In this document: positions 1 to 64,000 of the stretch, piece by piece
How positions within the stretch are numbered: the first letter of the stretch is position 1
Layout of the letters: each line of letters starts with the position of its first letter
From: Clostridia bacterium
GTDB taxonomy: Bacteria > Bacillota > Clostridia > Oscillospirales > CAG-272
Reading direction: 5' to 3'
Length of the DNA stretch: 64,000 bases
Assembly (NCBI GenBank): GCA_017407835.1
Contig: JAFQVV010000032.1
Coordinates: 20,353 to 84,352 of the forward strand
Notes under the pieces: generated by a model
Databases searched by the model: none
The model's input: only the letters and a program-made list of their open reading frames with translations
Told to the model about the DNA's origin: nothing
Position numbers and translations under genes: made by a program

Positions 1-774
1 ATTGATACCGAGCGGAGTCTTGAGGTGAGCGAGCCCGCATTGCGCGTACTGGGTGTCGATGCGTGGACTGCGCTCATCCAAAACTTTGATGCGAGCCGTC
101 TTGCGATCAATCGCTATATCGAAGGAGAATTGACCGAATCGACCGTCACTCCGACAGGGCGCTATTGTTATTGGGACTTTTCCACCCTGCACAGCACCCG
201 GGGCTGGTATGCGGGGGCGCTGATTCCGACGGCATCGGTGAAGGGCGGGGGAGAATCACGCGCATTGGTGGGTGAATTTGACCGAAGCAATGCAGAAATC
301 GGTGAATACTGTGAGTTGATTTATCGGTTTACACAGAAAGAACCACTGGGGATTCTCGACCGTGTGACCTTTGATTTGATGATTGAAGGAGACGGTGTTT
401 GGGAAATCTGTATTTTTGTTGGGGATACCCACACACGCATAGAGCAGAAATGTGTGGTTGAGTCCGGAAAGCGTGTTTTGCTCGCTTTGAATCCGGCCGA
501 TCTTGGTGATGTTGGGGTTGACTATATCAAGCTTTGCGCCAAGCCCATTTCGGGAACCGGGGAGGGATCGATTTCTCTCTACAGCGTTTGGGGAGAGAGC
601 GATACACTGGAAGATGATGTGCTCTCCGGGACGCTTGATGAGGCCCGTTCAAACGAACAGACCGAAGATGATACGAGAACCGAAGCCATTTCCCCATGGT
701 TGCTGGTGCTTGCTGCCGTACTGATTGTTTCGGCTGCAATTGCCGTTTGGCTGGGAAGAAAATCGGAAGAATAA
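1..774 (+). CDS. C-terminal part of a membrane-anchored protein of unknown function (5' end outside window)
   Basis: Frame 1 is open from base 1 to the stop at 772-774; the track ORF 25..774 begins at an internal GTG. Single C-terminal hydrophobic helix WLLVLAAVLIVSAAIAVWL followed by GRKSEE. No catalytic motif recognised. Confidence 0.45.
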   Translation: MDTERSLEVSEPALRVLGVDAWTALIQNFDASRLAINRYIEGELTESTVTPTGRYCYWDFSTLHSTRGWYAGALIPTASVKGGGESRALVGEFDRSNAEIGEYCELIYRFTQKEPLGILDRVTFDLMIEGDGVWEICIFVGDTHTRIEQKCVVESGKRVLLALNPADLGDVGVDYIKLCAKPISGTGEGSISLYSVWGESDTLEDDVLSGTLDEARSNEQTEDDTRTEAISPWLLVLAAVLIVSAAIAVWLGRKSEE

Positions 775-810
775 TGAAAAATGCATATTTGTGAAAATAT
801 ACGAACAAGC

Positions 811-846
811 AAAAAACGAGAGTGAATGTATTCACTCTCGTTTTTT
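811..846. terminator. Bidirectional intrinsic terminator between convergent genes
   Basis: Perfect 11-bp stem ACGAGAGTGAA/TTCACTCTCGT with a 4-nt loop, an A-run upstream and a T-run downstream. Confidence 0.8.
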
Positions 847-849
847 CGT

Positions 850-2802
850 TTATTTTTGTGCGACCATATCGCGGCAGGCGGCAAGTTCATCCAGCCAAAC
901 TGCCCCGGAAGCATCGCTGGGCATACACAAATCACCGCGCGGCGAGATGCCCACCGAGCCAACTTTGGGACCGTCGGGCAGGCAGGAGCGCTTGAATTGC
1001 TGGCTGATGAAGCGGCGAATGAAAATCTCAAGCCAGTGCAGAATGGTTTCGTCATCATAGACATCCCGGAATGCCATGCGGGCGAGACGGAAGATTTTTC
1101 GCGGCGAGTAGCCGCGGCGAAGCATGAGATAAAGGTAGAAGTCGTGCAGTTCATATGGGCCGACAAGGTCTTCTGTGATCTGCGCGATCTCACCGTTTTT
1201 TGGGGGCAGCAGCTCGGGGCTGACAGGTGTGGCGAGAATATCACGCAAACATGCCGTCAGCGATGCTTGTCCCTCCCGCTCGGCGCATTCGGCGCAGTGC
1301 GCAACGATGTGGCGAATCAAGGTTTTGGGAATCGAGCTGTTGACAGCGTACATCGACATATGATCACCGTTGTAGGTCGCCCATCCCAGCGCCAGCTCGG
1401 ACAGGTCTCCCGTGCCGATGACCAAGCCGTTCTCGGCATTGGCGATATCCATGATGATCTGTGTCCGCTCCCGTGCCTGGCTGTTCTCATAGACAACATT
1501 GCGGTCGTCGGGATCGTGCCCGATGTCACGGAAGTGGAGGTTGACCGCATCGGTGATGTCAATGGTGCGCAAGGTCACGCCAAGCTCGGCGCAAAGCTTT
1601 TCGGCATTGCTTTTGGTGCGTTTTGTTGTGCCGAAACAGGGCATGGTGACGGCAATGACCTCACTGCGCGGACGGCTGAGCATGTCCATTGCCCGTACAG
1701 TGGTCAAGAGAGCCAGACAGGAATCCAGACCGCCCGAGACAGCGACAATACAACTGCGGGCAAAGGCACGTTCGATGCGTTGACGCAATCCATGCGCGGC
1801 AATGGTGAGAATTGTCTCACAGCGCTCGGCCAGCTCTGTTTTATCGGCGGGGACAAAAGGATGGGGATCTATGTTGCGGCTGAGCGGTGTTTCGGTTAGA
1901 GGCAGAGTAAAGGGGGTGTGGAGATAAGCGGAGGGATTGTCTGCGGCGGGATAGGTATTGAGGCGAATACGCTCGCGCACAAGCGAGGAAATGTCCAGTT
2001 CGGCAAAGACGCAGGCATCGGCGGGCTCGGTAAAGGGGGGACGCTCTGCTGCGAGAATGCCGTTTTCGCCGATCAGGCAGTGCCCCGAGAAGACCAAATC
2101 GGTGCTTGATTCACCATAACCGGCGTTGGCGTAAACATAGCCGGTGAGAAGCCGTGCTGAGTGCGTCTCGATCAGACGGCGGCGATAGGCGGCTTTGCCG
2201 ATAAATTCAGCACCGGCTGACAAGTTGAGTACTACGGTTGCACCTGCTGCAGTGTGTACGCAGGAGGGGGGGAGAGGAGTCCAAAGGTCCTCGCAGATTT
2301 CAACTGCCACCTGAAGCTCCGGCATGGTATCGCAGCAAAACAGCTGCTTGGTGCCGAACGGAACCTCGGTGCCGCCGACAGTGATATGGTGCATACCATC
2401 GGGGGCGGGCGTGAAATAGCGTTGCTCGCTGTGCTCGGCATAGTTGGGGAGATTGCGCTTGGGCACAATGCCCAGCAGCTTTCCCGATGCACAGACGGCG
2501 GCGCAGTTATAGAGTTTGTTCTGCCAAATCAGCGGAAGACCGATGACTGACAGCATGGGCAGATCGGCCGTGCCTTGCAGATATTCCGCCAATGCCGCCT
2601 CTGCGGAAGTGAGCAATGCACGGGAAAAAAAGAGGTCACCGCAGGTGTAGGCGGTCACACAAAGTTCGGGAAAAACCAGCACACGAGCAGCGTTTGCCGA
2701 GGCCTCATGTGCGATGCGGATCAGTTCTTCTGTGTTGTGCGGACAATCAGCGATGCGAATACTCGGCACCGCCGCCGCCACACGAATAAATCCGTCTTTC
2801 AT
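850..2802 (-). CDS. nadE: Glutamine-dependent NAD+ synthetase
   Basis: N-terminal CN-hydrolase (glutaminase) domain (VLVFPELCVTAYTCGDLF) fused to an NAD synthetase ATP-pyrophosphatase domain with SGGLDS P-loop. Start trimmed to the ATG at 2802 (MKDGFIRVAAA), preceded by GGAAAGGAA; the longer track start at 2955 has no RBS. Confidence 0.9.
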   Translation of the reverse strand: MKDGFIRVAAAVPSIRIADCPHNTEELIRIAHEASANAARVLVFPELCVTAYTCGDLFFSRALLTSAEAALAEYLQGTADLPMLSVIGLPLIWQNKLYNCAAVCASGKLLGIVPKRNLPNYAEHSEQRYFTPAPDGMHHITVGGTEVPFGTKQLFCCDTMPELQVAVEICEDLWTPLPPSCVHTAAGATVVLNLSAGAEFIGKAAYRRRLIETHSARLLTGYVYANAGYGESSTDLVFSGHCLIGENGILAAERPPFTEPADACVFAELDISSLVRERIRLNTYPAADNPSAYLHTPFTLPLTETPLSRNIDPHPFVPADKTELAERCETILTIAAHGLRQRIERAFARSCIVAVSGGLDSCLALLTTVRAMDMLSRPRSEVIAVTMPCFGTTKRTKSNAEKLCAELGVTLRTIDITDAVNLHFRDIGHDPDDRNVVYENSQARERTQIIMDIANAENGLVIGTGDLSELALGWATYNGDHMSMYAVNSSIPKTLIRHIVAHCAECAEREGQASLTACLRDILATPVSPELLPPKNGEIAQITEDLVGPYELHDFYLYLMLRRGYSPRKIFRLARMAFRDVYDDETILHWLEIFIRRFISQQFKRSCLPDGPKVGSVGISPRGDLCMPSDASGAVWLDELAACRDMVAQK

Positions 2803-2803
2803 C

Positions 2804-2832
2804 TTGACAGTTCCTTTCCGAATGGATATAAT
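2804..2832 (+). promoter_or_regulatory. Sigma-A-type promoter for pncA-pncB
   Basis: TTGACA (2804-2809), 17-nt spacer, TATAAT (2827-2832). Confidence 0.6.
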
Positions 2833-2839
2833 TAAGTAT

Positions 2840-2868
2840 ATTATAGCTTGAAATGCCCAAAAATACAA
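2840..2868 (-). promoter_or_regulatory. Sigma-A-type promoter for nadE
   Basis: Minus strand TTGTAT (2868-2863), 17-nt spacer, TATAAT (2845-2840), about 30 nt upstream of the nadE ATG. Confidence 0.5.
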
Positions 2869-2966
2869 CAGGAAAAGAAAATTTTCTCGCAGTAAGGCGC
2901 GGGTATGACCGCAGAGGAGAAGGATATCCCATGTCCTTTGACCAATTGAGCACAAAAGGAGAATTG

Positions 2967-3503
2967 ATGATGAAAAGAATAGAAAAAACCGCTCTTGTGG
3001 TGGTGGATTATCAGCGTGATTTTGTCGACGGTGCGCTGGGATTCCCTGGCGCGGAGCAGCTTGAGTCGGGTATTGCTGCGCGCATTGAGGAGGAGCTTGC
3101 TTCGGGGGGAGATCTCATCTTTACCCTCGACACCCACACCGATGCCTATATGCAGACGCATGAGGGGAAAAATTTGCCCGTTCCCCACTGCATTCGCGGC
3201 ACCGATGGGCATCGCTTGACCGATGATCTGCTTGGCTATGCCGACCGTGCGGTGCGCATTTTTGAGAAGCCGGCCTTCGGTTCGCCCGAGTTGGGAGCTT
3301 TTCTCGCTGCACAGGGCTATGATCGTGTAGAGCTGTGCGGGCTGGTGTCCAATATTTGTGTGCTTTCCAACGCAGTGATTGCGCGTTCTGCCCTTCCTGA
3401 GGCTGAGATCGTGGTGGATTCCGCGCTGACCGCTTCCCATGATCCTGCCGCACACGAGGCGGCGCTGACTGTTCTTCGCGGTATTCAGATTTTTGTCAAA
3501 TAA
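2967..3503 (+). CDS. pncA: Isochorismatase-family cysteine hydrolase, probable nicotinamidase
   Basis: VVVDYQRDF (Asp), FEKPAFGS (Lys) and CGLVSNICV (Cys) fit the isochorismatase/nicotinamidase triad. Lies directly upstream of pncB. ATG at 2967 follows AAAGGAG. Confidence 0.75.
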   Translation: MMKRIEKTALVVVDYQRDFVDGALGFPGAEQLESGIAARIEEELASGGDLIFTLDTHTDAYMQTHEGKNLPVPHCIRGTDGHRLTDDLLGYADRAVRIFEKPAFGSPELGAFLAAQGYDRVELCGLVSNICVLSNAVIARSALPEAEIVVDSALTASHDPAAHEAALTVLRGIQIFVK

Positions 3504-3523
3504 GCGGGCGGAAGGAGAAAATT

Positions 3524-4996
3524 ATGCGCAATTTTACCATGCTCTGCGATTTTTATGAGTTGACCATGGCGGGCGGATATTTCCGCACGGGCATGGCAGA
3601 TAAGATATGCTATTTCGATCTCTTTTTCCGCCGAATTCCCGACGGCGGCGGATATGCGATTGCAGCAGGGCTTGAGCAGGTGGTCGACTATATCCGCAAT
3701 CTGCACTTCGATGAAGCGGATATTGATTACCTGCGGGGCAAAGGCTGTTTTGATGAGGCTTTTCTCTGCTATCTGCGCGGATTCCGCTTCACGGGCGATA
3801 TTTGGGCGGTACCCGAGGGGACGGTTGTCTTTCCCGGAGAACCTCTGCTGACAGTTCGTGCCCGTGCCATCGAGGCACAGTTTATCGAGACCTATCTCCT
3901 GCTTGCCATCAACCATCAATCGCTGATTGCAACCAAGGCGAGCCGCATCGTGCGCGCAGCAAAGGGAAGGGCAATCAGCGAATTTGGCGCGCGGCGGGCG
4001 CAGGGCGCGGATGCTGCCATTCTCGGTGCACGGGCGGCGTATATCGGTGGCTGCACAGCAACGGCAACAACCTTGACCGATGCGCTGTACGGCGTACCCG
4101 CAACGGGGACGATGGCGCATTCTTGGATTCAGCTGTTTGATGATGAATACGAGGCCTTTTGTGCGTACTGCCGCTGTTATCCGCACAATGCAACCCTGTT
4201 GGTGGATACCTACAATGTGCTGGAGAGCGGTATTCCCAATGCCATTCGCGCGTTTCGTGATGTTTTACTGCCGCAGGGAATTACCCAATGTGCCGTTCGC
4301 CTGGATTCGGGGGATCTGGCATATCTTTCGCGCCGCGCGAGAAAGATGCTCGATGACGCCGGCTTGAACGAGTGCCGCATTATCGCCAGCAACGCCCTCG
4401 ATGAATATCGAATTGCCGATATTCTCAATCAGGGAGCTTGCATCGATGCCTTCGGCGTTGGTGAGCGTCTCATTACAGCAAGCAGTGAGCCGGTGTTCGG
4501 CGGTGTCTATAAGCTTTGCGCAGTTGAAGATGATGACGGCAATATTTTGCCCCGCATCAAGATCAGCGAAAACACCGCCAAAATCACCACGCCCCATTTC
4601 AAGCAGGTTTATCGTCTCTATAATGGCACCGACGGCCACGCCGAAGCCGATTTGATTTGCCTGCACGATGAATTGGTGGACGACAGTCTTCCGCTCACGC
4701 TTTTCGATCCCGATTACACGTGGAAGCGCAGAACAATGGTGAATTTTACACCGCGGCGTTTGCTGATCCCGATTTTCCGCAGCGGAGAGCTGGTCTATGA
4801 CCTGCCGACACTTGAGGAGATTCGCGCATATTGTGCCAAAGAACAAGGTTCATTGTGGGATGAAGTTCTCCGCCCCGACAATCCCCATAAATATTATGTT
4901 GACCTCTCGGAGCGGCTCTGGACGCTCAAACAGGAGCTGCTCAAATCGCACGCAATCGGCGGCGAGTTGGAGTTGGCACACAACGGGACGATGTAA
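3524..4996 (+). CDS. pncB: Nicotinate phosphoribosyltransferase
   Basis: N-terminus MLCDFYELTMAGGYF and GTMAHSWIQ are typical of NAPRTase; 490 aa; in an NAD-salvage context. Confidence 0.9.
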   Translation: MRNFTMLCDFYELTMAGGYFRTGMADKICYFDLFFRRIPDGGGYAIAAGLEQVVDYIRNLHFDEADIDYLRGKGCFDEAFLCYLRGFRFTGDIWAVPEGTVVFPGEPLLTVRARAIEAQFIETYLLLAINHQSLIATKASRIVRAAKGRAISEFGARRAQGADAAILGARAAYIGGCTATATTLTDALYGVPATGTMAHSWIQLFDDEYEAFCAYCRCYPHNATLLVDTYNVLESGIPNAIRAFRDVLLPQGITQCAVRLDSGDLAYLSRRARKMLDDAGLNECRIIASNALDEYRIADILNQGACIDAFGVGERLITASSEPVFGGVYKLCAVEDDDGNILPRIKISENTAKITTPHFKQVYRLYNGTDGHAEADLICLHDELVDDSLPLTLFDPDYTWKRRTMVNFTPRRLLIPIFRSGELVYDLPTLEEIRAYCAKEQGSLWDEVLRPDNPHKYYVDLSERLWTLKQELLKSHAIGGELELAHNGTM

Positions 4997-5012
4997 AGCC
5001 ATACTTGCATAA

Positions 5013-5045
5013 ATAAATTGAAACCGCCATGGATATTCTCCATGG
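5013..5045. terminator. Bidirectional intrinsic terminator
   Basis: 10-bp stem CCGCCATGGA/TCCATGGCGG flanked by AAA and TTTTT, between convergent pncB and the lipoprotein gene. Confidence 0.8.
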
Positions 5046-5059
5046 CGGTTTTTCTATGC

Positions 5060-6307
5060 TTACGGTGTGATTGCGGCGGCTTGATATGCGCGGACAACGG
5101 GGGCAGAGCTAATGCCTTCATCGCGCAGATAATCGCGCTCATAGCGGCCTGTATCGGTGTAATATACACCGTGCTGTGCGATGCAGATAGTACGGTTTTC
5201 GATAGCATCGGCAGGAATTTCCGCAATGAGGAGATAGAAACGCGTTGTGGGTTTGGGTTCTGCACCGCGCGTGGGGGCAATGTCACGGATGTGTACATAA
5301 AGTGCACCGTCATCCGAACGAATATCGAAGATTTCAATCGGTGCCGCTGTACTGTACTGATTGCCCATGGGAATCAGCAGCAGTGCGTGCTCACGGAAAT
5401 AGGTGTCATCGTAAGAGGCAAGGCTGTTCTCAATCTCTTCGCAGACGGTGGAGGTGCAATCACTGTGTGCACCAAGCAGGCGGGAAAGTTCAGATACACT
5501 GCTCACCAGCGTGACGCTGCTGAAATGCGCAGCGGTGCGGTCAAGGAAAAGACGGGAGCGATAGAGCACCGGAGTGCCGAGTTCGGTGATGGAGGCCGGC
5601 TCATCTGCAGGGACGGGAGCAGCGGTTGTTTCGGGGGCAATTGTTGTTTCGGGCATTTGCGTGGTTTGTGCCGGCGTTTTTGCTTTCCCAACGGTAATCT
5701 CGCCACCGCAGGTCAAATGGTCGATTTTAATCCCCGAATAGCTTCCCCAAAACGGCCAGCTGACCGAGATTTCTACCGTTGCGGTTCCATCTTCTGCGAG
5801 AGGGATGTCCACTGTTGCCGATGCAAGCGTTTTTGTTTGCTTGGCACTGCCCTCATACGTAATCGCCTCGGTGGAGAAGGTTTGGCTGGAATTGCCGATT
5901 TTGAGGGTTCCGTTGTTTCGTGCACTGACCCAGATGGAATAGTGTGTGATGTAGGCCTCGGCGCGCAAGGTGACGGTTTTTTCATCGGAGGAAATTACCG
6001 ACCAGTCAATGTGCACCTCGAGGTTGCTGCCGGTGTCTGACGAAAAGCTGCCGGACGCCGCGGGCTCGGGATGAACCGAAGGCGCAGCTGTGGTTTCGGG
6101 CATGGGTGCTGTAGTTGTTTCAGCGGCAGGTGGCAGTGTGGTTTGTATGGCGGGAGACGCTGTTGTTTCGGCAGACATGGGGGTGGTATTGTCTGGCGTT
6201 TGCCCTTGATCGGGGGGCGTTTTGTCTCTTCCGCAAGCAGCGAGGGACAACAGAGTCAGTGTCAATGCCAGCAGACGGATCCGACGGGAATGAAAGCGGT
6301 TTTTCAT
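5060..6307 (-). CDS. Lipoprotein of unknown function
   Basis: Signal peptide with lipobox LSLAAC, Thr/Pro-rich linkers (ETT repeats), and RBS GGAAAGGAG upstream of the ATG at 6307. Confidence 0.7.
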   Translation of the reverse strand: MKNRFHSRRIRLLALTLTLLSLAACGRDKTPPDQGQTPDNTTPMSAETTASPAIQTTLPPAAETTTAPMPETTAAPSVHPEPAASGSFSSDTGSNLEVHIDWSVISSDEKTVTLRAEAYITHYSIWVSARNNGTLKIGNSSQTFSTEAITYEGSAKQTKTLASATVDIPLAEDGTATVEISVSWPFWGSYSGIKIDHLTCGGEITVGKAKTPAQTTQMPETTIAPETTAAPVPADEPASITELGTPVLYRSRLFLDRTAAHFSSVTLVSSVSELSRLLGAHSDCTSTVCEEIENSLASYDDTYFREHALLLIPMGNQYSTAAPIEIFDIRSDDGALYVHIRDIAPTRGAEPKPTTRFYLLIAEIPADAIENRTICIAQHGVYYTDTGRYERDYLRDEGISSAPVVRAYQAAAITP

Positions 6308-6337
6308 AAGAAATCTCCTTTCCGTGAAGGGCGCGTG

Positions 6338-7246
6338 TCAGGGACAGCTTACGATAAATTTCCTCAACAGCGTCACAGGGTGATAGGCTTGCTTGGAGCG
6401 GCGCAGACCGGGATGTCCGTCGTCCTCCTCGCGATTGATATAGAAAATGTTCGGTGTCATGCCAAGCCGTGCAAATTCACGGACAAGCATGGGATAAACG
6501 CCCGAGTAGGCGGTGTTTCCTTTTTCAATGTGGACAAACAGAGTGTCGCCCAATCGTTCCCCGATGGAGAAGCCGACAATTTCTTCTCTCACACGGAGGA
6601 CTCCGCCGCAGAGGGGGGCTCCGCCATTCACCAGCGTGGGAAAGAGGGAGATCAGATTCGATGCCGTCTCAGCTTCGGCAAGCGCGGAGGGGACTGCATT
6701 GTCTGCCGTCCGCGCACGGTGCTCGCGGTAGAAAGCGGCAACTGCATCCATTTGATCGGCTGTGAGCGCACAGTAACTGTAATCCGGATATTCGGCGAGA
6801 AAGCGGTTGATGTGATTACGCGGTCCATGGTAGGCTCGTCCTGTCAGTGCGGCGAGGGCAGGGGCATCATAGAGATAATCGGACCAGCCGTCATTGCTCT
6901 CCCGCGTGCAGGCGTGTCCGAAATGATCGCAGATCAGGGCGGCCTCTTCTTCGGTCAGCGAAGCAAAGGTAAGGGGAGAGCCCTTTGCTTCGGCGTCGGC
7001 GCGGCAGGCGTTGAGTGCACTGTCAAGCGCTCCCTGTCCCCAGGGAAAGCCGTAAACCATTCGTCCGTCCCAGCGCGAGCGTAGGAGTATCCTGCCGTCA
7101 TGCTCGGCTAACTCTGTGTTGTATTGATTCGCCCACATATAGAGAATGCCAGACGTTCGGTCGCACAGGCGTCCCGATGCGTCTCGGATATAAGCGAGAA
7201 TTTTCGGAAGATGTGCCGCGGTCAGCGGCTGAAATTCGGGTATCAT
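6338..7246 (-). CDS. DUF2156-like protein (resembles the aminoacyl-lipid synthase C-terminal domain of MprF/LysX, without a flippase domain)
   Basis: Overall similarity recognised by eye (GFPWG, HINRF, FVHIEKG segments). Its start overlaps the rnhA stop in an ATGA arrangement. Confidence 0.55.
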
Positions 7247-7713
7247 AGAGCAGAACCGTCGCTCCTTTGATCGGTGTGTTGAAGACTGTCGGCAAAAGCG
7301 GTTGCCAGTGCGTCGCAGCGCTCATTGTAGGGATGGCCGTTGTGACCGCGAACCCAGATGAAGGTGACGATGTGACGGTCGAGCAGAGCCAGAAGCTCTT
7401 CCCAGAGGTCGGCATTGAGTGCAGGTGATTTGTCAGCCTTGCGCCACCCGCGGGCTTGCCATCCTTTGGCCCAGCCGAGATTGATTGCATCGGTGAGGTA
7501 TTTGGAATCAGAGGTGAGGGTGACGGTGCAAGGTCGGTTAAGCGCGGCCAGCGCACGAATTGCCGCAGTCAGCTCCATGCGATTGTTGGTGGTTGAGGCT
7601 TCGCCCCCCGACAGCTCGCGTTCGTGATCGCTGCAGACAAGGATGGCACCCCATCCGCCGGGACCGGGATTGCCGCGGCAGGCACCGTCGGTGTAGATAT
7701 CAACGTGTGTCAT
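7243..7713 (-). CDS. rnhA: Ribonuclease HI
   Basis: [28 protein letters not shown] and [12 protein letters not shown] motifs (the RNase H1 DEDD set). Confidence 0.9.
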
Positions 7714-7746
7714 AGCAAATTCCTTTTCGATGGAATTGTGGTTGGC

Positions 7747-8403
7747 TCAAACATGAAAGCGCCGCGCAAGATCGGTGCGGATCTGATCACCCTCAAGGAT
7801 GAGGAGTGCGATGATGGCGATAAGACTGACGGCGACGCAGGACAGGCTCAGGTAAATAAAGTGAAGCAGGTTTGCCAGATAAAAGATCAGCGGTGTAACG
7901 CCCAGCAGAGCATCGGCGAGAATGCAGCCGATATAATCCCCCGGGGGCAGGCGCAGTACTTTGCCGATTACGCCGAGGGTAATGATGGCCGCCATGCAGG
8001 TGCAGGGGATGACAAAGTCAATCGACCAGCCGTGCCAGAGCGTGACGGCGTCCCATATGCCCGAGAAGATACAGATCCAGAAAACCTGGTTGAGAATACC
8101 GCGCGGAATATTGGTTCGCCGACGGATGGCTGTAATCAGCAAAACCCAGAAGCAGACGGCACCGATGACAACGAAGTGACACCACAGCCCGCTCTGCGGG
8201 ATCATCAAATTGACGGCAACCGAGGCGATGACGCCTGCCGCGGTGGCGATGAAAAGAAGCTTGAAAAAGAAGGTATATTGGCTGTAGAGCGATTTGATCT
8301 TGGGGAATACTGCTTCGCTCTCGCCCTTGAGCGCAGATTGGCAAAGCGGGCAGGTTTGGCGCGAGGTGCGCACCTGAATGCCGCAGGTATCACAATGTTT
8401 CAA
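7747..8403 (-). CDS. Zinc-ribbon membrane protein (multi-pass), unknown function
   Basis: N-terminal CDTCG...CPLC zinc ribbon followed by about 5 hydrophobic helices. TTG start at 8403 preceded by GGAAGGAG; there is no in-frame ATG nearby. Confidence 0.6.
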   Translation of the reverse strand: MKHCDTCGIQVRTSRQTCPLCQSALKGESEAVFPKIKSLYSQYTFFFKLLFIATAAGVIASVAVNLMIPQSGLWCHFVVIGAVCFWVLLITAIRRRTNIPRGILNQVFWICIFSGIWDAVTLWHGWSIDFVIPCTCMAAIITLGVIGKVLRLPPGDYIGCILADALLGVTPLIFYLANLLHFIYLSLSCVAVSLIAIIALLILEGDQIRTDLARRFHV

Positions 8404-8426
8404 TCCCGGAAACTCCTTCCTTGGGG

Positions 8427-9683
8427 TTATGCATCGTCATCCAAAAGGTTGGTTTCGATGAGCAGTGACCGATCCAGCTCGTGCAGGTGACGGAAGAGAC
8501 GCCGCTGGATGTTTGTATCAAGATAGGGGGAGGTTACAGAGAGGCTGATGTGCTCACCGAACGAGCAGACGCAGAGCTGCATTTTATTGGTGGCGTTGCA
8601 GACATGAAATGCGCGGATGTGGGGCAGATAGGCTTGGGGCATCTGCACAATACCGACATTTGAGAGGGTAGCGGTGTACTCTTTGTTGGAGAGGGTATAG
8701 GCTGAGCGCAGGACAAGATCTTTGATGGGCAGGGGGGTGATGCGTGCGATGATATTGTCCTCGAAGGCAGTCAGGCTATTGAAGTGCGCAGTCAGCCGAT
8801 CGCGGTCCAGCTCGCGTGCGAAGGTTTCCTTGACGGTGGCGAGAATATCGGCAAAAGAACCGTCTCCACGGGAAAAATCATAACCGACGTAGATGGGGGT
8901 GAAGAAATTGCGCACCGAGTCGGAAGGGAAATAGTTGCGCAGATTCACGGGGATGTTGAGAATAACGGGGCGTTTGCGGGCGCGAACCGACATCTCCTCC
9001 CCGATGGCAGAGAGCAGACAGGCAGAGAGATATGCCGTCAGCGTGGCGTTATGTTCGTGCGCTGCCGCAAGCAGAGGAGAGATGCGCAGAGTGCCACGAA
9101 TGAGTCCTGTACGGTTTTCGGAGAGTTTGGATCCGCGCAGCAGTGCGGCGCGGGGCAGATGACGGCGCTTCATCGGGATGCGGCGGGAATAACGGCGGAA
9201 GCTGTCGTCCGCCATGCCCGAATGGGCGGTTTCATACCCGAGATTTTCCTCAGGCAGACCGTCGCGGAGCGAAAGATATTTCATGATCAGTGTGCGCAGA
9301 AAGTGCATGGCCCCCGTTCCGTCACTGATGACGTGATAAACCTCCAGGTTGACGGTTGCACCAAAATAGCTGACTTCGTAGAGAAGAGTCCGCGTAGTGG
9401 GGCGGTAAAGCGGGGCGCAGAGCGGCTTGTGCTCCTGTGACACGGTGGGCTTGAGATTGGATGCTTCAAGATAATACCAGAATACGCCGCGGCGGAGAAC
9501 ATAACCGAAAATGGGAAAAGCTTTGGCTGTCTCATCCAGCGCCTGCTGCAGAAGCTTGGGATTGACAGGGGAGTTGAGTTCACAGGAAAAACGGAAAACG
9601 TGCGTATCTGCCAGCGTGCTTGATGAGGGGAAGATTTTAGCAGCGTTATCGAGTTTTTTCCATCTATTTTTGACTTGCTTCAT
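8427..9683 (-). CDS. Condensation-domain / alcohol-acyltransferase-like O-acyltransferase
   Basis: YHVISDGTG matches the HxxxDG catalytic motif of the condensation/WS-DGAT/PapA5 superfamily; 418 aa. Confidence 0.6.
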   Translation of the reverse strand: MKQVKNRWKKLDNAAKIFPSSSTLADTHVFRFSCELNSPVNPKLLQQALDETAKAFPIFGYVLRRGVFWYYLEASNLKPTVSQEHKPLCAPLYRPTTRTLLYEVSYFGATVNLEVYHVISDGTGAMHFLRTLIMKYLSLRDGLPEENLGYETAHSGMADDSFRRYSRRIPMKRRHLPRAALLRGSKLSENRTGLIRGTLRISPLLAAAHEHNATLTAYLSACLLSAIGEEMSVRARKRPVILNIPVNLRNYFPSDSVRNFFTPIYVGYDFSRGDGSFADILATVKETFARELDRDRLTAHFNSLTAFEDNIIARITPLPIKDLVLRSAYTLSNKEYTATLSNVGIVQMPQAYLPHIRAFHVCNATNKMQLCVCSFGEHISLSVTSPYLDTNIQRRLFRHLHELDRSLLIETNLLDDDA

Positions 9684-10662
9684 CAGTTTGTGTGTTTTCC
9701 TTTATATCGCTTATATCGCGTAATATATCCTCATCTCCGTCCAGAAAGGCATTGAGGACACGGTAGGCATCGCGTACTGCATCGAATACCGGTGGGAGCG
9801 AGAAAAAACCGTGCAGAGCATCGGGGGCTTGGTAGTATACAATCGGGACGTCGTCTTGCTTCAGCCGTTCGGCATAAGCCGAGCCTTCATCGCGCAGGGG
9901 ATCGTATTCGGCGGTGATGAGCAGAGTTTTGGGCTGCCCATGCAGATCGGGGGCGAGGAGAGGAGAAAAATAGGGGTTTTGCCGATCTGCCTCACTTCGC
10001 ATATAGAGTGCAAGATAATCGGCAATATTGGCGGCGGTCAACAGATAGCTGCGCCCATTTTCGCGCACCGAGGGAAAAGGAGACTGGGGACCGAAGTCAC
10101 TTTGTACCGCAGGATAGAGCAGGATTTGACGCCGCGGCATAAATTCACCTCGGTCAGCCGCCATCAGAGAAACAGCTGCTGCCAAATTTCCGCCTGCGCT
10201 GTCTCCGATGAGGATAATGTCCTGCGGGCAAGCTTGCAGGGGAGAATTCTCCTCGGCGCAGACCGCAAACAGCGTGCGTGCAACGGCATAGCAATCTTCC
10301 AATCCAACAGGAAAGCGATGTTCGGGGGCAAGTCGGTAGTCCACCGACAGTACGCGCCGTCCCGTCATTTTGGCAAGTGTACCGCAGGTTTGGGTATAGC
10401 TGTCGATGTCGCCCGAAACCCATCCGCCGCCGTGGAAGAAGAGAAAAATGTCCTGTGAACGAAGCTCATCGGGAATAAACAGACGCACAGGGATGGGGTA
10501 ACCATCCCGCGTGACGGTGTGATCCCATGCCTGCCAGAGAAATTTCATGGAAGGATGAAGCAACCGCTTGGCGGCACGGTCCAGACGGTAATTTTTTTTG
10601 ACGTCGATGTTGGGGTAAGAGAGGAGACGAAGTGCGGCGGCAGCCAGACGGTTGATAGCCAT
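9664..10662 (-). CDS. Alpha/beta hydrolase, hormone-sensitive-lipase-type esterase
   Basis: HGGGW oxyanion motif, GDSAGG nucleophile elbow, DPLRDEG and HGF. Start trimmed to the ATG at 10662 (MAINRL) after GGAG. The stop overlaps the next gene's start by 20 nt. Confidence 0.8.
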   Translation of the reverse strand: MAINRLAAAALRLLSYPNIDVKKNYRLDRAAKRLLHPSMKFLWQAWDHTVTRDGYPIPVRLFIPDELRSQDIFLFFHGGGWVSGDIDSYTQTCGTLAKMTGRRVLSVDYRLAPEHRFPVGLEDCYAVARTLFAVCAEENSPLQACPQDIILIGDSAGGNLAAAVSLMAADRGEFMPRRQILLYPAVQSDFGPQSPFPSVRENGRSYLLTAANIADYLALYMRSEADRQNPYFSPLLAPDLHGQPKTLLITAEYDPLRDEGSAYAERLKQDDVPIVYYQAPDALHGFFSLPPVFDAVRDAYRVLNAFLDGDEDILRDISDIKENTQTDEASQK

Positions 10663-10805
10663 GATTTTGCTCCGTTTGATCAAAGGTGAAGCGAGGGTAA
10701 AATAATCCGTATACAGTATACCACAAAACATCGTGTTTTTCAACCGACATTCGTAAACTTTTCGTGACGCGGCGTGCAAAGAAAAATCCCCGTCAAATTT
10801 ACGGT

Positions 10806-10834
10806 TTGACAGGGAGGGCGAAGTGTGCTATACT
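10806..10834 (+). promoter_or_regulatory. Orphan consensus promoter pointing into the 3' end of a convergent gene
   Basis: TTGACA (10806-10811), 17-nt spacer, TGcTATACT extended -10 (10826-10834). There is no plus-strand CDS downstream. Confidence 0.45.
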
Positions 10835-10844
10835 ATAGCCGAAA

Positions 10845-10871
10845 GCGGCTGCCGCAGTGTGCGGCAGCCGC
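10845..10871 (-). terminator. Hairpin terminator of the 10882..11490 gene
   Basis: Perfect 12-bp stem GCGGCTGCCGCA/TGCGGCAGCCGC with a 3-nt loop. The T-tract on the minus strand is weak (TTTCGG). Confidence 0.6.
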
Positions 10872-10881
10872 CCGAGATCAA

Positions 10882-11490
10882 TTAGTCGTAGTAGTAATAG
10901 TATTCATCATAGAAATCGGGATTCCCAGAATTTAATCCCTCTTCAAAGCTCTGAATAAATTCTTCCATAAATGAAGCATCGGTGAGGACAAAGAGCGATG
11001 CGATTACCGCGATAACACCAAATGCCGCACCGATAATGCCGCAGATCAATCCGCCCAGCGCCATGCCGGACATTTTTTGTCCCTTTTTGGAGAGAATGGC
11101 GAGCAGAATGGCGACACCGCCGAGGATGAGCGAGAACCATCCGCTGCAGCAGCAGCACACAAGGGATACGATGCCGCAAACGAGCGAACCGATGGCAAGA
11201 CCGTTCGCAGGTGCTTTTTTCAGCTGTACGGGTTGCTCGGGCTGTGCAGGAGGGACGGGTGGGATATTGAGCTGCTGAGGCTGCGCAAAGCCTGCGGGAT
11301 TGACGGGCTGTTCGCCCAGCGGACGGCCGGTTTGGGGATCAAATCTCGGTTGAGGTTCGGACGCCTCTGCAGGCTGAGTCAGAGGCCGACCGGTTTCGGG
11401 ATCAAACTTAGGCTGGTTTACGGTTTCGTTGGGCTGTTCGCTAAGCGGCCGACCGGTTTCGGGGTCAAACTTAGGTTGTTGGTTGTTCAT
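10882..11490 (-). CDS. Repeat-containing membrane protein (DUF4190-like C-terminal TM domain)
   Basis: Three QP(K/R)FDP(E/Q)TGRPL repeats, then a Cys-rich double-TM segment (GSLVCGIVSLVCCCC...) and an acidic YYYYYD tail. RBS AAGGAGG. Confidence 0.6.
   Translation of the reverse strand: MNNQQPKFDPETGRPLSEQPNETVNQPKFDPETGRPLTQPAEASEPQPRFDPQTGRPLGEQPVNPAGFAQPQQLNIPPVPPAQPEQPVQLKKAPANGLAIGSLVCGIVSLVCCCCSGWFSLILGGVAILLAILSKKGQKMSGMALGGLICGIIGAAFGVIAVIASLFVLTDASFMEEFIQSFEEGLNSGNPDFYDEYYYYYD
11305..11478 (-). repeat. Three in-frame tandem coding repeats
   Basis: QPKFDPETGRPL / QPKFDPETGRPL / QPRFDPQTGRPL units, spaced about 20 aa apart in the translated ORF. Confidence 0.8.
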
Positions 11491-11593
11491 TGCAAGGCCT
11501 CCTTGTTGTAGTTTTCTTTAATGATAGCATAATTTTGTCGGTTTTGCAAGATTTTTTTGTATTTTTTTATTTGCATGTCGAAAGGAGATGCCG

Positions 11594-12067
11594 ATGATGG
11601 ATAAAATGACACGTGAGCGGGATCTGCGCATCTTGCGCAGTACATTGATTGTGTTCAGCGTTGGGGCAATCGTTGGCATTGGCGCTTGTTATCTCTATTT
11701 TGCACTGGCGAGACGCTATCCCTTTCTGACGGTGGGGTGTGCGATGAAACAAATTTTGCACATCTATTGCCCCGGCTGCGGCGGTACACGGGCTGTGCGG
11801 GCGCTGCTGTTTGGACAGCTCGGAGAATCTCTGCGTGCCAATCCCATTGTGCTTTGGGGGGCGGGATTGCTTGCTGTGCAATATGTGCGGACAATCCGCG
11901 CACTGGTACGGCGTGATCCTGCGTGCTGCAGGATTCCGGCGTGGAGCTGGATCAGTGTAATTGTCATTTTACTGGTGTTTTTTGTGGTGCGCAATGTGCT
12001 GCTGATCGGGTTCGGCTACGATTATTTGGGAGACAACCTTGCTTTTTGGGAAAATTTTCGTGCGTGA
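11594..12067 (+). CDS. DUF2752-like membrane protein
   Basis: HIYCPGCGGTRAVRALL motif and TM helices. Start moved to the ATG at 11594 (6 nt after GGAG), because the track start at 11588 abuts the SD. Confidence 0.6.
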   Translation: MMDKMTRERDLRILRSTLIVFSVGAIVGIGACYLYFALARRYPFLTVGCAMKQILHIYCPGCGGTRAVRALLFGQLGESLRANPIVLWGAGLLAVQYVRTIRALVRRDPACCRIPAWSWISVIVILLVFFVVRNVLLIGFGYDYLGDNLAFWENFRA

Positions 12068-12100
12068 ATTGTAAACTCTTGCAATTCACGCACTTTTTTT
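12062..12100 (+). terminator. Intrinsic terminator
   Basis: 10-bp stem GCGTGAATTG/CAATTCACGC followed by TTTTTTT; overlaps the stop codon. Confidence 0.8.
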
Positions 12101-12251
12101 ATCTGTCCCTCTTTTTTTTTGCGCAAAAATGTGGTATTATATAAGATAGATGTAGATTGATGCGGTACAGGGATGACATTGCCATGGCTGCTTGTTCCTG
12201 TCTGAGGGAATCTGTGCATGCCGTTGATTTTTGAAACGGGAGGATTTGTGC

Positions 12252-13157
12252 GTGGAACTGTATATCGATGCGGACAGAGCAGGGAAGACTGTTTTCGATA
12301 TCCTGCGCCGTGAACTGGGACTGTCCACGCGCATGATGGCACGGCTCAAGCAGGATGAGGCGGGCATTCTTCTCGACGGTGAGCGGGTAACCGTGCGGCA
12401 GACTGTGACCGAAGGGCAGTGTCTGCGGCTGGCGATTGATGATCGGGAAAGTGCAGACAATATTGTGCCGAGCAATCTGCCGCTGGATATTCTGTGTGCG
12501 GATGCCGATTTTTTTGCCTTAAACAAGCCGCCCGATATGCCAACGCACCCTTCGCATGGGCACTATACCGATACACTTGCCAACGCGCTTGCCTACCATT
12601 GTGCCGTATCCGGCATTCCTTTTGTGTTCCGTCCGGTAAATCGACTTGATCGCAACACCAGCGGCATTGTGCTGATTGCCCGCAATCAGCTTGCCGCCGC
12701 ACGGCTCTCTGCCGCCATGCAGGCGGGGCAAATCGAGAAACGCTATCTTGCCCTGCTGGATGGAGAGCTGATGCCCGATTCTGGCGAGATTTCCGCACCC
12801 ATTCGCCGCCGAGCCGAGAGCATCATTACCCGTGAGGTCTGCGGTGCGGGCGATGGAGATGCGGCTCTCACTCGCTGGCGAGTGCTGGCACGTGCCGATG
12901 GACACACTTTGGTTGAAGCTTGCCCCATTACGGGACGGACACATCAGCTTCGTGTGCACTTTGCGCATCTCGGCTGTCCCATTCACGGGGACGATCTTTA
13001 CGGTCAAGCCGCCCGGGATATGCCGCGTCAGGCACTGCATGCTCACTCGCTTGCCTTCCCGCATCCCACCGATTCTCGTCATATTCAGCTCATTGCTCCA
13101 CCGCCCGATGACTTTTGTGCGGCTGTGTGCAGATACTTTGGAAAGGAAATACTGTGA
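12252..13157 (+). CDS. RluA-family 23S rRNA/tRNA pseudouridine synthase
   Basis: HRLDRNTSG-type motif (NRLDRNTSGIVLIARN) and GRTHQLRVHFAHLGCPIHGDDLYG. GTG at 12252 is 8 nt after GGGAGG; the track TTG at 12231 lies upstream of the SD. Confidence 0.85.
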   Translation: MELYIDADRAGKTVFDILRRELGLSTRMMARLKQDEAGILLDGERVTVRQTVTEGQCLRLAIDDRESADNIVPSNLPLDILCADADFFALNKPPDMPTHPSHGHYTDTLANALAYHCAVSGIPFVFRPVNRLDRNTSGIVLIARNQLAAARLSAAMQAGQIEKRYLALLDGELMPDSGEISAPIRRRAESIITREVCGAGDGDAALTRWRVLARADGHTLVEACPITGRTHQLRVHFAHLGCPIHGDDLYGQAARDMPRQALHAHSLAFPHPTDSRHIQLIAPPPDDFCAAVCRYFGKEIL

Positions 13158-14284
13158 TGAACACCCCTGTCATTGATACAAAATATTTTCGTCCCGCCGC
13201 CCCCCGCCGCCGAGGCAAGGTTGTTGTCTTGAGTATTTATGTTCTGGCCGTGGTTACCGCGGGCATTCATGCTGCAGCTGTGTTTTGGCCTGCCTTTGCC
13301 GATTGGTTTAATCGTTATATCGGCGCCGGTGTGCGCGCCGCCCTGGCGTATCTGACGGGGTGGATTCCCTTTTCTTTTGCCGAGATGCTGTTGATTGCCA
13401 TTCCGCTGATCTTTGTGGTGATGCTTCGGATGGCGCTGACGCGCTACGGCGACAGCTGGCGCAGTGTACTGCGCTATTGCGCGGGACTTCTGGCGCTTCT
13501 GCTTTGCTTTTATATTTTCTTTGTCTGGGGTTACGGCACGGGATATCACGGTTCTACCGTTGAGGAAAAGCTTGATTTGGACCGTCAGCCCGTCTCAGCC
13601 GAAGAACTTGCCGAGACCGCCGCATGGCTGGTCGAGCGGATTGAGATTGAGCAGGAGAATATCACCTATCGCCCCGACGGTTTTTCGGTGATGCCCTACT
13701 CGCACAGTGAGATGAATGCGCGGCTGTTGGATGCCTACGATACAATCTGTGATCGGTATTCGTTTGTACAGCGTCTGCGCAGCCGAATCAAGCCCGTTAT
13801 CCTCAGCGAGCCGTGGACTTATACGCATATTTCGGGGGTTTACACCTATTTTACGGGTGAGGCCAATCTGAACATGAATTTCCCCGATTACACGCTGCCC
13901 TTTACTGCGGCACATGAGTTGGCGCATCAGCGGGGTATCGCCCGTGAGGATGAGGCGAACTTTATGGCATTCCTCGTCTGCACCGCGTCGGATGATCCCT
14001 ATATCCGCTACTGCGGCTATCTCAACCTCTACGAATATGTGGCGTCCGCCCTCTACAGCGCCGACAGCGAGCGGTATTTTGCTGTGCTCAATACCGTCAA
14101 TGCGCCGATGCGGGGCGAGTTGATTGCATACAGCGAATTTTTCGATCAGTACCGCGAGACGGTTGTCAGTGAGGTCAGCGGTGCGATCAATGATACCTAC
14201 CTGAAACTTCAGGGAACCGAGGGTTCCAAGAGCTATGGCCGCGTGGTGGATCTTGCGGTGGCCTGGTTCAAATCACTTGACTGA
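13157..14284 (+). CDS. DUF3810-like membrane zinc metallopeptidase
   Basis: N-terminal TM helices and a HELAHQRG (HExxH) motif. The ATG at 13157 overlaps the upstream TGA by 1 nt (TGATG). Confidence 0.6.
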   Translation: MNTPVIDTKYFRPAAPRRRGKVVVLSIYVLAVVTAGIHAAAVFWPAFADWFNRYIGAGVRAALAYLTGWIPFSFAEMLLIAIPLIFVVMLRMALTRYGDSWRSVLRYCAGLLALLLCFYIFFVWGYGTGYHGSTVEEKLDLDRQPVSAEELAETAAWLVERIEIEQENITYRPDGFSVMPYSHSEMNARLLDAYDTICDRYSFVQRLRSRIKPVILSEPWTYTHISGVYTYFTGEANLNMNFPDYTLPFTAAHELAHQRGIAREDEANFMAFLVCTASDDPYIRYCGYLNLYEYVASALYSADSERYFAVLNTVNAPMRGELIAYSEFFDQYRETVVSEVSGAINDTYLKLQGTEGSKSYGRVVDLAVAWFKSLD

Positions 14285-14314
14285 TTCTCATCATGATTGG
14301 CGGAGGTGAATGCG

Positions 14315-15439
14315 ATGTACACAAAATCAAAACGATGCGGCATTCTTGTCCTTGTGCTGATGCTTGCCGTTCTCTTCTGCACGCTGTTTTCGCTTGCCAC
14401 CCGTGCTGACAGCAGTCTGCCAACCCTCTATTGCAACGACGAGGTTTGGTATAAGGCAAAAATTGTCCCCCTGCGCATTTACCACAGCGTCTATGTGCCC
14501 ATTTCGGTGTTTGAGCAGATCGAAGGGGTGACGGTTACATTCTATGAGCGCAACAATACCGCGATGATCTATCGCAGTGAAAGTCAGTATATTTCCTTTG
14601 ACTTTAACCGCAATTCGGCATCGGTTCAGGAAAATGAACGCTTCTATCTGATGACATACGAGGAAGATAACGAGCGCTATGTTCCGCTGGTTACAACCTG
14701 CGAATATTTGGATTTGCAATGCGAAACCTATACCAGTGCGCTTGACGGTTCGATTTCGGCACGCATCTGTGACGGCAGGCAAACCAAAACCTTCGAAGAG
14801 CTGCTTCGCCGATATAATCCCGCAGCGCTTGACGGAGACATTGACACATCGGGGACGGGAGATATTACGTCAATTCCCGTATCCGGTGAACGCGTTGTTT
14901 TCCTTACGATCGACGGCTTGGGCGACGGCGATCGCATTCCGGCACTGCTGGATCTTTTTGAAGAATATTCGATTAAGGTGACATTTTTCATTACTCCCCA
15001 AGAGCTGACCGAGCAGGAGGAAACGGTGCTTTCTATCCTTGCCGGCGGACATACGCTGGGCTTCCTTGTCGAACGAGATTCGGCAGAAGAAGAGCTGGCC
15101 GCCGCCAATGCACGGCTGATGCTTCGGTTCAAACGGACAACGCGGCTCTACCGTTTGGCTGACGGGGAGCTTTCGGTGGAGGAGGAAAACACCATCGCAA
15201 ATCGAGGCTATGCCTGCTGGACATGGAATTATGATTTGGGCGTATCCGAAGATACCGTGCGGCAAACGCTTATCGCCTTTCGCCGAGCATTGCGAACTGA
15301 CAAAAATATTGTCCTGCGTGCCCAGCCCGATGGTTTCAACACGGTTGGATATCTACGTGAGTTTTTCAATTCTGCCGAGGGAACGCGTGCCTTTCTTCCC
15401 CTAACCCCCGCATACTATGCCGAGGCTATCCTCGGCTGA
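14315..15439 (+). CDS. Secreted protein with N-terminal copper-amine-oxidase-like stalk domain and a degenerate NodB (polysaccharide deacetylase)-like domain
   Basis: Signal/TM segment. The NodB-like segments are FLTIDGLG (canonical TFDDG), GGHTLGF (canonical HSxxH) and IVLRAQP (canonical IVLxHD). ATG at 14315 follows GGAGG. Confidence 0.45.
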   Translation: MYTKSKRCGILVLVLMLAVLFCTLFSLATRADSSLPTLYCNDEVWYKAKIVPLRIYHSVYVPISVFEQIEGVTVTFYERNNTAMIYRSESQYISFDFNRNSASVQENERFYLMTYEEDNERYVPLVTTCEYLDLQCETYTSALDGSISARICDGRQTKTFEELLRRYNPAALDGDIDTSGTGDITSIPVSGERVVFLTIDGLGDGDRIPALLDLFEEYSIKVTFFITPQELTEQEETVLSILAGGHTLGFLVERDSAEEELAAANARLMLRFKRTTRLYRLADGELSVEEENTIANRGYACWTWNYDLGVSEDTVRQTLIAFRRALRTDKNIVLRAQPDGFNTVGYLREFFNSAEGTRAFLPLTPAYYAEAILG

Positions 15440-15463
15440 TCGCGATAAAAGGAGTACAGACCC

Positions 15464-16177
15464 ATGAAGAACAACGAAAAAAAGAAAATTCTGATTGTCG
15501 AGGATGAGAAAAATATTGCAGAGCTGCTGGCGGTCAATCTGATGCTTGCGGGCTATGCGTATGAAGTGGCGTATGATGGCGAGGAGGGTTTGGAAAAAGC
15601 TCTCACCGGCGAATTCGATTTGATTCTGCTTGATATCATGCTGCCGAAAATGAACGGCTTTGAGGTCTGTGCCCGTGTGCGCCGCCGCCTCTCCACGCCG
15701 ATCATCATGGTTACCGCCCGCGAAGAAGAGAAGGACAAAATTCTCGGTCTTGATACCGGTGCCGATGATTATGTGACCAAGCCCTATTCCTTCAACGAGC
15801 TGTTGGCACGCATTAAATCCAATATTCGCCGTTCGGGCGGGGAGCTGATTGCCCCCGAGCAGAGCGCTGATGCCGAGCATGTGCTGACGGTGCGCGGACT
15901 GGTCATTGATACCGAGCGTTATTCGGTCGAGCGTGACGGAACCCCCATCGAACTCTCCAAAAAAGAGTATGATTTGCTCTCTTTTCTCGCCGCCAATCTC
16001 GGTCGTCCCTATTCGCGCGAGGAGCTGCTTGAACAAGTGTGGGGCTATGAGGGCTTTTACGGGGATATTCGAACAGTGGATGTGACGGTGTCCCGCCTGC
16101 GCTCGAAAATTGAGGTCGATCCCTCCAAGCCCGAGTACCTGTTCAACAAGCGCGGCGTGGGGTACTATATCAAATGA
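15464..16177 (+). CDS. walR: OmpR-family response regulator, WalR-like
   Basis: Receiver domain (ILIVEDE, LILLDIMLP, GADDYVTKPY) plus a winged-helix output domain. Close by eye to B. subtilis WalR. Followed by a WalK-like kinase and YycH/YycI-like genes. Confidence 0.7.
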   Translation: MKNNEKKKILIVEDEKNIAELLAVNLMLAGYAYEVAYDGEEGLEKALTGEFDLILLDIMLPKMNGFEVCARVRRRLSTPIIMVTAREEEKDKILGLDTGADDYVTKPYSFNELLARIKSNIRRSGGELIAPEQSADAEHVLTVRGLVIDTERYSVERDGTPIELSKKEYDLLSFLAANLGRPYSREELLEQVWGYEGFYGDIRTVDVTVSRLRSKIEVDPSKPEYLFNKRGVGYYIK

Positions 16178-18012
16178 TGGTACGAAGCTTATATGCCAAG
16201 ATCATTCTGATCATGGTCATTTTCATCATCACCGTCATGAGCGTAGTGGGCACTGTTTTGCTCAACAGTGTCAATCATTTCTATACCGAAGATTTTCTGC
16301 AGCAGATGGAGCAGAATTTTGCCGAAGGCGGACAACTGTATTCCGCGCTGACAGCTGCCGTTGGGGAAGAGAATTATCTCGAATCCATGAAGGCGGTTTT
16401 GCAGTCCTACAGTGCATGGCTGGGTATTGACTCATATCGGAACTATTATATTCTCGATGACAGCGGGATGATGCTCGATGGCTCGGATGAGACGCTGGGA
16501 CAGACGTTGCTCAAAACCCAGAACATGCTTGCGGCGATGAATGGTCAGCGGGGCAATTCCCGCGCCAGCAGTACCGATTATACCGATTATGCCATTCCCC
16601 TGTCGGGAGGCGGGCACAGCTGTATTATCTATATCAAAGATTCGCAGGAAGATATGCAGCAGCTGAACTGGATTCTTTTTTCGATTATTTTACAGGCGCT
16701 GATGATCGGACTGCTGATTGCACTTTTGCTGTCCTTCTTTTTGTCCAAAGCCATCACGCAGCCGATTCAGTCGCTGACGCATGGTGCAAAGTTGATTGCT
16801 GCAGGTGAATTTTCACATGAGCTGGATGTGCATTCCAACGATGAAATCGGTACGCTGACCGATACGTTTAACCACATGAAGCAGGTACTTAAAACGACGC
16901 TGGACGAGGTTGAAGGCGAGCGTGCAAAACTGGAGACGGTTTTTGCCTGCCTGACCGACGGTGTTATCGCATTTACCGACGATGGAAAGCTGCTGCATCT
17001 CAACGACAGTGCGCTTGAACTGCTCAACGACGGTGATGTGGAAATGGATGCCGACAGCTTCAGCCTTGAGCATTTGCTTGAAATTTTCTCGATTTCTTAT
17101 CAGGATGGCCGCTTTGAAAATCGCGGCGAAGGGGAAGTGACGGCAAATGAAAATGGCGAGGGAGAGGCAACATTCGGCGGTGTTGTTTTTGCCGGCCGCG
17201 TGCTGGAGGTTTCCTTCGGCCGCATCCGCTACAATGAAAGCGGACGGATGCACAGCGGCGTGATTACCGTTATCCATGATATGACCGGTCGGTATGAATT
17301 GGATAAATCCCGCCGCGAGTTTGTGGCGAATGTCTCACATGAGCTGCGCACGCCGCTGACGTCAATCAAGGGTGCGTGCGAGACGCTGCATGATCACCCC
17401 GAGCTGCCTGACGAGATCAAAACCCGTTTTCTTGAAATGGCAATTTCGGAGAGCGATCGTATGACCTCGATTGTGCGCGATCTTCTGGTGCTCTCGCGCC
17501 TGGATAATCAACGTACACGCTGGTCAATCGGCCAATTTGATCTCAACAGTTCGCTCAGCCGCATGGTGGATGTGATGCAGGTGGAGGCGGTTTCACGCAA
17601 CCAAACCCTGCAATTCAAGCCGGACGAGCCTCAGATGATGATTACTGCCGATGCCGAACGCATTGAGCAGGTCATCCTCAATATTGTATCCAATGCGGTA
17701 AAATACACGGCGGATGGCGGTACGATATTGGTTCGTTCGGGATATTCTTCGCCCGATCGTGTCTTTGTATCGGTTCGGGATAACGGTATCGGTATTCCCG
17801 AGGAGGATCAGCCCCGTCTCTTTGAGCGTTTCTACCGCGTGGAAAAGGCGAGAACGTCGGGAACGGGCGGTACGGGACTTGGGCTTGCCATCGCCAAAGA
17901 ACTGGTTGAAGCACATGGGGGACGAATCCTCCTGCGCAGTAAATTGAATGTCGGTACGCTGGTGGTCATTGAACTGCCGGTTGAGACCGCACTGAAATCC
18001 ACAGAAGATTAA
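16174..18012 (+). CDS. walK: Sensor histidine kinase, WalK-like
   Basis: Two TM helices with an extracytoplasmic loop, then HAMP and a PAS-like region. H-box SHELRTPLTSI, N-box, and G-boxes DNGIGIP and GTGLGLAI. ATGA overlap with the regulator gene. Confidence 0.7.
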   Translation: MMVRSLYAKIILIMVIFIITVMSVVGTVLLNSVNHFYTEDFLQQMEQNFAEGGQLYSALTAAVGEENYLESMKAVLQSYSAWLGIDSYRNYYILDDSGMMLDGSDETLGQTLLKTQNMLAAMNGQRGNSRASSTDYTDYAIPLSGGGHSCIIYIKDSQEDMQQLNWILFSIILQALMIGLLIALLLSFFLSKAITQPIQSLTHGAKLIAAGEFSHELDVHSNDEIGTLTDTFNHMKQVLKTTLDEVEGERAKLETVFACLTDGVIAFTDDGKLLHLNDSALELLNDGDVEMDADSFSLEHLLEIFSISYQDGRFENRGEGEVTANENGEGEATFGGVVFAGRVLEVSFGRIRYNESGRMHSGVITVIHDMTGRYELDKSRREFVANVSHELRTPLTSIKGACETLHDHPELPDEIKTRFLEMAISESDRMTSIVRDLLVLSRLDNQRTRWSIGQFDLNSSLSRMVDVMQVEAVSRNQTLQFKPDEPQMMITADAERIEQVILNIVSNAVKYTADGGTILVRSGYSSPDRVFVSVRDNGIGIPEEDQPRLFERFYRVEKARTSGTGGTGLGLAIAKELVEAHGGRILLRSKLNVGTLVVIELPVETALKSTED

Positions 18013-18031
18013 GGAGGTGTAATGCATCGGC

Positions 18032-19456
18032 ATGAAATGGATTGAACGCGTTAAAACATTGCTCTTGGTGGGATTATTTTTGAGTTTTACCATATTGACC
18101 GTGGTGTATATTGCAGCCGTTCCGCAGAAAAGTGATGTTGGCGGCAATCTTCCGTCCGATGTGCTGGATGCATTGCACGGGGGGGCTGCCAAAAAAGATA
18201 CGCTGCAGTCGGATCAGCTTCTTCCCGATTTCTTTGGCTTGAAGCAGCCGGGGGAGTCGCCTGTCGGTTTGCAGTCGGGCGCCGATATGATGCACGACCT
18301 CAATGAGCTCATCTCCCCTTGGATCGGTTTTGTGCTTGGCGAAGAGATTACCTGCTCACCGTGCACGCAAAAAGAAGGAGAGGCACGCTGGCGCACATGC
18401 ACAGAGGCAACGGCCTATTTCTATCTGCGTTGGAGCAGTGCATTTCCTGCCGCGTTTTTGCGCGCACATGCCCTGCCCGATGAGGCCGATGCGATGATTG
18501 ATACGGCCCAAGGAGAGATGCCGCGCATTTACGAAATGTTTATTCTGCCCGAAGGACAGACCGATGACGGCGTTTGTGCGGTGAGTCGAGATGCCGCCGG
18601 CAATGTTGTGCTTTGGCGGTTGAATCATCAAAAAAACGGGATGCCGGACGATCTCCCCACCTTTGACGATTTTGCCATTTATCAGTCTCGCGGGGTGCTT
18701 CAGCCATTCAGTTTTGCCGATAATCTGTACGCCGAAATAACCTTCAGTTTGAGCTCGCTTCCCGTCCTTCTGTCTGCCGAAACTTTCCCGGCACTGCAAG
18801 CGATGTATCCTTTCTCTGCGTATACAGGTACCGAACGTATTCCGGATCGAATTTTGGAATATTTCGAGTATAATCTGAACAAGGCAGGAAGCTATTTTGA
18901 AAATGATACTGACACGGCAGTCTTTGTTGAAACGCACGGCACACTGCGTGCGACAGCCTATACCCTTGATTACGAAGCAACTCTGCAGGGGGGATTGCCG
19001 GTTGAAAATTTTCTCTCTCGCACCAATACTTCCTTGAATTTCCGTGATGATATCATGGCGTGTGAGGCGTTGGTTCTATCGTTGAGCCAGGCAGAGCGCA
19101 GTTTGTTCGGCGGTGCTGCCGAGCCTCAGCTTGTGTCGGTTCGGGCCGAAGGGGAAATGCTGATTTTGGCATATGCTTATTTTTACGACAATGTGCGAAT
19201 CGGGACGGATACGCCGTCAATCGTGATTGCAGTGCGTGATCATAAAATCATTTCCGTGTCGATGGAAATTGTCAATTACCGTGCCGATGAATATCACGCG
19301 CCCGCAGGAGGGCAGACATGGATGCTGCAGTTGAGTGAGTATCTCCGTGCCCGTGATGCGGAAGAGAAGGTGTATCTGATTGATCTTTGGTATACCATTG
19401 ATGAAACGGCACCGGACCGATTGATTGCCGAATGGCGGCTTTACCAAATGCCTTGA
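18032..19456 (+). CDS. YycH-like two-component regulatory protein (putative)
   Basis: Single N-terminal TM (KTLLLVGLFLSFTILTVVYI), 474 aa, positioned directly after the WalK-like kinase as yycH is in Bacilli. Confidence 0.45.
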   Translation: MKWIERVKTLLLVGLFLSFTILTVVYIAAVPQKSDVGGNLPSDVLDALHGGAAKKDTLQSDQLLPDFFGLKQPGESPVGLQSGADMMHDLNELISPWIGFVLGEEITCSPCTQKEGEARWRTCTEATAYFYLRWSSAFPAAFLRAHALPDEADAMIDTAQGEMPRIYEMFILPEGQTDDGVCAVSRDAAGNVVLWRLNHQKNGMPDDLPTFDDFAIYQSRGVLQPFSFADNLYAEITFSLSSLPVLLSAETFPALQAMYPFSAYTGTERIPDRILEYFEYNLNKAGSYFENDTDTAVFVETHGTLRATAYTLDYEATLQGGLPVENFLSRTNTSLNFRDDIMACEALVLSLSQAERSLFGGAAEPQLVSVRAEGEMLILAYAYFYDNVRIGTDTPSIVIAVRDHKIISVSMEIVNYRADEYHAPAGGQTWMLQLSEYLRARDAEEKVYLIDLWYTIDETAPDRLIAEWRLYQMP

Positions 19457-19478
19457 ATTTTGCCGAAAGGAGTTTGCG

Positions 19479-20432
19479 ATGCGTTGGAATCATATTAAAA
19501 CCGTGACGCTCTGTCTGCTGTTGATTGTCAATGTATGGATGATCTTTTTGCTTGTGCAGCGCCATATTGAACAGTCTTATCTCAATGCCGATGCATTGCA
19601 GAATGCGGTGGAAATTTTGGCAGAAGATGAGATTTATCTTCCCGTAGATCAGCTCGATCAGGAACGCCGCGATGCCGAGATTTATGCCGCGGTTCGTGAG
19701 GAAGATTATTATGAATCGGCAGCCGCGTTTTTTACGGCTTCTCCGATTGCAGATATTTTTCCTACGCCGTCCGGTTTGCGCATCCTGACCGAGGCCGGAG
19801 ACAGCATTAGTTTCAGTACAGCTTATGGTGTTACCTTTGTGCGTGCGGGAGAAAACCGTGATGCATTGACCGAGCGCGCCGCACAGATTGCCGCAGAAGG
19901 AGAGAAGGTTTCTGTTCACAGTTTTGGTCTGCGCAATCTGCGTGCAAAAATTGAACAGTGTCTGAATTCCACAGTTGGTAATGGTGGTGGAGTGGCTGCC
20001 AACGCTCGCCTGCATTTTGATGCGGCTTATCGGATGGACAATCTTTATCTGGTTCGATGCAGTCAGACCATTGATGACCGCGATGTGCTCTCGCACAGTG
20101 TTCTATGCCTGTATACGGCGGATGGCGAGCTGCTGTATCTTGATGGCACATGGAGTTTTTTGTCGCTGATGCGCAATTATTCGGCACAGCTTTACGACCA
20201 GATCAATATACTGTTTATTGAGAAGGCCACGGTGGATGAGTTACGTGCCGGTGGAGAGATCAGCGGCGCACTGACGATGGAAAGCCTCTCGCTTTGTTAT
20301 GTCTTGACCAGCGGGGGCAGTGCTGACAGCGGAGATACCATGGTCTACTTCGCACCGGCGTGGAAGATTACGTATACCGATGGAAGTTCCCGTGTGTATC
20401 ACGCTGTGACAGGGACTTCTGTTGCGCAATAA
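19479..20432 (+). CDS. YycI-like two-component regulatory protein (putative)
   Basis: N-terminus MRWNHIKTVTLCLLLIVNVWMIFLL resembles the YycI N-terminal TM pattern. ATG at 19479 follows AAAGGAG. Confidence 0.45.
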   Translation: MRWNHIKTVTLCLLLIVNVWMIFLLVQRHIEQSYLNADALQNAVEILAEDEIYLPVDQLDQERRDAEIYAAVREEDYYESAAAFFTASPIADIFPTPSGLRILTEAGDSISFSTAYGVTFVRAGENRDALTERAAQIAAEGEKVSVHSFGLRNLRAKIEQCLNSTVGNGGGVAANARLHFDAAYRMDNLYLVRCSQTIDDRDVLSHSVLCLYTADGELLYLDGTWSFLSLMRNYSAQLYDQINILFIEKATVDELRAGGEISGALTMESLSLCYVLTSGGSADSGDTMVYFAPAWKITYTDGSSRVYHAVTGTSVAQ

Positions 20433-20590
20433 AGGAAAAAGAAAAATAAATTTCAAAAATATCAAAATACCCCTTTTATTTTCATTTAATTTATGGTATA
20501 CTATGATAAGATAAGTATACCTATGCTGCGGCATACAGCCGCATTCAATAGAATATGACAACAGAACTTGAGAAAGGGCTGCGAAGTCTT

Positions 20591-21880
20591 ATGGAAAAGA
20601 TTGTAATCGAGGGAGGATACCCGCTGTTCGGCGAGGTTGAAATCAACGGCATGAAAAATGCCGCACTCCCGATTATTCTGGCCAGTATTCTGACCGGAGA
20701 TAAATGTGTGATCGAACACCTTCCCGCAATCAGCGATGTTACTCTGGCGCTGGAAATCCTGCGCAGTATGGGTGCGGGTGTTCGTATGATTAACCGCACT
20801 ACCGTCGAGATTGATACATCCTATATCAAGGGTGGAAATGCCCCTTACGATCTGGTCAGCAAGATGCGCGGATCAACTTATCTGATCGGTGCTGAGCTGG
20901 GGCGTTTCGGGGCGGCGCGTGTCGGTTGGCCGGGCGGCTGTGATTTCGGCGTGCGCCCGATTGATCAACATATCAAGGGATTTGAAGCACTTGGTGCAAA
21001 GGTCGACATTGAAAACGGTTACATCGTGGCAAATGCGCCTGAGGGATTGCGCGGGAACTCGGTCTATTTTGACTGCGTGACGGTTGGCGCCACCATCAAT
21101 GTGATGATTGCGGCTGTTCTGGCACCGGGGCAGACCGTCATTGATAATGCGGCGCGTGAGCCGCACATCGTTGATTTGGCAAACTTCCTCAATACCTGCG
21201 GGGCGAAAATTACCGGTGCAGGTACGGGAGTTATCCGCATTACGGGTGTCGAACGCCTGCATGGATGTACCTATACCATTATCCCCGATATGATTGAGGC
21301 GGGAACTTATATGGCGGCTGTTGCCGCTGCGGGCGGCCGCATTCGCATCACCAATGTGATTCCCAAGCATCTTGAAATTATTTCGGCAAAGCTTGAGGAG
21401 ATGGGGGCGGAGATTGAGGAATACGACGATACCATCATCATCGGCCGTACGCAGGAGCTTCGTCGTGCCAATATCAAAACACTCCCCTATCCCGGATTCC
21501 CGACCGATATGCATCCGCAGATGAGCGCGGTGCTCTGCTGTGCGCAGGGAACCAGCATCGTCTCAGAAGGCATTTGGGAAAATCGCTTCCGTTATGTGGA
21601 TGAACTGCACAAAATGGGGGCGGAGATTACCGTTGATGGCCGTACGGCAACCATTTTCGGTGTCGAACGCTTGACGGGAGCGCCCGTTCGCGCCGTTGAC
21701 CTCCGTGCCGGTGCCGCAATGATCATTGCCGCACTTGCCGCCGAGGGACGTACCGAGATTTCGGGCATCGGCAGCATTGAACGCGGCTATGACGATATCG
21801 TCGGCAAGCTGCAGCGCTTGGGCGCACATATCAAAAAGATGTATTGCAGTGACGAAAACGAACTGCTGGACGCAAATTGA
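20591..21880 (+). CDS. murA: UDP-N-acetylglucosamine 1-carboxyvinyltransferase
   Basis: MEKIVIEGGYPLFGEVEINGMKNAALPII matches MurA N-termini, and the rest is full-length MurA-like. Start is uncertain between 20555 and 20591; the SD is weak for both. Confidence 0.9.
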   Translation: MEKIVIEGGYPLFGEVEINGMKNAALPIILASILTGDKCVIEHLPAISDVTLALEILRSMGAGVRMINRTTVEIDTSYIKGGNAPYDLVSKMRGSTYLIGAELGRFGAARVGWPGGCDFGVRPIDQHIKGFEALGAKVDIENGYIVANAPEGLRGNSVYFDCVTVGATINVMIAAVLAPGQTVIDNAAREPHIVDLANFLNTCGAKITGAGTGVIRITGVERLHGCTYTIIPDMIEAGTYMAAVAAAGGRIRITNVIPKHLEIISAKLEEMGAEIEEYDDTIIIGRTQELRRANIKTLPYPGFPTDMHPQMSAVLCCAQGTSIVSEGIWENRFRYVDELHKMGAEITVDGRTATIFGVERLTGAPVRAVDLRAGAAMIIAALAAEGRTEISGIGSIERGYDDIVGKLQRLGAHIKKMYCSDENELLDAN

Positions 21881-21897
21881 CAAATACGCTTACACTT

Positions 21898-21936
21898 CGA
21901 GAGCCTGCGCGTACCACGGGTATGCGCAGGCTCTCG
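21898..21936 (+). terminator. Strong hairpin after murA without a U-tract
   Basis: Perfect 13-bp stem CGAGAGCCTGCGC/GCGCAGGCTCTCG with a 13-nt loop and no T-run downstream. Could be a terminator or an RNA-stability element. Confidence 0.4.
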
Positions 21937-21959
21937 GTGAACATAACAGGAAAACAAAA

Positions 21960-23390
21960 ATGAAGCAAAATCTTATGGATTTACGGCGCTTACCTGCGCT
22001 GTTTCTGTCGCTTTGGCTGTGCATATCGCTGCTGTCTACCGTTGCAGGGGCAGTCGACACACAGGGGAGTGAGCCGTCTTGTGCTTTTGCGGATGTCCGC
22101 GCTGACACCTGGTTTTATGGGGACATTATGTATCTTTATGAAAAAGGAATTGTCAGCGGTTATCCCGATGGCAAATTCCGTCCCGATTCCCCTGTGACCT
22201 GTGCCGAGTCGATGAAAATGGTTCTCACCGCGGCAGGCTGTCCGATTTCAAGCACGGCTGGGGTGGGAGAACCTTGGTATACACCGTACTATACCTATGC
22301 TGCCCAGAAAAATGTTGTGGATTGCGATGACCTTTCTCCCGACTCTCCCATCACCCGTGCGCGTGCCGTTCGGATGATTGTGCGTACCATCGGCCTTCCC
22401 CTTGATGTGAATGTAACCGATGCACATCCATTCGCTGATGATGCCGATGTTTATGCGCTGATGCTGCACAGTGTTGGCATTTTGCGCGGAGAAACCTCGG
22501 GAGATGGTGTTTATTTTCGGGGAGAGCGATGGCTGACGCGTGCCGAATTGTCCACGCTGGTTGCACGCATGATTCGCTATCTTGATGCTCTGCCTTCTTG
22601 TTCTGCCGAACAAGGCCTGATTCCCGTGCAGTGTGCCTTGCCAGAATCGCCCACAACGGTGGAGGATTTTGTGCAAATGCTGATCTGTCTGTCGGTCAGC
22701 GGCACCGAAGTGCAGGATTTTGTCTACCGCGGTGTTGACGTGGATACTGTAAAAAATGTCTACCTGCCGCGGCTGCGAGAGGCATACCCGATTGCGACCG
22801 ATCTTTGCCGGGAGTCGGTGATTTATTTCCATTATTTTAATATTACTCTCGCATATGTTGACGATTATGTCACAATGACGGTTCAGCTTCGCGGTCGAGA
22901 TTATACTGCCGATCAATGCCGTGCCATGCTTACCTATACAGTTGAGTGTGCTGAGGCAGTTTCAGCGGAAATTTTGGCGAAGATGGCAGAGGAGGGGGAA
23001 GTGGACCAGATGACCTATGCCCGACGCTGTTTGGACTGGATTTGCGAGAACTGTACTTATCTTGATCGCGAAACGCTAGTTGATCAGTATGCTTATTCGG
23101 TGTTCGCCGACGGAACCTCGGTATGCTCCGGCTATACTGCGGCGTATAATCTTTTGCTTAAGTTGGGCGGAGTCAAGTGTATGTCGATGACGGGTAATGC
23201 CAATGTGCACGGAGAGCTGTCGCCTCATGCATGGACGATTGCCGAGCTTGACGGGGAGATTTGCATGATTGATGCCACATGGTGCGACCGCGAAGATACC
23301 GATTCCTATTTTGCGGTGGATGAGGAGACCTTTTCTCTTGATCACATTCCCGAATGGGATTTTCGTACCTACTGGTCAATGCTCGATTGA
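21960..23390 (+). CDS. Cell-wall-anchored (SLH domains) transglutaminase-like protein
   Basis: Signal peptide. Two SLH-like motifs (FADVRADTWFYGDIMYLYEKGIVSGYPDGKFRPD and FADDADVYAL...). C-terminal Cys-His-Asp transglutaminase core (CSGYTAAY, HAWT, DATW). Start trimmed from 21726, which overlaps murA. Confidence 0.7.
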   Translation: MKQNLMDLRRLPALFLSLWLCISLLSTVAGAVDTQGSEPSCAFADVRADTWFYGDIMYLYEKGIVSGYPDGKFRPDSPVTCAESMKMVLTAAGCPISSTAGVGEPWYTPYYTYAAQKNVVDCDDLSPDSPITRARAVRMIVRTIGLPLDVNVTDAHPFADDADVYALMLHSVGILRGETSGDGVYFRGERWLTRAELSTLVARMIRYLDALPSCSAEQGLIPVQCALPESPTTVEDFVQMLICLSVSGTEVQDFVYRGVDVDTVKNVYLPRLREAYPIATDLCRESVIYFHYFNITLAYVDDYVTMTVQLRGRDYTADQCRAMLTYTVECAEAVSAEILAKMAEEGEVDQMTYARRCLDWICENCTYLDRETLVDQYAYSVFADGTSVCSGYTAAYNLLLKLGGVKCMSMTGNANVHGELSPHAWTIAELDGEICMIDATWCDREDTDSYFAVDEETFSLDHIPEWDFRTYWSMLD

Positions 23391-23416
23391 TTGGATGGTT
23401 GACCGATCTGTGCCTG

Positions 23417-23461
23417 TAAAACGGGGGTGCCGTGCAAATCAGCGCGGTACCCCCGTTTTTC
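23417..23461 (+). terminator. Intrinsic terminator
   Basis: 12-bp stem ACGGGGGTGCCG/CGGTACCCCCGT (one G-U pair) followed by TTTTT. Confidence 0.75.
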
Positions 23462-23491
23462 GGCAAATCATCAGGAAAATTTGGGTTTCTC

Positions 23492-23520
23492 TTGTAAAAA
23501 CATCAGAAATATGGTAAAAT
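23492..23520 (+). promoter_or_regulatory. Promoter for murJ
   Basis: TTGTAA, 17-nt spacer, TGgTAAAAT extended -10. Confidence 0.55.
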
Positions 23521-23549
23521 AAGAAAAACAAGCGGAGAGGAGGGGTTGT

Positions 23550-25076
23550 ATGAAGGGGGAAACACGCTTGGCGCGGACGGCTGTCTTTATGGTGGCGGCG
23601 GTACTGCTGTCAAAGGTATTGGGCATGCTGCGCGACGTGTTGGTTGCAGGTGCATACGGGACGGGCAGCGACTCAATCGCCTATGAAACTGCCTCTCGGC
23701 TGCCTATTCTCCTGTTTGATTTGATAATCGGCGGGGTGGTTGCCGCTTCCTTTATTCCGGTGTTCAATGAGATTTTTGTCAAATCAGGCAAAGAAGAGGC
23801 GTTTGATTATGCCAATCGGTATATCAATTTTCTCCTTGTCCTGACATTGGGACTGGCAGCGCTGGGGTGTGTGTTTTCCTCCCCCCTGATTGCGCTGCTC
23901 GCGCCCGAGCTTGCCGCCCCCACACATGATCTCGCAGTGATGCTCAATCGCATCATGTTTCCGATGGTCATATTTATGGCATTGGCATACGCACTGGTGG
24001 GACTCCTGCAATCGATGGGGGAATTCCGCTTGCCTGCGGTGATGAGCCTTGTTTCCAACAGCATTATGGTGCTCTATCTGCTTCTGTTCAACGAAAAATT
24101 CGGTACGGTTGGCCTTGCGGCGGCGATGCTGATTGGTTGGGCGGCGCAGGCGATCATGCAGATGCCGCGTGCACATCAGTTCGGTTATCGCTGGCGGCCG
24201 ACATCCCTTTCGCTTACCCCTGCCATTCGCCGCTCCTTGAAAATGGCACTGCCCATTCTTGTCAGTACATGGATGCAGCCGCTCTGTAATCTCATCAACA
24301 CGCGGTTTGCATCGGGCATTGCCGAGGGACGTGCCATCACGGCGATCGGTTACGCTAACCGTTTGTATGTTATCATCGTCGGTGTCTTTTCCTTTGTTGC
24401 GACGAATCTGCTTTTTCCCTATCTTTCACGCGCAACTGCCCGGGGAGAGCACCGTGAAGTCGAGCGGCTTACCGGACTTTCGCTGAAGCTGCTGGCATTG
24501 ATCATTCTCCCGATTTCGATTGGTGCGGCAGTTCTTGCCCAACCGATTGTGGGGATGATTTTCGAGCGCGGCGAGTTCAGCGCGGCTGACACGGCAATGA
24601 CGGCGGCGGCACTGCGCTGCTTTGCGCTGGGGATGCCGTTTATGGCCTTCAATGAGGTTTACACCAAACTTCTTTTCTCGCGTCAACGGCCAAAACCCGC
24701 TATGGCTGCGGCGATCGCGGGGATGTCGGTGAATTTCCTGCTCATTTCTCCTCTGAGTCGACATTTTGGCGTGAGCGGCATTGCACTTGCATCGGTTTTT
24801 GCTATTGCGGTCAATGCGCTGATCAATCACGTCTGCCTTTGCCGCATGGGAACGAAGTTGCTCTTCAAACGGGATTGGACAGACTTTGCCAAAATTTTGC
24901 TGGCCGCGGCGGTGATGGCCGTTGCTGCTGTCGCCCTGTATTCGATTTTGCCCTTTGCACGGTGGATTTCCACCTGCATGGCAGTGATTGTTGGCGCGGT
25001 GGTCTATTTGTTTCTGCTGATTTTCCTGCGCGAGCATGAGATGCGGGAATTGATCGAGCATCTGCGGCATCGATAA
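23550..25076 (+). CDS. murJ: Lipid II flippase MurJ/MviN
   Basis: LLSKVLGMLRDVLVAGAYGTGSDSIAYETASRLPILLFDL is a typical MurJ N-terminus; 508 aa, about 14 TM helices. Confidence 0.85.
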   Translation: MKGETRLARTAVFMVAAVLLSKVLGMLRDVLVAGAYGTGSDSIAYETASRLPILLFDLIIGGVVAASFIPVFNEIFVKSGKEEAFDYANRYINFLLVLTLGLAALGCVFSSPLIALLAPELAAPTHDLAVMLNRIMFPMVIFMALAYALVGLLQSMGEFRLPAVMSLVSNSIMVLYLLLFNEKFGTVGLAAAMLIGWAAQAIMQMPRAHQFGYRWRPTSLSLTPAIRRSLKMALPILVSTWMQPLCNLINTRFASGIAEGRAITAIGYANRLYVIIVGVFSFVATNLLFPYLSRATARGEHREVERLTGLSLKLLALIILPISIGAAVLAQPIVGMIFERGEFSAADTAMTAAALRCFALGMPFMAFNEVYTKLLFSRQRPKPAMAAAIAGMSVNFLLISPLSRHFGVSGIALASVFAIAVNALINHVCLCRMGTKLLFKRDWTDFAKILLAAAVMAVAAVALYSILPFARWISTCMAVIVGAVVYLFLLIFLREHEMRELIEHLRHR

Positions 25077-25106
25077 AAAACACGAGTTTTTGGAAGGGAT
25101 TTATTT

Positions 25107-26246
25107 ATGATTAAACTGTTTCACGTGATCAGTGATACCAATATCGGCGGTGCAGGGACACTTTTGCTCAATTACCTTGCCAACGCCGATCGTCAGCGCT
25201 TTGCCATTACAGTTGTCCTTCCGCGAGGGAGCGCACTTGTGCCGCGCATCACGGCGATGGGGATTCCCGTCATCGAAACCGAGCATGGGCATGATCGCTC
25301 CCGCGAGCGGGGAGCAGCTGCCGAATTCCGCCGTATTTTTCGCGCGGAGCGCCCCGACATTGTGCATACCCATTCGTCTTTTTCGGCAAAGCTGGCGGCA
25401 TGGCAGGTGGGCATCGGTGTGCGCATCTATACCCGTCACAGCGTTTTCCCGCCCCCCAAAAAACTGACGACTTTCCCCGGACGGCAGATTTCAGGGCTGG
25501 TCAACAATACCCTCTCGACGCATATCATTGCCGTTGCACAGGCCGCGGCTGATAATCTGACCGATACCGGCGTTGGTCCGCGCAAAATCCGCGTCATTGT
25601 CAACGGTGTTGAGCCGATGACGCCCCCCACTGCCGATGCCCGCCGTGCACTGCGCGCAAGTCTTGGCTGGGGAGATGAACATTTTGTGGTTGGGATGTCG
25701 GCGCGCCTGGAAGAAGTCAAAGGACACCGCTATTTCCTGGATGCCGCCGCCTCGCTTGCCGCGCAGGATGATAAGATGCGCTTCCTGATCATCGGCACGG
25801 GTGCTTGTGAGGCTGAGCTGCGCGCGCAGGCAGAGCGACTCGGTATTGCCGACCGCGTTTGCTTTGCGGGCTTTGTTACCGGTGTCGCCGATTATGTCGG
25901 CAGTATGGATTTGATTGTCAACTGCTCTTTTGGCACCGAGGCGACAAGTCTGGCACTTGCCGAGGCGATGAGTTTGTCTCGTCCCATTGTGGCAACCACC
26001 TATGGAGGAAATCCGTATATGGTTGAGGACGGTGTCAACGGTTATCTTGTGCCGATCAAAGATGCGCCTGCGCTTGCCGAGGCAATTCTTCGGGTGCGCC
26101 GTGATACCGAACAGTATACCGCATTGTGCGAGGGCGCTTATTCCCGCTATATTGAGCGCTTTACCGCCGCCGCCATGACACGGCAGATGGAGGCACTTTA
26201 TACCGAAGCGTTGGGGGAAAACGCTGCGCATACCAAAAGCAAATGA
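25107..26246 (+). CDS. Glycosyltransferase family 4 (GT-B fold)
   Basis: GGAGT N-terminal motif and C-terminal E(x7)E-type region (EATSLALAEAMSLSRPIVATTYGGNPYMVEDGVNG). Confidence 0.8.
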   Translation: MIKLFHVISDTNIGGAGTLLLNYLANADRQRFAITVVLPRGSALVPRITAMGIPVIETEHGHDRSRERGAAAEFRRIFRAERPDIVHTHSSFSAKLAAWQVGIGVRIYTRHSVFPPPKKLTTFPGRQISGLVNNTLSTHIIAVAQAAADNLTDTGVGPRKIRVIVNGVEPMTPPTADARRALRASLGWGDEHFVVGMSARLEEVKGHRYFLDAAASLAAQDDKMRFLIIGTGACEAELRAQAERLGIADRVCFAGFVTGVADYVGSMDLIVNCSFGTEATSLALAEAMSLSRPIVATTYGGNPYMVEDGVNGYLVPIKDAPALAEAILRVRRDTEQYTALCEGAYSRYIERFTAAAMTRQMEALYTEALGENAAHTKSK

Positions 26247-26250
26247 ATAA

Positions 26251-26293
26251 GGGACGGTCGGCGGCACGTTTTGCGTGCCGCCGACGTCCCTTT
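26251..26293. terminator. Bidirectional hairpin terminator
   Basis: About 17-bp stem GGGACG(G)TCGGCGGCACG/CGTGCCGCCGACGTCCC followed by TTT, between convergent genes. Confidence 0.7.
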
Positions 26294-26305
26294 GTGGGAG
26301 AAAAT

Positions 26306-27196
26306 TCAGTTCTCGTTTGCCAGCTTTTTGAACAGATGGGCAAAGATTGCATCTCGATTGAGATTTCTGACATAGATGAAGGAATGACGTGCCGTATCTG
26401 TCGCAAAATAGCAATCGTCGGTCAGGATGGGCGTGGGGAGAATGACCGTGTCCAGTGCATTGGGTACGGTGAGCAGAGCAACTGCCGAGACGTCCCAGAT
26501 GACCTTGGACCATGCGTAGGGATTTTTGGTATAAGCGGCAACGATGTTGACCAGATAATCGCAGAGCTCGTTTTTGCCGCCAAGATAGTACTGCAGCTCA
26601 GGTACACTGGTGGAGAGAAAGGAGCAAACACCGTTGCAGGGGATCAGAGCCAAGGGGACCTTGGAATCAAAGATGATCTGTGCAGCGGAAACGTCCTGAC
26701 GGAGATTAAACTCACGGGTGTGTGGCCAGTGCAGCGCATGGCCGCCAAGCCAGATTACCACCATTTTGGAGATGATCTCGGGGCATTTGATGATGGCAGA
26801 GGCCACGTTGGTGATGGCGCCGATGGCAATCACATAAATCGGCTCCTCCGCGGCGAGAACGGTGTTGATGATGTTGTCGGCGGCTTCGGATTCAATGGGG
26901 GTATTTTTATTGGAAAGGAAAGCGGTTGAGCCGCGATAAACCGGGATATTTGCTGTTGGATCGGTGAGGTGCATAATGTTGAAAATTTCCCGATAACTTT
27001 TTTCCATGCCGTCGCCCGCATCGGTGGAGCGGCTGTTGAGGAATGGCGCGGCGTTGATCGAAAGCAGTTCAATCGACTCGGGTGAGCGCATGGCATATGC
27101 GATGGTAAACTGATCGTCGATTTCGTTGTACGCATCGGTGTCGAGAATAATTTTCTTCGGCTTGCCCGATTTGATCTGTGCTAAAATGTTCTGCAT
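26306..27196 (-). CDS. Nucleoside hydrolase (inosine/uridine-preferring family)
   Basis: KKIILDTDAYNEIDDQF (the DxDxxxDD motif). ATG at 27196 follows GGGGAGGAAA; the track start at 27325 has no RBS. Confidence 0.8.
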   Translation of the reverse strand: MQNILAQIKSGKPKKIILDTDAYNEIDDQFTIAYAMRSPESIELLSINAAPFLNSRSTDAGDGMEKSYREIFNIMHLTDPTANIPVYRGSTAFLSNKNTPIESEAADNIINTVLAAEEPIYVIAIGAITNVASAIIKCPEIISKMVVIWLGGHALHWPHTREFNLRQDVSAAQIIFDSKVPLALIPCNGVCSFLSTSVPELQYYLGGKNELCDYLVNIVAAYTKNPYAWSKVIWDVSAVALLTVPNALDTVILPTPILTDDCYFATDTARHSFIYVRNLNRDAIFAHLFKKLANEN

Positions 27197-27229
27197 GATC
27201 TTTCCTCCCCAAGTGCGGTAGATGGCTTT

Positions 27230-27258
27230 ATTATAGGTGTTTAGGTGAGAAAAGTCAA
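27230..27258 (-). promoter_or_regulatory. Promoter for the nucleoside hydrolase gene
   Basis: Minus strand TTGACT, 17-nt spacer, TATAAT. Confidence 0.55.
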
Positions 27259-27290
27259 GAGAAATGGGGAAAAAACTAAAAAGCGGGAGG

Positions 27291-27333
27291 GAAAAAGGAC
27301 GAAGCGCTGCGGCGATGGCCGTCACTTCGTCCT
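27291..27333 (-). terminator. Intrinsic terminator of the flavin reductase gene
   Basis: 9-bp stem AGGACGAAG/CTTCGTCCT followed by TTTTT on the minus strand. Confidence 0.7.
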
Positions 27334-27339
27334 GTATTT

Positions 27340-27858
27340 TTACGCGCGGATGAGACAGTTTTCGATTTCGCAGATATAAACGTGGTGGAAATCATCGATG
27401 GGATAATGGGAGAGAAGGGCAGTTTCAAGGAGGGAATCTTTTTTGAGCACATCAGCATACAGTTTGCGGCACTCAAGCACCAGGTGTGCCTGTGCAAAGG
27501 TGATGCTTCCCGAGGGGAGAGTGTGAGGAATGAGTCCCGTTTCGGCGGCTTTGTCTACATCACGTCCGCTGTTTTTTCCGCAGAAGGCGAGGGCAGCGTG
27601 CATTTCCTCATCGAAAAAGGAGAGGGTGAGTCGGTCGGTTTTGCGGATAAATTCATCGGTGTAGCGCTGGGGACGCACGAAGCAAACCGCGACGGTTTTA
27701 TTCCAAAGAATACCCGTCATGCCCCAGCTGGCGGTCATGGTATTCCATTTACCGGTTTCATCGGCGGCGGTGATCAGCATCCAGTCGCGGCCAATTCGCT
27801 GAAATAGATTGTCGGAAAGTGTATAGGGATCTTGGGATTGAAAAATAATGTCAGACAT
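27340..27858 (-). CDS. Flavin reductase-like FMN-binding protein
   Basis: WMLITAADETGKWNTMTASWGMTGILWNKTVAVCFVRPQRYT resembles the flavin reductase / split-barrel FMN-binding family. Confidence 0.65.
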   Translation of the reverse strand: MSDIIFQSQDPYTLSDNLFQRIGRDWMLITAADETGKWNTMTASWGMTGILWNKTVAVCFVRPQRYTDEFIRKTDRLTLSFFDEEMHAALAFCGKNSGRDVDKAAETGLIPHTLPSGSITFAQAHLVLECRKLYADVLKKDSLLETALLSHYPIDDFHHVYICEIENCLIRA

Positions 27859-28066
27859 ATGAACACCTCGTTGGATGAAATTTTCGCCTATGCGGCAGAA
27901 CAGGGGATGGGATATACTTGGTCAGTATATGCACGGCATAGATATTTTACCATAAATTCAATAATTCCGCAAGCAAAAAGTACTCCAGGGGACGATAAAC
28001 AAGTAAAAAAATAAACGGTATATGAAGAGGTGTCTACATAAAGCAGGTTTTGCCTGATGCAAAATC

Positions 28067-28100
28067 AAAAGGAGTACGGACATTTGTTCGTACTCCTTTT
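28067..28100. terminator. Bidirectional hairpin
   Basis: AAAAGGAGTACG/CGTACTCCTTTT, a 12-bp stem with a 10-nt loop, about 185 nt downstream of the XRE-TPR gene stop. Confidence 0.6.
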
Positions 28101-28205
28101 CACATGCATTATCCTGCAAGGTCCAGTGTATTACACCTTTTAGGGGTACTGTCGGGCGGTAATAAGCCTTCCTTTGCACAAGGGAGCCTTTGATTTGTGC
28201 GCCCC

Positions 28206-28216
28206 GAAAGTCCATC
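28206..28216 (+). repeat. Left copy of the 11-bp direct repeat GAAAGTCCATC flanking the low-GC islet
   Basis: An identical 11-mer occurs at 31097-31107 in the same orientation. Both are followed within 20 nt by TTTTTTCT. Confidence 0.5.
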
Positions 28217-28283
28217 TTTTTTCTCGCAAGCACTGCTTTTGAGGACACAAAAGCGAAGCCCCGCACGAGACTGGGCAATAAAA

Positions 28284-29042
28284 TTATTTTAGAAATTCCT
28301 TGATGATTTCCAAATTCTTCGACGCTTTCTGTGTTGAATAAGGGAACATTTCCGTTTCTTTTAAAATACTTTCATTAGCAAAATATTCAAGACACTCTTG
28401 AATTGCTGTCGCATACATTCGAATGTTATTTTGAAGAATCTCTGCTAACTCTTTTCCACTCAAAACGTTGCTCCTGCCAAGATTATAATCACGGCAAACC
28501 TCAAACGAGGGGAGCATGTCGATATATGTTTTGGCAGTCCGCACGTCCCCAAGGGTATAATAACAATATGATAAATCTCGAATAGTCTTAAACAAAAGCT
28601 CGGAATTTTTAGAAATATTCAAAATGCGGCGGTAAATATTGATTGCTTCCTGTTCATGCTCGGGATGTTGTTTAATTGTACCTCTCAAACTCCAAGCCAA
28701 CCAATACAAAATATCACAACTTGACGGATATTGAATCAAGGCATTGCGAAGCAGAATAACTGAATCGTCAAATTTATTCTCATTACAAAGGGATTGTGCT
28801 TTTTGGATGGTTTCGTCAATATCTTTCTCCTGTTTTGTTATGTCCACTCCCAAAAGGTAATCTGTAGAAACCTTGAAAATATTTGCTATAATGGGCAACA
28901 TTTCAATGTCAGGATACGAAGTTCCACATTCCCACTTGCTGACTGCTTGAGAAGTAATGCCGAGCATTTCCGCAATTTGTTCTTGTGTTAATTCTTGCAG
29001 TTTGCGAAGTTCTTTGAAATTATTAGAAAAACAATTATCCAT
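28284..29042 (-). CDS. XRE-family HTH regulator with C-terminal TPR-like helical repeat domain
   Basis: LRKLQELTQEQIAEMLGITSQAVSKWECGTSYP is an HTH_3 motif; the C-terminal 180 aa are helical-repeat-like. ATG at 29042 follows GGAGG. Local GC is about 33-40%. Confidence 0.7.
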   Translation of the reverse strand: MDNCFSNNFKELRKLQELTQEQIAEMLGITSQAVSKWECGTSYPDIEMLPIIANIFKVSTDYLLGVDITKQEKDIDETIQKAQSLCNENKFDDSVILLRNALIQYPSSCDILYWLAWSLRGTIKQHPEHEQEAINIYRRILNISKNSELLFKTIRDLSYCYYTLGDVRTAKTYIDMLPSFEVCRDYNLGRSNVLSGKELAEILQNNIRMYATAIQECLEYFANESILKETEMFPYSTQKASKNLEIIKEFLK

Positions 29043-29232
29043 AAAAGACCTCCAAAAATTATTTTTTGAACCGGTTCTGATTATATTATAACACCATTTT
29101 ATTAAAAGTCCAGATACAATCATTTGGATTTATTACAACTGACGGTTGGGTCTTCAAAAAAGAATAAAGCAGCATTTTACAGTTTCATTGCAAAATACTG
29201 CTTTATCGCAGGTGCGCCAAGGGCACTCGTTT

Positions 29233-30090
29233 TTATATCTTTTTTAATAAAAAGTGATAAAAGTCTTCGGCGTATATTGATTTGGGCTGCCTTTTGTGAA
29301 GCTCTATAATTAAATCTCTTTGGCATATAGGGTTTGAAATGGGGAGAAGGGTCAGATTTTTGTTCTGCAGCTTGCCCCACGAATATTCAGGCCAAAATGC
29401 AATCCCCGCACCCATACTGATGATGTTTTGCACGGCTATGGGAGAATCCGATTCAAAGATGATTTTCGGGTAAAATCCTGCGATGGAACAGAATTTATTG
29501 CATATTGCACCGAATAAACGGGTGCTTGAAAGCATAATAAAGCTTTCATTTCTTACGGTGCTCAATTCAATGGATTGTGCTTCGGCGTATTTTGAATCCT
29601 TGGGAACGGCGAGATAGATGTTTTCTTTTTTTACGCAGCGATGCAAATATGGTTTGGAATTGTCGGTATTAAGTCCATTGGTTGAGATCAGAATGTCGCA
29701 GTCGCATTTTAACTCATTCTGCTCAAAATCAAAGACAACATCGGGATTGTCTTTCCTGTAATCCATAATCGTATTGATGACAAAGGATGAAGCTGCCAAA
29801 ATATTCAGCTTCACGGTTTTTGTCACCGTTTCTTTTAATTGCTGCATCTCGATGGCGAGATTGTCAAATTCGGGCAATAACAGATCAAGCCGCTGTTTTA
29901 AGGTTTTGCCGAACTCGGTCAGGATTACTTTTCGTCCTTGGCGCTGAAAGAGAGGGATTCCAAGCTCGTTTTCCAGCGAATGTATGGCTTGTGTTAACGA
30001 TGGCTGTGAAATGTGTAAAATTTGCGCGGCGTTTGAAATGTGTTCGAGTTGTGCGGTCGTGTAAAAATATTTTAGCTTTTGGATATCCAT
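29233..30090 (-). CDS. LysR-family transcriptional regulator
   Basis: MDIQKLKYFYTTAQLEHISNAAQILHISQPSLTQAIHSLENELGIPLFQRQGRK is a canonical LysR HTH. Divergent from the 30199 gene. Confidence 0.85.
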   Translation of the reverse strand: MDIQKLKYFYTTAQLEHISNAAQILHISQPSLTQAIHSLENELGIPLFQRQGRKVILTEFGKTLKQRLDLLLPEFDNLAIEMQQLKETVTKTVKLNILAASSFVINTIMDYRKDNPDVVFDFEQNELKCDCDILISTNGLNTDNSKPYLHRCVKKENIYLAVPKDSKYAEAQSIELSTVRNESFIMLSSTRLFGAICNKFCSIAGFYPKIIFESDSPIAVQNIISMGAGIAFWPEYSWGKLQNKNLTLLPISNPICQRDLIIELHKRQPKSIYAEDFYHFLLKKI

Positions 30091-30198
30091 AAGCCCTCCA
30101 ATTGATAGGATTCTCCTATTGATTTCATCGATATTATATATTTTACTTTTGATTTTGTCAAGTGTATAATATAATCAAGAACAGATAGGGAGGCATTG

Positions 30199-30501
30199 AT
30201 GATGCAAATCTTCGAATTTATTATGCTCATATGCTTTGGGATATCCTGGCCGATCTCGGTATATAAAAGCATACGATCCAAATCCACAAAAGGGAAAAGC
30301 GCGGTGTTTATCATTGCGATTATTATCGGGTATATCTCAGGGATCATCGGCAAGATTGTCAATCATCAATTGACCTATGTTGTGGTGCTGTATTGTGTGA
30401 ATTTAATCGTCGTATCCATCGATCTCGGTTTGTACTTTTTTAACACCAAGCACGAAAAAACTGCTCAATATCCCCAAAAAACGACAGGAGATATGTCATG
30501 A
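30199..30501 (+). CDS. Small 3-TM membrane protein, PQ-loop/SemiSWEET-like
   Basis: WPISVYKSIRSKSTKGKS resembles the PQ-loop motif (PQxxxxxKxKSxxGxS); about 100 aa with 3 hydrophobic helices. RBS GGGAGG. Confidence 0.45.
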   Translation: MMQIFEFIMLICFGISWPISVYKSIRSKSTKGKSAVFIIAIIIGYISGIIGKIVNHQLTYVVVLYCVNLIVVSIDLGLYFFNTKHEKTAQYPQKTTGDMS

Positions 30502-31052
30502 AAGAGAATGTACGCACACAAGCCAACGCGATGAAGGGAATCAACGATATTACCATGAAGGGTGAGATCGTGGTATTTGGATCTACCTATATGTCGAGCT
30601 TTCCGCTCTATGAGCTCTTTAACAAATGTATGTTTGAAAACGCTGTGTACAACCGCAGTATCGAGGGCTTGACCGTGAAGGAGGCGTTGGAGATCGTTCG
30701 AGATTGCGTGATTGAGATTCATCCGAGTAAGATATTTTTAGCGCTGGGAGAGGAGGACGAAAATGATCCGGATGTGATGAACGAATACACCGCCCTCGTT
30801 TCCGAACTTCGCTCACAGCTGCCCGAGTGTAAACTTTATTTGATTGCCTTGACAGGTGCGGGAATGTATGTTGAGCGTTTTAACCGAGGGATTATGCAGC
30901 TTTGCGATGGGAAAACAATAAAATATATCGATTTTATCTCCAAGCGAACGTCAGAGATGGCATTGTATCGAGCAAGATTTAAACAATTAAGCTGTTTTTT
31001 TCGCGACAGACCGTTAACCATGAGTGAGGCACTTGTGATGGCGGATATTTGA
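30498..31052 (+). CDS. SGNH/GDSL-hydrolase-like protein with degenerate catalytic blocks
   Basis: VVFGSTYM (block I-like), NRSIEGLT (block II-like) and LALGEEDEN (block III, GxND changed to GEED); no DxxH block V seen. ATGA overlap with the upstream gene. Confidence 0.4.
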   Translation: MKENVRTQANAMKGINDITMKGEIVVFGSTYMSSFPLYELFNKCMFENAVYNRSIEGLTVKEALEIVRDCVIEIHPSKIFLALGEEDENDPDVMNEYTALVSELRSQLPECKLYLIALTGAGMYVERFNRGIMQLCDGKTIKYIDFISKRTSEMALYRARFKQLSCFFRDRPLTMSEALVMADI

Positions 31053-31096
31053 TCTTCATATGAGATTCACGCAAAATTGGGAGATGCTTTCGTATG

Positions 31097-31107
31097 GAAA
31101 GTCCATC
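31097..31107 (+). repeat. Right copy of the 11-bp direct repeat GAAAGTCCATC
   Basis: Identical to 28206-28216. Lies at the transition from about 40% GC to about 60% GC. Confidence 0.5.
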
Positions 31108-31124
31108 AAAGACATGATTTTTTC

Positions 31125-31153
31125 TTGACATCGTCAGGAGATTATGGTATCAT
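31125..31153 (+). promoter_or_regulatory. Promoter for xylB
   Basis: TTGACA, 17-nt spacer, TGgTATCAT extended -10. Confidence 0.55.
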
Positions 31154-31252
31154 TGACCTATAAAAAATTCGGTGAGGTTTCTTGATGAATATGATCCAAT
31201 CTCCTTCTTTTGCAGATCTGCTTTTGCCCGGCTGTGCCGGGGGAGGTGTGCA

Positions 31253-32788
31253 ATGAGCCGCCCCCTGCTGCTCGGTGTCGATATCGGCACCTCTGGTACA
31301 AAGGCTGTTATTTATACGTCCGAAGGGTGGACAGTGGCCGAAGCGACGCGCAGTTATCCGATGGAACAGCCACAGACAGGCTGGGCAGAGCAGCATCCCA
31401 CGTTGTGGTGGAATGCGGTTTGCGCTTGCCTGCGTGAGCTGACCGATCGCTCTGACATTGATCCCCGTGACATCGTTTCGCTGGGACTGTCGGGGCAGAT
31501 GCACGGTTTGGTTTTGCTGGATGCCGACGGTGAGCCGACGGCTCCTGCCATTCTCTGGTGTGATACCCGTGTGCTTGCCGAGTGCGACGAGATCGAAGCG
31601 ATTTTCGGCGGGGAACTGCTGACCTCGGTCACAGGAAACCGTGCACTGGCGAATTTCACGGCGCCGAAGCTGCTTTGGATGCGCCGTCATGCGCCCGACG
31701 CTGTCCGTGCCGCCAAACATCTGCTGCTGCCCAAGGATTATATCCGTTTCCGCTTGACGGGAAAATATGCCGCCGAGCCCTCTGATGCCTGCGGAACGCT
31801 TTTCTATGATACACGGCGATTCTGCTGGTCCGAGGAGATTTGCCGCGGCTTGCATATCGACGCATCGCTGCTGCCGCCCCTTGTGGCTTCCTCCGATGTG
31901 GTGGGCGGACTGACCGCTGAGGCGGCGGCCGCCACGGGACTTCCCGAGGGACTTCCCGTTGTCGGCGGCGCGGGCGACAATGCGGCAACGGCCGTCGGTG
32001 TCGGTGCCGTTGTGCATGGACGCGCTTTTGTGACAATCGGAACAAGCGGAAATGTGTATACCCATACAAACAGTTTTTCCTCCGATCCCGATGGACGGTT
32101 CCATACGTTTTGTTCGGCAGTGCCGGGCGAGTGGGTATTTCTCGGTGCGGTACAGTCAGCCGGACTGAATCTGCGCTGGTTCCGCGAAAATTGCTGCGGA
32201 TCGTTGGATGCCGACGCGGCGGCGCTGGGCAAAGATCCCTATCTGCTGCTTGATGAAGAGGCGGACGCTCTTTGCCCCGGCTCGGATGGGCTTTTCTATC
32301 TCCCCTATTTGCTTGGCGAGCGCACCCCGCATCTGGATCCGCACGCGCGGGGATGTTTTATCGGTCTTCGTCCGAGTCACGGGCGGGGGGCAATGTCTCG
32401 CGCCGTGATGGAAGGCGTCAGCTTCGCGCTGGCAGATTGCCTGCGTCTGTTTGATGCGCGCGGCGTACGTGTGGATCATATCACTGCCTGCGGCGGTGGG
32501 GGAAGAAGCCAACTTTGGCGGCAAATGCTGGCAGATATTTTTGCCTGCCCCATTGCTGAGCCGTCTGTGCGCGAGAGCGCGGCGTTTGGCGCTGCATTGC
32601 TCGGTGCGGTCGGTGTGGGAATGTATGCCGATATTCCTTCTGCTTGCCGCGCACTCTGCGGTGTGAACAGCATATCAACGCCCATCCGCGGGCAAGAATA
32701 TGCCGAGGTTTATCGCGTTTGGCGCCAACTCTATCCAGCGCTCAAAGATGCATTTGCCGAGATCGACGCACTGCAGAACAAACAGTAA
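31253..32788 (+). CDS. xylB: Xylulokinase (FGGY carbohydrate kinase family)
   Basis: LLLGVDIGTSGTKAVIY, GLSGQMHGLVLLD and ILWCDTR are typical of XylB. ATG at 31253 follows GGGAGG. Confidence 0.75.
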   Translation: MSRPLLLGVDIGTSGTKAVIYTSEGWTVAEATRSYPMEQPQTGWAEQHPTLWWNAVCACLRELTDRSDIDPRDIVSLGLSGQMHGLVLLDADGEPTAPAILWCDTRVLAECDEIEAIFGGELLTSVTGNRALANFTAPKLLWMRRHAPDAVRAAKHLLLPKDYIRFRLTGKYAAEPSDACGTLFYDTRRFCWSEEICRGLHIDASLLPPLVASSDVVGGLTAEAAAATGLPEGLPVVGGAGDNAATAVGVGAVVHGRAFVTIGTSGNVYTHTNSFSSDPDGRFHTFCSAVPGEWVFLGAVQSAGLNLRWFRENCCGSLDADAAALGKDPYLLLDEEADALCPGSDGLFYLPYLLGERTPHLDPHARGCFIGLRPSHGRGAMSRAVMEGVSFALADCLRLFDARGVRVDHITACGGGGRSQLWRQMLADIFACPIAEPSVRESAAFGAALLGAVGVGMYADIPSACRALCGVNSISTPIRGQEYAEVYRVWRQLYPALKDAFAEIDALQNKQ

Positions 32789-32851
32789 GCAAAAAACGGG
32801 AAGTTGGGTGAGCAAGGTTTCTTTCATTTTGAACAAAGGAGAATTTATGCC

Positions 32852-33598
32852 ATGCAGAAAATCAAAGTGACGATCTGGAATGAATTCCGCCATGAAAAAA
32901 CGAAGGAAAATGTAAAAGCCCTTTATCCCAATGGCTTGCACGCCGTTATCGGTGAATTTCTTGCCCGAACGGGGGAGATGGAGGTTACACTTGCCGCCCT
33001 CGATGATCCTGCCCAGGGTTTGCCCGAGGATGTATTGGAGAATACCGAGGTTATGCTTTGGTGGGGACATATGGCACATCACGAAGTTGACGATGCGCTG
33101 GTCAGTCGGATTCAAGCCCGTGTTTACGCGGGGAAAATGGGTTTCATCGCCCTCCATTCCGGCCACCATTCCAAGCCCTTCCGTGCCATCGTGGGTACCA
33201 ATGGCAATTTGTCCTGGGGGCGCAATCAGAAGGAGATCGTCTGGAATATGATGTCCTCCCACCCCATCGCCGCCGGCATCCCGGACCACTTCCTGCTGGA
33301 GGAAGAAGAACTCTATTCCGAGCCCTTCTACATTCCCCAGCCCGATGCGCTGGTCTTCGGCAGTTGGTTCGAGGACGGACACATTTTTCGTTCAGGTGTC
33401 TGCTTCATCCGCGGGGCGGGGAAGGTCTTCTACTTCCAGCCGGGGCATGAGACTTGCCCTTCCTTCTATAATCCCTATGTTCAACGCATCATCACCAATG
33501 CGGTATATTGGGCAAAACCCGGTGAGATTGGATACCCCATCGGTGAGGGATGTCCCCACATTACCAGCGCCGTGACCGATAAATTCGGTGCAAAATAA
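32852..33598 (+). CDS. ThuA-domain (trehalose-utilisation-like) protein
   Basis: KVTIWNEFRHEK...MLWWGHMAHHEV...ALHSGHHSKPF...FYFQPGHE pattern of the ThuA family. ATG at 32852 follows AAAGGAG. Confidence 0.7.
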   Translation: MQKIKVTIWNEFRHEKTKENVKALYPNGLHAVIGEFLARTGEMEVTLAALDDPAQGLPEDVLENTEVMLWWGHMAHHEVDDALVSRIQARVYAGKMGFIALHSGHHSKPFRAIVGTNGNLSWGRNQKEIVWNMMSSHPIAAGIPDHFLLEEEELYSEPFYIPQPDALVFGSWFEDGHIFRSGVCFIRGAGKVFYFQPGHETCPSFYNPYVQRIITNAVYWAKPGEIGYPIGEGCPHITSAVTDKFGAK

Positions 33599-33602
33599 AG
33601 CG

Positions 33603-33639
33603 AAAAAGGAGCCGCGTCAGCCGATGCGGCTCCTTTTCT
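33603..33639. terminator. Bidirectional intrinsic terminator
   Basis: 10-bp stem AAGGAGCCGC/GCGGCTCCTT flanked by an A-run and a T-run. Confidence 0.8.
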
Positions 33640-33643
33640 ACGG

Positions 33644-34270
33644 TTACAGCTCCCTTCTGCGGTAGAAGACTATCGAGAGATACCAGGAGAGGGCAAAGAT
33701 GCCTGCACCCACCAGGCAGAGAACGGGCAGAACGGAAACCAGATTGGTCGCTGCTTCTGTTTTGGTGGAGAGAATATTGGCCATGGTGACGCTTCCACCG
33801 CTGACTACGCCCACCATGATGAGATAGGCCAATCGGCCCTTTTCTACCCCAAACTTGAACATAAATGGCAGACTGATGGAGGATGCAATCAGGGAAAGCA
33901 TCAGCAGGCTCATCATCATGGAGAGAAATTCCCCCGGGTAGAAGATTCCATCTATGCCCATACGAATGGCGTGTGCTGCCCCCATAACAAGAAGGATGGC
34001 AAGCTGGGCGAAGAGACCGATGAGATATTTTGCGCTGACCATTTGTGCCCGGGTATAGGGCAAGGTTTCGCAGTACTGCAGCCATTTGCTCCGTTCGTCA
34101 TACCCCAGCAGATTTACGGGGAGCATACCGCAGAGCAGACAGGGATAGAACACGAGAAACAGATTTTCAGGGTTCATAAAGGACACCACGCAAAAAACGA
34201 TGGACATAAACAGATAGATCCGGCCGTACTTGACCATCATATACAGATCTTTGAGCAGAAGTCCTTGCAT
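33644..34270 (-). CDS. ABC-2 type transporter permease
   Basis: 208 aa, 6 hydrophobic helices, immediately downstream of the ABC ATPase gene (stop and start adjacent). Confidence 0.7.
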   Translation of the reverse strand: MQGLLLKDLYMMVKYGRIYLFMSIVFCVVSFMNPENLFLVFYPCLLCGMLPVNLLGYDERSKWLQYCETLPYTRAQMVSAKYLIGLFAQLAILLVMGAAHAIRMGIDGIFYPGEFLSMMMSLLMLSLIASSISLPFMFKFGVEKGRLAYLIMVGVVSGGSVTMANILSTKTEAATNLVSVLPVLCLVGAGIFALSWYLSIVFYRRREL

Positions 34271-35113
34271 TTATTTCGCCTCCTTGACCATGAATACGAA
34301 CAGCTCCTCAATGCTGATGGGGCTGATTTTGAAGGTGTTGGGGATATGTTCCCGCAATACGATGGCCTCCACCCCGTAGGGTGTTACCTTGGTGTGCAGA
34401 ATGGCTCTGAGTTCCAGTTCTCCGAGTTGCTCGGGCGTGCAGTGAACGATCCCGTAGGCCGACAGCAGGGCATCCTTTTCCTCACAGAGTATGAGCTTGC
34501 CCCGGTGCAGGAAAGCCACGTAATCGCAGAGTTTTTCCAGGTCGCTGACGATGTGGGAGGACATGAGGATGGCGTGGTTTTCGTCCCGGGTGAAATCGTG
34601 GAACATCTCTACCACCTCGTCCCGCACCACGGGATCCAGGCCGCCCGTGGGTTCGTCCAGCAAAAGCAGCCGGGCATGGTGGGACATGGCGATGGCAATG
34701 CTCAGTTTCATCTTCATACCCCGGGAGAAATCTTTGAAGGGCTTTTTGTGGGGAAGGGCGAACTGATCCAGCAGGCGAGCATATTCTTCTCTGTCCCAAC
34801 GGCGGAAAGTGTGGCGCATGATCTTGCCCACCTGGTCGGCGGTGAGGCACTCGGGGATTCCCGCCTCGTCCATCACCACGCCGATGTCCTCCTTGAGAAG
34901 ATGGATATCCTCGCGGTTGTCCTGTCCGAACAGGGTGACGGTGCCGCCGTTTCGGTAGAGCATATTCAAAATCAGCTTGATGGTGGTAGTTTTTCCTGCC
35001 CCGTTCTCCCCGATCAAGCCCATGATGCAGCCGCAGGGCAGGGTGAGATTGAGGTTGTCCAAATGAAATCCCGAGAAGGTTATGCTTAGATCTTTGATTT
35101 CCAATGCGTTCAT
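34271..35113 (-). CDS. ABC transporter ATP-binding protein
   Basis: Walker A GENGAGKTT, signature FSRGMKMKL, Walker B LLLLDEP. Confidence 0.9.
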   Translation of the reverse strand: MNALEIKDLSITFSGFHLDNLNLTLPCGCIMGLIGENGAGKTTTIKLILNMLYRNGGTVTLFGQDNREDIHLLKEDIGVVMDEAGIPECLTADQVGKIMRHTFRRWDREEYARLLDQFALPHKKPFKDFSRGMKMKLSIAIAMSHHARLLLLDEPTGGLDPVVRDEVVEMFHDFTRDENHAILMSSHIVSDLEKLCDYVAFLHRGKLILCEEKDALLSAYGIVHCTPEQLGELELRAILHTKVTPYGVEAIVLREHIPNTFKISPISIEELFVFMVKEAK

Positions 35114-35487
35114 GTCTGTTCCTCCATGATAAATGTGACCATTTCGATGACGTCCTCACGGCTTAGCTTGCAGGATACGGCCAGCCGCGCGATTTGGACC
35201 ATGTGGTCTTCGATTTTTTTGAGGTTTTCCTCCCGCAGGAGCTCCACATTTTTCGGTGCCACATAGCATCCTTTGGCAGGAAGGGTGTAGATGAAGCCCT
35301 CCCTTTCCAGCTCGTCGTAGGCCCTCTTGGTGGTGATGAAGCTGATGCGCAGGTCCTTGGCCAGCCTCCGTATGGAGGGCAGCATCTCATCCGCCGCCAG
35401 CTCGCCGCCGATGATCTGGTTTTTGATCTGGATATAGATCTGATTATAGATGGGTTCGCCGCTTTTATTGTCGATAAATATATTCAC
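35110..35487 (-). CDS. GntR-family (YtrA-like) transcriptional regulator
   Basis: PIYNQIYIQIKNQIIGGEL...LPSIRRLAKDLRISFITTKRAYDELEREGFI. GTG start; ATGA overlap with the ABC ATPase gene. Confidence 0.85.
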   Translation of the reverse strand: MNIFIDNKSGEPIYNQIYIQIKNQIIGGELAADEMLPSIRRLAKDLRISFITTKRAYDELEREGFIYTLPAKGCYVAPKNVELLREENLKKIEDHMVQIARLAVSCKLSREDVIEMVTFIMEEQT

Positions 35488-35506
35488 GCCGTCACCTCTG
35501 TTATAA

Positions 35507-35529
35507 CTGTATATTTATATTATATACAG
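35507..35529. promoter_or_regulatory. Palindromic operator candidate overlapping the GntR-operon -10 box
   Basis: CTGTATAT-TTATATT-ATATACAG: perfect 8-bp arms with a 7-nt spacer. Confidence 0.5.
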
Positions 35530-35547
35530 ATGAATCGGATTTGTCAA
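35519..35547 (-). promoter_or_regulatory. Promoter of the GntR-ABC operon
   Basis: Minus strand TTGACA (35547-35542), 17-nt spacer, TATAAT (35524-35519). Confidence 0.65.
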
Positions 35548-35580
35548 GAGAGGAAATTGCAGATACGGGCGAAAAAATAG

Positions 35581-35616
35581 GAAAAAGAGTACCCGGCCGG
35601 ACGGCAGGGCACTCCC
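35581..35616 (-). terminator. Intrinsic terminator of the DtxR-family gene
   Basis: 8-bp stem GAGUGCCC/GGGUACUC (one G-U pair) followed by TTTTTCCTATTTTTT on the minus strand. Confidence 0.65.
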
Positions 35617-35640
35617 TCTGGAAAGACGTGCATTTGGGAG

Positions 35641-36012
35641 TTATTCCCAGTTTTCTTTCATATATTTGCGAATGCAGGCGAAGCTCTCTTCACTGAGGAC
35701 GTGTTCAATACGGCAGGCATCGTTTGAGGCGGTTTCATTGCTGACGCCGAGGCGAACAAGCAGATTGTGCAGGATGTCATGCCGTTCGTATACGCGTTCG
35801 GCGATTTCGCGGCCGCTTGGGGTGAGCGAAATATGCTGAAACTCATCAATGGTGATATACCCATTTTCCCGCAGTCGTTTCATGGCAATGCTCACACTGG
35901 GCTTGGAAAAGCCGAGTGCATTGGCAATATCGATGGCGTGGACACCGTTGCGCTGTTTGCCCAGAATATATATGGTTTCCAGATAATTTTCAGCCGATTC
36001 CAAAACTTTCAT
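35641..36012 (-). CDS. DtxR/MntR-family metal-dependent transcriptional repressor
   Basis: ENYLETIYILGKQRNGVHAIDIANALGFSKPSVSIAMKRLRENGYI plus the RIEHVLS metal-site region. ATG at 36012 follows GAGAGGAGG. Confidence 0.75.
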   Translation of the reverse strand: MKVLESAENYLETIYILGKQRNGVHAIDIANALGFSKPSVSIAMKRLRENGYITIDEFQHISLTPSGREIAERVYERHDILHNLLVRLGVSNETASNDACRIEHVLSEESFACIRKYMKENWE

Positions 36013-36039
36013 CAGACATCCTCCTCTCTGTGGTATGTA

Positions 36040-36059
36040 CATATTGTACCATATTGTAC
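36040..36059. repeat. Perfect tandem 10-mer CATATTGTAC x2 inside the DtxR-family gene promoter
   Basis: 36040-36049 and 36050-36059 are identical. They overlap the -10 box and are preceded by the palindrome ATGTACAT. Confidence 0.7.
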
Positions 36060-36071
36060 GTGCGCTGTCAA
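36043..36071 (-). promoter_or_regulatory. Promoter of the DtxR-family gene
   Basis: Minus strand TTGACA (36071-36066), 17-nt spacer, TGgTACAAT (36048-36043). Confidence 0.6.
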
Positions 36072-36114
36072 GCACCGCGGCGTGCAAAGAAATGCAGAGG
36101 ATTGCGATCGGTAC

Positions 36115-36143
36115 TTGATTTTTTCGGTAAATTTTGATATACT
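36115..36143 (+). promoter_or_regulatory. Plus-strand promoter upstream of (and antisense to) tRNA-Thr; candidate rsmA promoter
   Basis: TTGATT (36115-36120), 17-nt spacer, TGaTATACT extended -10 (36135-36143). Confidence 0.45.
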
Positions 36144-36160
36144 ATAGATATGATGTGCAC

Positions 36161-36197
36161 AGAAAACAAAAAGCACCCGATCATACGACCGAGTGCT
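36161..36197 (-). terminator. Intrinsic terminator of tRNA-Thr
   Basis: Minus strand AGCACUCGG/UCGGGUGCU stem (9 bp, two G-U pairs) followed by UUUUUGUUUUCU. Confidence 0.7.
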
Positions 36198-36202
36198 GAT
36201 GG

Positions 36203-36278
36203 TGGAGCTGGTGATGTGACTCGAACACACGACCTGCTGATTACGAATCAGCTGCACTACCGACTGTGCTACACCAGC
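36203..36278 (-). tRNA. tRNA-Thr (anticodon CGU), CCA encoded
   Basis: Manual cloverleaf. Acceptor GCTGGTG/CACCAGC. D stem GCAC/GTGC. Anticodon stem GCTGA/TCAGC with loop TTCGTAA. T arm GTGTG-TTCGAGT-CACAT. Discriminator T plus CCA; 76 nt. Confidence 0.9.
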
Positions 36279-36288
36279 GAACAGATCT

Positions 36289-36317
36289 ATTATACAACAA
36301 AAAAAAGAATTTGTCAA
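36289..36317 (-). promoter_or_regulatory. Promoter of tRNA-Thr
   Basis: Minus strand TTGACA (36317-36312), 17-nt spacer, TATAAT (36294-36289), 10 nt upstream of the tRNA 5' end. The -35 box abuts the rsmA RBS. Confidence 0.7.
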
Positions 36318-36328
36318 GAGGGAACTTC

Positions 36329-37198
36329 ATGAATTTATGTGATTTGGGCACGATCAAACAGATCATGGCTGCCCACGGGCTGACCTTTCGTAAGGAGTTC
36401 GGGCAAAACTTTCTCACCCGCCGTGCGGTGGTGGAGGAGATTGCCGACAACTGCTGCGACGATGAAAACAGCACTATTCTGGAAATCGGTCCCGGCATCG
36501 GCGCACTGACGCAGGAGCTTGCCCTCCGATTCCGCCGCGTCATCGCGCTGGAGATCGACCGAGGACTTATTCCCGTCCTGCGCGGGACGCTGGCCGAATA
36601 TGACAATATTGAGCTGCACAACGGCGACGTGATGGAGACCGATCTTGCCGAACTTCTGGCGCCTGCATTTGCCGAAGGGCCGGTTTCGGTCTGTGCTAAC
36701 CTGCCCTATTACATCACCACCCCCATTTTGATGAAGCTGTTGGAGAGTGGGCTGCCCTTTGACAGCATCACCGTCATGGTGCAGGCCGAGGTGGCATCTC
36801 GCCTGACCGCCGCGGCGGGCAGCGCGGATTACGGTGCCATTACGGCGGTACTCGGTTATTATGGCCATGCGGAGAGACTCTTCACCGTCTCGGCGGGCAA
36901 TTTTGTCCCCCCGCCGAAGGTGAACTCGGCTGTTGTGCGGATTGACCTTTGGAAAGATCGCCCCTATTCTCCTCGAGATGAGGGAATGTTCTTCCGCACG
37001 GTAAAAGCGGCATTTGAGCAGCGCCGCAAAACGCTGGTCAATGCCCTCTCGTCTGCTTTTCCCGAGCTCGGAAAGGATGCCATCACCGAAGCAGTGGTTG
37101 CCTGTGATCACCGTGTCGATATTCGCGGGGAAAAGCTGGATGTCGCACAGTTCGTCGAGCTGTCCGATTGTTTGGGCGAGCTGATAGCGAATCGCTAA
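36329..37198 (+). CDS. rsmA: 16S rRNA (adenine1518/1519-N6)-dimethyltransferase
   Basis: FRKEFGQNFL and ILEIGPGIGALT SAM motifs, and NLPYYITTPI. ATG at 36329. Confidence 0.9.
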   Translation: MNLCDLGTIKQIMAAHGLTFRKEFGQNFLTRRAVVEEIADNCCDDENSTILEIGPGIGALTQELALRFRRVIALEIDRGLIPVLRGTLAEYDNIELHNGDVMETDLAELLAPAFAEGPVSVCANLPYYITTPILMKLLESGLPFDSITVMVQAEVASRLTAAAGSADYGAITAVLGYYGHAERLFTVSAGNFVPPPKVNSAVVRIDLWKDRPYSPRDEGMFFRTVKAAFEQRRKTLVNALSSAFPELGKDAITEAVVACDHRVDIRGEKLDVAQFVELSDCLGELIANR

Positions 37199-37201
37199 AT
37201 C

Positions 37202-37238
37202 AAAAGGATACCGTATATCACCCACGGTATCCTTTTTT
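37202..37238 (+). terminator. Intrinsic terminator of rsmA
   Basis: 10-bp stem AAGGATACCG/CGGTATCCTT followed by TTTT. Confidence 0.8.
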
Positions 37239-37258
37239 CTGCAGTTTTTTGCGGGGGC

Positions 37259-37292
37259 GCGGGGGAGCTTTTTTTCAAAAAAGCTCCCCCGC
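37259..37292. repeat. Perfect palindrome GCGGGGGAGC-TTTTTTTCAAAAAA-GCTCCCCCGC
   Basis: Shares the GGGGGAGC...GCTCCCCC core and the T-run/A-run centre with the palindrome at 46297-46340. Lies between convergent rsmA and the HAD gene. Confidence 0.7.
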
Positions 37293-37298
37293 ATCAAC

Positions 37299-37967
37299 TC
37301 AATCTGCGAGCAATTCCCAAAAATTGCGGTAATTTCGAATCACTTTTGTTACGCCGCCGACTTCGGCATAAAAATCGGCGTTCTCGGTTTCGTGCAGCGC
37401 GATGATGTGATGGATCCCCGCTGCGTGTGCCGCTCTGACACCGCCCAGCGAGTCTTCAAATACGATGCACTCCTCGGGCAGCACACCGAGACGCTCCATG
37501 GTGAGCAGATAAATATCGGGTGCCGGCTTGCCCGGGTAGGTTCCGTCATCGTAGATGATCTGCTCAGCGGAGAACCAGCGCTCAAGATGGAAATGTTCCA
37601 TATAGAAATTCAAATTGACCAACGGCGAACCGGTGGCAATGGTCATCGGAATTTTTTCTGCCTTCAGGTAGTCGAGGAAATCCTCCAGACCGTCAACCAA
37701 ATGGAAATGCTCGGGATCAAGCAGGCACTGCCGACGGTATTCCGCTTCTTTTTCGAGAATCAGCTCTTCGATGCGCTCGAGGGAAATATCGCCGAAATAG
37801 CGGCGGAAAATATCAATGTTGGCCTGTCCGATGACATGGTGGTCAAGCTCGTCACGGCTCAGCTCGCGTCCAAGCCGCGCGGGCATAAAGTTGTGCCATG
37901 CGCGGTAGTGCATGACGGTGTCAAAGAACATCGTCCCGTTGAAGTCAAAAATAATCGCTTTTTTCAT
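37299..37967 (-). CDS. HAD-superfamily hydrolase (beta-phosphoglucomutase-like subfamily)
   Basis: Motif I IIFDFNGTMF, and motif IV FEDSLGGVRAAHAAG. Confidence 0.75.
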   Translation of the reverse strand: MKKAIIFDFNGTMFFDTVMHYRAWHNFMPARLGRELSRDELDHHVIGQANIDIFRRYFGDISLERIEELILEKEAEYRRQCLLDPEHFHLVDGLEDFLDYLKAEKIPMTIATGSPLVNLNFYMEHFHLERWFSAEQIIYDDGTYPGKPAPDIYLLTMERLGVLPEECIVFEDSLGGVRAAHAAGIHHIIALHETENADFYAEVGGVTKVIRNYRNFWELLAD

Positions 37968-39109
37968 GCTTGTTTAATCAATTTTTCCTCCCATTTGGTC
38001 AGCTCCGCCATCTTGTCGGGAATGGCGATGTGCTGCGGACAGTGGGGCGCACACTCGCCGCAGGCGACGCAGTTACCGGCGAGCGTGGCAGGATCTGCCC
38101 CATTGAGTGCCTTCGCATAGCGTCCGCGGCTCTTGTTCATGGCAAATTCGTTGAAATGTGCGAACATTGCAGGGATATCGACGCCTGCGGGGCAATCCAT
38201 GCAGTAGCGGCAGGCGGTACAGGGAATAACATCCTTCATGCGCCATTCGTGGGCGGCACGGGCGAGGAGGGCATCCTCCTCTTCGGTGATGGGGGCGAAA
38301 TCGGAGAGGGTGGCAATATTGTCCTTGAGTTGATCAAGGTTTGACATACCGCTGAGCACGGTCAGTACGTTGGGTTTGGTGGCGGCATATCGAATTGCCC
38401 AGCTTGCAATCGAATCATTGGGGCGCGCGGCTTTGAGCATATCGTTTGCGGTGGGGCAGATGTCCGCCAGTGCGCCGCCGCGCACAGGCTCCATCACGAT
38501 GCAGGGGATACCGTTCTCCGCCAAAATTTCATACTGGCGCCGAGCGTTTTGGATTTCCCAGTCGGCGTAGTTGAGCTGAATCTGCGCAAAATCCCACGCA
38601 TAGGCATTGACAATTTCCTCAAGCACATCGGGGGAATCATGGAAGGAAAAGCCGATATAACGGATTTTTCCCTCAGCCTTTTTCTGCATGAGGAATTCGT
38701 ACAGTCCCATCTCTTTGCATCGCGCAAAATGTACTTTGGTCAGCGAGTGACAGAGGTAGAAGTCAATGTAATCGGTTTTCAGTCGGCGGAGCTGTTCGTC
38801 AAAAATTTTCTCCAGATCGGCAGGCTCTTTTGCCATCCAGATGGGCATTTTGTCGGCAAGATAGTAGCTTGCGCGGTCGTAATCTGCCAGCGCGTCTCCC
38901 AGAAAGCGCTCGGAATCGCCGTCATGGTACATATACGCGGTGTCAATGTAGTTGACACCGTGTGCGAGGGCGTAGTCGAGGATTTCCTTGGCGCGGACAT
39001 CGTCGATTTTTGCCTCGTCGGGATTGATACGGGGCAGGCGCATGGTGCCCAGCCCAAGCAGAGAAATATTCAGCTCGCTGTTCTTGAAACGGCGTACTGT
39101 CATCGGCAT
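37964..39109 (-). CDS. Aldo/keto reductase with C-terminal 4Fe-4S ferredoxin-type domain
   Basis: LGLGTMRLP and GVNYIDTAYMYHDGDSE form the AKR core. The C-terminus has CTACRYCMDCP and CVACGECAPHCP cluster motifs. Start at 39109 is 7 nt after GGAGG. Confidence 0.8.
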   Translation of the reverse strand: MPMTVRRFKNSELNISLLGLGTMRLPRINPDEAKIDDVRAKEILDYALAHGVNYIDTAYMYHDGDSERFLGDALADYDRASYYLADKMPIWMAKEPADLEKIFDEQLRRLKTDYIDFYLCHSLTKVHFARCKEMGLYEFLMQKKAEGKIRYIGFSFHDSPDVLEEIVNAYAWDFAQIQLNYADWEIQNARRQYEILAENGIPCIVMEPVRGGALADICPTANDMLKAARPNDSIASWAIRYAATKPNVLTVLSGMSNLDQLKDNIATLSDFAPITEEEDALLARAAHEWRMKDVIPCTACRYCMDCPAGVDIPAMFAHFNEFAMNKSRGRYAKALNGADPATLAGNCVACGECAPHCPQHIAIPDKMAELTKWEEKLIKQA

Positions 39110-39129
39110 GGTAAATTCCTCCGTTGTGA

Positions 39130-40272
39130 TCAATTTTTCGGCGCGTCGATAGGCGCTTTTTTCTCGCCGATCTCGCGGATAAAACGGCAGATGTTCTCGG
39201 TTGCATCGGGGCGGCGAATTTGTTCAATAGCTTGCCGCATCAATGCAATGCGGGACGGGGAAGAGAGCAGATTCCAGATTGCCTCATCCAGCGGATAAGT
39301 GTCGCTGACCGCGATTGCCGCACCTTGATTGAGCAGGAATTCGGTATTGCGGTCTTCCTGCCCGGGAATGGGATTAACAATGATCATGGGCAGCCGTTTC
39401 GCCAGCGATTCGGAGGTGGTCAGCCCACCCGGCTTTGTGATGATTGCATCGGCGGCGTCCATTAGGCAATCGACCTCATTCGACCAGCCGATGACAAGGG
39501 TAGGCTTGCGGTGCGGAAGTGCATCCAGCTCAGCCTTTGCCTTTTCGTTGCTGCCGCAGACAACAATGAGTTGGAAGTCCTGCTCCACCGAATAAAGCTG
39601 CTCCACCGTTTCGGTGATATTGCCGTAGCCCATACTGCCGCCCATCAGCAGAAGCGTGGTGCGATCGGGATCAAGCCCAAGTGAGCGCCGCACCTCGGCG
39701 GCGTCAGCCTGTTTGGCAAATTTGGGATGAATCGGAATGCCCATGGGCAGGATTTGTTTATCGGAAAAGCCTTTTTTCTTGGCCTGACAAAGCAGCTGAT
39801 CGCAGGCGGTGACCACATAATCAAGGTGAACTGTTTCCTCCCAGTAGGGATGGAAAACGAAATCGGTCAAAATGCCGACAGTTTTGGCGCGCAGGCCGTG
39901 CTCAACCTTGATGACATCGAGAATGATCCCCGCGAAGATGTGTGTGTAGACAATGATATCGGGATCGTAGATGGCGATATATTTGCGCAGCTTGCGGGAA
40001 AGCAGGCGACCGTTGAGGCGAGTCTGCGATTTCTCATCGGCGGTGCGTTTGCGCCGCTCGGCAAGACGGTAGCCTTCTTCAAATGCCAACTTGGCTTTGG
40101 AGGTGATAAAGAGATATCCCTCAGAGAGCGCACGAGAGAGCAATTTGTTTGTGTGTTCAAATGTATCCAGTACGCGGCATTCAATGCCTTGACCGTCAAA
40201 GCAGGTTTTGATTGCGTTGGCGGTAGAATTGTGTCCGCCGCCTGCGGTGACGGAGAGAACAAGTACACGCAT
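39130..40272 (-). CDS. Diacylglycerol glycosyltransferase (MGDG synthase/UgtP-like, GT28)
   Basis: MRVLVLSVTAGGGHNSTANAI N-terminus and C-terminal ITKPGGLTTSESL. Start trimmed to 40272. Confidence 0.75.
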   Translation of the reverse strand: MRVLVLSVTAGGGHNSTANAIKTCFDGQGIECRVLDTFEHTNKLLSRALSEGYLFITSKAKLAFEEGYRLAERRKRTADEKSQTRLNGRLLSRKLRKYIAIYDPDIIVYTHIFAGIILDVIKVEHGLRAKTVGILTDFVFHPYWEETVHLDYVVTACDQLLCQAKKKGFSDKQILPMGIPIHPKFAKQADAAEVRRSLGLDPDRTTLLLMGGSMGYGNITETVEQLYSVEQDFQLIVVCGSNEKAKAELDALPHRKPTLVIGWSNEVDCLMDAADAIITKPGGLTTSESLAKRLPMIIVNPIPGQEDRNTEFLLNQGAAIAVSDTYPLDEAIWNLLSSPSRIALMRQAIEQIRRPDATENICRFIREIGEKKAPIDAPKN

Positions 40273-40389
40273 ATGGGCAACATCCTTTCGAGGAATAATA
40301 TACAAACTTATGATACCAGATTTTGGCGGAAAAGTCAAGAAAAATCGAGAGCGTTGGCGGTATACGCCAGTGCTCTCGATGGTTTTGGC

Positions 40390-40752
40390 TTATCTGTGGT
40401 TATTATGATCTGCGCAGGGGGAGATCATGCTGATGCGGCTTGCAAAATACTGCTCCTGAAATTGTACCAGCGCGCGGATTTGCTCTGCATCAAACGAAGT
40501 ACCTTTCGGCGCGATGACCCATTTCTCCTCATTGTCGTCGGTGCGGTGAATGATGGCGATCAGCTTTCCTGTGAAGGTTTGCACGGGCTTGTCAACACCG
40601 ACGATGTAGGCATCCTGATATTCGCCGTCGGGGGCGAGAATTCCCTCGACATATCCGTAATTGATGGGGTAGCGGAGCGTGCTGTATGCGGGATGACAGC
40701 TACCCATTGGGCGATCGACTGTTACCGTGACGATATCGGAGAGGACGCTCAT
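40390..40752 (-). CDS. Short inorganic-pyrophosphatase-like protein
   Basis: YPINYGYVEGILAPDGEYQDAYIVG...DDNEEKWV resembles the family I PPase core (YPxNYGF...DGDPLD), but it is only 120 aa and has substitutions. Confidence 0.5.
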   Translation of the reverse strand: MSVLSDIVTVTVDRPMGSCHPAYSTLRYPINYGYVEGILAPDGEYQDAYIVGVDKPVQTFTGKLIAIIHRTDDNEEKWVIAPKGTSFDAEQIRALVQFQEQYFASRISMISPCADHNNHR

Positions 40753-40857
40753 GCAAACACACCTTTCGTTGATGGTTGACTCTCTGCCGAGGTTTTGCGA
40801 TTTTTTGGAAAAATCCCAATTCGACTTTGTGTTCCTATACAGCAACTGACTCCATAA

Positions 40858-40991
40858 GGCTCCCTCCGGGAGGGAGCTCCCGACGAAGTCGGGTGAGGGA
40901 GAGTGCGTAAACGATGGAATTCAGCAAAATTTTACGTTTCGCAGGCTCCTTCCACCACTTCGTGGTCCCCCTCCCTCTCGGAGGGAGGCAT
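40858..40991. repeat. Composite palindromic (REP/MITE-like) intergenic element
   Basis: The left arm (40858-40902) and the reverse complement of the right arm (40942-40991) align at roughly 75-80% by eye. Each arm has two hairpins: CTCCCTCC-G-GGAGGGAG and CCCGAC-GAA-GTCGGG on the left, ACCAC-TTC-GTGGT and CCTCCCTC-TCG-GAGGGAGG on the right. Confidence 0.65.
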
Positions 40992-41048
40992 AGGTCAGCG
41001 GAATGCAGCAGCGGGAACACAAAAGGTAATTGGGAGTTGGAAAAAGAC

Positions 41049-41077
41049 TTGACAGGGAATGGAAAAAATGATAAAAT
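41049..41077 (+). promoter_or_regulatory. Promoter for the 41154/41800 gene pair
   Basis: TTGACA, 17-nt spacer, TGaTAAAAT extended -10. Confidence 0.6.
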
Positions 41078-41153
41078 AAAAGGACAAGTGCAAAAAGAAA
41101 ACACTTATCCATATTACAAAATAATAATACCACAAATTGGGAGGAAAGTCAAG

Positions 41154-41786
41154 ATGAATGTCGAATTGTTTACAAAAGATTCACATTTTTCGGCAGGGCG
41201 GCATGAAGTGGAGGCGGTCAGTGCGGGGCAGGCAATCGAATTTCTTCGTGCCGCAAATGCCGAGACCGGGGTGCATGGTTTGGTGTTGCGGGAGGAGGAG
41301 ATTGCTGCTGTAGCAGAAGCACGGCGGGATGCACTGTTGTCGGCGGGACGAGTCGATTTTTCGGGAGAGCTACCGGCTAAGTTGGCATGTGCCTTCTGCG
41401 ATTCTCCCTATGTTTCGCAGAGCGAATGGGCAGAGCTTCTTTGTGGCTTGATTGCCCTGTTTTATGACAGCAAAAACACCTATGACGCAACCGATACTCA
41501 GAGGCGTACCGCTTATGCGCTGGCGGACGATGCCCTGATTGTCCGGATGCGGCGTTGGTTTGATTATCCCGCCCGAGGATCGCTGGATTGCCTGGCCGAT
41601 CTGCTGTCGGGAATGGCAGACCGCCTGCGCTGTGGCCTGGACGCCGACGAGCCCGACCGCCGCACGCTTCTGTTCAACGGCATGGATACGGATGGGTGGC
41701 TGGATGCCCGTCCACACGAGTTGTACGATGATGACGATGATCGGGGAGATTCGTCCCTGATATCCCAAATTCCCAACAATAATTGA
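41154..41786 (+). CDS. Hypothetical protein (acidic C-terminus)
   Basis: ATG at 41154 follows GGGAGG; 210 aa; poly-Asp tail (YDDDDDRGD). No motif recognised. The track start at 40914 lies inside the repeat element. Confidence 0.6.
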   Translation: MNVELFTKDSHFSAGRHEVEAVSAGQAIEFLRAANAETGVHGLVLREEEIAAVAEARRDALLSAGRVDFSGELPAKLACAFCDSPYVSQSEWAELLCGLIALFYDSKNTYDATDTQRRTAYALADDALIVRMRRWFDYPARGSLDCLADLLSGMADRLRCGLDADEPDRRTLLFNGMDTDGWLDARPHELYDDDDDRGDSSLISQIPNNN

Positions 41787-41799
41787 AAGGAGATCTGCC

Positions 41800-45195
<3,396 letters not shown>

Positions 45196-45260
45196 CAGAA
45201 GCAGATCGCCCTTCGCAGGTATAAATCCCCCTCTGCCGGGAAAATCTATGGATAAACCAA

Positions 45261-45291
45261 CGCCTCCCGTGGCTGCGGGAGGCGCTTTTTT
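45261..45291 (+). terminator. Intrinsic terminator directly abutting the ldh RBS
   Basis: 9-bp stem CGCCTCCCG/CGGGAGGCG, then C followed by TTTTTT; only 11 nt (AGGGGGTATTT) before the ldh ATG. Confidence 0.75.
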
Positions 45292-45302
45292 AGGGGGTAT
45301 TT

Positions 45303-46262
45303 ATGTTCAATATTCGAAAGTGTGCGGTGATTGGATGCGGCTATGTGGGGGCTACCACTGCCTTTTCCCTGATGCAGAGCGGCCTGTTTTCCGAGATGGT
45401 GCTGCTTGACGTCAATCAAAAGAAGGCGGCGGGGGAGGCCATGGATCTGATGCACGGTCTGCCCTTTCTCTCGCCCATGCAGATCTACGCGGGAGATTAC
45501 AGCGATCTGCGGGATGCGGCGCTGATCATCATCACGGCAGGCGCAGGTCAGCGGCCGGGGGAAACCCGCATCGATCTTGCTCACCGCAACGCCGAAATTT
45601 TCCGCTCCATTGTGGGGCAGATTATCCGGTACACCAGAGATGCCATCCTGCTGGTAGTGACCAACCCGGTGGATGTCCTCACCTATATCACCCTCCGTAT
45701 GTCGGGCTATCCCCCCAACCGTGTTATCGGCTCGGGGACAGTGCTGGACACCGCCCGGCTCAAGCACCTGGTGGGGCGGGAGCTTGGGGTGGACAGCCGC
45801 AATGTTCACACCTTCATCATCGGCGAGCACGGAGACAGCGAGCTGCCCGTATGGAGCTCTGCCAATGTGTCGGGTATTGATCTCAACCATTTCTGCGACA
45901 TCTGCGCCACCTGCGGCGGGGACACGGGGATCCTCCGTCCCCTTTTTGAGGAGGTGCGGGACAGCGCCTACCACATCATCGAGGCGAAGGGGGCCACCTA
46001 CTACGCCATTGCCCTGGCCGTCACGCGCATCGCCGCATCCATTGTGCGGGATGAGAACTCGGTTCTCCCCGTGTCCACCCTGGTTGACAGTCACTATGGT
46101 CTGTCCGATGTGTGCATGGGTCTGCCCGCCATCGTGGGCAGGGACGGCGTACGGGAGGTGCTGGAGATCCCCCTCAATGAGGAGGAAAATCAAAACCTGC
46201 AAGCCTCCGCCGCAAAGCTCAAGGATGTTATCGCTCGGCTTGGGGTTCTGGAGCAGGTGTAA
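45303..46262 (+). CDS. ldh: L-lactate dehydrogenase
   Basis: VIGCGYVGATTAF NAD motif, ITAGAGQRPGETRIDL, VVTNPVD, GSGTVLDTARL and IGEHGDSE. Confidence 0.95.
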   Translation: MFNIRKCAVIGCGYVGATTAFSLMQSGLFSEMVLLDVNQKKAAGEAMDLMHGLPFLSPMQIYAGDYSDLRDAALIIITAGAGQRPGETRIDLAHRNAEIFRSIVGQIIRYTRDAILLVVTNPVDVLTYITLRMSGYPPNRVIGSGTVLDTARLKHLVGRELGVDSRNVHTFIIGEHGDSELPVWSSANVSGIDLNHFCDICATCGGDTGILRPLFEEVRDSAYHIIEAKGATYYAIALAVTRIAASIVRDENSVLPVSTLVDSHYGLSDVCMGLPAIVGRDGVREVLEIPLNEEENQNLQASAAKLKDVIARLGVLEQV

Positions 46263-46296
46263 TTTCACCACCATTCGCCAAAGGATTTCGTGGGGG

Positions 46297-46340
46297 ATGG
46301 GGAAGGGGGAGCCTTTTGCAAAAGGCTCCCCCTTCCCCAT
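46297..46340. repeat. 44-nt perfect palindrome / bidirectional terminator
   Basis: ATGGGGAAGGGGGAGCCTTTTG|CAAAAGGCTCCCCCTTCCCCAT, between convergent ldh and the YbaK-like gene. Confidence 0.8.
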
Positions 46341-46352
46341 ATTCTAACGTTT

Positions 46353-46898
46353 TCACAGTTCTACAAAAGTAGGCACATACCCCAGTGCCGGCAAAAGCTT
46401 CTCCATCACATCGGCGGTGCGCAGGCGCAGGGTAGAGGTGTTGACGCAGGGGTGACAGCCCACATATTCCTGGGCTGTCAGATCTCGATCGATGAGCAGG
46501 CGAACCTCACGATCGCGGTCGTTCATCAGCCCAAGCACACTCACTGAGCCGGGAGTGATGTTCAGACAGCGCAGCATATGCTCGGGGGGCGCGAAGGAGA
46601 GCCGCGCCGAGCCGATTTGTTTTGAGAGATCTTTGGTGCGGAAGGGCTTGTCTCCCGGCATCATCAGCAGATAAAAGGCTGTCTTCTGTGCGTTGGAGAG
46701 AAAAAGATTCTTGCAGATGGGTGCCCCCAGAAGAGATTCTATCTCATGACACAGCTCAATGGTGTCGGCGGGATCATGATCGGCGCGGGCGAAGGGAATG
46801 CCAAGCTTGCCGAACAGGGCATAGCAGGCCAGCTCCTTTTCCTCACGGCAGGTGGTGTCAGCGGGGGCTTCGGAGTAAAGGGTGGAATCGATGAACAT
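46353..46898 (-). CDS. YbaK/ProX-type aminoacyl-tRNA trans-editing domain protein
   Basis: ICKNLFLSNAQKTAFYLLMMPGDKPFRTKDL...ITPGSVSVLGLMND resembles prolyl-tRNA-synthetase-associated editing domains. Confidence 0.65.
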   Translation of the reverse strand: MFIDSTLYSEAPADTTCREEKELACYALFGKLGIPFARADHDPADTIELCHEIESLLGAPICKNLFLSNAQKTAFYLLMMPGDKPFRTKDLSKQIGSARLSFAPPEHMLRCLNITPGSVSVLGLMNDRDREVRLLIDRDLTAQEYVGCHPCVNTSTLRLRTADVMEKLLPALGYVPTFVEL

Positions 46899-46910
46899 GG
46901 CAGTTTCCTT

Positions 46911-47597
46911 TCAGCATAGAATGTTGTTGCTGCATATATCGCGCAGATGGAGGGCGGCGGCGCGGAATGCGGCGGGCGAAAAGGCCCGTCCGTCCGTCTC
47001 ATTGAAGAGCGGCGCTGCGGTGTCAAGCAAGGCGGGGATGTCGGCTTCAACGATGGAGGAAAGTGCCTGCATCCCGACATCCAAGGCGCAAAGCGCATCG
47101 GTGTATTCGTGTTCCATTGCCTCGCATTGGCCGAGCGCTTGGCGCAATGTGTCAGCAGCGCTGTCTTTTCGGATGATGCGGGCGGCGGAGTGCAGACAAA
47201 CCAGCTCTCGTGCATTGTTTTGCACATGGTCAATTGCGCCCATCAGTGCAGTTCTCCGCTTTTCCGCTCTCGCCAGGAAATCGGTTGCCGCAGACAGATA
47301 GGTGGGGAACTCCCGCCCAATTTTCTCTGCCGCTATTGTCGCCGCTTGCTTCTGTGATTCCCATGCACCGAGAAGATGTCCGCTGACTGCATTCAGGCAG
47401 TGCTGGGCGGCAGAACGAATTTCCCCGAGCAGCAGTTCGGCAGAATCGGGTGCGGGAATGGCTTGTCTGTGCAGAGGGGGGGCGTGCAGGTATTCAGCGT
47501 CGGCTGACTGTGCAATGGCTGCCAGCTCCTCCGCGGTAAAGAGGGAGGGATCGATACCGACAGCCTTCAGCCGCGATAAAAGTGTGGTGTGCGTCAT
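46911..47597 (-). CDS. Hypothetical protein (Ala-rich, helical)
   Basis: 228 aa; ATG at 47597 is 7 nt after GGAG; 12 nt upstream of the YbaK-like gene. No motif recognised. Confidence 0.55.
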   Translation of the reverse strand: MTHTTLLSRLKAVGIDPSLFTAEELAAIAQSADAEYLHAPPLHRQAIPAPDSAELLLGEIRSAAQHCLNAVSGHLLGAWESQKQAATIAAEKIGREFPTYLSAATDFLARAEKRRTALMGAIDHVQNNARELVCLHSAARIIRKDSAADTLRQALGQCEAMEHEYTDALCALDVGMQALSSIVEADIPALLDTAAPLFNETDGRAFSPAAFRAAALHLRDICSNNILC

Positions 47598-47644
47598 CTT
47601 TGTCTCCGAAAAAGAGAGGGGACGCCCGAAAACGTCCCGCTCAC

Positions 47645-47881
47645 TTATTTGATTTCGACAGCAACCTTTTTGCCGCAGTCGTTGGATGCAGCTTTGATTA
47701 CCGTACGAATTGCTTTGGCAATACGGCCGTGTCGACCGATTACCATACCCATATCATCGGGCGCGACATTCAGCTCGAGCAGAATGGTGTGGTCGGTTTC
47801 GGTCATCGATACCGATACCTCATCGGGATTGTCCACGATTGCTCGGGCGATGTCGGCCAGAATCTGCTGCAGATTCAACAT
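47645..47881 (-). CDS. khpA: KH-domain RNA-binding protein (KhpA/YlqC)
   Basis: DMGMVIGRHGRIAKAIRTV (GxxG KH motif); 78 aa, directly downstream of rpsP as in Firmicutes. Confidence 0.85.
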   Translation of the reverse strand: MLNLQQILADIARAIVDNPDEVSVSMTETDHTILLELNVAPDDMGMVIGRHGRIAKAIRTVIKAASNDCGKKVAVEIK

Positions 47882-47901
47882 AGTCTCTTACCGCTGAACA
47901 A

Positions 47902-48144
47902 TCAGTCAACGATGCCGGACTTCTTGAGCAGAGCCTTAACAGTCTCGGTGGGCTGTGCGCCGTTTGCGAGCCATGCCTTTGCCTTGTCTGCGTCGATCTT
48001 AATTTCAACGGGGGTGGTCAGGGGGTTGTAGTAACCGATCTCCTCGATGAAGCGACCATCGCGGGGCGAACGGCCGTCAGCGATAACAACGCGGTAGAAG
48101 GGAGCCTTCTTTGCACCCATTCTTCTCAGTCTCATTTTTACCAT
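47902..48144 (-). CDS. rpsP: 30S ribosomal protein S16
   Basis: [44 protein letters not shown] at 48144 follows GGAGGAT. Confidence 0.95.
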
Positions 48145-48192
48145 GGTAGTATCCTCCAAAATATAAAATAAATTATTTATAAAAAATCCGGT

Positions 48193-49524
48193 TTAGAACG
48201 GAATTTTCATCTTGCCGAAGCGGCCTTTTTTGCCGCCGCCGGAGAATTGTTTCATCAGCTTTTGAATCTGATCGAACTGCTTAAGCAGGCGATTGACCTC
48301 TTCCACCGATGTGCCGCTTCCCGCTGCAATGCGTTTTTTGCGGGACGCTCCGATAATCTCGGGTTTGGTGCGCTCGGCGGGTGTCATGGAGCGGATGATA
48401 GCCTCAACCCGTCCCATTGCCTTCTCGTCGATTTTGGCATCCTTGAGTGCGCCCGGCTTCATGCCCGGCATCATGGAGAGAATCGACTCCAGCGAGCCCA
48501 TGTTGCGCATCTGCTGGAACTGGTCGAGATAATCGTCCAGTGTGAAGGTGGACTGGCGCAGCTTTTTCTCCAGTTCCGCGGCCTTCTTTTCGTCAAAGGC
48601 CTGCTCGGCCTTTTCGATCAGTGACAGAACGTCCCCCATACCGAGAATGCGGGAGGCCATGCGGTCGGGATGGAAGGGCTCAATGGCATCGAGCTTTTCG
48701 CCGACGCCGATGAACTTGATCGGCTTGCCCGTGACATGGCGGATCGAGAGAGCCGCACCGCCGCGGGTGTCGCCGTCCAGCTTGGTGAGAATCACGCCGG
48801 TGACCTCAAGCTGTTCGTTGAAGGACTGGGCAACCGTGACCGAGTCCTGACCGATCATGGCATCCACTGTCAGAAGAATCTCGGTGGGGTTGACCGCTTC
48901 CTTGATGCCCTGCAGCTCCGCCATCAGTCCCTCATCGATGTGCAGGCGTCCTGCCGTATCGATGAAGACCATGTCGTGCCCGTGGCGCTCGGCATGGCGA
49001 AGACCTTCCTTCGCGATCTCGATGGGAGAGACCTTGTCACCCATGGAGAAGACGGGAATCTCCAGTTTCTCGCCCAGGATCTCCAGCTGTTTGATGGCGG
49101 CGGGACGGTAAACGTCACAGGCCACCAAAAGAGGACGCTTGCCCTGCTTTTTGTACATTCCGGCCAGCTTGCCGGCGTGAGTGGTTTTACCTGCGCCTTG
49201 CAAACCCACCATCATGATCACCGTAGGGGGCTTGGAGGCGATCTGCAGCTTGCTCTGGCTGCCGCCCATCATATTGGTCAGTTCTTCGTTGACGATTTTG
49301 ACAACCTGCTGTGCGGGGACGAGACTTTCCAGCACCTCGGCGCCCACAGCACGCTCGGTAACGATTTTGATGAATTCCCGGACGACCTTGAAGTTGACAT
49401 CGGCTTCCAGCAGGGCGAGTTTGATCTCGCGCATCCCTTCCTTGACGTCTGCCTCGGTGAGCTTGCCCTTGTTTTTGAATTTTTTGAATGCGTTTGTCAG
49501 TTTATCGGACAGGCTTTCGAACAT
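48193..49524 (-). CDS. ffh: Signal recognition particle protein Ffh
   Basis: N domain, then G domain with GLQGAGKTT, DTAGR and TKLDGD, then a Met-rich M domain. Confidence 0.95.
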   Translation of the reverse strand: MFESLSDKLTNAFKKFKNKGKLTEADVKEGMREIKLALLEADVNFKVVREFIKIVTERAVGAEVLESLVPAQQVVKIVNEELTNMMGGSQSKLQIASKPPTVIMMVGLQGAGKTTHAGKLAGMYKKQGKRPLLVACDVYRPAAIKQLEILGEKLEIPVFSMGDKVSPIEIAKEGLRHAERHGHDMVFIDTAGRLHIDEGLMAELQGIKEAVNPTEILLTVDAMIGQDSVTVAQSFNEQLEVTGVILTKLDGDTRGGAALSIRHVTGKPIKFIGVGEKLDAIEPFHPDRMASRILGMGDVLSLIEKAEQAFDEKKAAELEKKLRQSTFTLDDYLDQFQQMRNMGSLESILSMMPGMKPGALKDAKIDEKAMGRVEAIIRSMTPAERTKPEIIGASRKKRIAAGSGTSVEEVNRLLKQFDQIQKLMKQFSGGGKKGRFGKMKIPF

Positions 49525-49545
49525 CGCGTGAATCCTTTCTTTGGG

Positions 49546-49884
49546 TTATTTGAGCCGCTGGCAAATGTCAGCGAGGGTTTTGCGCAGTGCGGGGGAGAGT
49601 GGCTCACTGTCGGCATCGAGAACTGTCTCAAGCCGGGCGGAAAGTGCCTGCAGCTCGGCAAAGCGAGCCGCCATGCCCAACTTATCCTCAAAATTGCGCA
49701 GTTCCTCTTCGCCCCGTTTGATGGCATCGCGCACGCCCTGTCGGGAAATACCGACCTCGGCTGCAATCTCTGCCAGTGAGTAATCTTCGTTATAATAGAG
49801 CGACATCAGCTCGCGCCGTCTGTCGGCGAGCAGTTCGCCGTAAAAGTCGAGCAGGTAGCCGATGGTCAGATTTTTCTCAAACAT
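49546..49884 (-). CDS. ylxM: YlxM/UPF0122 putative DNA-binding protein
   Basis: LLDFYGELL...MSLYYNEDYSLAEIAAEVGISRQGVRDAIKR is a sigma-70 region-4-like HTH. Lies upstream of ffh. Confidence 0.85.
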   Translation of the reverse strand: MFEKNLTIGYLLDFYGELLADRRRELMSLYYNEDYSLAEIAAEVGISRQGVRDAIKRGEEELRNFEDKLGMAARFAELQALSARLETVLDADSEPLSPALRKTLADICQRLK

Positions 49885-49920
49885 AGCACCGATCTCCCTG
49901 TAAAGCAAAACACTTTACAG

Positions 49921-49949
49921 ATTATAGCACAACCGCGCCCTCTTGTCAA
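49921..49949 (-). promoter_or_regulatory. Promoter of the ylxM-ffh-rpsP-khpA operon
   Basis: Minus strand TTGACA (49949-49944), 17-nt spacer, TGcTATAAT (49926-49921). The -35 box lies in the loop region of the hairpin at 49932-49960. Confidence 0.7.
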
Positions 49950-49960
49950 GAGGGCGCGGT
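49932..49960. terminator. Hairpin downstream of the 49975 gene
   Basis: 12-13-bp stem ACCGCGCCCTCTT/AAGAGGGCGCGGT. The T-run (TTTTTTT, 49962-49968) is on the plus-strand side only. Confidence 0.5.
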
Positions 49961-49974
49961 GATTTTTTTGAAAA

Positions 49975-50598
49975 TTATTTCTCTTTTTTGCTGTTTGATC
50001 TGCGGATCAATAGGACGGCGGACAGGGAAAGACCGCCGATAATCATCAGCGAGCCGACGATGACGATGACTTGACGGGCGAGACTGCCCAGCAGGGTAAG
50101 CAGGATACCGATTCCCGCCAGATAAAGACCGCTGGGCCAGCCGAAGCGAGCCACCAGTCGGCGGAGAAAATCCTCGGGCGGGGTATTGGTGTTTTCGTCT
50201 GCATGGGAAGCGTCTTCTTCAGCAGATGGAGTTTCCTCAGTCGGTGCCGGATCTGCGGCTGTGGCTTTTTCTGTATCGCCTGGTTTATCCTCATCTAAAA
50301 TCCGGCCAAACCGGTCGACCAGCGATTTGCAATTTTCCATCACTGTGTCCATCCAGGGCTGTTTCGGCTCTTCTTTTTTCTCTGTGTCCCGGGGCATTTC
50401 ACAGCTGTCATCCAACAGCCAATCTGTGGTGACACCGAACAGCCGCGCCAGCAGAAGCAGCTTGGCGGGCTCGGGAATATTGTCGCCGCATTCCCAGCGA
50501 GAGACGGCCTGACGGGAGACGCCAAGCTGTTCTGCCAGCTCCTCCTGGGAGAGTTTGGTCTGTGTGCGGCAGGTGTAGATCTTGTCACATAGTTTCAT
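49975..50598 (-). CDS. Membrane-tethered XRE-family HTH regulator (paralogue 1)
   Basis: LSQEELAEQLGVSRQAVSRWECGDNIPEP HTH, an acidic linker, and a C-terminal double TM segment. RBS AAGGAGG. Confidence 0.75.
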   Translation of the reverse strand: MKLCDKIYTCRTQTKLSQEELAEQLGVSRQAVSRWECGDNIPEPAKLLLLARLFGVTTDWLLDDSCEMPRDTEKKEEPKQPWMDTVMENCKSLVDRFGRILDEDKPGDTEKATAADPAPTEETPSAEEDASHADENTNTPPEDFLRRLVARFGWPSGLYLAGIGILLTLLGSLARQVIVIVGSLMIIGGLSLSAVLLIRRSNSKKEK

Positions 50599-50706
50599 GG
50601 TGAACCTCCTTGGGGGTGTTTTTTTATCTCCATTTTACCGTGAATCCCGCGGGAAATCCACCACATCGATCGGGAAATTCGCGCAAGCAGAGCTTGCGGT
50701 TTTGGG

Positions 50707-51480
50707 TTATGCCGATCGCTTCCCGTGCCCCATGCGGCGCAGGACAATGGTCAGCACACCGCCGCCGATCATCATGATTACACCGATGGTGATGATCAGG
50801 TTGGGGATGATCATCAGAGCCGAGCCGAAACCGGATGAAACAGTGGCGGTTGACGGAAGGGAGGCAGTGGGCACACTTCCATAAAAATCTGTATAAATCT
50901 GGTCCAACATTTCATCCGGCAGGTCAGAGACGGGATTTCCATTTCCGTCGTGGATGAGGATTGTCTCGGACGGGATGCCGAAAAATCCGTCTGACACCTC
51001 ACCCCAGAAAGCAGACTCCATTTGGGTTGCGCTGTCAATGGCCATCCCGAACATCAGCCGTCCCGCGACGCCGATCCCGGTGAAGAGGACGCCGATCAGC
51101 AAAATATAGACCCCCGCCAGCCACCCCCAACGGCGCAGGAAGCGGGCGATCAGTCCGGGGGCGGAGTCGATCCAACCCGGGGCGGCGTAATAATTTGTCT
51201 GCGCTGTGCGATTTGGCTCACTGTTCAGCGTTTGCGCCTGTGTGGCCGATTCTTTCTGTTCGGGCTGCGGTTGAGGATCACCCAGTGTGTCATCGAGCAG
51301 CCAATCGGTTGTGACCGAGAAGAGACGGGCAAGCGCCAGAAGCTTTGCCGGCTCAGGCACGGCATCCCCGCACTCCCATTTGGAGACGGCCTGACGGGAA
51401 ACACCCACTTGTTCAGCCAATGTCTCCTGCGACAGCCCCGCACGGCGGCGGCAGGCGATGATTTTTTCGTTGAGTTGCAT
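50707..51480 (-). CDS. Membrane-tethered XRE-family HTH regulator (paralogue 2)
   Basis: LSQETLAEQVGVSRQAVSKWECGDAVPEP HTH and two TM helices flanking an approximately 75-aa loop. ATG at 51480 follows AGAGGAGG. Confidence 0.75.
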   Translation of the reverse strand: MQLNEKIIACRRRAGLSQETLAEQVGVSRQAVSKWECGDAVPEPAKLLALARLFSVTTDWLLDDTLGDPQPQPEQKESATQAQTLNSEPNRTAQTNYYAAPGWIDSAPGLIARFLRRWGWLAGVYILLIGVLFTGIGVAGRLMFGMAIDSATQMESAFWGEVSDGFFGIPSETILIHDGNGNPVSDLPDEMLDQIYTDFYGSVPTASLPSTATVSSGFGSALMIIPNLIITIGVIMMIGGGVLTIVLRRMGHGKRSA

Positions 51481-51587
51481 AGACGTAACCTCCTCTGATT
51501 TGGTGATCACAGTATAGCAGGAAGGGGGGGCTTTTTACCACCATCTCGGGCTTGAATTTTCGCAACCACAGGTTGCAGAGGGGGAAT

Positions 51588-53477
51588 TTACGCTTTTTTC
51601 TCCTCAGCTGCTGCCAAAATTTCCTGTATAATGGCGTCTCGATCTACACCTGCAGCGGCGAAAATTGAGATGTCGCGGTCGCGCTGTACAAAGTGGTCAT
51701 CTACTGCCAGGATGCGTATCTGCTTGTTCTGCATAATGCTGCGTTGGCTCAACTGATCGGTGAGCAGCATCCCCATGCCGCCTGCACGTATCTCCTCCTC
51801 AAGGAAAAGCACCACTGCCTCGCCCCGCGGAAGCTTGGCTTCGATCAGATCGGCGACGCGGTTAAAGGGTTTGATCAATTCAAGCAGCATCACGCCGCAG
51901 CGCAGCCCCTGCGCACTCAGCGCCGACTCGGCTGCCAGCGCTTCGGCGGCAATGCGGCCATGGCAGATGATGACGGCATCGAGCTCCTCACCGTCGGCAT
52001 AATCGCAGCGAAGAGCAGGAGATGCTTCACTGTCTCCCTCGGGATAGAATGCCGCGCGGATTGCGGGGGATTCGCCTGCATTTGGGTAACGGATTGCCAC
52101 AGGACCATCGGCGGCAAGGGCGGCGTGCATGGCAGAGCGAAGTGCGCCGAAGGTTGCGGGGGTATAGATGGTCATGTTGGGAATCTGCGCCAGAAACGCG
52201 ACATCAAAGATGCCGTGATGCGTTGCACCGTCCCCTGCATTCAGACCTGCGCGATCAACGCCGAAGATCACGGGCAGTTTTTGCAGCGCAACATCGTGGA
52301 TGATGCTGTCATATCCCCGCTGCAGGAAGGTTGAGTAAATGGCACAGAAGGGGCGCATACCGTGTGCCGCCAGTCCTGCGGCGAAAGTAACGGCGTGCTC
52401 CTCGGCGATGCCCACATCAAAAAAGCGGTTTGTGTGTGCGCGGCGAAATTCTTCCAGCCCTGTTCCCTCGCTCATGGCGGCAGTGATGGCGCAGATGCGC
52501 GCATCCTCGGCGGCAAGCTTGGTCAGTGTATGGCCGAATTCGGCAGAGAAATTGTGTGCCGCCTGCTTTCCTGCGGGAGGGATGGCATGGAATGCCGAGG
52601 GACTTTGCTCGGCGGGAGCGTAACCATGTCCTTTCTGCGTTTTGACATGAATGATGGCACTTTGACCGGCGGCGATTGCTTCGCGCAGCAAAATTTCCAG
52701 CGCTTCACTGTCGTGTCCGTCCACCGGGCCCAGATAATAGAGTCCGAGGTCCTCGAAATAGTTGCTGGAGTAGACCATGTTTTTGATTGTCTGCTTGATG
52801 TCGCGAATGCCGCGGAAGAGAGCAGGACCAATGAGCGGAATGTGGGAGATGATGTTCCGCGTCGCCCGTTTGGTACGGATGTATCCGCCCGAGGTGCGCA
52901 GGCGGGCGAGATTTTTTGCAAAACGTCCCGTGTTTTTGGAGATCGACATTTCGTTTTCGTTGAGAATGATGATCAAGCGCAGGTTCTTCTCGCAGTTGTT
53001 GAGCGCTTCATGAATCATTCCCCCCGTGAAGGCGCCGTCGCCGATGACGGCAATCGAATATGCGTCAGAGCCGCGCAGACGGTCAGCCTGGGCGAAACCG
53101 AGGGCTGCCGAGAGCGAGGTCGAGGAATGGCCCGCGCCAAAACAGTCATGCTCACTTTCGGTGCGCAGGGTAAAACCCGAAAGCCCGCCGCCCTGCCGCA
53201 GCGTGGGGAATCGGTCCCGTCGTCCTGTCAGCAGCTTATGGACATAGCACTGGTGCCCCACGTCAAAAATAATATGATCGTGCGGCGTGGTAAATACGCG
53301 GTGGAGCGCGAGCGTCAGCTCAATCACACCGAGGTTTGATGCAAGGTGACCGCCGTGCGCCGTGACCTCGTGGATCAGATAGGCGCGAATTTCATCGGCC
53401 AGTGCCGATACTTGTTCGGCAGACAGTGCTTTGAGATCGGCGGGGGAATGTATGGTATCAAGAATCGGATAGGACAT
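51588..53477 (-). CDS. dxs: 1-deoxy-D-xylulose-5-phosphate synthase
   Basis: GGHLASNLGVIELTLALH, DVGHQCYVHKLLTGR and GDGAFTGGM (ThDP motif). Confidence 0.95.
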   Translation of the reverse strand: MSYPILDTIHSPADLKALSAEQVSALADEIRAYLIHEVTAHGGHLASNLGVIELTLALHRVFTTPHDHIIFDVGHQCYVHKLLTGRRDRFPTLRQGGGLSGFTLRTESEHDCFGAGHSSTSLSAALGFAQADRLRGSDAYSIAVIGDGAFTGGMIHEALNNCEKNLRLIIILNENEMSISKNTGRFAKNLARLRTSGGYIRTKRATRNIISHIPLIGPALFRGIRDIKQTIKNMVYSSNYFEDLGLYYLGPVDGHDSEALEILLREAIAAGQSAIIHVKTQKGHGYAPAEQSPSAFHAIPPAGKQAAHNFSAEFGHTLTKLAAEDARICAITAAMSEGTGLEEFRRAHTNRFFDVGIAEEHAVTFAAGLAAHGMRPFCAIYSTFLQRGYDSIIHDVALQKLPVIFGVDRAGLNAGDGATHHGIFDVAFLAQIPNMTIYTPATFGALRSAMHAALAADGPVAIRYPNAGESPAIRAAFYPEGDSEASPALRCDYADGEELDAVIICHGRIAAEALAAESALSAQGLRCGVMLLELIKPFNRVADLIEAKLPRGEAVVLFLEEEIRAGGMGMLLTDQLSQRSIMQNKQIRILAVDDHFVQRDRDISIFAAAGVDRDAIIQEILAAAEEKKA

Positions 53478-53571
53478 AGCTCCTCCTATATGGGATAGGA
53501 TATCTTTATTTTAGCACAGAATGCCGCAAATAACAAGGGGGATGGAGCTTTTTCTTGCAGGATAACGGGTG

Positions 53572-53614
53572 GAGAGAAAAGCGGGATGCCGTGCACTTGG
53601 CGCGGCACCCCGCT
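53572..53614 (-). terminator. Intrinsic terminator of the blaI-blaR1-like operon
   Basis: 12-bp stem (one G-U pair) AGCGGGGUGCCG/CGGCAUCCCGCU followed by UUUUCUCUC on the minus strand. Confidence 0.7.
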
Positions 53615-53630
53615 CGGGACAGTGATGAAT

Positions 53631-56600
53631 TTACGGTGTATATGTGCGATAAGTGCCGACGATGCGGTCGGCCGTGGAGAGTACAAAGTCAAAGCTCTCG
53701 CCCGGGCACACGGCGAAGGCCGAGGCAGTGTCCCCTTCACAGAGGTAGTAGACAATCCAATCGGCCGTGTGATTCGTACTCTCTTTTATGGTGTAGATGG
53801 CACGACAGAGGGAGACACCGTTTACCTCCATCATTTTGCTTTCCTTGATGGTGATGGCGAAGGGGGAGCATCCCATGCTTTGCCAGAAGGCATTACCGTT
53901 TTCCAGCATATACGCAGCAAGCGTTGCGGGATCCTTGGGCAGGGCATCGGTGTAGATGCGCCCGATGTTGTTGCGCACATAGGAGGAATACATCTGGGAG
54001 GTGTAGGTGCTCTGCTCGGGGACGGAAACGGTTTGAATCTCGCCCTTCACACCGAAGTAGCGCCAGCCGTCGCAGGGACCGAATCGCTCATCCTCAGCGT
54101 TATAGCGTACGGGATTCTCGCCGGCAAAGTCGGGGGGCATCTGTTCTGGGGTCAGGCGAAGGAAATACAGGTCAAGCTCATGCGCCGAGGGGGAGCCGCC
54201 CAGGGCCGCTTTGGTCTTGGCATAGGCACCCGGTGTGCAGATTGCCGCCGTGTCCAAGGGAAGCTGTCGGCTCTGTACAATCGACTTCAGGGTTTCCTCG
54301 GGAATGCTAAGCCGCTCGGCCACCTCCACAATGCTCCAGTATTGGAGCCGGTTGACAGAGAAATGTGCACCGCCTGCCAGCGCACCCAGACTGCGGTCTT
54401 TTTCGGTTACCCATGTGTTGAGGGCATCAAGATTGTGCTCGGTCAGATATTCCACAATTGCTTTTTTAGCCAACCAAAGCTGGCGTTCTGTTTGCAGCGT
54501 GGCCAGCCGTTCGTTGGCCGTGGCGTAGTAGGCTTCAATCTCGGCATCACTTCCCCCGAAGAGGAGGTCAAGATTGTAATCTCCGCCGTAGAAGAGGGAG
54601 GGATCATGCACCAAGAGCTCTTCAAACTGTGCGCGGGTGATGCCGAAGTCCCGAATCAGCTGGACAATGTTGGGACCGCAGGCTGTCTTGTCAATCTGTG
54701 TCTGCAGCCAGCCGTTGAATTTGTTTTCTCCCACCAAGTCGATCAATGATCCGGGGAAGGCGTGGTAGGCCGAGTAATAATATCCCGGGGAGAGGGCGAT
54801 ATAATGTGCGCAGTAGCCATTCTCGGTGGGGGTCTGCAGTGTGTTTTCCTCCGGCTCGGCGGTAGTGGCAGGGGGCGAGACAGTGACGGGAGGGTTGGTG
54901 GTCTCGGTGCTCGCTGCCGATGCGGGGAGGGAAAAGCTCACCACGCAGGGGAAACGGGGCGATACGGTGCAGGGGCCCAGACGGGTGTCCCCGAAGGGCT
55001 CGTTGTCGCTGAAGCGGGGATAGGAGAACATCCCCCCCGCCGCGCCGCTCAGACTGCTGATGACGTAGGAGGAACTGTTATCGTCCCGGATGGCGATGGT
55101 GATGCCGTTTCCGTCGGATTTGGTGACCTGCCAGACGTGGTAGTGGGAATCCCCCGCGGCGGCGTAGCTGAACATGAGGGTATGGTTGGCGAGGGTCAGG
55201 GCGGTGAAGCCGTGATCATCGCCATATTTGCGCACGAGATAGCTGATGACGGTTTTGTATTCTGCGGCGAGCTTCGTGCGGACAGCGTCGGTGAGCAGAT
55301 CATGGAGTTTCTCTCCGGCGGAAAGAGTCACTTTACCGAAGTCGGTGGTCAGGGTGTAGTGGTACATGGGGGCGGGGAGGGAGAAGATGAGAGGACAGGG
55401 GAAGCAGCTTCTTTGATTGCTGATATAGAGAACAGAGTCCCCGGCGCTCAAGGGGAGGATGCCCGAGTCGAGACAGCGAATGTCGGCGATGATATAGTCG
55501 GCGCCCCCCGGCTTCATGGCCATGAGGATGCCGGCACCGCCGGTCTTCTCGGCTGACCAGACACTGGTGTAGTCTCCAAACACCGCGGTGGTCAGGGTGA
55601 GAGTTGTGAAGCCGTGGTTCTGCCCATAGGTGCGGGTGAGGTAGTTGGTGAGGGAGGCATACTCGGCGGCCACGCGGGATTTGGTGTCTTCATCCATCAG
55701 CTCCGAAACATCCTGTGCGGAGGAATAAGCGGGAAGGTTGATCTGGGGCTGGCCCTCAGGGGAAAGCTCGATCTGTACCGTTGCCACCCCCGTTAGCTTG
55801 ACCTCGTACTGCTCATCTTTGATAAACCATACGTTTTGATTGAAGAGGGGCGTGGGATCCTCGGCGGCCGAGGCGGTGTAATCGGTCCCGCCCAGCACGG
55901 TACCCTTGTCGCCGTTGATGATCTCATACCACGCCGCGGAAAGCGCACGGTAGGGGGAGACCGCCTTGGCCAGGTACATCTGCCCGCCGCCTGCCTGCAT
56001 GGCGATGAGGATCGACTCGTAACTGCTGTACTGGATCTCCCAGACGCTGTCCATGCGCTTGCCGTCGATGACGATCTGCTCGGGGCGGAGAGTGAACTGC
56101 CCGTATTTGTGATCCTCGCCGTACAGCTTTTTCAGCACATAATCAATGGCGGTGTACTCACTGCCAAGGCGGGACACGATGTCCGGGGAAAAATCGGGAT
56201 CGGTGAGGGGAGTCCAGCAATGGAGGGTGGGGAGACTTTGATGGATGGTATAATAATAGCTGGCTTTCAGGGATCGTGTGAAGAGATAGCTCTCGGGATC
56301 CATGGAATCGCCGTTTGCGTTGGAGAGGGTGAAGCAGAGGCAGGGCCCCATAGCATGCCCCGTTTCGCCTACCGCACCGATCAGATCGGAGCGATCCACC
56401 TGCTGGCCTACCTGTACAGCGATTGCCTGCAGATGATGATAGCCGGTGACATAGCCGTTTCCGTGATCGATGCGGACATAGTTGCCCCAACCAAGCTCGG
56501 CATCGTAGCCAACAGCCGAGACGATGCCGGGAGCAGCGGCATAGACTCCCGTCCCCGTCGCTGCGGCGTAATCCACGCCACGGTGGAATTGCTGATCTCC

Positions 56601-58160
56601 ATTGGCATCGGTGTAGAATCCGAAGGGAAGAGAGATGTAATAGGTGCCGTCGATGAGGGGAACGGTGAGACTCAAGACGGTGGGAGAGCTGGGTTCTCCG
56701 GTGGTCTCACTGCCCGCGGTGATAGGATCGATGGGCAGACCGGGCCCGGTAATGGTGGGGTCGGTCGTGACAGAATCAGAGGGAATGCTCTCACCCTGCC
56801 GCTCGGCCTCTTCCTCAAGGGTGCGCACGTTCAGCGTACCGTTAAGGCCGCCGGTAATGGTCCACTTGCCGTCGGCATAGGCGAAGGTGATATCGGCCCA
56901 GTAGGGGAGCTTGGAGGAGACGATACTCTCGGCGCAGAGGGCCGAGAGTGTGGCGGTGTCGCCGTCAAAGGTGACGTAGACCTCCATGGGATCGGTGGCA
57001 AGGCCGACCCAGTAGGCGGCGAGGATATCCCGATCTTCGAGAAGTGCTTCTTTCTTTGCCAGAGCGATGATCTCCTCCTCGGCTTTCTCGAGGTCGTAGC
57101 TGTCCTCGCGGCAAGAGACAAGGCCACCGCAGATTGCGGCGATGATCAGTGCCAGTGCAACCAGCCATGCGCCCGTGCGCTTGGCAGTGGTATCCAGAAT
57201 GTTAGCAAAGCGAGCCTTGAGGGTCTTGGCCGATGCGTGGAACTGGGTGTTCAGCCCCGCCGAGGGGGAAGAGATCCCCTCCCGGGCGACCGTCAGCATG
57301 GCCTCGCCGTAGGTTTTGCGGGAGACATTGCCCGAGCGGAAGACGGCGTCGTCGCAGGATTGTTCCATCTCGATCTCCTGCTGTTTCTTCGCCATCCAGA
57401 CCAGGGGATTGAAGAAATGCAGGGCAGAGGAGAGGATGCCCAGCAGCTTCCACCACAGGTCACCTCGGCGGCAATGGATCAGCTCGTGCCGCAGAATGGC
57501 ATCCAGCTCCTCATCGGTGTAATCCCCGTGGGGGAGCAGGATCTCAGGCTTGAACAGTCCCCGCAGCAGGGGAGAGCTGACCTCGGGGCAGAGCCAGAGT
57601 GTGACGCCGGCGGCGGGACCGCGGGTGATTTTCAGCGATGCCTTTGCCCGTTCCAGGGCGGCGGTTAGCCGCGCATCCTCGGCGGGCATCTTCCATCTCC
57701 GCAGCCGCGCGGCTCCGGAGAAGCAGAGCACCGCCTGCCGCAGAAGCAGGATCACCACGCACACCGCCCACACCGGCACCACCACATCAAGGGGATCCAT
57801 GGCAATAGGCAGGGGTTCGGAGGTGACATATTCGGTGTCGGAGATGCCGTCGGTGAGGTAAGGAAGGTTGACATCCACGGATACCGGCGGGACGGGGGTG
57901 AGGGCAATGTCTGTCAGCCCCGGATTGGGCTCGACGATCTGCTCTGCCAAGGGGGACTCGGTAGCGGTGGGCAGATCAATGACGGGGGTGGGGAGAGAAA
58001 TGTTGAAGGGAATGGCCAGCCGCAGGAGAAGAATGCACCAGATGGCATAGCGGCAGCCTGCAGAGAAGCGCCGACCGAAGCGGGAGAAGAGCAGGGCCGC
58101 AAACAAAAGCGGCGTCATGGCCAGAGTAATCTCGGCAATGGTCAGGAACAGGGTGCGCAT
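53631..58160 (-). CDS. BlaR1/MecR1-type M56 membrane metalloprotease fused to a LytM/M23-like domain, three tandem repeats and an unknown C-terminal region (1,509 aa)
   Basis: Four TM helices with the HELIH zinc motif (57474-57488) in the loop before TM4. M23-like segment FHRGVDY...GNYVRIDHGNGYVTGYHHL...GETGHAMGPCLCF. Repeats begin SRLGSEYTAIDYVLKKLYGEDHKYG, SRVAAEYASLTNYLTRTYGQNHGF and TKLAAEYKTVISYLVRKYGDDHGF. ATG at 58160 is 7 nt after AAAGGAG. Confidence 0.8.
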   Translation of the reverse strand: MRTLFLTIAEITLAMTPLLFAALLFSRFGRRFSAGCRYAIWCILLLRLAIPFNISLPTPVIDLPTATESPLAEQIVEPNPGLTDIALTPVPPVSVDVNLPYLTDGISDTEYVTSEPLPIAMDPLDVVVPVWAVCVVILLLRQAVLCFSGAARLRRWKMPAEDARLTAALERAKASLKITRGPAAGVTLWLCPEVSSPLLRGLFKPEILLPHGDYTDEELDAILRHELIHCRRGDLWWKLLGILSSALHFFNPLVWMAKKQQEIEMEQSCDDAVFRSGNVSRKTYGEAMLTVAREGISSPSAGLNTQFHASAKTLKARFANILDTTAKRTGAWLVALALIIAAICGGLVSCREDSYDLEKAEEEIIALAKKEALLEDRDILAAYWVGLATDPMEVYVTFDGDTATLSALCAESIVSSKLPYWADITFAYADGKWTITGGLNGTLNVRTLEEEAERQGESIPSDSVTTDPTITGPGLPIDPITAGSETTGEPSSPTVLSLTVPLIDGTYYISLPFGFYTDANGDQQFHRGVDYAAATGTGVYAAAPGIVSAVGYDAELGWGNYVRIDHGNGYVTGYHHLQAIAVQVGQQVDRSDLIGAVGETGHAMGPCLCFTLSNANGDSMDPESYLFTRSLKASYYYTIHQSLPTLHCWTPLTDPDFSPDIVSRLGSEYTAIDYVLKKLYGEDHKYGQFTLRPEQIVIDGKRMDSVWEIQYSSYESILIAMQAGGGQMYLAKAVSPYRALSAAWYEIINGDKGTVLGGTDYTASAAEDPTPLFNQNVWFIKDEQYEVKLTGVATVQIELSPEGQPQINLPAYSSAQDVSELMDEDTKSRVAAEYASLTNYLTRTYGQNHGFTTLTLTTAVFGDYTSVWSAEKTGGAGILMAMKPGGADYIIADIRCLDSGILPLSAGDSVLYISNQRSCFPCPLIFSLPAPMYHYTLTTDFGKVTLSAGEKLHDLLTDAVRTKLAAEYKTVISYLVRKYGDDHGFTALTLANHTLMFSYAAAGDSHYHVWQVTKSDGNGITIAIRDDNSSSYVISSLSGAAGGMFSYPRFSDNEPFGDTRLGPCTVSPRFPCVVSFSLPASAASTETTNPPVTVSPPATTAEPEENTLQTPTENGYCAHYIALSPGYYYSAYHAFPGSLIDLVGENKFNGWLQTQIDKTACGPNIVQLIRDFGITRAQFEELLVHDPSLFYGGDYNLDLLFGGSDAEIEAYYATANERLATLQTERQLWLAKKAIVEYLTEHNLDALNTWVTEKDRSLGALAGGAHFSVNRLQYWSIVEVAERLSIPEETLKSIVQSRQLPLDTAAICTPGAYAKTKAALGGSPSAHELDLYFLRLTPEQMPPDFAGENPVRYNAEDERFGPCDGWRYFGVKGEIQTVSVPEQSTYTSQMYSSYVRNNIGRIYTDALPKDPATLAAYMLENGNAFWQSMGCSPFAITIKESKMMEVNGVSLCRAIYTIKESTNHTADWIVYYLCEGDTASAFAVCPGESFDFVLSTADRIVGTYRTYTP

Positions 58161-58162
58161 GA

Positions 58163-58549
58163 TCATTCTCCTTTCGCTTGACTCAGGATGGCGGAGATCT
58201 CGTCCAGATCGTCGGCGGAGATGCCGTTGCATTCCACCAAAGCAGCCACCAGGGATTTCACCGAGCCGCCGTGCATCCGTTCAAGAAAACTGCGCGTCTC
58301 TCCGACGCGGTAGGCCTCTTCACTGACGGCGGGGGCGTAGTAATGGAAGCGTTTTTCGCAGGAGAGGGTGACAAAGCCCTTCTCGTGCAGGCGAGTCAGC
58401 AGCACCTGGATGGTGGACAGGCTCCACTCCCGCTTGCCGTGGAGTGCCTCCAGCAGCTGGGATGGGCGGCGGGGTTCTCCGGCCTGCCAAAGTGCTTGCA
58501 TCACGTCCAGCTCTGCATCGGGCAGACGGGTGAATTGGGTGGGGTGCAT
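58163..58549 (-). CDS. BlaI/MecI/CopY-family transcriptional repressor
   Basis: LPDAELDVMQALWQAGEPRRPSQLLEAL...WSLSTIQVLLTRLHEKGFV...YYAPAVSEEAY is a winged-helix Penicillinase_R pattern. ATG at 58549 is 7 nt after GGAGG. Confidence 0.85.
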   Translation of the reverse strand: MHPTQFTRLPDAELDVMQALWQAGEPRRPSQLLEALHGKREWSLSTIQVLLTRLHEKGFVTLSCEKRFHYYAPAVSEEAYRVGETRSFLERMHGGSVKSLVAALVECNGISADDLDEISAILSQAKGE

Positions 58550-58574
58550 ATGCATACCTCCTTTGTTTGAAATT

Positions 58575-58592
58575 CAATGACGTTTGTCTGTG
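58575..58592. promoter_or_regulatory. Operator candidate 2 (downstream of the TSS) for the BlaI-like repressor
   Basis: CAATGACGTTTGTCTGTG matches 14/18 positions of the box at 58611-58628. Core GACGTTTGTC resembles the 4-2-4 TACAnnTGTA layout. Confidence 0.5.
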
Positions 58593-58597
58593 AACTA

Positions 58598-58626
58598 AGT
58601 ATAGCACACTCAACGACATTTGTCAA
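58598..58626 (-). promoter_or_regulatory. Promoter of the blaI-blaR1-like operon
   Basis: Minus strand TTGACA (58626-58621), 17-nt spacer, TGcTATACT (58603-58598). Confidence 0.7.
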
Positions 58627-58628
58627 TG
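58611..58628. promoter_or_regulatory. Operator candidate 1 (overlapping -35) for the BlaI-like repressor
   Basis: CAACGACATTTGTCAATG with the palindromic core GACA-TT-TGTC. Confidence 0.5.
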
Positions 58629-58769
58629 AAAATTTTGTGAACATAAGAAAAATTTTGCAGAATACCCGCCGTCCGGTGCAGGATGCACCGGGCGGCCTTG
58701 ACGAGGAAGGGGAACGAAAACAATCTAATGATCGTATATAAACATTTAAAGAATGTTTGTTAAAATCAA

Positions 58770-58798
58770 TTGACAAATCCCTCCTGCTCTGATATAAT
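58770..58798 (+). promoter_or_regulatory. Promoter of the 58832 gene
   Basis: TTGACA, 17-nt spacer, TGaTATAAT. Preceded by the inverted repeat AAACATT-TAAAG-AATGTTT (58740-58758). Confidence 0.65.
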
Positions 58799-58831
58799 CA
58801 AAGCAAAGATCAAATGCAAGGAGGAGTAGAT

Positions 58832-59095
58832 ATGACGATAATTGTGTACTATGCGGGGCTGGTCCTGATGGTTTTGGTGGATGTTCTCGTAGCTGCTTGG
58901 TGCATAGCGGCCTCCCGCAGGGAAGCCGAAACACCGTTTGTCTGTCCCAACTGCGGCGAGGTTTTCTATGCCAAGTGGTATCGGCTTTGGTGGGGGCGGA
59001 GATTGAGCCTCACGATGCAGGGAAAAGCAAAGCTGAAGTGCCCCCGCTGCGGGAAGACAGATCTGTGCAGATGGATGCGCGAGGGTGCAGAATAA
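58832..59095 (+). CDS. Small membrane protein with zinc ribbon
   Basis: One N-terminal TM helix, then CPNCG...CPRCG. ATG at 58832 follows GGAGGAG. Confidence 0.6.
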   Translation: MTIIVYYAGLVLMVLVDVLVAAWCIAASRREAETPFVCPNCGEVFYAKWYRLWWGRRLSLTMQGKAKLKCPRCGKTDLCRWMREGAE

Positions 59096-59134
59096 GGGAA
59101 AAGGGTGTCACGCCAACGGCGTGACACCCTCGTG

Positions 59135-59836
59135 TTATGTTGTTTTTCGATCGGTTCGGCAGAGAAAGGCCAGCCAGAGCAGGGGATAGACGATGAGAAA
59201 AGCGGCGGTTACATAGCGCATGGCGGTATCTTCGGCACGAAAGACCGACAGGGCATTGACCAGGGAGTGGGTAACGATGCAGGGGATCAGCGAGCCGCTC
59301 TTGTGAAAAATCACCACGAACAGGAAGCCGATGGAGACGGCGTAAGCGATCTGCAGCAGGGTAGGGATCAGCTCGGCGCCGTTGAGCAGGTTGACAATGT
59401 GCCCCACCCCGAAAGTAAGTGCGCTGACAACAATCGCGCTCCGCAGGTTGGATTTGGCCATCATCCGGAAGAGGAAGCCCCGGAAGATGATCTCCTCGAT
59501 GAAGCCGATGTTGAGCATGGTCAGGATGTAGAAGACGGTCTCGGCGGCGGTGAGGTTGAGGTGGATGCCGCTCCAAAGGTTGACCGAGATGATGGGGAGC
59601 AGAGGGAGGAAATATCCGTATTTCCGGGTCTCGGCGGCGTGCACCAGTCCGTAATATCGGCTGCGCCCCAGTGCAAGGATCAGAGCGATCAGCGTGGCGG
59701 AGAAGAGTGTATTGATGACAGTGCTGCGGTAATCCTCGGTCCCGAAGTTCTGCATACAGAAGGAATTGAGCACAACGTACAGGACGATGAGCAGAATGCA
59801 GATGAGAGTTTCGTGCCGTTCAAAGAATTTTTTCAT
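59135..59836 (-). CDS. CPBP-family intramembrane glutamic endopeptidase (CAAX protease-like)
   Basis: EEIIFRGFLF (EExxxR) and FGVGHIVN (FxxxH) motifs; multi-TM. ATG at 59836. Confidence 0.8.
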   Translation of the reverse strand: MKKFFERHETLICILLIVLYVVLNSFCMQNFGTEDYRSTVINTLFSATLIALILALGRSRYYGLVHAAETRKYGYFLPLLPIISVNLWSGIHLNLTAAETVFYILTMLNIGFIEEIIFRGFLFRMMAKSNLRSAIVVSALTFGVGHIVNLLNGAELIPTLLQIAYAVSIGFLFVVIFHKSGSLIPCIVTHSLVNALSVFRAEDTAMRYVTAAFLIVYPLLWLAFLCRTDRKTT

Positions 59837-59976
59837 GTGTTGTCTCCACTTCAAATTCGAAAATTACTCGATTGCTTCATCAAATTCCAATATATCCATC
59901 AACTTGATTATACCATAAAACGCCGAAAAGTAAATAGGGCGGGGCAATTTTTTGCCAATTGAACCGCCCCATATAA

Positions 59977-60005
59977 CAAAAAGCTCTGCCGCAGCAGAGC
60001 TTTTT
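59977..60005. terminator. Bidirectional intrinsic terminator after rpsI
   Basis: 9-bp stem AAGCTCTGC/GCAGAGCTT flanked by an A-run and a T-run. Confidence 0.8.
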
Positions 60006-60024
60006 GTATATAAGAAATAATAAC

Positions 60025-60426
60025 TTATCTCTTGGAGAACTGGGAAGCGCGACGTGCGGCCTTGAGACCGTACTTCTTTCTTTCCTTCATACGAGGGTCA
60101 CGAGTCAGGAAGCCTGCAGCCTTGAGGGCGGGACGATAGTTCTCGTCAGCCTGGCAGAGGGCGCGGGAGAGGCCGTGGCGGATTGCGCCTGCCTGACCGG
60201 AGAGACCGCCGCCGGAAACGGTGGCGATGATGTCAAACTTGCCGGTGGTGCCGGTGGCGCCGAAGGGCTGGTTGACGATGAGGTTCAGAGTCTCGAGACC
60301 GAAGTAGGTGTCGATGTCCTGGCCGTTAATGGTGATTGCGCCGGTACCGGGAACGATACGAACGCGTGCAACCGACTTCTTTCTTCTGCCGGTGCCGTAG
60401 AAATAGGGCTTAGCACTTGTATACAT
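60025..60426 (-). CDS. rpsI: 30S ribosomal protein S9
   Basis: [12 protein letters not shown]...[19 protein letters not shown]...[25 protein letters not shown]. Confidence 0.95.
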
Positions 60427-60451
60427 CAGTTATACCATCCTTTCGTAATTC

Positions 60452-60883
60452 TCAAGCAAAGTCGTAGGGCACGGGCTGCTGTGCCTGCTGCTTGTGCTCG
60501 GCACCTGCGTAAACCTTCAGACGGGTTGCAGAGGTGCGGCCGATCGAGTTGTGGGGGAGCATACCCTTAACAGCAAGCTCCATAGCCAGCTCGGGGCGGG
60601 TAGCCATCAGGGTCTTGTACTGAACTTCCTTCAGACCGCCGATGTAGCCGGAATGACGACGATAGTATTTCTGAGTCAGCTTCTTGCCGGTGAGGACAGC
60701 GTCCTTTGCGTTGATGATGATGACGAACTCACCGCAGTCAACGTGGGGCGTGAACTCGGGGCGATGCTTACCTCTGAGAATGGTAGCGGCGGCAGCTGCG
60801 GTCTTACCCAGGGGCTTGCCGGCAGCGTCCAGAACGTACCACTTGCGCTCAATGGTTTCTTTTTTAGCCATGAAAGTGGACAT
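60452..60883 (-). CDS. rplM: 50S ribosomal protein L13
   Basis: [50 protein letters not shown] at 60883 follows GGAGGAAAT. Confidence 0.95.
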
Positions 60884-60930
60884 TGCGAATTTCCTCCGTA
60901 AAAATATAGTGATAATTTTCAACGTGACAT

Positions 60931-60959
60931 AGTATAACACAACTGCCATGGCTTGTCAA
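60931..60959 (-). promoter_or_regulatory. Promoter of rplM-rpsI
   Basis: Minus strand TTGACA (60959-60954), 17-nt spacer, TATACT (60936-60931). Confidence 0.65.
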
Positions 60960-61071
60960 GCCTTTTTTGAAAAAAATCCGAATATTTTGATTTAGCACCC
61001 CGAAACCTCGCAAAATCTTCGATTTTCTCGCGATTTGCAGGCAATATCTCGTGCGCGGAGCGTGTTTTTTG

Positions 61072-61120
61072 CGCAAAATACACGCGTGGGTTATCGCACA
61101 GCGGTACGACAACCCACGCG
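61072..61120 (-). terminator. Terminator of the 61125..61502 gene
   Basis: 10-bp stem CGCGTGGGTT/AACCCACGCG followed by TGTATTTTG on the minus strand. Confidence 0.6.
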
Positions 61121-61124
61121 ATGC

Positions 61125-61502
61125 TCACTCTTCCGCTTTTGCAGCGGTTTGCTTTTCTCCGCAGCCGGGGCAGTAGAGCATATTTTCCTCGAGCCGCGTG
61201 CCGCAGTTGGCACAGCAGACGGCGTTCTCTTCTTTGGAAATGGCAGCGGAGAGGCGGCGGATTTGCTCACGCTGACGGGTGATGCGCCCCATCAGCTCGC
61301 TGACCTCGGCGGCATGATCGTGATTGTATTTGAGCTGATCATAGGTCAGCTTTCCCAAACTTTCATAGCTTTCGCTCAATTCACCCTTTGCGCGATGGAG
61401 CTTGTATTTGAGCTTGACGGCATCCCCAAACTCACCGGCTTTGACGGCAGCCTTATTTGCCGTGCGGTTTACGCCTGCGCGGAAATTATCCCAATTTGCC
61501 AT
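61125..61502 (-). CDS. Coiled-coil protein with C-terminal zinc ribbon
   Basis: CANCG...CPGCG at the C-terminus. ATG at 61502 follows GGGAGGAA. Confidence 0.6.
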   Translation of the reverse strand: MANWDNFRAGVNRTANKAAVKAGEFGDAVKLKYKLHRAKGELSESYESLGKLTYDQLKYNHDHAAEVSELMGRITRQREQIRRLSAAISKEENAVCCANCGTRLEENMLYCPGCGEKQTAAKAEE

Positions 61503-61656
61503 AATCAATTCCTCCCGAACAAAATATAATGTATCCTTTTTATATAGTATAGCGCAGTTTCGGCCGAATGTCAAATTTTTGCTTCAATTTTACGCTTTGG
61601 TCACATATTTGCGGGGGATGGGGAAAAAATATGTTTGTCCGAGAAAGGAGAGAGTC

Positions 61657-62100
61657 ATGAACATCAATAAAACAACCTACGCAAAATATGCCGAAGCGCG
61701 GGCAAAGAAATCGCCCAGCCTCAAAAATTGCCTGTTTGCCTTTTTCGTCGGGGGAAGTATCTGCTGCGGCGCACAGGGGCTGACGACACTGTATCAAAGT
61801 ATGGGAATGCCCAAGGAGGATGCAGGCACACTGACTGCTGTGACATTGGTCTTTTTTGCCGCACTGCTGACAGGTTTGGGATGGTTTGACCGCATTGCCA
61901 AGTATGCGGGAGCAGGGACGCTGGTTCCCATCACCGGATTCGCAAATGCCGTTGTCTCCCCTGCAATCGATACCAAGGCAGAGGGGTTCATCCTTGGTGT
62001 CGGTGCCAAGATTTTTACGGTCGCCGGGCCGGTTCTGCTCTATGGTACGCTGGCAGGGGCGGTGTACGGCTTTATCTATTGGCTGTTTGGCATGATTTGA
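61657..62100 (+). CDS. spoVAC: Stage V sporulation protein AC
   Basis: FFVGGSICCGAQG, KYAGAGTLVPITGFANAVVSPAID and GAKIFTVAGPVLLYG are typical SpoVAC. ATG at 61657 follows AAAGGAG. Confidence 0.85.
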   Translation: MNINKTTYAKYAEARAKKSPSLKNCLFAFFVGGSICCGAQGLTTLYQSMGMPKEDAGTLTAVTLVFFAALLTGLGWFDRIAKYAGAGTLVPITGFANAVVSPAIDTKAEGFILGVGAKIFTVAGPVLLYGTLAGAVYGFIYWLFGMI

Positions 62101-62208
62101 TTCCCCTTGACGGCGGGAGTCGGATTTGATATAATGGAAGAAAAATGTGCTCCCGCGGGCAAAATCTCCGCGGGAGACAGAGATTGCGGAAAAGAAAGGA
62201 AGATACAT

Positions 62209-62778
62209 ATGAAGCCCGAGAAATTGTTGGATTTTTTGACGGTTGCAGGGAAACTGCGCACCATTCCCCGCCATTGCTATACCGCCCACGATCGCCGTGA
62301 GAGTGTTGCCGATCACAGTTGGCGGCTGGTGCTCATGGCTTATTTGTGCGCCGAGGAATATCCCGACATTGACCTCGGCAAGCTGCTGACCTTTGCCGCG
62401 ATTCACGATCTCGGGGAAGCGGTCACGGGAGATATCCCCGCCTTTGTCAAAACCGAAGCGCAGGAGCAGACCGAGGATCGTGCGATTGATGGATTGGTCA
62501 ACACCCTGCCCGAACCCGCCCGCAGCCGCGTAAATGCGCTCTTTGACGAGTATGAGCGTCAGGATTCGGTCGAGGCAAAGCTTTGCCTGGCGCTGGATAA
62601 ATTGGAAGCACTTCTCTCACACAATGAGTCGGATATTTCGACATGGCTGCCGCTTGAATATGAACTCCAGCTGACCTATGGCGCCGAAGAAGCGGCATTT
62701 TCGCCGTATACCGATGCACTGCGCGCCGCGCTGAATGCCGATACCCGCCGCAAAATTGCGGAGGAAGGAAAGCTGTAA
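62209..62778 (+). CDS. HD-domain phosphohydrolase (YfbR-like 5'-nucleotidase family)
   Basis: ESVADHSWRLVLMAY...AAIHDLGEAVTGDIP (H...HD...D). Confidence 0.75.
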   Translation: MKPEKLLDFLTVAGKLRTIPRHCYTAHDRRESVADHSWRLVLMAYLCAEEYPDIDLGKLLTFAAIHDLGEAVTGDIPAFVKTEAQEQTEDRAIDGLVNTLPEPARSRVNALFDEYERQDSVEAKLCLALDKLEALLSHNESDISTWLPLEYELQLTYGAEEAAFSPYTDALRAALNADTRRKIAEEGKL

Positions 62779-62813
62779 ACTGTTGTGTCGATTGTCTTTA
62801 TGTAAACCATCCG

Positions 62814-62851
62814 CAGGCGGAGGAACCGTTGAGTTCCTCCGCCTGTTTTTT
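62814..62851 (+). terminator. Intrinsic terminator
   Basis: 13-bp stem CAGGCGGAGGAAC/GTTCCTCCGCCTG followed by TTTTTT. Confidence 0.85.
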
Positions 62852-62884
62852 GTTTGCTTGCTTTCTTTGCGGGATGTCCATGCT

Positions 62885-62917
62885 TTGACAAAATCCGCGG
62901 AGCACCTCTTGTATAAT
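62885..62917 (+). promoter_or_regulatory. spoIIG-type promoter with over-long spacer
   Basis: TTGACA (62885-62890), 21-nt spacer, TATAAT (62912-62917). TTTGACA at 62884-62890 is one mismatch from a reverse Spo0A box (TTCGNCA). Confidence 0.55.
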
Positions 62918-62937
62918 AGAGGAAAAGGAGGGAGAGC

Positions 62938-63804
62938 ATGGAGCAAATCGTTTATGTGGATGTTCTCTGGCTCATTGATTTCAGCATGGACCTGCTCTCG
63001 CTTGGCTTGGCGGGACATCTCATGCAGCGAGCGGTGAAAGGATGGCGGCTGTGCGGAGCAGCGGCGATCGGTGGAATTTATGCGGTGGCGGCGCTTTTTT
63101 TGCCCGCTGCGGGAATCTTTGGCCTTTTGCTCGACCTTGCGGTGGCAGGGGGGATGGTGTTCGCCGCCTTTGGGCGCTCTTCTCCTCTTCGCTTTGGCTT
63201 GACGCTGGGGAGCTTTTTCCTGATCTCGCTTTTGCTTGGCGGAAGCATGACGGCACTCTGCAATCTGGTTGCATCGCGATTGGGGCGGGGAAGCGGGGAT
63301 GCACCGACGGGAGCTTCCTTTCTGCTGTTGGCATTGGGGGGGAGTGTCATTACCCTGTTCGGTGCGCGGCTTCGACGCCGTGCGGCTCCACGACTGGTCC
63401 CGCTTGAACTTCGCTTGGGGGAGCGTCGTGTGGTGTTGACTGCGCTCAGCGACAGCGGAAATTTGGTGCGTGATCCCATCTCGGGGCGTGCAGTGATTTT
63501 CGTTGCCGAGCGATCACTGCGTGCGCTCTGTCCGGCACATCTTGTCACCGTTTTGCTTGAGGGGCGGACGGATGGTTTGGATGCATTGGCGCCGAGTGAG
63601 GCACGGCGGCTATGCCTGATTCCCGCCGAGACAGTGCAGGGCAGAATGATGCTCGTTGCTCTGCGCCCCGATGAGGTGTGCGTATCGGGGGAGGCGGTGT
63701 CTGCGCTGATTTGTGCGGCAATTTCTCCGATGCGGGGGGAGTATACAGCTGTTGTTCCCGCAGAGACAGTGTCGGTTTCTTCCCGTATGATCGATCTAAT
63801 TTGA
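62938..63804 (+). CDS. spoIIGA: Sigma-E processing peptidase SpoIIGA
   Basis: N-terminal TM helices (VYVDVLWLIDFSMDLLSL) and the aspartic-protease motif LSDSGNLVRDPISGRAVIFV. Confidence 0.9.
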   Translation: MEQIVYVDVLWLIDFSMDLLSLGLAGHLMQRAVKGWRLCGAAAIGGIYAVAALFLPAAGIFGLLLDLAVAGGMVFAAFGRSSPLRFGLTLGSFFLISLLLGGSMTALCNLVASRLGRGSGDAPTGASFLLLALGGSVITLFGARLRRRAAPRLVPLELRLGERRVVLTALSDSGNLVRDPISGRAVIFVAERSLRALCPAHLVTVLLEGRTDGLDALAPSEARRLCLIPAETVQGRMMLVALRPDEVCVSGEAVSALICAAISPMRGEYTAVVPAETVSVSSRMIDLI

Positions 63805-63819
63805 AAGAGAGGTTTTTCT

Positions 63820-64000
63820 ATGTATGCAGTTATCCCGAAATTCCGCAATCTGCTCTCGCTGACACTCTCGGTTTTTCTGCCCGAGCAGCGCGGTGTTTAT
63901 TATATCAACGGCAGCGATGTGCTGCCCGCTCCTCTGGCCCCTGCCGAGGAGGCAGATGCAATTGCTCGCCTGGCAGATGCAGATGATGAAAATTGCCGCT
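63820..64000 (+). CDS. sigE: RNA polymerase sporulation sigma factor E precursor (5' part; runs off window)
   Basis: Frame-1 ORF MYAVIPKFRNLLSLTLSVFLPEQRGVYYINGSDVLPAPL resembles the pro-sigma-E leader plus the YY(I)GGS...LPxPL region. 15 nt after spoIIGA, with RBS AGAGAGG. Confidence 0.8.
   Translation, partial: MYAVIPKFRNLLSLTLSVFLPEQRGVYYINGSDVLPAPLAPAEEADAIARLADADDENCR

Follow-up and report, generated by a model that had tools for sequence, protein, structure and literature searches.

A putative BlaI/BlaR1-family proteolysis switch with a giant multi-domain ectodomain in uncultured gut Clostridia

The best-described relatives of the locus reported here are BlaR1/BlaI and MecR1/MecI of S. 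aureus and B. licheniformis, in which a repressor gene precedes the gene of its sensor, a four-TM M56 protease with HEXXH in a cytoplasmic loop. BlaR1 carries an ectodomain of ~250 aa that is a penicillin-binding sensor, BlaR1 and MecR1 have a linked beta-lactamase or PBP2a gene, MecI is a winged-helix protein, BlaI and MecI share an N-F cleavage site, and both systems are autoregulated. BlaI/MecI operators have an xACA-N2-TGTx core that overlaps the promoter, with TACA/TGTA half-sites. BlaIR-type systems were long taken for antibiotic-resistance switches; about 94% of M56 proteins lack a beta-lactam domain, 96% have a BlaI neighbour, and the signal is obscure for almost all BlaIR systems devoid of a beta-lactam sensor (Kurtz et al. 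2026, PMC13492132). BlaIR systems unrelated to beta-lactams are by now well established as a concept (PMC13492132; PMC9662197), and M56-M23 fusions, none of them characterised, belong to the nine M56 architectures met most often (PMC13492132) and also appear in a review of M23 proteins (PMC9662197). The closest studied non-canonical system, CenIR of Clostridioides difficile, combines an M56 protein lacking a transpeptidase domain with a BlaI-like repressor and has a suspected envelope role, an established phenotype and an established regulon of ~12 genes (PMC13492132). Further non-canonical kin are BlaIR of M. tuberculosis and M. abscessus and PvmSR of P. aeruginosa (bioRxiv 10.64898/2026.08.03.742534).

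We analysed a 64-kb stretch of a Clostridia genome, called the window throughout, in which a two-gene operon, lying wholly on the minus strand, shows the same order of repressor and sensor (Table 1). For the repressor, the second ATG at 58549 has better Shine-Dalgarno spacing than the upstream ATG at 58555; the sensor start lies 2 nt past the repressor stop and 7 nt past a GGAG. These coordinates agree with the original prediction of a 128-aa repressor followed after 2 nt by a 1,509-aa ORF. The same prediction had described a self-contained module with its own consensus promoter, two repressor-box candidates and a terminator, all of which were recovered: a promoter with 11 of 12 consensus matches, two GACAAAYGTC boxes and a hairpin with z = -5.2.

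Table 1. Features of the operon and of the protein modules it encodes, in window positions.
Feature	Position	Strand	Basis or remark
Repressor gene, BlaI/MecI-family	58163-58549 (128 aa) or 58163-58555 (130 aa)	minus	Pfam, MecI 1okr alignment
Sensor-protease gene, 1,509 aa, including stop codon	53631-58160	minus	ORF, Pfam, orthologues
Sigma-70-type promoter TTGACA-17-TATACT, TG ahead of -10	58598-58626	minus	11/12 consensus matches
Operator box 1 (candidate), GACAAATGTC	58615-58624	minus	palindromic half-sites GACA/TGTC, overlaps -35
Operator box 2 (candidate), GACAAACGTC	58579-58588	minus	past -10, 36 bp from box 1
Terminator hairpin, then UUCUCUCC	53579-53615	minus	-28.9 kcal/mol, z = -5.2
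M56 module, aa 1-352 (TM1-TM3, cytoplasmic loop L3, TM4)	57105-58160	minus	Pfam, BlaR1 8exp alignment
HELIH zinc motif, loop L3, aa 225-229	57474-57488	minus	counterpart of HEYAH in S. aureus BlaR1 (8exp alignment)
Small juxtamembrane domain, aa 353-455	56796-57104	minus	no Pfam match
Pro/Thr/Ser-rich linker 1, aa 456-497	56670-56795	minus	60% P+T+S+E
Degenerate LytM/M23 domain, aa 498-628	56277-56669	minus	Pfam, PDB alignment, site table
C607-L608-C609 replacing M23 HxH	56334-56342	minus	'gpClCf' vs 'gpHlHf' of PDB 6jmx
Repeat 1, aa 645-812, 22-aa helix + beta-sheet, extra beta sub-domain	55725-56228	minus	
Repeat 2, aa 813-945	55326-55724	minus	
Repeat 3, aa 946-1078	54927-55325	minus	four closest orthologues only
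Pro/Thr-rich linker 2, aa 1079-1114	54819-54926	minus	67% P+T+S+E
Module C1, aa 1115-1340, all-helical	54141-54818	minus	no Pfam family
Module C2, aa 1341-1509, alpha/beta, PsbP/DcrB/DUF1795-like fold	53634-54140	minus	

Candidate box 1 overlaps the -35 element and candidate box 2 falls in the transcription-start region; at the sequence level they correspond to the xACA-N2-TGTx promoter palindromes of the Penicillinase_R family; unlike those of BlaI/MecI, their outer bases are G/C (GACA/TGTC). The two boxes are the sole exact matches in the window. The promoter was retained in five orthologous loci and box 1 in four (L001-L004, with an inverted form in L004), and the 36-bp spacing was identical in L001, L003 and L004. 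Promoter and both GACAWWYGTC boxes persist across the orthologous loci, the boxes in five loci, while the proteins fall to 38-60% identity. Within the 118 kb made up of the window and four orthologous loci, boxes occurred at the operon's own promoter only, and one-mismatch matches in the window, sought as further regulon members, stood at chance level (9 against 7.4 expected).

The predicted repressor matched Pfam Penicillinase_R (PF03965) over aa 13-126 (E=2.3e-27; 96 bits, cut-off 22.6), the family that had been anticipated for it, and is alignable with MecI over its full length, with residues 8-121 of 1okr spanning the winged-helix N-terminus and the C-terminal helical dimerisation domain. 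The MecI/BlaI scissile bond N101-F102 is Ala-Leu in this protein ('slvAAlvec' vs 'slvlNFvek'); cleavage at that position can therefore not be assumed, and the site may lie elsewhere.

The sensor matched Peptidase_M56 (PF05569) at aa 12-321 (8.6e-43; 147 bits, cut-off 31), and TM helices were placed by hydropathy at approximately aa 3-26, 38-58, 125-150 and 328-352. The charge bias fits the BlaR1 topology, with 4 K/R and no acidic residue in L1 and 0 K/R and 11 D/E in L2. Residues H225, E226, H229, E266 and D270 were invariant in 12 family members, and HEXXH together with the downstream glutamate E266 places this four-TM protein among the M56 gluzincins. Hydropathy, charge bias and the 8exp alignment thereby bear out the expected layout of three TM helices, a HELIH-bearing loop and a fourth helix, just as the M56 and M23 matches expected of the large protein were both obtained (8.6e-43 and 1.2e-26). 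Also upheld was the claim that no penicillin-binding sensor follows TM4: PF00905 was not matched, and NCBIfam blaR1_generic aligned over model positions 18-353 of 585 only (102.8 bits, cut-off 400), while the sensor_MecR1 model reached 26.6 against 1200.

With an M56 protease, an adjacent BlaI-like gene and a non-transpeptidase C-terminal region, the window pair is an unusual member of the recently recognised non-canonical BlaIR class and not a new kind of system. It resembles CenIR in its components and suspected envelope role; the CenR tail is short (~125 aa) and mostly disordered, whereas that of the window sensor is giant and multi-domain, and CenIR, unlike the window pair, has its regulon and phenotype established. 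The original prediction held that no system of this architecture had been characterised, which is true, although M56-M23 fusions as such were already catalogued (PMC13492132; PMC9662197).

About a dozen uncultured gut Clostridia carry the repressor-sensor pair at an equivalent position close to dxs, the source organism being an uncultured MAG lineage, and the repressor gene lies directly upstream of the sensor in every orthologous locus; no blaI-M56 pair was present at the dxs neighbourhood of 80 other genomes. Full-length sensor orthologues are 76-80% identical. Repressor identity (75-95%) compares with that of dxs (75-84%), while the ectodomain falls to 27-37%, a pattern that fits a surface-exposed sensing part. 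Sensor lengths range from 823 to 1,511 aa, ectodomain modules having been gained or lost between close species; the juxtamembrane domain, for example, occurs in P0002-8 and P0012 and is missing from P0009-11, and P0005-8 and P0012 have a coiled coil and extra copies of the degenerate LytM domain (dLytM) in an EnvC-like layout. The neighbours of the operon are dxs, a CPBP-type protease gene, a small ORF and rpsI/rplM. No beta-lactamase, PBP or PBP2a gene lies beside it, and neither a conserved neighbouring target gene in the orthologous loci nor any target beyond the operon itself was found in the sequence covered (64 kb of the source genome, 10-18 kb of each other genome). Because no further target was found, the output may be the sensor alone.

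The ectodomain (~1,150 aa) takes the place of the ~250-aa sensor of BlaR1. Its M23 match (aa 524-622, 1.2e-26) supports the LytM/M23-like domain that had been noted from the sequence; a working peptidase, which that description implied, is contradicted by C607-L-C609 in place of HxH and by the invariance of only 1 of 6 M23 motif positions across 12 orthologues. HxxxD is present in the source protein (H526-R-G-V-D530) and gone from 7 of the 8 more distant proteins among the 12 family proteins aligned; at HxH, orthologues show HLG, -LY, T-H or gaps; HxxxD, H576 and HxH were lost in varying combinations, and in P0199 the domain falls below Pfam detection. Judged by these alignments, the domain is a degenerate LytM, its fold kept and its catalytic and zinc residues unconserved. 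Since H526, D530, H576 and the two cysteines remain in the source species, it may retain zinc binding or even activity. The weak NCBIfam matches of the domain were to ActS, DipM, SpoIIQ, EnvC and NlpD, all of which keep the M23 fold without its catalytic or zinc residues and act through binding hydrolases or partner proteins (PMC9662197). These factors are free periplasmic, lipoprotein or forespore proteins, whereas the window dLytM is covalently joined to a signalling protease, and its exchange of HxH for CxC is unusual. A parallel in gene plan is L176, from a Ruthenibacterium MAG, in which a BlaI-like gene precedes an M56 protein with M23 past TM4, under the same dual GACAWWYGTC boxes 36 bp apart. 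The L176 protein has 536 aa and an intact HxxxD...HLH M23 domain, unlike the degenerate M23 domain, repeats, C1 and C2 of the window sensor; M56 identity is only ~25%, and a separate coiled-coil M23 gene lies downstream.

Two Pro/Thr linkers and three tandem novel repeats had also been proposed for the ectodomain, and both were confirmed. Self-BLASTP of the entire sensor gave no internal repeats; pairwise comparison of the cut-out units revealed them (28-31% identity, z = 11-28 against shuffles). They are confined to the sensor's protein family; a protein search with the repeat profile matched P0199 alone. Pfam at E<=10 on six sensor sub-regions gave nothing but a chance Sigma70_r4 match, the repeat-unit profile had no match among PDB sequences, and a model of the three repeats retrieved only meaningless Foldseek matches in the PDB (best probability 0.21, TM ~0.1). 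A PepSY-like identity was dropped for want of support (PF03413 unmatched at E<=10, no Foldseek or PDB profile match); the helix-plus-sheet pattern is the sole resemblance.

The final ~400 aa, in which nothing had been recognised at the outset, instead resolved into two modules that also occur in small lipoproteins of Firmicutes. An exhaustive search with this region returned 152 matches, and in a Pfam scan of 48 of the 149 C1/C2 relatives C1 corresponded to no Pfam family. C1 is common to ~130 small proteins, mostly lipobox-bearing, and to another giant M56 protein; C2 is common to ~20 small lipoproteins and to the ectodomain of one zf-HC2 anti-sigma factor. Both modules thus recur in proteins that signal across the membrane. 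In the AF2 model, C2 (pLDDT mostly 83-97 in the core, ~60 at the N-terminal edge) is predicted to form a PsbP/Mog1-like alpha-beta-alpha sandwich, matching DcrB, LpqN, MTC28 and the DUF1795 proteins EagT6 and PA94 with Foldseek probabilities of 0.97-1.0 and target TM of 0.45-0.54, at E-values of only 3e-3 to 4e-2. These structural matches have no detectable sequence similarity to C2, whose sequence relatives are lipoproteins, and no ligand can be inferred because the functions of PsbP/Mog1-fold proteins are diverse. The structure search proposed for the extracytoplasmic part thus succeeded for C2 and left the repeats and C1 unmatched, every top Foldseek match having fallen on C2.

By analogy with BlaR1/MecR1 and CenIR, we consider it likely that the operon is a chromosomal, autoregulated two-gene switch of the BlaI/BlaR1 family that operates by regulated proteolysis and responds to an envelope cue other than a beta-lactam. 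A repressor dimer on both boxes would keep the operon off; an extracytoplasmic event at the ectodomain would be relayed via TM4 to switch on the cytoplasm-facing M56 protease, which would cleave or otherwise inactivate the repressor; and repressor loss would derepress the operon in a positive feedback, likewise any other box-bearing promoters in the genome. The ectodomain would then be a chain of binding-type modules, not enzymes, with C1 and C2 apparently borrowed from lipoproteins in the source species and Pro/Thr linkers whose length would presumably let it enter or cross the Gram-positive wall. Degenerate LytM domains in other proteins bind peptidoglycan or cell-wall hydrolases, and for this reason the cue is probably a wall-associated partner (peptidoglycan, a hydrolase or another envelope protein) that attaches to the dLytM or the repeats, a wall-derived ligand being plausible; this is the weakest step of the explanation. 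A more specific version is speculative and rather unlikely: the wall-spanning ectodomain could be a 'hydrolase-state' receptor whose dLytM and repeats dock a hydrolase or naked peptidoglycan and signal its presence or absence via TM4 to M56, making the switch an autolysin or wall-integrity homeostat and the CxC LytM a zinc- or redox-sensitive latch. If true, the M56-M23 class would thereby gain its first assigned mechanism.

Other readings were weighed against the proposed switch. The sensor might also be the effector, its ectodomain a wall scaffold or regulator, such as an EnvC-like amidase or endopeptidase partner, with BlaI/M56 tuning its own abundance as sole regulon. The restriction of boxes to the operon's own promoter, the lack of a conserved neighbouring target, the EnvC-like layout of P0005-8 and P0012 and the coiled-coil M23 gene after the short M56-M23 of L176 all point that way; however, box-bearing promoters may lie beyond the 64 kb and 10-18 kb covered, and CenIR controls ~12 genes (PMC13492132), and we regard this reading as unlikely. 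The strong M23 similarity in Pfam and NCBIfam, the NCBI name of the homologue P0005 (DD-metalloendopeptidase) and the HxxxD and YxHL histidine kept in the source species would suit a membrane-anchored peptidoglycan DD-metalloendopeptidase with M56 mainly as an anchor. Such an active hydrolase was rejected and is very improbable given CLC at the HxH position and the erosion of the M23 motif in orthologues, and it is the M56 active site that stays invariant, with the repressor gene always alongside.

Hardly credible is a canonical beta-lactam (BlaR1/MecR1) or copper (CopY-type) sensor, as the best NCBIfam names would have it (blaR1_generic for the sensor; BlaI_of_BCL, with CopY_TcrY second, for the repressor). 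Those scores lie far under their cut-offs (102.8 vs 400, 77.8 vs 180 and 69.2 vs 122). A beta-lactam sensor was rejected, with neither a transpeptidase domain (PF00905) nor a linked beta-lactamase or PBP gene present. A CopY-type repressor was likewise discarded: the C-terminus, '...VECNGISADDLDEISAILSQAKGE', has one Cys and lacks the CxCxxxxCxC metal-binding hook, and the CopY model TIGR02698 scored 69.2 against 121.95.

The window locus offers a well-delimited natural example of the M56-M23 class, with a conserved promoter/operator pair and an invariant protease core, and its module series of 823-1,511 aa is a ready set for comparison and domain swaps to ask which module senses what; its value is limited by its hosts, uncultured gut Clostridia. 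Because the LytM domain is inactivated, M23 would serve, in the window branch at least, as a binding device and not as an enzyme, which corrects the database name 'DD-metalloendopeptidase'.

The dual-box arrangement was also traced genome-wide. The GACAWWTGTC pair is only partly specific to BlaI, since about 48 of the 119 loci retrieved form a GACATATGTC sub-class that belongs to an unrelated regulon; 13 loci, from 13 genomes in several phyla, adjoin BlaI-like genes.

The gene pair, Pfam domains, four transmembrane (TM) helices, HELIH motif, M23 domain, three repeats, linkers, promoter, boxes and terminator described in the original prediction were all confirmed. From the second ATG of the repressor ORF, at 58549 and 7 nt past AAAGGAGG, the product is 128 aa, the length quoted earlier; the sensor begins 2 nt past the repressor stop and 7 nt past GGAG. 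Pfam searches established the family membership of both proteins, with matches to Penicillinase_R (2.3e-27) for the repressor and to Peptidase_M56 (aa 12–321, 8.6e-43) and Peptidase_M23 (aa 524–622, 1.2e-26) for the sensor. Hydropathy placed the TM helices at approximately aa 3–26, 38–58, 125–150 and 328–352, and the charge distribution fits the BlaR1 topology: loop L1 (four Lys/Arg, no acidic residue) therefore faces inward and L2 (no Lys/Arg, 11 Asp/Glu) outward. HELIH (aa 225–229), within loop L3, aligned to HEYAH of S. aureus BlaR1 (PDB 8exp).

Features of the operon and of the sensor protein
Feature	Position	Strand	Remark
Promoter TTGACA-17-TATACT	58626-58598	minus	near-consensus; carries two boxes
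Repressor ORF	58163-58555	minus	130 aa
Sensor ORF	53631-58160	minus	1,509 aa; 58160 is the best start
Terminator hairpin	53579-53615	minus	-28.9 kcal/mol, z = -5.2; short U-rich tract follows; operon ends before dxs
Juxtamembrane domain	aa 353-455		~100 aa, directly past TM4
Pro/Thr/Ser linker	aa 456-497		first of two linkers
M23 domain	aa 498-628		between linker 1 and repeats
Repeats R1, R2, R3	aa 645-812, 813-945, 946-1078
Second linker	aa 1079-1114		~395 more residues to the C-terminus

We compared the operon with known systems. A BlaR1/MecR1 beta-lactam sensor was rejected because the penicillin-binding transpeptidase (TP) domain is absent, and NCBIfam scores fell far below the cut-off; a CopY-type repressor was rejected because the Cys hook is absent. 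The operon falls within the non-canonical BlaIR class as delimited in PMC13492132. A survey of ~15,000 M56 proteins distinguished 254 architectures, with a TP domain in only ~6%, a BlaI neighbour for 96%, and M56-M23 as one of nine that have 100 or more entries (Kurtz et al. 2026, PMC13492132); M23-M56 fusions were also mentioned, their role unexplained, in a 2022 M23 review (PMC9662197). The system is not new in kind but a variant of this known class. Of the earlier interpretation, the BlaI/M56 pair without a penicillin-binding domain and the family-specific repeats stood, whereas 'LytM/M23', in so far as it suggests a working peptidase, and the C-terminus as one unknown block did not.

Alignment to 6jmx, an M23 peptidase of solved structure, showed HxxxD (H526, D530) retained in the M23 domain and 'GPHLHF' replaced by 'GPCLCF' (C607, C609). 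In a 12-member family alignment only H566 was invariant among the six M23 motif positions: H526 varied to Q, N, C or L, D530 to T, S, R or L, H576 to N, R or G, and HxH to HLG, -LY, T-H or gaps. The M23 domain of P0199, a homologue, fell below Pfam detection. The M56 catalytic residues are intact, with H225, E226, H229, E266 and D270 all invariant in the same alignment. Invariant M56 residues and variable M23 motifs therefore argue that the cytoplasm-facing protease is under preserving selection and the wall-facing 'peptidase' is not; judged by its motifs, the domain is degenerate and probably catalytically dead (dLytM). Degenerate LytM domains (EnvC, NlpD, SpoIIQ) serve as binding or activating modules (PMC9662197), and family members P0005-8 and P0012 carry a coiled coil and additional dLytM copies in a layout resembling EnvC. 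The window sensor is a giant, derived and, by prediction, catalytically dead elaboration of the M56-M23 class. A short example of the class comes from a locus in a Ruthenibacterium MAG (L176), which has the dual box in common with the window operon and encodes a 536-aa M56-M23 protein with its HxxxD/HLH motif intact, followed by a coiled-coil M23 gene.

The three repeats are real: pairs are 28–31% identical, and local alignment scores lie 11–28 sd above shuffles. In an AlphaFold2 model derived from 12 sequences of the family (mean pLDDT 69; 70–90 in the cores), each unit has a 22-residue helix and then a 4–6-stranded sheet, a fold without a match in Pfam, in Foldseek against the PDB or in a repeat-unit profile search of PDB sequences. 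Across 5.8 billion proteins, a profile search found no repeats outside the family and added only one further same-family M56 protein.

Searched exhaustively with HMMER against 1.84 billion representatives, the last ~395 aa gave 152 matches. The region is not a single block, since the matches split into two modules, and neither module is covered by a Pfam family. C1 (~aa 1115–1300), an all-helical unit, occurs once or twice per protein in ~130 small proteins, the majority with a lipoprotein signal, and ends another giant M56 protein, P0129. C2 (~aa 1341–1509) occurs also in ~20 small lipoproteins and, in P0053, a zf-HC2 anti-sigma factor, makes up the ectodomain. In a model with a mean pLDDT of 77 (C2 core mostly 83–97), C2 is predicted to adopt a PsbP/Mog1-like fold; Foldseek matched PsbP/CyanoP, DcrB, EagT6/PA94 (DUF1795), MTC28, LpqN and Apa at probability 0.97–1.0, target-normalised TM 0.45–0.54 and modest E-values (3e-3 to 4e-2). 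Such folds are frequent in envelope lipoproteins. P0129 (1,459 aa) also has a weak match to IseA, a DL-endopeptidase inhibitor, and Clostridia may repeatedly equip giant M56 sensors with modules related to cell-wall hydrolases. A 100% identical sensor copy in a public assembly (ENA; P0001) changes frame near aa 1257 and stops at 1,280 aa; it lacks the end of C1 and the whole of C2, whether through misassembly or through natural truncation.

The M56, M23-like and repeat architecture was confined to ~13 protein clusters (823–1,511 aa) from uncultured Clostridia, Eubacteriales or Oscillospiraceae MAGs; the two hosts with a named source came from roe deer colon and caecum, and the nearest named relative is Oscillospiraceae bacterium SIG693 (85–92% nucleotide identity to the window). 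Every family locus with available context has a Penicillinase_R gene directly upstream and dxs a few kb downstream, rpsI lies upstream in both L004 and the window, and the blaI-M56 pair was absent beside dxs in 80 genomes with more distant dxs. Across the orthologous loci L001–L004, identity to the window was 75–95% for the repressor, 75–84% for dxs, 54–89% for M56, 37–78% for dLytM, 27–83% for R1 and 28–80% for R2, and the juxtamembrane domain, coiled coil, extra dLytM copies, R3, C1 and C2 were gained or lost whole across the family. These comparisons show a conserved switch core and a modular, fast-evolving ectodomain.

The putative operators are conserved at the operon's own promoter. Candidate box GACAAATGTC overlaps the -35 element, and GACAAACGTC, 36 bp from the first, follows shortly after the -10; the 64-kb window holds no other exact match. 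Promoter, boxes and spacing recur in orthologous loci despite sensor identity of only 38–80%: L001, L003 and L004 have both boxes, and L002 keeps one, with an extra copy upstream. Box 1 of L004 reads as the reverse complement of the window box, in support of GACA-WW-TGTC as a palindromic site. When 185,579 genomes were scanned for the dual box, at least 119 loci came up, 13 of which adjoin BlaI-like genes (Clostridia, Fimbriimonadales, Lentisphaerota, Verrucomicrobiales); ~48 make up a GACATATGTC class that precedes small, unrelated genes, and the GACAWWTGTC dual box is therefore not BlaI-diagnostic. In these ~48 genomes (Firmicutes, Elusimicrobia, Synergistetes and others; for example L093, L095, L119, L169 and L194, within L085–L203), promoters carry two TTGACATATGTCA palindromes 36 bp apart, and the downstream genes are small and start MPRxDGTGPxGxGPxTGRG (DUF5320-like), or are DUF134-like or NifX-like; the pattern suggests an unrelated, widely distributed regulon whose operator is remarkably conserved. 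The MAG encoding family member P0009 (family locus L003/L116, JAZODX010000152.1) has a second pair of BlaI-like (39% identical) and M56 (30% identical) genes on a separate contig (L152, JAZODX010000133.1) with the same GACATTTGTC dual box, and paralogous BlaIR systems could cross-talk inside a single genome.

By analogy with BlaR1/MecR1 and with CenIR, the non-canonical BlaIR system of Clostridioides difficile, a repressor dimer would bind the two boxes, an extracytoplasmic event at the ectodomain would activate the M56 protease, and the repressor would then be inactivated, which would derepress the operon together with any other promoter that carries the box. The MecI/BlaI scissile bond N101-F102 aligned to Ala-Leu in the window repressor, so the cleavage site may differ. 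As to the cue, the most economical guess, still a tentative one, is a wall-associated partner, peptidoglycan or a hydrolase, docking on dLytM or the repeats. No target gene was found besides the operon itself in the window and four orthologous loci, and a loop in which the sensor is also the effector, with the operon as its sole target, is therefore a serious rival to derepression of further promoters. The family forms a clean comparative series, in which domain swaps could address the question of sensing.

A promoter that matches the consensus perfectly (TTGACA-17-TATAAT with TG) diverges from the operon (58770–59130, plus strand) and drives a 93-aa ORF (58814–59095) with one TM helix, two CxxC pairs and a strong 13-bp terminator (59102–59130); no operator box lies near it. 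This ORF is kept at ~82% nucleotide identity in Oscillospiraceae SIG693 (L190), and L001 and L004 have a LytTR-domain gene pair in its place. Just downstream of dxs, a gene at 50707–51510 (minus strand) encodes a membrane-anchored XRE/HTH_3 protein of 267 aa, with an HTH at the N-terminus and TM segments at the C-terminus, and is syntenic in L002 and L004, sometimes as two or three consecutive HTH_3 genes. A single tRNA gene (36206–36278, minus strand) was the sole Rfam match in the window at the gathering threshold. A low-GC islet at 28000–31100 (GC 0.39 vs ~0.54 for the window), encoding two regulators, one HTH_3-type with a long C-terminal domain and one LysR-type, together with a small membrane protein and a 184-aa protein, was probably acquired horizontally.
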